A stretch of 32,000 nt of DNA from Acidothermus cellulolyticus 11B. Its GTDB lineage: Bacteria; Actinomycetota; Actinomycetes; Acidothermales; Acidothermaceae. The stretch spans positions 1,230,001 to 1,262,000 of the forward strand of contig NC_008578.1 of the NCBI RefSeq assembly GCF_000015025.1. Reading direction: 5' to 3'. The notes under the pieces were generated by a model. That model made no database searches. It was not told the DNA's origin and saw only the letters and a list, made by a program, of their open reading frames with translations. Below, in pieces: positions 1 to 32,000 of the stretch. The translations under genes were made by a program, and so were the position numbers. Each line of letters starts with the position of its first letter. The stretch's first letter is position 1.

Positions 1-1
1 C

Positions 2-1672
2 GAAGTCGACAGCGACTACAGCCGGGAGCGGTTCGAGAGCTACATGCGGGAAGTGCCGTGCCCGAAGTGCCAGGGCAAACGGCTCAAGCCGCTCGCGCTC
101 GCCGTGACGGTCGGCGGGAAGTCCATCGCCGACGTGTCCGCCATGCCCATCAGCGAATGTGCGCGATTCCTGCGCGCCCTTGACCTAACCGCACGGGAAC
201 GGCAGATCGCCGAGCGCGTGCTCAAAGAAGTGAACACCCGCCTGGGTTTCCTGCTGGACGTCGGTCTCGACTACCTCACGCTTGACCGTCCCGCCGCTAC
301 GTTGGCGGGTGGCGAGGCGCAACGCATTCGGCTGGCCACCCAGATCGGCTCCGGTCTTGTCGGCGTTCTCTATGTGCTGGACGAGCCGAGTATCGGCCTG
401 CACCAGCGCGACAACCACCGTCTCATCGAGACCCTGCTCCGCCTCCGCGATCTCGGCAATACGCTGATCGTGGTCGAGCACGATGAGGACACCATCCGCG
501 CGGCGGATTGGGTGGTCGACATCGGTCCCGGCGCCGGTGAGCACGGTGGACAGATCGTCGTCTCCGGGCCGGTGCCTGAACTGCTGGCGTGCAAAGAGTC
601 GCTCACCGGCGCGTACCTTTCCGGACGGCGAACCATCGAGGTACCGGCGATCCGGCGGCCCGCCGATCCCAAGCGCCGGCTGATCGTCAAGGGTGCCCGA
701 GAGCACAACCTCCGCAACATCGACGTCGCGTTTCCGCTGGGCTGCTTCGTCGTCGTGACCGGCGTCTCGGGCTCGGGAAAATCAACGCTGGTCAACGACA
801 TTCTCTATGCCGCGTTGGCCAAGGAACTGAACGGGGCGAAAACCGTGCCCGGCCGGCACGACCGCATCCTCGGTCTCGACCTCGTCGACAAGGCGATTCA
901 CGTCGACCAGAGCCCGATCGGCCGGACGCCGCGGTCGAACCCCGCGACCTACACCGGTGTGTTTGATGACATCCGCCGGCTCTTCGCGGAGACCACGGAA
1001 GCCAAGGTGCGCGGATACACTCCCGGGCGTTTCTCCTTCAACGTGAAGGGCGGCCGCTGCGAAGCGTGCGCCGGCGACGGCACCATCAAAATCGAAATGA
1101 ATTTCCTGCCCGACGTTTACGTGCCGTGCGAAGTGTGCCATGGCGCGCGGTACAACCGGGAGACCCTCGAGGTGCATTACAAGGGCAAGACAATTGCCGA
1201 CGTCCTGGACATGCCGATCGAAGAAGCAGCCGACTTCTTCGGCCCGCTGCCGGGCATCGCCCGCCGGCTCACCACTCTCGTCGAGGTCGGTCTGGGTTAT
1301 GTCCGACTCGGCCAACCGGCCCCGACCCTCTCCGGCGGGGAAGCGCAGCGGGTGAAACTCGCGTCCGAGCTGCAGAAGCGGGCGACCGGTCGCACCGTGT
1401 ACATCCTCGACGAGCCGACGACCGGCCTGCATTTCGAAGACGTCCGCAAGCTGCTTGCCGTTCTGCAATCCCTTGTCGAGCGCGGCAATACCGTGATCGT
1501 CATTGAGCATAATCTTGACGTCATCAAGACGGCCGACTGGGTGATCGACCTCGGTCCCGAGGGCGGCGCCGCCGGCGGACAGGTGGTCGCCGAGGGTCCA
1601 CCCGAACAGGTGGCGGCGACGGAAGGCAGCTACACCGGCGCCTTTCTGCGCAAGGTGCTCCGCCTCTCCTAA
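2..1672 (+). CDS. uvrA: Excinuclease ABC subunit A, C-terminal ~556 codons (5' end lies upstream of the window)
   Basis: The frame is open from the window edge to TAA at 1670-1672. It has two ABC signature motifs ([24 protein letters not shown]), Walker [10 protein letters not shown], Walker B YVLDEPS / [11 protein letters not shown], and the UvrA zinc finger CEACAGDG...CEVCHG. It lies directly upstream of uvrC. Confidence 0.9.
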
Positions 1673-1703
1673 CGGCGTTCCGCGGTACCGACGGCGGGGC
1701 GGC

Positions 1704-1709
1704 TACGCT
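1704..1709 (+). promoter_or_regulatory. Candidate -10 hexamer TACGCT (TANNNT class) 7 nt upstream of the uvrC GTG, which suggests a possible leaderless transcript
   Basis: TACGCT at 1704-1709 is followed by a 7-nt spacer (gacaggc) and then GTG at 1717. No Shine-Dalgarno sequence lies in the 44-nt uvrA-uvrC gap. The call rests on motif and geometry only. Confidence 0.25.
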
Positions 1710-1716
1710 GACAGGC

Positions 1717-3642
1717 GTGCACGCACCGCAGCTGCGCAAGCCGGCTGCCGGGGAGATTCCGGAGTCACCCGGCGTCTACCGGTTCTGGGACGCGCATGAT
1801 CGGGTCATCTACGTCGGAAAGGCGAAGAACCTGCGCGCCCGACTGACCAGTTACTTCGCGGATCCGGCGCTCCTTCATCCGCGGACCCGGGCCATGGTGA
1901 CAGCGGCCGCCCGCCTCGACTGGGTCATCGTCCGCACCGAGGTTGAGGCGCTGCAACTGGAATACAACTGGATCAAGCAGTACGAGCCTCGCTTCAACAT
2001 CAAGTATCGGGACGACAAGAGTTACCCTTACCTCGCCGTCACGCTCGCCGAACCCGTGCCGCGCCTCATGGTTTATCGCGGCAAGCGAAAGAAAGGCAAC
2101 CGGTATTTCGGGCCCTTTGCGCACGCCTGGGCCATTCGTGACACTCTGGATTTGCTGCTCCGGGTGTTTCCCGCCCGCACCTGCTCCGCCGGCGTCTACC
2201 GCCGAGCTCAGCGCATTGGACGGCCGTGCCTGCTGGGATACATCGGAAAATGCAGCGCACCGTGTGTCGGCTGGGTGTCGGAGGAGCAGCACCGGCAAAT
2301 CGTCCTCGACTTCTGTGACGTGATGGGCGGAAGAGCCACGGAGTACCTCCGCCGGCTGGAAAAGGACATGCGCGCCGCAGCCGCCGCGGAGGACTTCGAA
2401 CGGGCGGCGCGGCTGCGCGACGATGCCGCCGCGCTGCGGCTGGCCATCGAAAAACAGACGGTGGTCCTCCCCGAGAATACCGATGCAGACGTTATCGCCT
2501 TGGCCGACGACGACTTGGAGGCGGCGGTCCATGTGTTCTTCGTCCGCGATGGACGGGTCCGCGGTCAGCGCGGCTGGGTGGTGGAGAAGGTCGAAGCGCT
2601 GGACACCGCCGACCTCGTTCAGCATTTTCTCGCCCAACTGTACGGCGAAACGGGTGCGGAATCCGCCGACGTGCCGCGGGAAATCTTGGTGCCCGTCGCA
2701 CCAAGCGACACCGAGACGCTCGAACGCTGGCTCAGCTCACGCCGCGGCGGACGCGTCACCATCCGCGTTCCCCAGCGCGGCGACAAGAAGGCCCTGCTGG
2801 AGACGGTTGCCCAGAATGCGGCCCAGGCGCTCCACCTGCACAAGGTCCGCCGGGCCGGCGACCTCACCGCCCGCGGCCGGGCGCTGCGGGAAATCCAGGA
2901 AGCCCTCAATCTTCCCGACGCACCGCTGCGCATTGAGTGCTACGACGTGTCCACATTGCAGGGCACCGACGTCGTCGCGTCGATGGTCGTGTTTGAAGAC
3001 GGCCTGCCGCGGAAGAGCGAATATCGTCGCTTTGCCCTGCGCGGCGTCGGTGGGGGGGACGTCGGGGCAATTCACGAGGTGATCAGTCGCCGTTTCCGCC
3101 GGTATCTGGACGAGCGGATGCAAACGGACTCGCCCATCGACGACGGAACCGGGCCGGACCAGCCGCGGGTCGACGCGGCCGCGCATCACCGAAAGTTCAG
3201 CTACCCGCCGAGCCTGGTCATTGTTGACGGCGGTGCGCCGCAGGTGGCGGCGGCAAAGAAGGCCCTCGACGAACTGGGCATCGATGACGTTGCCCTGGCG
3301 GGACTCGCGAAACGCCTGGAAGAAATCTGGCTCCCCGATCGCGAGGAACCCGTCATCCTGCCGCGGGCCAGCGAAGGACTCTACCTCTTGCAGCGGTTGC
3401 GCGACGAGGCGCACCGTTTCGCCATCTCCTACCACCGTGCGAAACGGTCCACGTCGATGACCCGCAGTGTGCTGGAGGGAATCCCGGGAATCGGGGAGAC
3501 CCGCCGCAAGGCCTTCCTGCGGCATTTCGGATCGGTTCAGCGAATGCGGCAAGCAACCGTAGCGGAATTGGCCGCCGTGCCGGGCGTGGGACGGCGTACC
3601 GCTGAGGTTGTTTTCGCGGCCCTGCATGGAGCGGACCAATGA
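1717..3642 (+). CDS. uvrC: Excinuclease ABC subunit C
   Basis: The ORF is 641 aa. The N-terminus is GIY-YIG ([37 protein letters not shown]). There is a UVR-type helix ([18 protein letters not shown]) and a C-terminal double helix-hairpin-helix ([29 protein letters not shown]). The GTG start is inferred. Confidence 0.93.
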
Positions 3643-4574
3643 CCGGCGACGTCCGGCGGCTGCCGGACGGCCACGCCGCTCCTGCCCTCAACCCGCTGAC
3701 TGGAATCAAACTTGTCGTCCTCACCGGCCTCTCCGGTGCCGGCCGGAGCACAGCCGCCAAGTGCCTGGAGGACCTCGGCTGGTTCGTCGTCGACAACCTT
3801 CCGCCGGGACTCCTGGACACCATGGTGGATCTCGGCGTCCGCAGCGGCGGTGCGATCAACAAAATCGCCGCGGTCGTGGACGTGCGCAGCCGCGCGTTCA
3901 CCTCCGACCTCTACGGCGCCTTGGGCGTGCTGCGTAACCGGGGCACCGCCTTGCGGATTGTCTTTCTCGAAGCAAGCGACGATGAGCTCATCCGCCGTTT
4001 TGAGAATGTCCGCCGCCCGCACCCGCTGCAAGGCGACGGACGGCTGGCTGACGGCATCGCCCGCGAGCGGGAATTGCTCCGTGACGTCCGCGGCGTCGCG
4101 GACCTTGTCATCGATACGACGAATCTCAACGTCCACGAATTGCGCGGCAAGATTATCGCGGCATTTAGCGACGACAACCAACCCGCGCTCCGTGCGACCG
4201 TTGTGTCGTTTGGATACAAGTACGGCCTGCCGGCGGACGCCGACCTCGTCGTCGATTGCCGATTCCTGCCCAATCCGCACTGGGTGGACGAACTCCGGCC
4301 GCTCACTGGACGCGACGACGCCGTCCGGGAGTACGTGCTCGCTCAACCGGGGGCGCAGGATTTTCTCGACACCTATAGCAAGGTGCTCGGCACCGTGGTG
4401 GACGGTTATCTGCGGGAAGGCAAACGCTACCTCACCCTCGCGGTGGGCTGCACCGGAGGCAAGCACCGCAGCGTCGTCATAGCAGAGGAACTCGCGGAAC
4501 GACTCCGGCGGCTCGCGACCGCTGAGTCGAGAATTGACGTCCAGGTCGCCCACCGCGACCTCGGCCGGGAGTGA
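3639..4574 (+). CDS. rapZ: RapZ/YvcJ-family P-loop nucleotide-binding protein (RNase adapter)
   Basis: The ORF is 311 aa. Its ATG overlaps the uvrC stop (ATGA). It has the P-loop [12 protein letters not shown] and the C-terminal [10 protein letters not shown] motif. It sits in the conserved uvrC-rapZ-yvcK-whiA order. Confidence 0.88.
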
Positions 4575-4583
4575 GGGAGGACC

Positions 4584-5587
4584 ATGCCACCGAGGGTCGT
4601 TGCGTTGGGCGGCGGTCACGGCCTGGCCGCTTCCCTCTCCGCGCTGCGGCGGGTCACGGATCGGCTGACCGCGGTCGTTACCGTCGCAGATGACGGCGGA
4701 TCGAGCGGCCGGCTGCGCCAGGAATTCGGCGTCCTGCCCCCCGGCGACCTTCGCAAAGCTCTCGCCGCGCTCTGCGCCGACGACGAGTGGGGCCGAACCT
4801 GGGCCGATGTCATTCAGCATCGGTTCCGCGGTGACGGGCCGCTCCGCGACCATGCCTTGGGGAACCTGCTGATCGTCGGCATCACCGAACTGCTGGGCGA
4901 CCAGATTGCCGCTCTTGACCTCATGGGCCGGCTGCTGCAGGCCCGCGGCAGGGTGTTGCCGATGTCCACGATCCCGTTGGACATCCAGGCCGAAGTCGCC
5001 GGACTGGATCCGGCCGATCCGACGGCGCTGCGTACGGTCCGCGGCCAGGTCGCCGTCGCCACCGCACGGGGCCGGGTCGTCAGCGTGTCGCTGGTGCCGG
5101 AGGACCCGCCAGCCTGCCCGGAAGCCGTGGCGGCGATTCGTGACGCCGACTGGGTGGTGCTTGGGCCGGGCTCGTGGTTCTCCAGTGTCCTGCCGCACCT
5201 CCTCGTTCCCGACCTGGCCGACGCCATCAATACGACGCGGGCCCGGCGGCTCGTCGCCCTCAATCTGGCCCCCCAGCCCGGCGAGACGGCGGACTTCTCT
5301 CCGGAGAATCATCTGGAAGCGTTGATCGCGCACGCACCTCAGTTCCACGCCGACGTCGTACTCGCGGATCCGAGCACGGTGGGGGATGCCGAAGCGCTCC
5401 AGAGCGTGGTCGGCGCCCTGGGTGCCCGGTTGGTGGTGGCGCCGGTCGCCAGGGACGACGGCACGCCTCGGCACGATCCGGGCCGGCTCGCCACCGCGTA
5501 TTGGCGGATATTCGCCGATCTCACCGAAGAGCCCGACACGGCGCGGCGCGGCGGCGAACAGTCGATCGGTGGAAGGACAGGTTCGCG

Positions 5588-5597
<10 letters not shown>
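4584..5597 (+). CDS. yvcK: YvcK/CofD-like (UPF0052) gluconeogenesis or cell-shape factor
   Basis: The ORF is 337 aa. A GGGAGG RBS at 4575-4580 precedes the ATG at 4584. Motifs are [22 protein letters not shown] and [16 protein letters not shown]. It occupies the conserved position between rapZ and whiA. Confidence 0.85.
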
Positions 5598-7793
<2,196 letters not shown>

Positions 7794-7803
7794 GACGGCC
7801 ATC

Positions 7804-9867
7804 ATGCGCAGTGTCGACGACCTGGAGGTCGCCGGCAGGACGGTCTTCGTCCGGGTCGACCTCAACGTGCCGCTGGAAGCAACCGATCAGGGCCCACGGA
7901 TCACCGACGACAAGCGCATTCAAGCGAGCCTGCCCACGATCCGTGACCTGCTCGGCCGTGGTGCACGGGTTGTGCTGCTGGCCCACCTCGGCCGGCCCAA
8001 GGGTGAGGTCCGCCCGGAGCTCTCCCTCCGGCCGGTTGCGGCACGGCTCGCGGAGCTGCTTGGCGAACCGGTCGCTTTCCCTGATACCACCGACGGCGGG
8101 GTTGCCGGCGAAGCGGCGCGCGCGCTCGTCGCGCAGTTACGCCCCGGGCAGGCCGCCCTGCTGGAGAACCTCCGCTTCGAGGCGGCGGAGACCAGCAAGG
8201 ACGACGCCGAGCGCGCGGCGTTTGCCGAGCGGCTCATCGCCCTCGCCGGCGAGGAGGGGGCGCTGTACGTCGGCGACGGCTTCGGCGCCGTGCACCGCAA
8301 GCACGCCAGCGTGTATGACCTGCCGCTCCGCCTGCCGCATGCCGCTGGACGCCTCGTTCTCGCCGAGGTGAGCGTGCTGCGCCGCCTCACCGAGAACCCC
8401 GACCGTCCGTACGTCGTCGTCCTCGGCGGGGCGAAGGTCTCCGACAAGCTCGGTGTCATTGCCAACCTGCTGGAGAAGGTCGACCGGCTTCTCATCGGCG
8501 GCGGAATGGCGTACACCTTCCTCGCCGCGCAAGGGCATGAAGTCGGCCGTTCGATCCTCGAGGCGGATCAGGTGGACGCCGTCCGCGGCTTCCTTGCCGA
8601 GGCGGAGAAGCGCGGCGTGGACCTCGTCCTTCCGGTCGACATCGTCGCGGCGTCCCATTACGCGCCGGACGCCGACCACGTCGTCGTGCCCGCGACCGCG
8701 ATCCCGGCCGACCGCGAGGGGCTGGACATCGGACCGCAAACCCGCGAGCTCTTCGCCGCCAAGCTGGCCGACGCCCGGACCGTGTTCTGGAACGGTCCGA
8801 TGGGCGTCTTCGAATTCGACGCCTTCGCGGCCGGCACCCGGGCGGTGGCCGAGGCGATCGCCCGTCTCGACGGTCTCACCGTCATTGGCGGAGGGGACTC
8901 GGCAGCGGCGGTACGCAAACTCGGATTCCCTGAGTCCGCATTCCGTCACGTCTCGACCGGGGGCGGCGCAAGCCTGGAGTACCTGGAAGGCAAGGAACTG
9001 CCGGGCCTTCAGGCGTTGGAGGCCGACACAAGGCAAGGAACTGCCGGGCCTTCAGGCGTTGGAGGCCGACACGCCGTGAGCCGGTCGGGATCGCCGGCCC
9101 GCAAACCGCTGATGGCCGGCAACTGGAAAATGCACTACACCCATTTGGAAGCGATCGCGCACGTCCAGAAGTTGGCCTTCATCCTCTCCGAGGCCGACTA
9201 CGAGCGGGTCGAGGTCGCCGTCCTCCCGCCGTTCACGGCGATCCGCAGCGTCCAGACATTGGTGGACGGCGACAAGCTCCCGATCCGTTACGGCGCTCAG
9301 GACGTCTCGCCGTATCCCTCCGGGGCGTACACCGGGGACATCTCAGCCGGAATGCTGGCCAAGCTCGGCTGCAGCTACGTGATCGTCGGACATTCCGAGC
9401 GGCGTCACTATCACCACGAGAACGACGAGCTGATCAACGCGAAGGTGCGGGCGGTGATCGGGGCTGAGATGACCCCGATCCTCTGCGTTGGTGAACCGCT
9501 TGACGTGCGCCGGAGCGGCAGGCACGTCGAGTTCACCCTCGGTCAGCTGGACGCCGATCTCGCCGGACTCTCCGCTGAGCAGGTCGCCTCGCTCGTCATC
9601 GCCTACGAACCGGTCTGGGCCATCGGCACCGGTGAGGTCGCCACGCCGAAGGACGCCCAGGAGGTGTGCGCGGCGATCCGCGCCCGGCTGGCCGAGAGCT
9701 TCGGTGACGCCGCGGCGCGATCAGCCCGGATCTTGTACGGCGGGTCGGTCAAGAGTGATAATGCCGGCGGGATCATGGAGGAGCCGGATGTCGATGGCGC
9801 ACTCGTGGGCGGCGCAAGCCTGGACGCCGAGGAGTTCGCACGGATCGTGCGATACGACACGAAGTAG
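7804..9867 (+). CDS. pgk: Phosphoglycerate kinase fused in frame to triosephosphate isomerase (687-aa ORF as sequenced)
   Basis: A single open frame runs from 7804 to 9867. The N-terminal ~409 aa carry PGK motifs ([37 protein letters not shown]). A 15-aa linker [15 protein letters not shown] follows. A complete TIM comes next ([33 protein letters not shown]). The fusion is caused by the 43-bp duplication at 8987-9072. Confidence 0.85.
8987..9072 (+). repeat. Perfect head-to-tail tandem duplication, 2 x 43 bp
   Basis: 8987-9029 and 9030-9072 are both aaggcaaggaactgccgggccttcaggcgttggaggccgacac with no mismatch and no spacer. The flanking bases differ, so the unit is exactly 43 bp. Confidence 0.97.
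9076..9867 (+). CDS. tpiA: Triosephosphate isomerase module, with its native GTG start and RBS retained inside the fusion ORF, so it could still be initiated independently
   Basis: GTG at 9076 is preceded by GGAGG at 9061-9065 and opens [20 protein letters not shown]... (263 aa). ATG at 9112 is an alternative start. All TIM catalytic motifs are present. Confidence 0.7.
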
Positions 9868-9903
9868 CGTCACTTCGGCGACATCTCGTACAACGAGGTC
9901 GCC
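9860..9903 (+). terminator. Two adjacent stem-loops at or after the tpiA stop, a candidate operon-end structure with no U-tract
   Basis: The first hairpin is cgaagt-agcgtc-acttcg (9860-9877) and spans the TAG stop. The second is ggcgac-at-ctcg-tacaa-cgag-gtcgcc (9877-9903), with 6+4 bp of stem. There is no T-run, so a terminator role is uncertain. Confidence 0.3.
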
Positions 9904-10079
9904 ATCCGTAACTATCGGGTCACGAAACGCGGTAGATTCGCCGAGAAACCCGAGCTCACCGGTCGCTGGAGCTACAGTCGCAGCGATCGGATGCACCACG
10001 CTGAGCCGCCAGGCGCGGCTTGGTGGACTGTCGGAACTACTGGCGGGCCGCTCACAAGGCGGCCGGAAGAAGGAGTGAG

Positions 10080-11825
10080 ATGCTCGGCACACGCAGTGGA
10101 TTCCGGGTGGCTGCCGGATTCGCCGTCCTGGCGTTGGCGGCGACAGCGTGCGGCAGCAAAGGGGGCGGCGGCAGCGCCTCTCAGGGCCGGATCAAAGGAG
10201 ATCCCAACACCATCAACTCGGTCGCCAATCCGAAGAAGGGCGGTACGTTCACATACGCCCTGGAGAAGACGATCGACAACTGGAACATCCTGACGTCGGC
10301 GGGGAACACCTTCGAGACGGCCGAGGTGATGGATGCCATCTACCCGTCGACTTTCATTGCGCAGCCTGACCTCTCCGTCAAAATGAATGACGACCTGCTG
10401 CTTAGCGCCGAGGTCACCAACCAGAACCCGGAAACGATCGTCTACAAGATCAACCCGAAGGCTGTCTGGTCCGACGGGGTGCCGATCAACGCCGATGACT
10501 TCAAGTACGTCTGGCAAGCCAGCGCCAACTGTAAGGACTGCGACGTCGCGTCGTCCGTCGGATACACCTCAATCCAGTCGATCGAGGGCTCCGGCCCGAA
10601 CAACCAGACGGTGACCGTGACGTTCAAGCAGCCGTTCTCTGACTGGAAGTCGCTGTTCGGCCCGCTGCTCCCGGCGCATGCGGCGACGCCGAAACCGACC
10701 GACGAGCAGACGCTCGCGGACAGCTGGAACCACGGCTTCGCCGACAATCCACCGAAGATTTCCGGTGGTCCGTATGTCATCAGCTCCTACCAGAAGGACC
10801 AGAGCGTCACGTTGGTGCCGAATCCGAAGTGGTACGGCAAGAAAGGCCCGTACCTGGACAAGCTCGTGTTCCGAATGATTACGGATGCGACCCAGGAACC
10901 GCCGGCGTTGCAGAACCACGAGATTGACGCGATGTATCCCCAGCCTGAGGTTGACCTCATCAAGACGCTGAACGGGATGAAGAACGTCGTCTACCAGGAG
11001 GATCTCGGCCTCATATTCGAACACTTCGACTTCAACCTGGAGAACAAGGCGCTCACCCTGCCGGTGCGTCAGGCGCTGTTCACGGCGGTGAACCGCCAGC
11101 AAATCCTGGACGCCACGGTGAAGCAGTTCGACCCTGACGTCACGGTGCTGAACAACCGGATGTTCGTGCCAGGCCAGAAGGGCTACCAGGACAACGTCAC
11201 CAAGTACGGTCTTGGCACTGGGGACATCGCCAAGGCGAAGGACATCCTGACCAAGGCCGGTTACAAGATTGAGAACGGTAAGCTCATCCAGCCGGACGGC
11301 ACGCCCTTCCCGGCTCTCACGATGCAATACACGGTCGGCAACCAGATCCGGCAGACGGAGTGCCAGCTCTTCGCCCAGGCGGCGAAGCAACTGGGTGTGA
11401 CCGTCAACGTCCAGAGCACCGACAGTCTGGGCAAGACACTCACCAACGCGGACGCGCAGCACCACTTCGACGTCGTCGTCTTCGCGTGGGTGGCGACACC
11501 GTTCCCGGCGTCAGGTAACGCCCCGTTGTATGAGAGCAACAAGGCGCGAGGCGGCGACTGGGGCGGCAACTACGGTCACTGGGTGAACTCGCAGGCCGAC
11601 CAACTGCTCCAAGATGCGACGTCCAACCTGAATCCGGACCAGGTCATCAAGGATCTCAACGAGGCCGACCAGCTCATCTCCCAGGACGCATACACGTTGC
11701 CGCTCTACCAGAAGCCGACGCTGCTGGCCTACTACAACACGTGGGGCAACATCCGAGACAACGCGACCAGCGTCGGACCGCCGTACAACGTGCAGGAATG
11801 GGGTTTGAAGCCCTCGGCGGCCTGA
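10080..11825 (+). CDS. ABC transporter substrate-binding lipoprotein, family 5 (Dpp/Opp peptide-type)
   Basis: The ORF is 581 aa from the ATG at 10080, with an AAGGAG RBS at 10069-10074. It has a signal peptide with lipobox LAATAC. Its size and its K/N/D/T/Y-rich composition are typical of family-5 SBPs. It is followed by two permease genes and two ATPase genes. The substrate cannot be told from the sequence. Confidence 0.85.
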   Translation: MLGTRSGFRVAAGFAVLALAATACGSKGGGGSASQGRIKGDPNTINSVANPKKGGTFTYALEKTIDNWNILTSAGNTFETAEVMDAIYPSTFIAQPDLSVKMNDDLLLSAEVTNQNPETIVYKINPKAVWSDGVPINADDFKYVWQASANCKDCDVASSVGYTSIQSIEGSGPNNQTVTVTFKQPFSDWKSLFGPLLPAHAATPKPTDEQTLADSWNHGFADNPPKISGGPYVISSYQKDQSVTLVPNPKWYGKKGPYLDKLVFRMITDATQEPPALQNHEIDAMYPQPEVDLIKTLNGMKNVVYQEDLGLIFEHFDFNLENKALTLPVRQALFTAVNRQQILDATVKQFDPDVTVLNNRMFVPGQKGYQDNVTKYGLGTGDIAKAKDILTKAGYKIENGKLIQPDGTPFPALTMQYTVGNQIRQTECQLFAQAAKQLGVTVNVQSTDSLGKTLTNADAQHHFDVVVFAWVATPFPASGNAPLYESNKARGGDWGGNYGHWVNSQADQLLQDATSNLNPDQVIKDLNEADQLISQDAYTLPLYQKPTLLAYYNTWGNIRDNATSVGPPYNVQEWGLKPSAA

Positions 11826-11845
11826 CGTCCTGACATGAGACGCTG

Positions 11846-11882
11846 CGAGTGGATGGCCGCCAACCGGGCGGCCATCCACTCG
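11846..11882 (+). promoter_or_regulatory. Intercistronic stem-loop after the SBP gene (16-bp perfect stem, 5-nt loop)
   Basis: The sequence is cgagtggatggccgcc-aaccg-ggcggccatccactcg. It starts 20 nt after the SBP stop and ends 26 nt before the permease ATG. No U-tract follows. Confidence 0.6.
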
Positions 11883-11908
11883 GTGTGGCGACGGTAGCGA
11901 GGCTCGTG

Positions 11909-12892
11909 ATGCTGGCCTACACGGTGCGGCGAATTCTCGTCGCTATTCCACTCCTTATTGTTTCGACCTTCGTGGTCTTCCTGCTCGTCACGTTCTCCGG
12001 CGATCCGCTCGCGCAGTTACGGACGAAGCAGCCCCCGCCGACCCCTCAGGTCATCGCCAATTACCGGCACATGCTTCGGCTTGACCAACCGATTCTGCTC
12101 CGGTACTGGCACTGGATCACCGGGCTGCTGCACGGCGATTTCGGGCCGTCCGTTCAGGGTGGCGGTGCGCTGAACATCGGTCACGAACTCGCCCGGCGGA
12201 TCGTCGTCTCGTTGCGGCTGGTCATTGCGGCCATCATCATTGCGATGATTATCGCGGTGATTGTCGGCGTCGTCAGCGCGGTGCGCCAGTACACCGTCAC
12301 CGATTACTTCCTCACCTTTACCGGATTCCTTTTTCTCTCGCTGCCCATCTTCTGGTTCGCCTTGCTGCTCAAAGAAGCCGCGATCTGGCTGAACGTGCAT
12401 GTCGGCACCCGCATTCAGACACTGGGGGAGAGCTCGCCGACCGTCGGTCCCGGCTTTGGGAATCACTTCGTCGACGCACTCGAGCACCTCATCCTGCCGA
12501 CGATTGCGCTCGCATTGGGCACCTACGCGGCGTGGAGCCGGTTCAACCGGGGATCGATGCTTGAGGTGCTCTCCAGCGACTACATCCGCCTCGCGCGCGC
12601 CAAAGGCCTGCGTCGTTCCCGGGTCTTGGTGCGCCACGCCCTGCGTACCGCGCTCATCCCGTTCGTCACGGTGACGGCACTCGATATCGCCGGGCTGCTC
12701 AGCCAGACCATCGTCACCGAGACGGTCTTCCAGTGGCGTGGCATGGGCGACTTCCTGTTCAGCGCTATCAAGGCTTTGGACGTGTACGCCGTCCTCGCCT
12801 GGCTGCTCGTCGCCGCAATCATTGTCATTGTCTTTAACCTGATTGCGGATTTGCTGTACGCCGTGCTCGATCCCAGGATCCGCTATGAGTAG
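11909..12892 (+). CDS. ABC transporter permease (DppB/OppB-like)
   Basis: The ORF is 327 aa from the ATG at 11909 (MLAYTVRRILVAIPLLIV...). It is a multi-TM hydrophobic protein with the conserved cytoplasmic loop SDYIRLARAKGLRRSRVLVRHALR. GTG at 11906 is an alternative start. Confidence 0.88.
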   Translation: MLAYTVRRILVAIPLLIVSTFVVFLLVTFSGDPLAQLRTKQPPPTPQVIANYRHMLRLDQPILLRYWHWITGLLHGDFGPSVQGGGALNIGHELARRIVVSLRLVIAAIIIAMIIAVIVGVVSAVRQYTVTDYFLTFTGFLFLSLPIFWFALLLKEAAIWLNVHVGTRIQTLGESSPTVGPGFGNHFVDALEHLILPTIALALGTYAAWSRFNRGSMLEVLSSDYIRLARAKGLRRSRVLVRHALRTALIPFVTVTALDIAGLLSQTIVTETVFQWRGMGDFLFSAIKALDVYAVLAWLLVAAIIVIVFNLIADLLYAVLDPRIRYE

Positions 12893-13859
12893 CCGGCCCG
12901 AGGAACCGCTGAAACTCTCCGCGCCGAGTGCGCAGATCCAGGGGGCGCCGCTGGACCGGGGACCGGCGACCGAGCCCGGCGAGTACGAGTTCACCGTCCG
13001 CGCACGGTCACAATGGCAGCTGGTCTTGCGCCGGTTCTTTCAGCATCGGCTCGCCGTCGTGAGCCTTGGCGTGTTCGTGGCCATCATTTTGTTCGCCTTC
13101 GTGGGCGGTGCACTCTGGCACTACAGCTACCAGCAATTCACCAACGACTACAGCGCGCCGCCGAGTCTCAAGCACCCCTTCGGCACGGACGCGGCGAGTC
13201 ACGACACCTTCGCGCAAGTTCTTCGCGGCACTCAACGGTCGCTGGAAATTGCGCTCTTCGTCGCGGTTGCGTCCACCGCGTTCGGCACCGTGTACGGAGC
13301 GATCGCAGGGTTCTTCCGCGGTCTGCTGGACGCGGCCATGATGCGCCTCGTCGACCTCTTCCTCACCTTCCCGCTGCTCGCCGTCGCCGCGATTCTGGGC
13401 GACCAGCTAGGTCCGAAGGCAAACGGCTGGCTGTGGATCGCGCTGGTCATCAGCGCCCTCACCTGGCCGTACGTGTCGCGCGTTGTCCGTGGGGTCGCCC
13501 TGTCGATCCGCGAAAAGGAGTACATCGAAGCGGCCCGTGCCCTCGGCGCCAGCAATGGACGGATCATTCTGCGGCACGTCATCCCCAACGTGATGGGTCC
13601 GGTCATTGTGACCGTCACGATTCTGGTCGCTGCGGCGATCCTCACCGAGACCGCCCTGTCGTTCGTCGGTTTTGGCGTGCAGGCCCCGGACACGTCCCTC
13701 GGTCTCTTGGTCAGCCAGAATCAGACGGCAATCGAAACACGCCCGTGGCTGTTCTATTTTCCCGGCGTCTTCATCATCCTGATCGCCCTCACCATCAACT
13801 TCATTGGTGACGGGTTGCGGGATGCGTTCGACCCCACGCAGCGGCGGGTGCGGGCATGA
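12885..13859 (+). CDS. ABC transporter permease (DppC/OppC-like)
   Basis: The ORF is 324 aa from the ATG at 12885, overlapping the upstream stop by 8 nt. It has a multi-TM profile and the loop EYIEAARALGASNGRIILRHVIPN. Confidence 0.88.
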   Translation: MSSRPEEPLKLSAPSAQIQGAPLDRGPATEPGEYEFTVRARSQWQLVLRRFFQHRLAVVSLGVFVAIILFAFVGGALWHYSYQQFTNDYSAPPSLKHPFGTDAASHDTFAQVLRGTQRSLEIALFVAVASTAFGTVYGAIAGFFRGLLDAAMMRLVDLFLTFPLLAVAAILGDQLGPKANGWLWIALVISALTWPYVSRVVRGVALSIREKEYIEAARALGASNGRIILRHVIPNVMGPVIVTVTILVAAAILTETALSFVGFGVQAPDTSLGLLVSQNQTAIETRPWLFYFPGVFIILIALTINFIGDGLRDAFDPTQRRVRA

Positions 13860-14968
13860 CCGGCGAGTTGGTGAACGGCTCCTTCACCCCGACGGCCGCA
13901 ACCGGGTCGAACGGCCTGCTCACGGTGGCGGACTTGCACGTGGACTTTCCGACGGACGACGGCATCGTCCGGGCGGTCCGCGGCATGTCGTACACCCTCG
14001 CCCCTCGGGAAGTGCTGGGCATCGTCGGTGAATCCGGTTCGGGAAAATCGGTCGCGTCACTCGCGGTGATGGGTCTGCTGCCGAAAAACGCCCAAGTACG
14101 GGGCACCGTCCGGTTCCGGGACGAAGACCTGCTGGGCCTGACGGAGAATGGTTTGTCCCGCTACCGCGGCGAGCACATCGCGATGATTTTCCAGGATCCG
14201 ATGACCAGCCTGAATCCGGTGTACACCGTCGGTTGGCAGATCGTCGAGGCCATCCGCGCCCATCGCGATATCAGCAAGCCCGCCGCACTCCGCCAGGCGG
14301 TCGAACTGCTGCGGGTGGTCGGAATTCCGCATGCCGAAGAGCGGGTTCACAATTATCCGCACGAATTCTCCGGCGGCATGCGGCAGCGGGCCGTCATCGC
14401 CATGGCCATCGCCAACGATCCCGACGTCATCATCGCGGACGAACCGACGACCGCGCTTGACGTCACGGTGCAAGCGCAGGTGCTGGAGAGCTTGCGGGCG
14501 GCCCGGGAGCGCACCGGCGCTGCAATGATCCTCATCACCCATGACCTGGGGGTGGTCGCCGGCCAGGCGGATCGGGTCCTCGTCATGTACGCCGGCCGGG
14601 CGGTCGAAGTCGGCACGGCCGACGACGTGTTCTATCGACCCCGGATGCCGTACACTCTCGGCCTGCTCGGCAGCCTGCCGCGGCTGGACAGCACCGGACG
14701 GCGCCGGCTGACGCCCATCCAGGGTTCCCCACCGTCACTGATCAACCTGCCACCGGGCTGCCCGTTCGCGCCACGCTGTCCGATCCGGCAACCCATGTGT
14801 CTGGTCGAGGAGCCTGAGCTTCGCCCAACGGATCGTCCGGACCACTTGGCGGCATGTCATTTCAGCGACCAGCTGGTGGGTGTCTCCCCGGGTGATCTGT
14901 TCCGCCCGACCGCCCGAGACGATGTGCTCCCGGCAGAGGGGGAGCCGGGACCGGAGGTGTCCTCGTGA
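13856..14968 (+). CDS. ABC transporter ATP-binding protein (DppD/OppD-like)
   Basis: The ORF is 370 aa and has an ATGA overlap with the permease stop. Motifs are Walker [10 protein letters not shown], signature [12 protein letters not shown], Walker [13 protein letters not shown], and an oligopeptide-type C-terminal domain with CPFAPRCP. Confidence 0.92.
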
Positions 14969-16023
14969 CCATGACGGAAACCTTGGGTTCCCCACCGGCG
15001 CCGGTGGGCCGCGAGCCCATTCTCGCGGTCCGCGACCTCGTCAAGCATTTCCCGGTGCGAGGGCGCGGGTTGGTCCGCCGCGTCGTCGGTCAGGTGCACG
15101 CGGTCTGCGGAGTGTCTTTCGACCTCTATCCAGGGGAAACCTTGGGTCTGGTCGGCGAGTCAGGGTGCGGGAAGACGACGACCAGCCGGGTCGTTCTCCG
15201 GCTGCAACCGGCGACCGCCGGGCAGATCGTCTTCCAGGGACAGGACATCACCACACTCTCCGCCCGCCAGATGCGCAGCCTGCGACGCGAAATTCAAATC
15301 ATCTTCCAGGATCCCTACGCCTCACTCGATCCGCGCATGCCGGTCAGTGAGATCGTGGCGGAGCCCCTGCGCATCCACGGCCGCTACAACGGGCGGACCG
15401 GACGGCGCCGTGTCGCTGAACTGCTCCAGACCGTCGGGCTCAACCCGGAGCACGGCAACCGCTATCCGCACGAATTCTCCGGCGGTCAGCGGCAGCGGAT
15501 CGGCATCGCTCGTGCTCTGGCCCTTCGGCCGAAGGTGCTCGTCCTCGACGAGCCCGTCTCCGCTCTGGATGTCTCGATCCAGGCGGGTGTGCTGAATCTG
15601 CTGCAAGAGCTGCAGGAGCAGTTCGGTTTGGCATACCTGTTCGTGGCCCACGATCTGGCCGTCGTGCGGCATATTTCGCATCGCATCGCCGTCATGTATC
15701 TCGGCAGGATCGTGGAGATTGCGAACACTGACGAGCTGTTCGCCGCGCCCGCGCACCCGTACACTCAGGCCCTGATCTCGGCGATACCGATTCCCGATCC
15801 GCGCAAGGAACGGGCACGGAAGCGGATCGTCATCACCGGTGACGTGCCAAGTTCCGTCAACCCGCCGAGCGGTTGCCGGTTCCGTACCCGCTGCCCGTTA
15901 TTTGCCGAAGCCTTGACCGATGAGCAGCGCCGGCGGTGCATCGAGGAGGTCCCCGAGTTGATTGATCGCGGTCAGGGTCATCCGGTCGCCTGCCATTACG
16001 CTCGGGTGGTGCAGGTACTATGA
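14965..16023 (+). CDS. ABC transporter ATP-binding protein (DppF/OppF-like)
   Basis: The ORF is 352 aa. Its GTG overlaps the upstream TGA, and ATG at 14971 is an alternative start. Motifs are Walker [10 protein letters not shown], signature [12 protein letters not shown], Walker [13 protein letters not shown], and C-terminal CRFRTRCP. Confidence 0.92.
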
Positions 16024-16069
16024 CCGCCGTGGCTGCCACGCCTCGTGATCCGCGGATAGGGGAGCGTAC

Positions 16070-16297
16070 GTGATCGGAGCATTGCAGATCGTCGCTTCGC
16101 TGACCAGCCTCTTGCTGGTCGTGCTCATCTTGTTGCACCGCGGCAAGGGCGGCGGCCTCTCCGATCTTTTTGGCGGCGGGTTCACGTCCACGTTCGCCGG
16201 TTCCTCGGTCGTCGAGCGGAACCTGGACCGCATCACCCTCGTCACTGTGCTGCTCTGGATCGGGTCGATAATCGCGCTGCTGTTCCTCATGACGTAG
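16070..16297 (+). CDS. secG: Preprotein translocase subunit SecG
   Basis: The ORF is 75 aa. It has two hydrophobic helices flanking the Gly-rich loop HRGKGGGLSDLFGGG. A GGGGAG RBS precedes the GTG at 16070. Confidence 0.85.
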   Translation: MIGALQIVASLTSLLLVVLILLHRGKGGGLSDLFGGGFTSTFAGSSVVERNLDRITLVTVLLWIGSIIALLFLMT

Positions 16298-17051
16298 GGC
16301 TTGTCCACCCGGGAGAACGGCTTGCCAATCCCGTCGCAGCCGCTTCGTCGATCAACCAGAGGGTCCGCTCCCGGCCGGCGACCTGTCCCGCGGGAAGACC
16401 GCCGCCGCCAACCGCCTGCCGCACGGCAGCTGCCTTCTCCGGCCCGGCGACGACCAGCCAGATCTCGCGCGCCTCGTTGAGGGCGGGTAACGAGAGCGAG
16501 AGCCGGGTTGGGGGTGGTTTCGGCGCATCCCGCACCGCGACGACCGGATCGGTCGCGGCGAGCAGCGGCGAGCCAGGGAAGAGCGAGGCGACGTGCCCGT
16601 CCTCACCGACGCCGAGCAGAAGCACATCGAACGCCGGCACCGAGCGGTGCGGTCCGGCGGCGGCCGCCAGTTCCGCGGCGTACCGCCGGGCCGCTTCGTG
16701 CGGGTCAGACTGCGGACCGTCCGCTGCCGGCATCGGGTGCAGCCGTCGAGGATCGGCCGGCACCTTGCCGAGGAGTGCAGCGTGCGCCGCGGCGTCGTTC
16801 CGGTCGGGATGTCCAGCCGGAACGAAGCGTTCATCACTCCACCAAACGTTCACCCGGGACCAATCGAGCGCGCGGCACGCCGGAGAGTCGGCAACCTGCG
16901 CGAGAACAGCGGTGCCGATCCGGCCGCCGGTGAGCGCAAGGTGAGCTTCGGCCTGCGCCGCAAGCATGTCAATGAGCCGGGTGATCAGGCGGGCCGCGAC
17001 TGCAGCGGCGAGAGTCCCGGCGTCCGGATGGATGATGATCTGGCGGGTCAT
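16287..17051 (-). CDS. pgl: 6-phosphogluconolactonase
   Basis: The ORF is 254 aa. Motifs are LALTGGR, WWSDERFVP and LLLGVGEDGHVASLFPG. Its ATG overlaps the opcA stop (ATGA). Confidence 0.9.
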   Translation of the reverse strand: MTRQIIIHPDAGTLAAAVAARLITRLIDMLAAQAEAHLALTGGRIGTAVLAQVADSPACRALDWSRVNVWWSDERFVPAGHPDRNDAAAHAALLGKVPADPRRLHPMPAADGPQSDPHEAARRYAAELAAAAGPHRSVPAFDVLLLGVGEDGHVASLFPGSPLLAATDPVVAVRDAPKPPPTRLSLSLPALNEAREIWLVVAGPEKAAAVRQAVGGGGLPAGQVAGRERTLWLIDEAAATGLASRSPGWTSPTS

Positions 17052-17992
17052 CCGGTGGTGGCCTCGGCCGCCTCGGTCGCCGGATCGGCCGACATGCTCA
17101 GCCGGCGCAGCACCTCGCTGTAGGTATCGTCGGGGTCGAGACGGCGCATTTCTTCGGCAAGCAACTCCGGGGTCGGCCGGCGGGGGAGCGGCACGGTGCG
17201 GTCCGGTTGGCCTGGTCGGCTGAGACGGGCAAGCCGGCCGTCCGGCCGGGTAATCGCAATGTCACCGCTGCGGGTGCAGAGCCGCACCTCGGTGATGCCC
17301 GGGCCTTTGCTGACCCGGCGTTCAACCTCGATACCGAGCCGCCACTCCAGCCAGGTGGCGAGCAGTTCTGCGCTGGGATTCCGACGCGCCGCCGCGACGA
17401 CACCTCCGGTGAGCGGATCGAAAGGTTGGTCGAGTGCGGCGGCAAGCAGCGTGCGCCACGGGGTGACGCGGGTCCAGGCGAAATCCGTGTCACCCGGGGT
17501 GTGATGCGCCGCCCGCTCCCGGAGGGTGGCGAGTGGATCCCGGTTCGCGGCGCTGTCGGTGACCCGTCGCTGGGCCAACGCACCGAGCTCGTCATGGGCC
17601 GGGTCGACCGGGCCGCCCCCGGGCCACCAGACCAGCACCGGAGCGTCCGAAAGAAGCAGGGGCAGGACGACCGACGCGGCGTGCTGGCGAAGCGGTCCGT
17701 ACAGCCGGAGCACGGCGACTTCGGCCAGCGAGTAGTCCTCACCCACCCGCAATTCGGCGTCCATCCGTGGGGTGCTGCGGTCGCCGGTGCGCCGGATGAC
17801 CGCGACGATCCGGGACGGATGTTCCCGCGAGGCGGCAACGGCCGCGCGTACGGCGTCGTAGTGGCCGGCTTCGTCGACGTCAATGACCAGAGTGAGGACC
17901 ATGCCGAGCGCGGCGATACCGGCCCGTCGGCGCGCCTCGCCGAGCGCGGCGAGCACCTCGGCCGCCCGGGTGTCGGTGAGATCCCGGTTCAT
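17048..17992 (-). CDS. opcA: Glucose-6-phosphate dehydrogenase assembly protein OpcA
   Basis: The ORF is 314 aa from the ATG at 17992 (MNRDLTDTRAAEVL...), which overlaps the zwf stop (ATGA). It has an OpcA-like segment VLPLLLSDAPVLVWWPG and the conserved zwf-opcA-pgl position. The 510-aa ORF extending to 18580 overlaps zwf and is Arg-rich junk. Confidence 0.82.
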   Translation of the reverse strand: MNRDLTDTRAAEVLAALGEARRRAGIAALGMVLTLVIDVDEAGHYDAVRAAVAASREHPSRIVAVIRRTGDRSTPRMDAELRVGEDYSLAEVAVLRLYGPLRQHAASVVLPLLLSDAPVLVWWPGGGPVDPAHDELGALAQRRVTDSAANRDPLATLRERAAHHTPGDTDFAWTRVTPWRTLLAAALDQPFDPLTGGVVAAARRNPSAELLATWLEWRLGIEVERRVSKGPGITEVRLCTRSGDIAITRPDGRLARLSRPGQPDRTVPLPRRPTPELLAEEMRRLDPDDTYSEVLRRLSMSADPATEAAEATTG

Positions 17993-19530
17993 GGCCGCCG
18001 CCAACTCCGGCCGTCCCGGGCCAGCATCTCGTGGGCGCACGCCGGTCCCCACCCGCCGGCGGGATAGGGCTCGGGTGGTCCCTGCGCCGCCCAGAACTCC
18101 TCGATGGGATCGAGGATTTTCCAGGCCAGTTCGACCTCCTCGTGGCTGGGGAAGAGCGGCGGGTCGCCGAGCAGGACGTCGAGCAGCAGCCGCTCGTACG
18201 CCTCGGGGCTCGACTCGGTGAACGACTCGCCGTACGCGAAATCCATGTTGACGTCGCGCACTTCCATCGCGGTGCCGGGAACTTTTGAGCCGAAGCGCAG
18301 CGTCACGCCCTCGTCCGGCTGGATCCGGATGACGAGCGCGTTCTGACCCAGCTCCTCGGTGGCGGTCTTGCTGAACGGCAAGTGCGGCGCGCGTTGGAAG
18401 ACGAGGGCCACTTCGGTGACACGCCGGGCGAGCCGTTTGCCGGTGCGCAAGTAGAACGGCACACCGGCCCAGCGCCGGGTGTCGACCTCCAGTTTTATCG
18501 CAGCGAACGTCTCGGTGTGCGAATTCTTCGGAATGCCGTCCTCTTCGAGGTAACCGCGAACCCGTTCCCCGCCCTGCCAACCGGCGGCGTACTGCCCGCG
18601 TGGCGTGTACAGCGCCAAATCGCGGGGCAGCCGCACGGCGGAGAGCACTTTCGTCTTCTCTTGGCAGAGCGCGTCGGCATCAAAACTCACCGGCTCTTCC
18701 ATTGCCGTCAAGGCAAGGAGCTGAAGCAGATGATTCTGGATGACGTCACGGGCTGCGCCGATACCGTCGTAATAGCCGGCCCGCCCGCCGATGCCGATAT
18801 CCTCCGCCATCGTGATCTGTACGTGATCGACGTACGACCGGTTCCAAATCGGCTCGAAGAGCGTGTTGGCGAACCGGAGGGCGAGGATGTTCTGAACGGT
18901 TTCCTTCCCGAGGTAGTGGTCGATGCGGAACACTGCCTCCGGTGGGAACACCTCGCTGATGATGGCGTTCAATTCGCGGGCGCTCTGCAGGTCGTGGCCA
19001 AATGGTTTCTCGACGACGATGCGCCGCCACGCGTGTCCTTCGCTGGCCGACAGGCCCGAACGACGCAGTTGCGAGATGACCTGCGGAAAGAATTTCGGCG
19101 GTATCGACAGGTAGAAGGCGTGATTGCCGCCCGTGCCGCGGACCCGGTCCAGGTCACGGATGGTGCGGGCCAGCGTGTCGAACGCCTGATCGTCGCCAAA
19201 TTCCCCGGGGACGAACCGGAATCCCTCCGCGAGCTGGGCCCACACCTCTTCGCGGAACGGCGTACGCGCATACTGCTTGACCGCGTCGTGGACCACTTGC
19301 GCAAAATCCTCATTCGCCCAATCCCGCCGGGCGAATCCCACCAGGGCGAATCCGGGAGGCAGCAGTCCCCGATTCGCCAGATCATAAATCGCCGGCATGA
19401 GCTTCTTGCGCGAAAGATCGCCTGTCACGCCGAAAATGACCAGTCCGCACGGCCCGGCCACCCGCGGCAACCGGCGGTCCGCAGGGTCGCGGAGCGGATT
19501 GGCAACCGTCGACATCCTCGGATCCGTCAC
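17989..19530 (-). CDS. zwf: Glucose-6-phosphate 1-dehydrogenase
   Basis: The ORF is 513 aa from the GTG at 19530, or 508 aa from the ATG at 19515. Motifs are GVTGDLSRKKLMPAIY (NADP fold), EKPFGHD and RIDHYLGKE. Confidence 0.94.
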   Translation of the reverse strand: MTDPRMSTVANPLRDPADRRLPRVAGPCGLVIFGVTGDLSRKKLMPAIYDLANRGLLPPGFALVGFARRDWANEDFAQVVHDAVKQYARTPFREEVWAQLAEGFRFVPGEFGDDQAFDTLARTIRDLDRVRGTGGNHAFYLSIPPKFFPQVISQLRRSGLSASEGHAWRRIVVEKPFGHDLQSARELNAIISEVFPPEAVFRIDHYLGKETVQNILALRFANTLFEPIWNRSYVDHVQITMAEDIGIGGRAGYYDGIGAARDVIQNHLLQLLALTAMEEPVSFDADALCQEKTKVLSAVRLPRDLALYTPRGQYAAGWQGGERVRGYLEEDGIPKNSHTETFAAIKLEVDTRRWAGVPFYLRTGKRLARRVTEVALVFQRAPHLPFSKTATEELGQNALVIRIQPDEGVTLRFGSKVPGTAMEVRDVNMDFAYGESFTESSPEAYERLLLDVLLGDPPLFPSHEEVELAWKILDPIEEFWAAQGPPEPYPAGGWGPACAHEMLARDGRSWRRP

Positions 19531-21158
19531 TAGGCCAGCTCGTTGGCGGCGTCAAGGACCTGTTCGATGCCGGCCGTCCGGTCCCGCAGATGGAGCCGGA
19601 TCGCCGGGCGGCCGCGTTGGCGCAGTGCCCGCAAATCGCCCAGCGCCTGGGCAAGCTGCAACCGGCCGAAGGTGAACGGCCGGCCGGGAATTTCCAGATC
19701 GGCCTCATGCGCGCCGGTGAGCTGGAGGAAAACGCCGACCTGCGGGCCGCCCTTGTGGTACTGCCCGGTCGAGTGCAGGAACCGGGGCCCCCATCCGAAG
19801 GTCACCGGGCGGCCGGTGTGCAGGGCCAGGCTCTTGCGCAACAGCGCGGCGGCTGCATCCTCATGGCGGTCCAGGTACGCCATGACAGCCAGATATCCGT
19901 GCTCCGGTATCGCACCGAGCAGTACGGCGAGCACGTCCCGAATCGTCGCCGCGCCCGCCAGGAGCTCGGGATCGTCGGCGTACACCGCAACAGCGTCCTC
20001 GACGAAGACTGGCGGCCGTTCGGTGAGCGGACCGGAACCCGCTTCGTCGAGAATCCGCGCGGTGTTCTCCTTGGATTCCGCCACATTCGGCTGGTCGAAC
20101 GGGTTGATGCCGAGCAGACGGCCGGCGAGGGCGGTGCCGAATTCCCAGGCAAGGAAGGAACCGCCGAGGGTGCCTGAGACGGTGACGCCTTCGAGATTCA
20201 GCGGATTTCCGAGCGTGACGAGCACGCGATCGGGGAGGTCGAGGTAGTCCGCCGCATCGACCGATTCGACAACGACCGGTAGCAGACCCGTGCCTCGTTT
20301 CCCGGTGGATTCGGCGAGGAGTTGCTCCGCCCAATCCGCAAAACCCGGCTGCCGGGATCCGAAATCCGCGAAGAAGATTTTGTCCCGGCCGCGTCGGCCG
20401 GCACCGCCGAGGAGCGCACCGAGGAGCGCCCCGGGACCGTCGTCCGCTGCCACAGTCTCGGCGAAAGCGGCGGCGTCGTCGAGCAGGCCGGCGACATCCA
20501 CCCCGGCGAGGGCGGTAGGCACCAACCCGAAAGCGGACAGGGCGCTGTACCGCCCGCCGACGTTCGGATCGGCGAGAAACACCCGGTAATCGGACTCGCG
20601 GGCGATTTTCTCCAACGGGGAACCGGGATCGGTGACGACGACAATGCGTTCGGCCGGGTCAATTCCCGCATTCCGGAAAGCCGCTTCGTAGACCCGACGG
20701 TGACTGTCGGTTTCGATGGTCGTGCCGCTCTTGCTGGAGACGACGAGCACGGTGTGCTCCAACCGATCGGCCAGCGCGTTGCGGATCTGGCCGGGGTCGG
20801 TGGTGTCCAGGACGGTGAGCCCGACGCCGGCCGTCGCAGCAATAACTTCCGGGGCGAGCGACGAGCCGCCCATTCCGGCGAGGACGACGTGCGTCAGACC
20901 GGCGGACCGGACGCTTGCCGCGAACGCGCGGAGCTCGGGGAGAAATTCCCGTGAGCTTCGCGGCAAGTCGATCCAGCCGAGCCGGATCCGAGCCTCTGCC
21001 TCGGCCTCCGGTCCCCACAACGTGGCGTCCTTTGCCGCAAGCCGCGCGGGGACACCGGCGAGTTCCGCAGCCGCTTCCCGAGCCGTTTCGAGAAGCTGCT
21101 CACCGGCGACGGTGACGATGACACCGCCGGCCTCAACCGAGTGCGTGTGCACGCTCAT
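19530..21158 (-). CDS. pgi: Glucose-6-phosphate isomerase
   Basis: The ORF is 542 aa. SIS-domain motifs are [12 protein letters not shown] and [13 protein letters not shown]. Its ATG overlaps the tal stop (ATGA). It is embedded in the pentose-phosphate operon. Confidence 0.85.
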
Positions 21159-22273
21159 CGACCTCGCTCCCGCCGTGCCCGCTCCAGCGAACGCGTCACC
21201 GCCGCCGCGAGCTCCGTCCAGGACGCCTCGAATTTCTCAACGCCCTCACGCTCGAGCGTGTCCGTGACGTCGTCGTAGTCAATGCCAAGTGTCGCCAACG
21301 CATCGAGGGTTGCCTGCGCATCGGCGTAATACCCGCGGATCGTGTCGCCGCGGATGACCCCGTGGTCGTAGACAGCCTGCAGGGTCGATTCCGGCATGGT
21401 GTTCACCGTTCCCGGCGCGACCAACTCGGTCACGTACAGCGTGTCCGGCAGCGACGGATCCTTCGTCGAGGTCGATGCCCAGAGCGGCCGTTGCGGGCGG
21501 GCGCCTTTCGCCGCGAGCGCCTGCCACCGCGGCGTGGCGAATTTCTCCTCGTAGGTCCGGTATGCGAGCCGTGCATTGGCGACAGCGGCCTTAGCCTTCC
21601 ACTGCAACGCCTCGCCGCCGATTTTCTCCAGTCGCTTGTCGACCTCCGTGTCAACGCGGGAGACAAAAAAGGAGGCAACCGACGCGAGTCGCGAGAGGTC
21701 ATGTCCGGCCTCGATGGCCCGCTCGACGCCGTCGAAGAACGCGTCGATGACCTGTTCGTAGCGCTTCACCGAGAAGATGAGGGTCACGTTGACGCTGATG
21801 CCTTCGGCCAGGCATTGGGCGATCGCCGGCAAACCCTCTACGGTGGCCGGAATTTTGATGAAGAGATTCGGCCGGTCGACGAGCCACCATAGCGCCCGTG
21901 CCTCGGCGATGGTCGCCTCCGTGTCATGGGCCAGCCGGGGGTCCACCTCGATCGAGACCCGGCCGTCGACACCATCGGTAGCGTCAAATACCGGCCGCGT
22001 CACGTCGCACGCCCAGCGCACGTCGTACGCCGTCAAGGCCCGCAGCGCTTCGTTCACGTCAACACCGCGGACCGCGAGGTCGCGCAGTTGATCCTGGTAC
22101 CGGGCGCTGCCTTCGATGGCCTTGCCGAAGATGGTCGGGTTCGTCGTGACGCCGACCACGTGCCGGTCGCGGATGAGTGCGGCGAGATTCCCGGTCTGCA
22201 ATCGGTCCCGGCTGATGTCATCGATCCAAATCGAGACACCCGCAGCGGAGAGTTCGGCGAGTGGGTCAGTCAT
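21155..22273 (-). CDS. tal: Transaldolase (long actinobacterial type)
   Basis: The ORF is 372 aa. Motifs are VTTNPTIF and FIKIPAT (Schiff-base Lys region). A GAGGAGG RBS lies upstream of the ATG at 22273. Confidence 0.93.
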
Positions 22274-22323
22274 CGGATGGGCCTCCTCTTCGTCTTGGCC
22301 GACGGCCGGGACAGCGGCCGCCG

Positions 22324-24402
22324 TCAGGATCCCAGCACCGGCAGGCCGGCGGCACGGACGCGCGCCATGCTGGCATGCGCCGCGGCCACTACCCGCTCCG
22401 GCGTGAAGCCGAACTGCTCAAACAACACCTGGTACGACGCGCTCGCGCCGAAGTGCTCGAGGCTGACGCATTCACCGAAATCACCGACGTAGTCCCGCCA
22501 GCCGAGAGCCACCGCCGCTTCGATGGAGACCCGTGCGCGCACGTCGTCCGGCAGGACGGTGCGACGGTACGACTCCGGCTGCGCCTCGAACCACTCCCGG
22601 CACGGCATGGAGACCACCCGGGTGGGGACGCCGTCCGCTTCGAGCCGTTCCCGGGCGGCAAGGGCGAGATGCACCTCACTTCCGGTGGCGATGAGGATGA
22701 CCTGCGGCGCCCCGGAGCCCGCCTCCGCGAGAACATACGCTCCTTTCGCCGTCCCGTCCGCCGACGCGTACTGCGTGCGGTCGATGACCGGTACGTTCTG
22801 CCGGGTCAGGCAGAGGGCGGCCGGGCGGTCGGTCTGTTGCATGATCGTCCGCCAGGCGACGGCCGTTTCATTTGCGTCCGCCGGGCGGACGACGTCCAGC
22901 CCGGGGATGGCCCGCAGCGCCGCGAGGTGTTCGACGGGTTGGTGCGTCGGGCCGTCCTCACCGAGTCCGATGGAGTCGTGGGTCCAGACGTAAATCACCG
23001 GGAGTTTCATCATGGCGGCAAGCCGGACCGGCGGCCGCATGTAATCGCTGAAAACAAGGAAGGTGCCGCCGAAGACACGTGTCGGGCCGTGCAACGTGAT
23101 GCCGTTGAGAATGGCACCCATTGCGTGTTCCCGGATGCCGAAATGCAGCACTCGGCCGTAGGGATCCCCGCCGTGCGCGGCCGGCAGGAAATCCCGCTCA
23201 CCCTCGATCGTCGTGTTGTTCGACTCAGCGAGGTCCGCCGAACCGCCCCACAATTCCGGCAATTTCTTCGCCAGCGCATTGATGACGACGCCGGACGCCT
23301 TGCGCGTGGACATGGGTTTGTCCGGCGCAAAGTGCGGAATGTCGGCGTCCCAGCCCTCGGGAAGCCGCCGGGCCAGCATGCGATCGAGCTCAGCGGCCCG
23401 CTGCGGGTGCGCCGCCCGCCACGCCTCGAAGCGCTCCTGCCATTCCTTGTGCGCGAGCCGGCCCCGGTCGACCACTTGCCGCGCGTGGCTCAGCACGTCG
23501 TCCGGAACGTAGAACGTCTTCTCCGGGTCAAGACCGAGCACCCGCTTGGTCGCGGCGACCTCCTCGGCGCCGAGCGCCGAACCGTGCGCCTTCCCGGTGT
23601 TCTGCAGGTTCGGCGCCGGCCAGGCGATGATGGAGCGCACGATGACCAGACTCGGCCGGTCGGTCGTGTCTCGTGCCGTCACCAGCGCCCGGTACAGGGC
23701 CTGGACGTCGTTGACATCGGCGACGTGCTGCACGTGCCAGCCGTAGGCCTCGTACCGTTTCCCCACGTCCTCGGAGTGGGCGACGCGGGTGTCGCCTTCG
23801 ATGGAGATGCGATTGTCGTCATACAGCACGACGAGATTGCCGAGCTGCTGATGCCCGGCGATCGCCGCGGCCTCAGCCTGAACGCCCTCCTCGATGTCCC
23901 CGTCGGAGGCGAAAACCCAGATCGTGTGGTCGAAGACACTGGAACCCGGCGCGGCATCAGGGTCGAAAAGCCCTCGTTCACGACGCGCCGCCATCGCCAT
24001 ACCGACGGCATTGCCGAAACCTTGGCCTAACGGGCCGGTGGTGGTCTCCACGCCTGGGGTGTGGCCGTACTCGGGGTGGCCCGGGGTAAGGCTGCCCCAC
24101 TGGCGGTAGCTCCGCAAATCGTCGAGGGTGAGCCCATAGCCGGACAGGTACAGCTGGATATACAGCGTGAGGCTCGAATGTCCGCAGGACAGCACGAAAC
24201 GGTCCCTGCCGAGCCAGCGCGGATCGGTCGGGTCGTGCCGGAGCAGGCGCTGAAACAACAGGTACGCCGCCGGGGCGAGGCCCATCGCCGTTCCGGGATG
24301 ACCGGAGCCCGCGGCCTCCACCGCGTCCATCGCCAGGGCGCGGATGATGTCGACAGCGCGCGCGTCCAGCTCGGTCCACTCCACCGTGTCATGCTCAGTC
24401 AC
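22324..24402 (-). CDS. tkt: Transketolase
   Basis: The ORF is 692 aa from the GTG at 24402, which is preceded by GGAGG with a 5-nt spacing. The ORF is open up to the TTG at 24435. Motifs are [21 protein letters not shown] (ThDP/Mg site) and [18 protein letters not shown]. Confidence 0.94.
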
Positions 24403-24633
24403 AACAGCCTCCGCCGTCTTGCCCGGACATCCCAAGCGCAGGTGATCCTCGCTCTCACCCTACCCAAGTAGCGTGATCACACTCTGCCACCGCGCCGAAC
24501 CGCCGATCGCCGTCATGCGTCACGGCCCTGTCGGCCGGTGCAACGCGCGCATCAGCCGATCCGCTGCACGCACCCAGGCAGCTGCCGCTGGGCGGGTCGC
24601 GCTGGTGCGAACGGGACATGGTGGAATGGCATC

Positions 24634-25557
24634 GTGACCGCGCTCGCGCCTTCCTCAACACCGCTGCCTGCCGGGCGGCGCGGTGCCGTCGACATCGTCA
24701 AAGGACTGATTGCGCTCACTAAGCCGCGGATTATCGAGCTCCTGCTTGTGACGACCGTGCCGACCATGATGCTCGCCGCCCGGGGATGGCCGTCCTCCCG
24801 GCTGGTGGTGGTCACCGTGTTGGCGGGGGCGCTCGCCGCGGGAAGCGCCAACACGCTGAACTGCTTCATCGACCGCGATATCGATCAGGTGATGCGCCGG
24901 ACCGCCCGGCGTCCGTTGGTGCGATCCGTGATCCGGCCCGCTGAAGCGCTGGCTTTTGGCGTGGCGTTGGGAGTCGTCGCCACCCTGCTGATGGGATTTC
25001 TGGTGAATTGGCTGTCGGCGATCCTGGCCGATGCGGCCATCGTTTTTTACGTCGGCGTGTACACCATCGGCTTGAAACGCCGGACTCCGTCGAACATCGT
25101 TATTGGCGGCGCCGCCGGATGCTTTCCCGTGCTCATCGGGTGGTCCGCGGTGACCGGCCGGGTGGGCTGGCCGGCGGTCGTGCTCTTTGCGGTCATCTTT
25201 GCGTGGACACCGCCGCATTTCTGGGCGTTGGCCATGCGTTTCCGGGAGGATTACGCCGCCGCGCACGTCCCGATGCTTCCCGTCGTCGCCGAGCCGCTGG
25301 TCGTCGCCCGGCAGATTCTCTGGTACTCCTACGGAATGGTGGCGGCTTCGCTGGCGCTTGCTCCCGTCGCGCACGTGGGATGGGTGTACGTCGCCATTGC
25401 CGCCCTCCTCGGTGGGTGGTTCCTTGCCGAGGCCCACCGCATCGTCCAGCGGGTCAGGCTGGGGCGTGACCCTCGGCCGATGCGGCTCTTCCACATGTCC
25501 ATCAGCTACCTGACACTGCTCTTTGTCGCGGTCGCGTTGGCGCCGTATCTGCCGTAG
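24634..25557 (+). CDS. ctaB: Protoheme IX farnesyltransferase (heme O synthase)
   Basis: It has the UbiA-family motif [31 protein letters not shown] near the N-terminus, and multiple TM segments. The start was chosen at GTG 24634 (307 aa) by comparison with typical CtaB N-terminal length. The ORF is open from 24538. Confidence 0.85.
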
Positions 25558-26812
25558 CCAAATCCTCGACGACCGCATCGGCCGTAGCCGAATCCTCTGC
25601 CGCCAACCGAACGCGGGCCGCCCCTTCGCCCATCATCGACGGGTCTTCCAACAACCGTTCGAAGGCGAGTTCCGCTGCCCCGAAGAGGCTGGAGTCCTCA
25701 CCGAGACCGGGCGGGCGGATTTGCACACTGCGACGATGGGGCAGCGTTGAGGCCGCGAGTTCTTCGCGGATGACCGGTTCAGCAAGCGGCAGCAGGGACG
25801 ACAGCGGGCCTCCGATAATGACCACTTCCGGGTCGAAGACATTGATGATGCTGCCCAGCCCCCGGCCGAGCCAGACCGCGATGTGCCGCAGGCCGTCCTG
25901 CGCACGGCGATCTCCACGCCGGGCGGCTTCGAAGACCTCGTGGGTTGCCTGGCGGCCCGCCCGCGGATCCCGGCCGCACGCGGTCAGGATCGCCTCCTCA
26001 CCGACCTCGGTCTCAAGACAGCCGCGGCCACCGCATCGGCACGGACGTCCGTCTGGATGCACCATGACATGCCCGATTTCCCCAGCGAAGCCGTGCCGGC
26101 CGAGAACGAGCCGGCCGTCAACGATGATGCCGCCGCCAATACCTACTTCACCGGCGATGTAGACAAGATGGGCGACGCCACGGCCGGCGCCGCGCACCTG
26201 TTCGGCGAGCGCGCCAAGGTCGCCGTCGTTGCCGATGCGAATCGGGACGTCGACGTCCAACGCCGCGGAGAGCGGAGCGGCGAACGGGACGTTCCGCCAC
26301 ATGAGGTTGGGCGCGAATTCCACCCGCCCGTCCTCGGCGTGAACCATGCCGGGAATCGCAACCCCGATGCCGACCAACCGCCGATCCGGCGAGCGCTCCA
26401 ACGCCGAGCGAATTGCCGCACATTCCGCGGCGAGCCGCGCAATCACCGCATCGGCGCTTGCGCCCGGCCCACCAAGGGGGTAGTCGCGGCGTGCCAAGAT
26501 GTGCCCGCCTAAACCAAAGGCGGCAACCGTCACGGTATCGACGCCGACATTCGCGGCCAGCACGTACGCCGTGTCACATCGGACGGCAACCACATGCGAC
26601 GGCCGGCCGGCGCGCTGCGCGGTCCCCGGAATTGTCTCCGTCACCAGGTTCATCGCCGCAAGCTCTTCGACGAGTGCCTTGATGGTGGAGCGGTTGAGCC
26701 CCATGGCGGCAGTCAGATCGGCTCGGGACAATGCGCCGTCAACGTGCAAGCGGCGAAGCAGCACAGACAAGTTGCGCTGTCGGATGACGTCTTGGGTGGC
26801 GACGCCCGGCAC
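25502..26812 (-). CDS. ROK-family transcriptional regulator (NagC/XylR-like)
   Basis: The ORF is 436 aa with a GTG start. It has an N-terminal winged HTH ([28 protein letters not shown]), a sugar-kinase-like fold and the ROK zinc motif [11 protein letters not shown] low-complexity C-terminal tail of about 40 aa is present. It is the last gene of the sugar ABC cluster. Confidence 0.85.
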
Positions 26813-26842
26813 CGACAGCGCTCCCTGTCTTCGATGTCTGCG

Positions 26843-28288
26843 TTAGACGGCCTGTCGTCGCCGCGCCAAGGCGTCGACAGCGGCAGCGAGGAGGAGGAAG
26901 AGCCCGGTGATGACGAATTCGTACGCCGCCCCAAGCTGCGGATGGAGACCAAGCCCGTTCGGGATGAGCGCAATGACTAAGCCACCAAGGACCGCATCAC
27001 GGACCCGGCCCCGGCCGCCGAAGAGCGACGTCCCACCGATGACAGCTGCGCCCACGGCGTACAGCAGGGTGTTTCCGCTTCCTGCGTCAGCCGGCACGCC
27101 GCCGATCTTTGATGCGAACGCGACACCGGCGCAGCCGGCCAGCGTCGAGCAGATCGCGAATGCGGAGAGCCGCATCCGGGCGACGTCGATACCGGCGCGA
27201 CGCGCGGCCTCGGCGTTTCCGCCGACCGCATAGAGGTGCCGGCCGTACGCGGTCTTGGTCAGCAGTAGGGTCAGTGCCACCAGCAACAGCAGAATGACCA
27301 GCACGACCCACGGTGTGCCCTTGACCGAGGTGAGCTTGGGGTTGGGCGACCTCTGCTGGTTGAGGAAGTACACCGCGAGGCCACCGCCGACGATGAGCGC
27401 GAGAACGCGGAGAAAGACGAGGCTCAGCGGGTCCGCCGAGAGAGCGGCGCGTCGGCGCCGGATTGACCGGAGAGTCGTGACGAGCCCGTAGCCGCCAACA
27501 AAGACGACGAACATAAGCCAGCTCCACGCCGGCGGAATGTTCTTATTTGCCAAGGCATTGACAGCGGTGAACTGCCGGGTCGGAAGGGATCCGCCGTTGC
27601 CAATGAATTTCAGCACGACTCCTTGCCAGGCGAGGAAGAGCGCAAGGGTGACGACGAACGACGGAATACCGACCTTGGCCACGAGAAACCCGGTGACGAC
27701 GCCAATCGCGGTCCCCGTGCAGACCGCGAGGAGAAGCGCGGTGGGTTGATTGCTGGCAAAGCCGCCGGCCAGGATGATGGTGCCTGCGCCGACGGCGATC
27801 GCCGCCGGCCAGAGCCGTTGCCAGACGGCGATGCCCAGGGCGAAGACCATTGCCGCGAGATAGACGCCGAACGTCCCCCCTTTGAGGACGTTGTAGAGGT
27901 TTCCGTTGTGGTTGAGTCCGAGCGCCATTGCGGCTGCGCAGACCCCGCTCGCCGTGCCGGCGGACAGGTCGATTTCGCCAAGGAGCAGGACGAAGACCAA
28001 CCCCATCGCGAGGAGGATGTAACCGCCCGCTTGGCTGGGCAGGTTGGCGAGATTGCCGACGGTGAAGAACCGCGGACTGGTCGTGGAGAAGACGACGAGC
28101 AGGACGATCACACCGAGGAGGGCCGGGAGGGCGCCTGGATCGCCGCGACGCACCTTGGCGACGTAGCCGAAAAATGCTTCCTTCAAGTTGAGGGCACCGA
28201 TGTCGCCGGCGAATTCGCCAACCGCCTGCCGAATGCCGGCTGTCGTCTTTCCGGTGGCCTGGGGCTTGAGTTCGGTCACTGTCCTCAC
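26843..28288 (-). CDS. Sugar ABC transporter permease (CUT2 / XylH-like)
   Basis: The ORF is 481 aa and very hydrophobic, with about 10-12 predicted helices. It is located between a CUT2-type ATPase gene and the ROK regulator. The start (GTG at 28288 or GTG at 28279) is uncertain. Confidence 0.82.
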   Translation of the reverse strand: MRTVTELKPQATGKTTAGIRQAVGEFAGDIGALNLKEAFFGYVAKVRRGDPGALPALLGVIVLLVVFSTTSPRFFTVGNLANLPSQAGGYILLAMGLVFVLLLGEIDLSAGTASGVCAAAMALGLNHNGNLYNVLKGGTFGVYLAAMVFALGIAVWQRLWPAAIAVGAGTIILAGGFASNQPTALLLAVCTGTAIGVVTGFLVAKVGIPSFVVTLALFLAWQGVVLKFIGNGGSLPTRQFTAVNALANKNIPPAWSWLMFVVFVGGYGLVTTLRSIRRRRAALSADPLSLVFLRVLALIVGGGLAVYFLNQQRSPNPKLTSVKGTPWVVLVILLLLVALTLLLTKTAYGRHLYAVGGNAEAARRAGIDVARMRLSAFAICSTLAGCAGVAFASKIGGVPADAGSGNTLLYAVGAAVIGGTSLFGGRGRVRDAVLGGLVIALIPNGLGLHPQLGAAYEFVITGLFLLLAAAVDALARRRQAV

Positions 28289-28325
28289 CTGTTAACGCGG
28301 GAATTTCAGGAATTCGACGGAGGAA

Positions 28326-29111
28326 TCAAGCGCTCTGCGCAGCTTCGGCCGGCTGGAGGCCAAGGTTTCCGCTGCGCCCGGCGGTAATGAGCTCGACGAC
28401 TTGTGCGTGCGTGACGTCGGAGGCGGACACCTCGGCGGCGACCCGGCCGAGGTACATCGCCGTGATCCGGTCCGCCACCTGCATCACGTCGTTCATGTTG
28501 TGCGAGATGAGGACGACGCCGTGCCCGGAGTCGGCAAGCCGCCGCACCAAATCGAGGACCTGTTTGGTCTGCGCGACGCCGAGCGCGGCGGTCGGTTCGT
28601 CGAGCACGATGACTTTGTTTTCCCACAGGACCGCCTTGGCGATCGCGACGGTCTGGCGCTGGCCGCCGGAGAGGCTCGAGACGACCTGGCGGACGGATTG
28701 GATGGTGCGCACCGAGAGGCTCGCGAGGGTTTCCCGGGCCCGGCGCTCCATGGTTCCTTCGTCAAGGGCATGCAATGGTCGGGTCCGAAGCTCCCGGCCA
28801 AGGAACATGTTCTGCACGATGTCGAGGTTGTCGCAGAGGGCGAGGTCCTGGTACACGAATTCGATGCCGTACGCGGCGGCATCCCGCGGGCCATGAATAT
28901 GAATCTGCTTACCGGCAAAGTAAAACTCGCCGCTGTCGACCGGATAGATACCGGCAATACACTTAATCAGAGTGCTCTTTCCTGCGCCGTTGTCGCCGAC
29001 GAGCGCCATGACCTCGCCGGGATAGACATTGAAGTCCACGTCGCGGAGCACGTGGACCGCGCCGAAACTCTTATTGATGCCCCGAAGGGCGAGGATGGGG
29101 GATTCGCTCAC
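28326..29111 (-). CDS. Sugar ABC transporter ATP-binding protein (single-NBD, XylG-like)
   Basis: The ORF is 261 aa with a GTG start preceded by AGAAGG. Motifs are Walker A GDNGAGKST, signature LSGGQRQTVAIA and Walker B VIVLDEPTAALG. Confidence 0.9.
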   Translation of the reverse strand: MSESPILALRGINKSFGAVHVLRDVDFNVYPGEVMALVGDNGAGKSTLIKCIAGIYPVDSGEFYFAGKQIHIHGPRDAAAYGIEFVYQDLALCDNLDIVQNMFLGRELRTRPLHALDEGTMERRARETLASLSVRTIQSVRQVVSSLSGGQRQTVAIAKAVLWENKVIVLDEPTAALGVAQTKQVLDLVRRLADSGHGVVLISHNMNDVMQVADRITAMYLGRVAAEVSASDVTHAQVVELITAGRSGNLGLQPAEAAQSA

Positions 29112-29259
29112 GTCTGCCTTCTTTCGGATCGCCTACCGATGCAACGCCGGTCGTTGGGGGTCCGCGACGAACCGAGCGTCAGGTGGGCTCGCGCTTCCTT
29201 GCCACGACGATAGATCCGACGCCGCGTCCGTGCAGCGCATCACCCGGCTCGGTCGCCAT

Positions 29260-29293
29260 GTGGCGGCACGGCCCGCCTGGGCCGTGCCGCCAC
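29260..29293 (-). promoter_or_regulatory. Intercistronic stem-loop after the sugar SBP gene (15-bp perfect stem, 4-nt loop)
   Basis: The sequence is gtggcggcacggccc-gcct-gggccgtgccgccac. It begins 12 nt downstream of the SBP stop on the minus strand, inside a 194-nt gap before the ATPase gene. No U-tract follows. Confidence 0.6.
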
Positions 29294-29305
29294 TGCGTTG
29301 TGACG

Positions 29306-30478
29306 TCAGCTCACGCCGTACTTCTGGCAGAGCGATGCGACGTCACCCTTGCAGATGTCCGCAGCCGAGGCCTGACCGGCCTTGACGACGTCCTCGACCT
29401 TGTCCGCGGTGATCCATTCCGGCGTCTGCAAGGCAGACGGCACGTCACGGTTGCCCTGCGGGTCGTGGACCTTGCCGTTGATGAGCGAACCGGGGTCCTT
29501 GCCCTGGATCAGGTCGATCGCAAGCTGGGCCGCTGCGCTCGCCTCGAGAGATGTGTTCTTGAAGACGGTGCCGCACTGGTCCCCACGGAGAACGCTCTGC
29601 AGACCCGGAACCGTGGCGTCCTGCCCGGTGACCGGCGCCTTGAGGCCCTGCGACTTCTCCACGGTGATGACCGACTGCGCCATGCCGTCGTTGGCGACCA
29701 GCACGCCGTCCACCTTGCCGCCGGCGGCGGTGAGCAACTGCTGGAAGATCGTGCCGGCCTGCGCGTTGTCCCAGTTCGGCACGGACTGGTCGCCGACCTT
29801 CTTCCACTTGCCGGTGGCGTACAGCGGGTCGAGGACCGAGTCATAGCCCTGCTTGAAGAGGGTCGCGTTGTTGTCCGTCGGCGAACCGTTGATCTCGATG
29901 ATGCGGACGGGGTTGCTGGTGGTAGCCGAAGCCGCCTTGTCCTTCAGGCAATCCACCAGTCCTTGGCCCATCAGCTTGCCGACCTGGACGTTGTCGAATG
30001 AGACGTAGTACGAGGCGCTTCCGCCGAGGGTGAGCCGGTCGTAGTCGATGGTCTTGATACCGGCCTGTGCCGCCTTGGCCTCGACGGCCGCACCGGACGG
30101 GCTGTCCAGGTCGACGATGATGAGGACCTTCACGCCTTCCTGGATCATGCTGTCAGCGATCTGTGCGAACTTGTTCTTGTCGCCGAGAGCGTTCTGGATG
30201 TCCGCCTTGATACCTGCGGCCTGGAACGCCTTCTGCAGGTTCGGGCGGTCCTGGCTCTCCCACCGGGTGGACGACTGCGTGTCGGGCAGGATGACGCCGA
30301 CCTGAGCGCCGCCACCGCCGCCGCCGCCGGCCGACGACGACGCAGCAGCGGACTGGGAGCTGCTCCCGGCAGCGCTTGGGCTGGTCGTACCACTTGTGCT
30401 CTTGCTGCTGCTGCACGCGGCAATGCCAAGACCGGCGATAGCCGTGAGAGCAGCGATGCGAACAGCGTTTTTGTACAT
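29306..30478 (-). CDS. Sugar-binding lipoprotein of ABC transporter (periplasmic-binding-protein type I, XylF-like)
   Basis: The ORF is 390 aa from the ATG at 30478 (MYKNAVRIAALTAIAGLGIAAC...), which has a lipobox and a GAGGGG RBS. A Ser/Ala/Gly-rich linker follows, then PBP-I-like sequence (VGVILPDTQSSTRWE..., KVLIIVDLD, DYDRL). Xylose specificity is only an inference from family resemblance. Confidence 0.85.
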   Translation of the reverse strand: MYKNAVRIAALTAIAGLGIAACSSSKSTSGTTSPSAAGSSSQSAAASSSAGGGGGGGAQVGVILPDTQSSTRWESQDRPNLQKAFQAAGIKADIQNALGDKNKFAQIADSMIQEGVKVLIIVDLDSPSGAAVEAKAAQAGIKTIDYDRLTLGGSASYYVSFDNVQVGKLMGQGLVDCLKDKAASATTSNPVRIIEINGSPTDNNATLFKQGYDSVLDPLYATGKWKKVGDQSVPNWDNAQAGTIFQQLLTAAGGKVDGVLVANDGMAQSVITVEKSQGLKAPVTGQDATVPGLQSVLRGDQCGTVFKNTSLEASAAAQLAIDLIQGKDPGSLINGKVHDPQGNRDVPSALQTPEWITADKVEDVVKAGQASAADICKGDVASLCQKYGVS

Positions 30479-30506
30479 AGAGATCCCCTCTTGCTCCACG
30501 CTGGGC

Positions 30507-30524
30507 GCGGAGCGTTCGCTCCGC
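30507..30524. promoter_or_regulatory. Palindrome gcggagcg-tt-cgctccgc (8-bp perfect arms) upstream of the sugar SBP gene, either a candidate operator or a hairpin downstream of ctaA
   Basis: The palindrome is seen directly. It lies 29-46 nt upstream of the SBP ATG (minus strand) and 95 nt downstream of the ctaA stop. Confidence 0.35.
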
Positions 30525-30618
30525 AGGACGGCCCAGTTGTTGCGTCGGACAACATATGCCGGAAGCGGTGATCAGCGGAAGGGGATTCGGCCCGTCGTTT
30601 TGGTTCGGTATCGATCCG

Positions 30619-31731
30619 TTACCGAGACGTGACAGCCGGGTTAGCGGCCGGTGGCTTTTGAGGTGTTTTGTCGCTCCCGGCGGGTGTGAGAGCGGTTACC
30701 TGGGCGGGAACGGGCTTCGGCCCGCCGATCTCCGGCAGGTCGTTCGCGACGTCGCCCGGTACGTCGCTCGGCATGTTGTCCGGTACGTAGTCCCGCGTGC
30801 CGTCGGGGTTCCGTGCGACGTCGATCCGACGGCCGGGCCGGGACAGGGACGCGCTGACGCAGGTGGCCCCGACGACAAGAGACGCAGCGCCCAGCATGTG
30901 AATTTCGACCAACCCCGCAGGCAAGCCGAGGAAGTACTGGGTCCAGCCGATGACCGCTTGGACCGCAAGGAGGACGACCATCCAGCGCGTCGCGCGGATC
31001 GTTCGTCGTCCGACGTCCATGACGGTTGCGGTGACCGCCAGACCCACCGCGAGGCCGACGAGGAGCATGGCGAGATCCGCGTGGAGCTGCGCCAGCGAGG
31101 CAGGTCGCGCCGGTATCCGGGCGGCCCGAGGATCGCCCGCATGCGGACCGGCACCCGTCACGGTGGTGCCGGCTGCGCAGACCGCGAAGGTCAGGGCAAG
31201 GAGGGCCTGCCCGGCCCGCCGGAGAGCTACCGGCGGCGCACCGGTGGCTGCCGGTGGAAGCGATCGAAACCAGGCCACCGTCGCGGTGGCGACAACGCCC
31301 ATCGAGAGCAAGAAATGCGCCGCAACCGCCCACGGGTTGAGGTCGGTCAGAACGGTGATACCGCCAAGCACGGCCTGCGCCGGAATGCCGAGGAGCGTGG
31401 CCCACGCCCACGGTCGCAGGTCACGGCGCTCCGGTGCGGCCCGGTAAACGGCGACGAGTGCTGCGACCGCGGCTGCCAAGACGACGTAGGTGAACAGCCG
31501 GTTCCCGAATTCGACGTACTTGTGCCACGAGAGCTCAGGCGTCGGGACCAACGACGACGGCGCGCAGTCCGGCCATGATGGGCACCCCAGGCCGGAGCCG
31601 GTGAGTCGGACCAGACCGCCGGTGCCCACAATCGCGACGTTCGCGACCAGCGCCGCTGCGGTGCACCGGCGCACCACCTGAGGTGTTGCCCGCCACGACC
31701 GGAGGCGGGCACGTATCGTTGCCGCGGGCAC
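30619..31731 (-). CDS. ctaA: Heme A synthase (COX15/CtaA) with an unusually long C-terminal tail
   Basis: The ORF is 370 aa with a GTG start. It has the N-terminal Cys pair GCPSWPDC, multiple TM helices with conserved His residues, and a partnership with ctaB nearby. The last ~73 aa are a Pro/Asp-rich low-complexity tail. Confidence 0.85.
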   Translation of the reverse strand: MPAATIRARLRSWRATPQVVRRCTAAALVANVAIVGTGGLVRLTGSGLGCPSWPDCAPSSLVPTPELSWHKYVEFGNRLFTYVVLAAAVAALVAVYRAAPERRDLRPWAWATLLGIPAQAVLGGITVLTDLNPWAVAAHFLLSMGVVATATVAWFRSLPPAATGAPPVALRRAGQALLALTFAVCAAGTTVTGAGPHAGDPRAARIPARPASLAQLHADLAMLLVGLAVGLAVTATVMDVGRRTIRATRWMVVLLAVQAVIGWTQYFLGLPAGLVEIHMLGAASLVVGATCVSASLSRPGRRIDVARNPDGTRDYVPDNMPSDVPGDVANDLPEIGGPKPVPAQVTALTPAGSDKTPQKPPAANPAVTSR

Positions 31732-31823
31732 GCCTTGATGCTACGGGCCGCCGATCGTGCCGCCGCTCGCGAGTGTGGATGGGAAGCGGCTCGCGCGGCC
31801 GCCACGTGGTCCGGTGCGGGCCG

Positions 31824-31837
31824 GGGTGCCGGCACCC
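31824..31837. promoter_or_regulatory. Perfect 14-bp palindrome gggtgccggcaccc in the divergent ctaA / HTH-regulator intergenic region (candidate operator)
   Basis: The sequence is self-complementary, as seen directly. It is centred about 40 nt upstream of the GTG at 31871 and about 100 nt upstream of the ctaA GTG. Confidence 0.35.
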
Positions 31838-31857
31838 GGCCGACAGGCTGAAATAGG

Positions 31858-31863
31858 TAACAT
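31858..31863 (+). promoter_or_regulatory. Candidate -10 hexamer TAACAT (TANNNT) 7 nt upstream of the GTG at 31871, which suggests a possible leaderless transcript
   Basis: This is a local AT-rich patch (gaaataggtaacatt). The hexamer-to-start geometry is identical to the uvrC case, and there is no Shine-Dalgarno sequence. Confidence 0.3.
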
Positions 31864-31870
31864 TGCGGTT

Positions 31871-32000
31871 GTGAAATCCGCGGTCACCCTGCTGGGGTCG
31901 GACGACGTCCGCACCCGCGATCGCGTCGCGCGCGCCTTGCACGAGCACGGACCGCAGACTGCGGCGGCGTTGAGCATGCGGTTCGGCCTCACACCGGCCG
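31871..32000 (+). CDS. HTH transcriptional regulator, N-terminal 43 codons only (ArsR/SufR-like winged helix, continues beyond the window)
   Basis: The translation is VKSAVTLLGSDDVRTRDRVARALHEHGPQTAAALSMRFGLTPA. It fits the TRxxI/VxxxLxxxGPxTAxxLxxxxGLTxxA pattern of ArsR/SufR-type regulators. The fragment is too short for a firm call. Confidence 0.4.
   Translation, partial: MKSAVTLLGSDDVRTRDRVARALHEHGPQTAAALSMRFGLTPA

Follow-up and report, generated by a model that had tools for sequence, protein, structure and literature searches.

We found that the genes for phosphoglycerate kinase (PGK) and triosephosphate isomerase (TIM) of the type strain Acidothermus cellulolyticus 11B are joined into one open reading frame by a perfect 43-bp tandem duplication at the pgk/tpiA junction. 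We put at about 0.75 the probability that this is a real, very recent gene fusion, specific to the 11B lineage and tolerated rather than demonstrably adaptive. The fusion ORF (7804 to 9867, + strand) encodes a PGK-linker-TIM protein of 687 aa, which corresponds to ABK52887.1, WP_011719950.1 and UniRef100_A0LTX7. All positions refer to the stretch of 32,000 nucleotides that was analyzed, hereafter the window. Most gene fusions are seen long after their origin, when the founding mutation has been erased, whereas in 11B the founding event is still legible, and the unfused ancestor persists in near-clonal relatives about 2 substitutions per 10 kb away.

The two 43-bp units lie at 8987 to 9029 (copy 1, AAGGCAAGGAACTGCCGGGCCTTCAGGCGTTGGAGGCCGACAC, + strand) and 9030 to 9072 (copy 2, + strand). 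Both a reading of the sequence and a direct string comparison found them identical and arranged head-to-tail, and Tandem Repeats Finder reported 8987 to 9072 with a period of 43, 2.0 copies, 100% matches and a score of 172. Not one further base can be added to the repeat at either end, as 8986 is G where 9029 is C, and 9073 is G where 9030 is A. No other perfect tandem of 15 bp or more occurs in the 32-kb window, and the chance expectation for such a repeat, given the base composition, is about 7e-18. The two-copy junction reads GTTGGAGGCCGACAC followed by AAGGCAAGGAACTGC, and the one-copy allele reads TACCTGG, AAGGCAAGG...GACAC and GCCGTGA in succession around its single unit.

The 43-bp unit comprises the last 14 codons of pgk minus the final Pro codon, and includes the tpiA ribosome-binding site. 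Copy 1 is read in the native pgk frame as 14 residues. Copy 2 is read +1 out of frame as part of a 15-aa linker peptide, and holds the tpiA Shine-Dalgarno (SD) sequence GGAGG (9061 to 9065). Downstream is the ancestral stop/start overlap GTGA (9076 to 9079, + strand), formed by the tpiA GTG (9076 to 9078) and the former pgk TGA (9077 to 9079) and conserved in the sister species. Because the tpiA frame lags that of pgk by one base, both genes become fused by any insertion of 3n+1 bases ahead of the TGA; 43 is 3n+1, and therefore the extra copy carries the pgk frame past its own TGA into the tpiA frame. In 11B, the pgk frame no longer reads this TGA as a codon, and the GTG encodes a Val within the chain. 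In silico removal of one unit gave a 410-aa PGK ending in ...LQALEADTP and a 263-aa TIM, again with the GTGA overlap. The first-pass annotation of this DNA had described the identical head-to-tail copies, the 687-aa fusion ORF, the 3n+1 unit by which the pgk frame misses its TGA and joins tpiA in frame, the 15-aa out-of-frame reading of copy 2, and the survival of GGAGG and the GTG at 9076 in the copy 2 region. The sequence, the translation, Tandem Repeats Finder and the string comparison bear out this description.

The ORF is part of a gap-pgk-tpiA cluster, whose first gene, gap (6786 to 7793, + strand), was identified from its ORF and translation. It encodes a GAPDH of 335 aa with Gp_dh_N and Gp_dh_C Pfam matches, and the exact protein was found on 23 contigs. 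The pgk portion of the fusion (7804 to 9030, + strand) encodes PGK residues 1-409, ending in ...EADT, and lacks only the ancestral Pro410 codon and the stop; these 409 residues are identical to a stand-alone PGK (P0122). The tpiA portion (9076 to 9867, + strand) encodes the 263-aa TIM from the GTG, and 16 contigs have a separate gene call for precisely this 263-aa protein. Pfam PGK matched residues 4-397 over the complete profile (1-379/379, E=1e-141), and Pfam TIM matched residues 435-684 over profile positions 1-244/245 (E=8.5e-91). According to these matches and to a one-stretch alignment with natural fusions, one ORF encodes both domains in full, PGK first and TIM second.

In an alignment with 10 natural fusions, the conserved catalytic and substrate-binding residues of both enzymes were found in 11B. 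The columns invariant across 11B and these fusions include R38, H61/G63/R64, R124, R165, K211/K215 and G363-G364 in the PGK part, and N440-W441-K442, H530-S531-E532-R534 and E602-P603-W605...G610 in the TIM part, with the TIM motifs NWK and GHSERR conserved. The catalytic roles of these residues are those that we take to apply from established knowledge of TIM and PGK. An AlphaFold2 model, built on the natural-fusion alignment, had a mean pLDDT of 88.1, with both domains modeled confidently, and fell below 50 only at residues 408-432, that is, in the out-of-frame peptide and the N-terminal extension of TIM. The model, which speaks to monomer foldability only, looks as one would expect of two folded enzymes on a flexible tether. 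Among solved structures, none was found with both PGK and TIM domains in one chain.

GenBank and UniProt already list the fused 11B ORF. It shares 687/687 identity with P0127, an A. cellulolyticus 11B protein named 'phosphoglycerate kinase / triosephosphate isomerase' and encoded on the 2,443,540-bp 11B genome, and UniRef100_A0LTX7 bears the name 'Multifunctional fusion protein'. A literature search found neither a paper discussing the 11B fusion nor any proteomic or biochemical data on it. The ORF and its architecture were thus known, and what is new here is to have in hand the mutation that founded the fusion as well as the near-clonal, still unfused ancestor.

To compare the junction with that of other populations, we performed exact-sequence lookups with the neighboring GAPDH, the TIM and two PGK variants, which led to contigs from about 20 sequencing runs and two NCBI MAGs. 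Together with the sister species, these other runs and MAGs provided 23 junction-spanning loci, all of them gap-free against the one-copy form and all encoding a PGK of 409-410 aa and a TIM of 263 aa (251 aa in NCBI annotation). In the other A. cellulolyticus populations, the separate pgk and tpiA overlap by 4 nt. The near-clonal populations SRR11077862-77 and SRR9435557, with 1-3 SNPs against the window in about 13 kb, carry one copy. The same holds for further populations that are 97.9-98.9% identical to the window, and for the sister species (Acidothermus sp., 88% PGK identity), in which GGAGG-N10-GTGA is conserved. The first-pass annotation had deduced a one-copy form with a 410-aa PGK, a 263-aa TIM and the GTGA overlap, and had proposed aligning the junction with relatives. 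This form was recovered in silico and is carried by all the other A. cellulolyticus populations as well as by the sister species, and the alignment found one copy at all 23 loci.

Since all other populations and the sister species have one copy, the one-copy state is ancestral, and the duplication is derived and restricted to the 11B lineage. Three SNPs could be polarized with outgroups: the near-clonal lineage has its own derived change in PGK, Q116H, and the 11B lineage has two other derived changes. As each lineage thus has derived SNPs of its own, the duplication is placed on the very short 11B branch. Further, the ancestral coupled gap-pgk-tpiA arrangement, with the SD within the 3' end of pgk and a stop/start overlap, was found in the gene calls of 20+ contigs. 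Among 80 other actinobacterial species genomes, pgk always stops before tpiA in the 77 that were parsable; no fusion was found among these 77, and 8 of them have a 4-nt pgk/tpiA overlap. The fusion is therefore not fixed lineage-wide, as a stop codon separates pgk and tpiA in other A. cellulolyticus, in the sister species and in the 77 actinobacterial genomes.

A second copy found in one strain might have arisen while the 2006 reference was cloned, finished or assembled. The zero divergence between the copies, the single copy in every other population and the absence of the junction from other assembled contigs in the collections fit such an origin, and spurious PGK+TIM read-through ORFs do exist in databases (e.g., P0078, which is frameshift junk). 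However, apart from the 43 bp, the reference has no indel against about 13 kb of Illumina-derived contigs, which indicates a high quality of the reference at this locus. A 43-bp repeat is easily crossed by Sanger reads several hundred bases long, so that collapse or expansion by the assembler is unlikely. The artefact would also have to extend to SRR9438086, whose reads would then have been generated in silico from the reference or contaminated with it. Across 5277, 5144 and 6089 nt, the contigs of SRR9438085/86 match the window at 100.000% identity, and they carry 11B-specific SNPs, the two derived changes of the 11B lineage being present in SRR9438086 as well. No more than 2-3 public runs were found to have the exact 11B genotype.

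In SRR9438086, the contig on the upstream side stops at 9016 (unit base 30), and that on the downstream side begins at 9043 (unit base 14). Logan assembles with Cuttlefish2 and Minia3 on a de Bruijn graph of k=31, in which every 31-mer is distinct and singleton k-mers have been discarded, so a Logan contig is unable to hold the tandem repeat; an overlap of exactly 30 nt between two contigs of another run agrees with k=31. In a k=31 unitig simulation, a two-copy or mixed sample produced ends exactly at 9016 and 9043, whereas a one-copy sample produced a single unbroken unitig. Because the breaks in SRR9438086 are the simulated ones, we conclude that the unit-to-unit junction k-mers occur at least 2 times in this run. 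The only alternative source of both break points is a pair of independent variants at the bases directly flanking the unit, and mimicry would thus need two unrelated SNPs placed exactly there. SRR9438086 thus lends the junction support from a second set of reads. The duplication is probably not an assembly artefact, presuming that SRR9438085/86 were not simulated from the reference, and we consider an artefactual origin unlikely overall.

Scans of the genome and metagenome contig collections with the junction 30-mer gave 0 matches, and the 11B locus itself is apparently masked in the genome collection. Since a PGK-based scan missed this locus too, the empty junction scans are not evidence against the duplication. 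Similarly, the contig index had no exact match to the 687-aa protein; the type-strain record is apparently masked, and the protein is present in the cluster table. The first-pass annotation had offered a recent event, an unstable state or an artefact as possible sources of the identical copies. A real, very recent event is now favored among them, and the artefact is weakened by the contig break points in the second read set.

PGK-TIM fusions have been described in other bacteria. The 'fus' PGK-TIM of Thermotoga maritima and T. neapolitana is, in the account given in PMC7729029 (citing Schurig et al. 1995 and Yu & Noll 1995), a protein of about 70 kDa that forms a tetramer. The 11B fusion resembles it in being one chain of about 70 kDa, with a complete PGK at the N-terminus and a complete TIM at the C-terminus, encoded by adjacent genes of the gap-pgk-tpi cluster in a thermophile. 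Unlike the 11B fusion, that of Thermotoga is fixed lineage-wide, has a short linker and is biochemically characterized. The 11B fusion is found in one strain lineage, stems from a 43-bp duplication, has a linker of about 34 residues including 15 out-of-frame residues, and is known from sequence alone. Schurig and co-workers are said to have found that Thermotoga makes free PGK as well.

An exhaustive phmmer search against 1.84 billion representatives found about 15-20 clusters of full-length PGK-TIM fusions, with lengths of 635-685 aa and identities of 39-51%. The named clusters belong to Thermotogota, Ca. Fermentibacterota and Ca. Delongbacteria, and the others come from unnamed metagenomic lineages; together, these fusion ORFs are P0135-P0152. 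The covalent PGK-TIM of Thermotoga maritima, which the first-pass annotation had mentioned, is thus joined by such fusions in several further phyla. The 11B protein has the same domain order as the P0135-P0152 fusions and aligns with them at full length (residues ~3-683). Those fusions form multi-member clusters of conserved length (650-661 aa) with linkers of 10-18 residues, whereas 11B is a singleton with a linker of about 34. Multi-member clusters of conserved length imply that the P0135-P0152 fusions are old and stabilized. Judged from these sequences, PGK-TIM is a recurrent and stable architecture across phyla, and hence a viable one.

The coupled actinobacterial gap-pgk-tpiA operon, with its 4-nt ATGA/GTGA overlap, is exactly the one-copy arrangement of A. 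cellulolyticus, and 11B retains its SD, GTG and TGA. The difference is that the 11B pgk frame misses the TGA, and read-through into tpiA replaces termination-reinitiation. We also considered P0078 (612 aa), the sole further fused ORF seen among close homologues, as a second actinobacterial fusion and rejected it because of frameshifted nonsense C-termini in its PGK and TIM parts. Like 11B, this spurious, indel-made ORF is a single frame with PGK and TIM Pfam matches in an actinobacterial-like genome; unlike in P0078, the 11B domains are intact to the last residue but one and the junction is backed by a second read set.

We propose that the ancestor had separate, translationally coupled pgk and tpiA genes with the GTGA overlap, tpiA being one base behind the pgk frame, and that one recent mutation in the 11B lineage would have duplicated 43 bp in tandem. 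Each ribosome starting at pgk would then produce a 687-aa chain consisting of a complete PGK, a disordered tether of about 25 residues and a complete TIM. Out-of-frame reading of copy 2 would supply 15 new residues of the tether, and TIM's own N-terminal extension the rest. With the tpiA SD and GTG retained, some free TIM may start internally. Free PGK would no longer be expected; no slippery heptamer for programmed frameshifting back to free PGK was found on reading either copy, and the sole route to free PGK that could be seen in the sequence would be proteolysis.

The 11B fusion protein is predicted to be expressed and active, because pgk and tpiA are single-copy core glycolytic genes in the cluster and 11B is culturable. 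We infer that the fusion is near-neutral, tolerated rather than selected. A 43-bp duplication nearly anywhere else would truncate an essential enzyme, whereas here only Pro410 was changed and a tether gained, which may be why the accident survived. As for the origin of the duplication, the copies are identical and head-to-tail, as slippage would leave them, but the boundary microhomology is 0 nt. A search for a hairpin or palindrome trigger at the duplication found nothing significant (fold z = -0.43). Given the lack of both flanking microhomology and notable secondary structure, classical slippage is not supported. A lack of flanking microhomology is unusual for slippage-type duplications.

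Selection for the fusion in 11B, through an advantage of covalent PGK-TIM in a thermophile such as oligomer-driven thermostability or a fixed 1:1 stoichiometry, as in Thermotoga, appears improbable to us. A. cellulolyticus is indeed a thermophile, grown at 55 °C, and the architecture has been fixed independently in several phyla. Further, the best-studied PGK-TIM is that of hyperthermophilic Thermotoga, whose oligomerization is linked to thermo-adaptation in PMC7729029; the same source also states that PGK and TIM do not catalyze consecutive steps, which speaks against an advantage. The genes are, however, separate in all other populations of this thermophilic species and in the sister species, and for so young an event, drift or a culture bottleneck is explanation enough. 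At about twice the length found in established fusions and with its out-of-frame sequence, the linker suggests an unpolished accident rather than an optimized design.

Recombination or slippage can remove perfect tandem repeats, and 11B cultures might accordingly contain both one-copy and two-copy cells, with the reference representing one of two interconverting alleles that switch between separate and fused enzymes. The breaks in the k=31 graph are identical for a pure two-copy sample and for such a mixture. However, SRR9438085/86 contained no one-copy contig of the 11B genotype, and the same microhomology-free duplication would very rarely be re-created, so that one-way reversion at most is plausible. 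There is also no evidence of regulation, and we regard an unstable mixture as very improbable. It likewise seems quite doubtful that the 43-bp repeat is a revertible toggle, in which one copy gives separate coupled PGK and TIM and two copies give a covalent 1:1 enzyme that is advantageous, for example, at high temperature. If that were true, 11B would be a living snapshot of the origin of the Thermotoga-type enzyme and of selection on a newborn fusion.

As a recent and tolerated fusion, 11B together with its near-clonal one-copy relatives would provide a clean natural pair for the cost or gain of a newborn fusion of two essential enzymes. A frame-restoring tandem duplication at an overlapping stop/start would be one route to the recurrent PGK-TIM architecture. 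An Rfam search of the window gave no matches. The 'Multifunctional fusion protein' of UniProt/GenBank stands for strain 11B, not for the species. Additionally, the 90%-identity cluster with P0127 also includes separate local PGK and TIM proteins, and the 11B fusion links the PGK and TIM families in sequence clustering.

Two start codons have been assigned to tpiA, the gene that makes up the C-terminal part of the 687-aa PGK-TIM fusion ORF (7804-9867, + strand). In the NCBI MAG annotations, TIM begins at an internal ATG at 9112, giving a protein of 251 aa, while Prodigal and Logan calls begin at a GTG at 9076, which shares bases with the pgk stop codon, giving 263 aa. Both the arrangement GGAGG-N10-GTG and the residues ARKPL, which are encoded 5' of the internal ATG, are conserved. 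Because of this conservation in the sequence, we favour the GTG at 9076, and not the ATG at 9112, as the likely TIM start.

PGK and TIM were also found combined in other proteins and clusters. P0078, a protein recovered from the database searches, is a 612-aa ORF on a 1.3-Mb contig with Pfam matches to both PGK and TIM. We rejected it as a genuine PGK-TIM fusion: it is a read-through made by frameshifts, in which both C-termini are nonsense sequence rich in Arg, Gly and Pro. Artefactual PGK-TIM "fusions" thus do occur in public protein sets. The search of the fusion protein against cluster representatives returned further multi-domain contexts (P0133, P0138, P0169 and P0255), in which PGK occupies the C-terminal half of proteins of about 795 aa, after an N-terminal part of about 400 aa, or segments of PGK or TIM lie within very large proteins (1918 and 3600 aa). 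A single 90%-identity cluster brings together unfused PGKs of 410 aa and unfused TIMs of 263 or 251 aa; in this clustering, the 11B fusion bridges two otherwise unrelated families.

Strain 11B differs from the near-clonal, one-copy SRR11077xxx population by three SNPs, at 8151, 11548 and 11866. At 8151 (PGK Q116H), the derived state is in the population, and at 11548 and 11866 it is in 11B, shared with the read set SRR9438086. The SNP at 11548 changes Q to R in an oligopeptide-binding protein, whose exact 11B-type form was found only in SRR9438086 and SRR29904083.

Upstream of gap, the intergenic region that separates it from whiA carries a 14-bp tandem repeat (GGGCGGACGCATCC, 2.1 copies, 93% matches) at 6651-6679, about 110 nt from the gap ATG (6786), which could be a regulatory site. 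Downstream of tpiA, a 212-nt gap (9868-10079), in which an ORF scan found none of at least 80 aa, precedes an opp-type ABC transporter operon (10080-16023). In many actinobacteria, secG instead lies 3' of tpiA.

ARAGORN called a tRNA-Thr(cgt) of 83 nt (19162-19244, - strand, anticodon at position 32). The call falls within the glucose-6-phosphate dehydrogenase ORF (17989-19530, - strand), so GC-rich coding sequence has probably given a false positive here. A cluster ordered tkt-tal-?-zwf-opcA-pgl includes, between its transaldolase gene and zwf, a 542-aa ORF (19530-21158, - strand) with a weak and partial Pfam match to PGI (39.8 bits, profile positions 95-237 of 486), which may encode a divergent glucose-6-phosphate isomerase-like protein.
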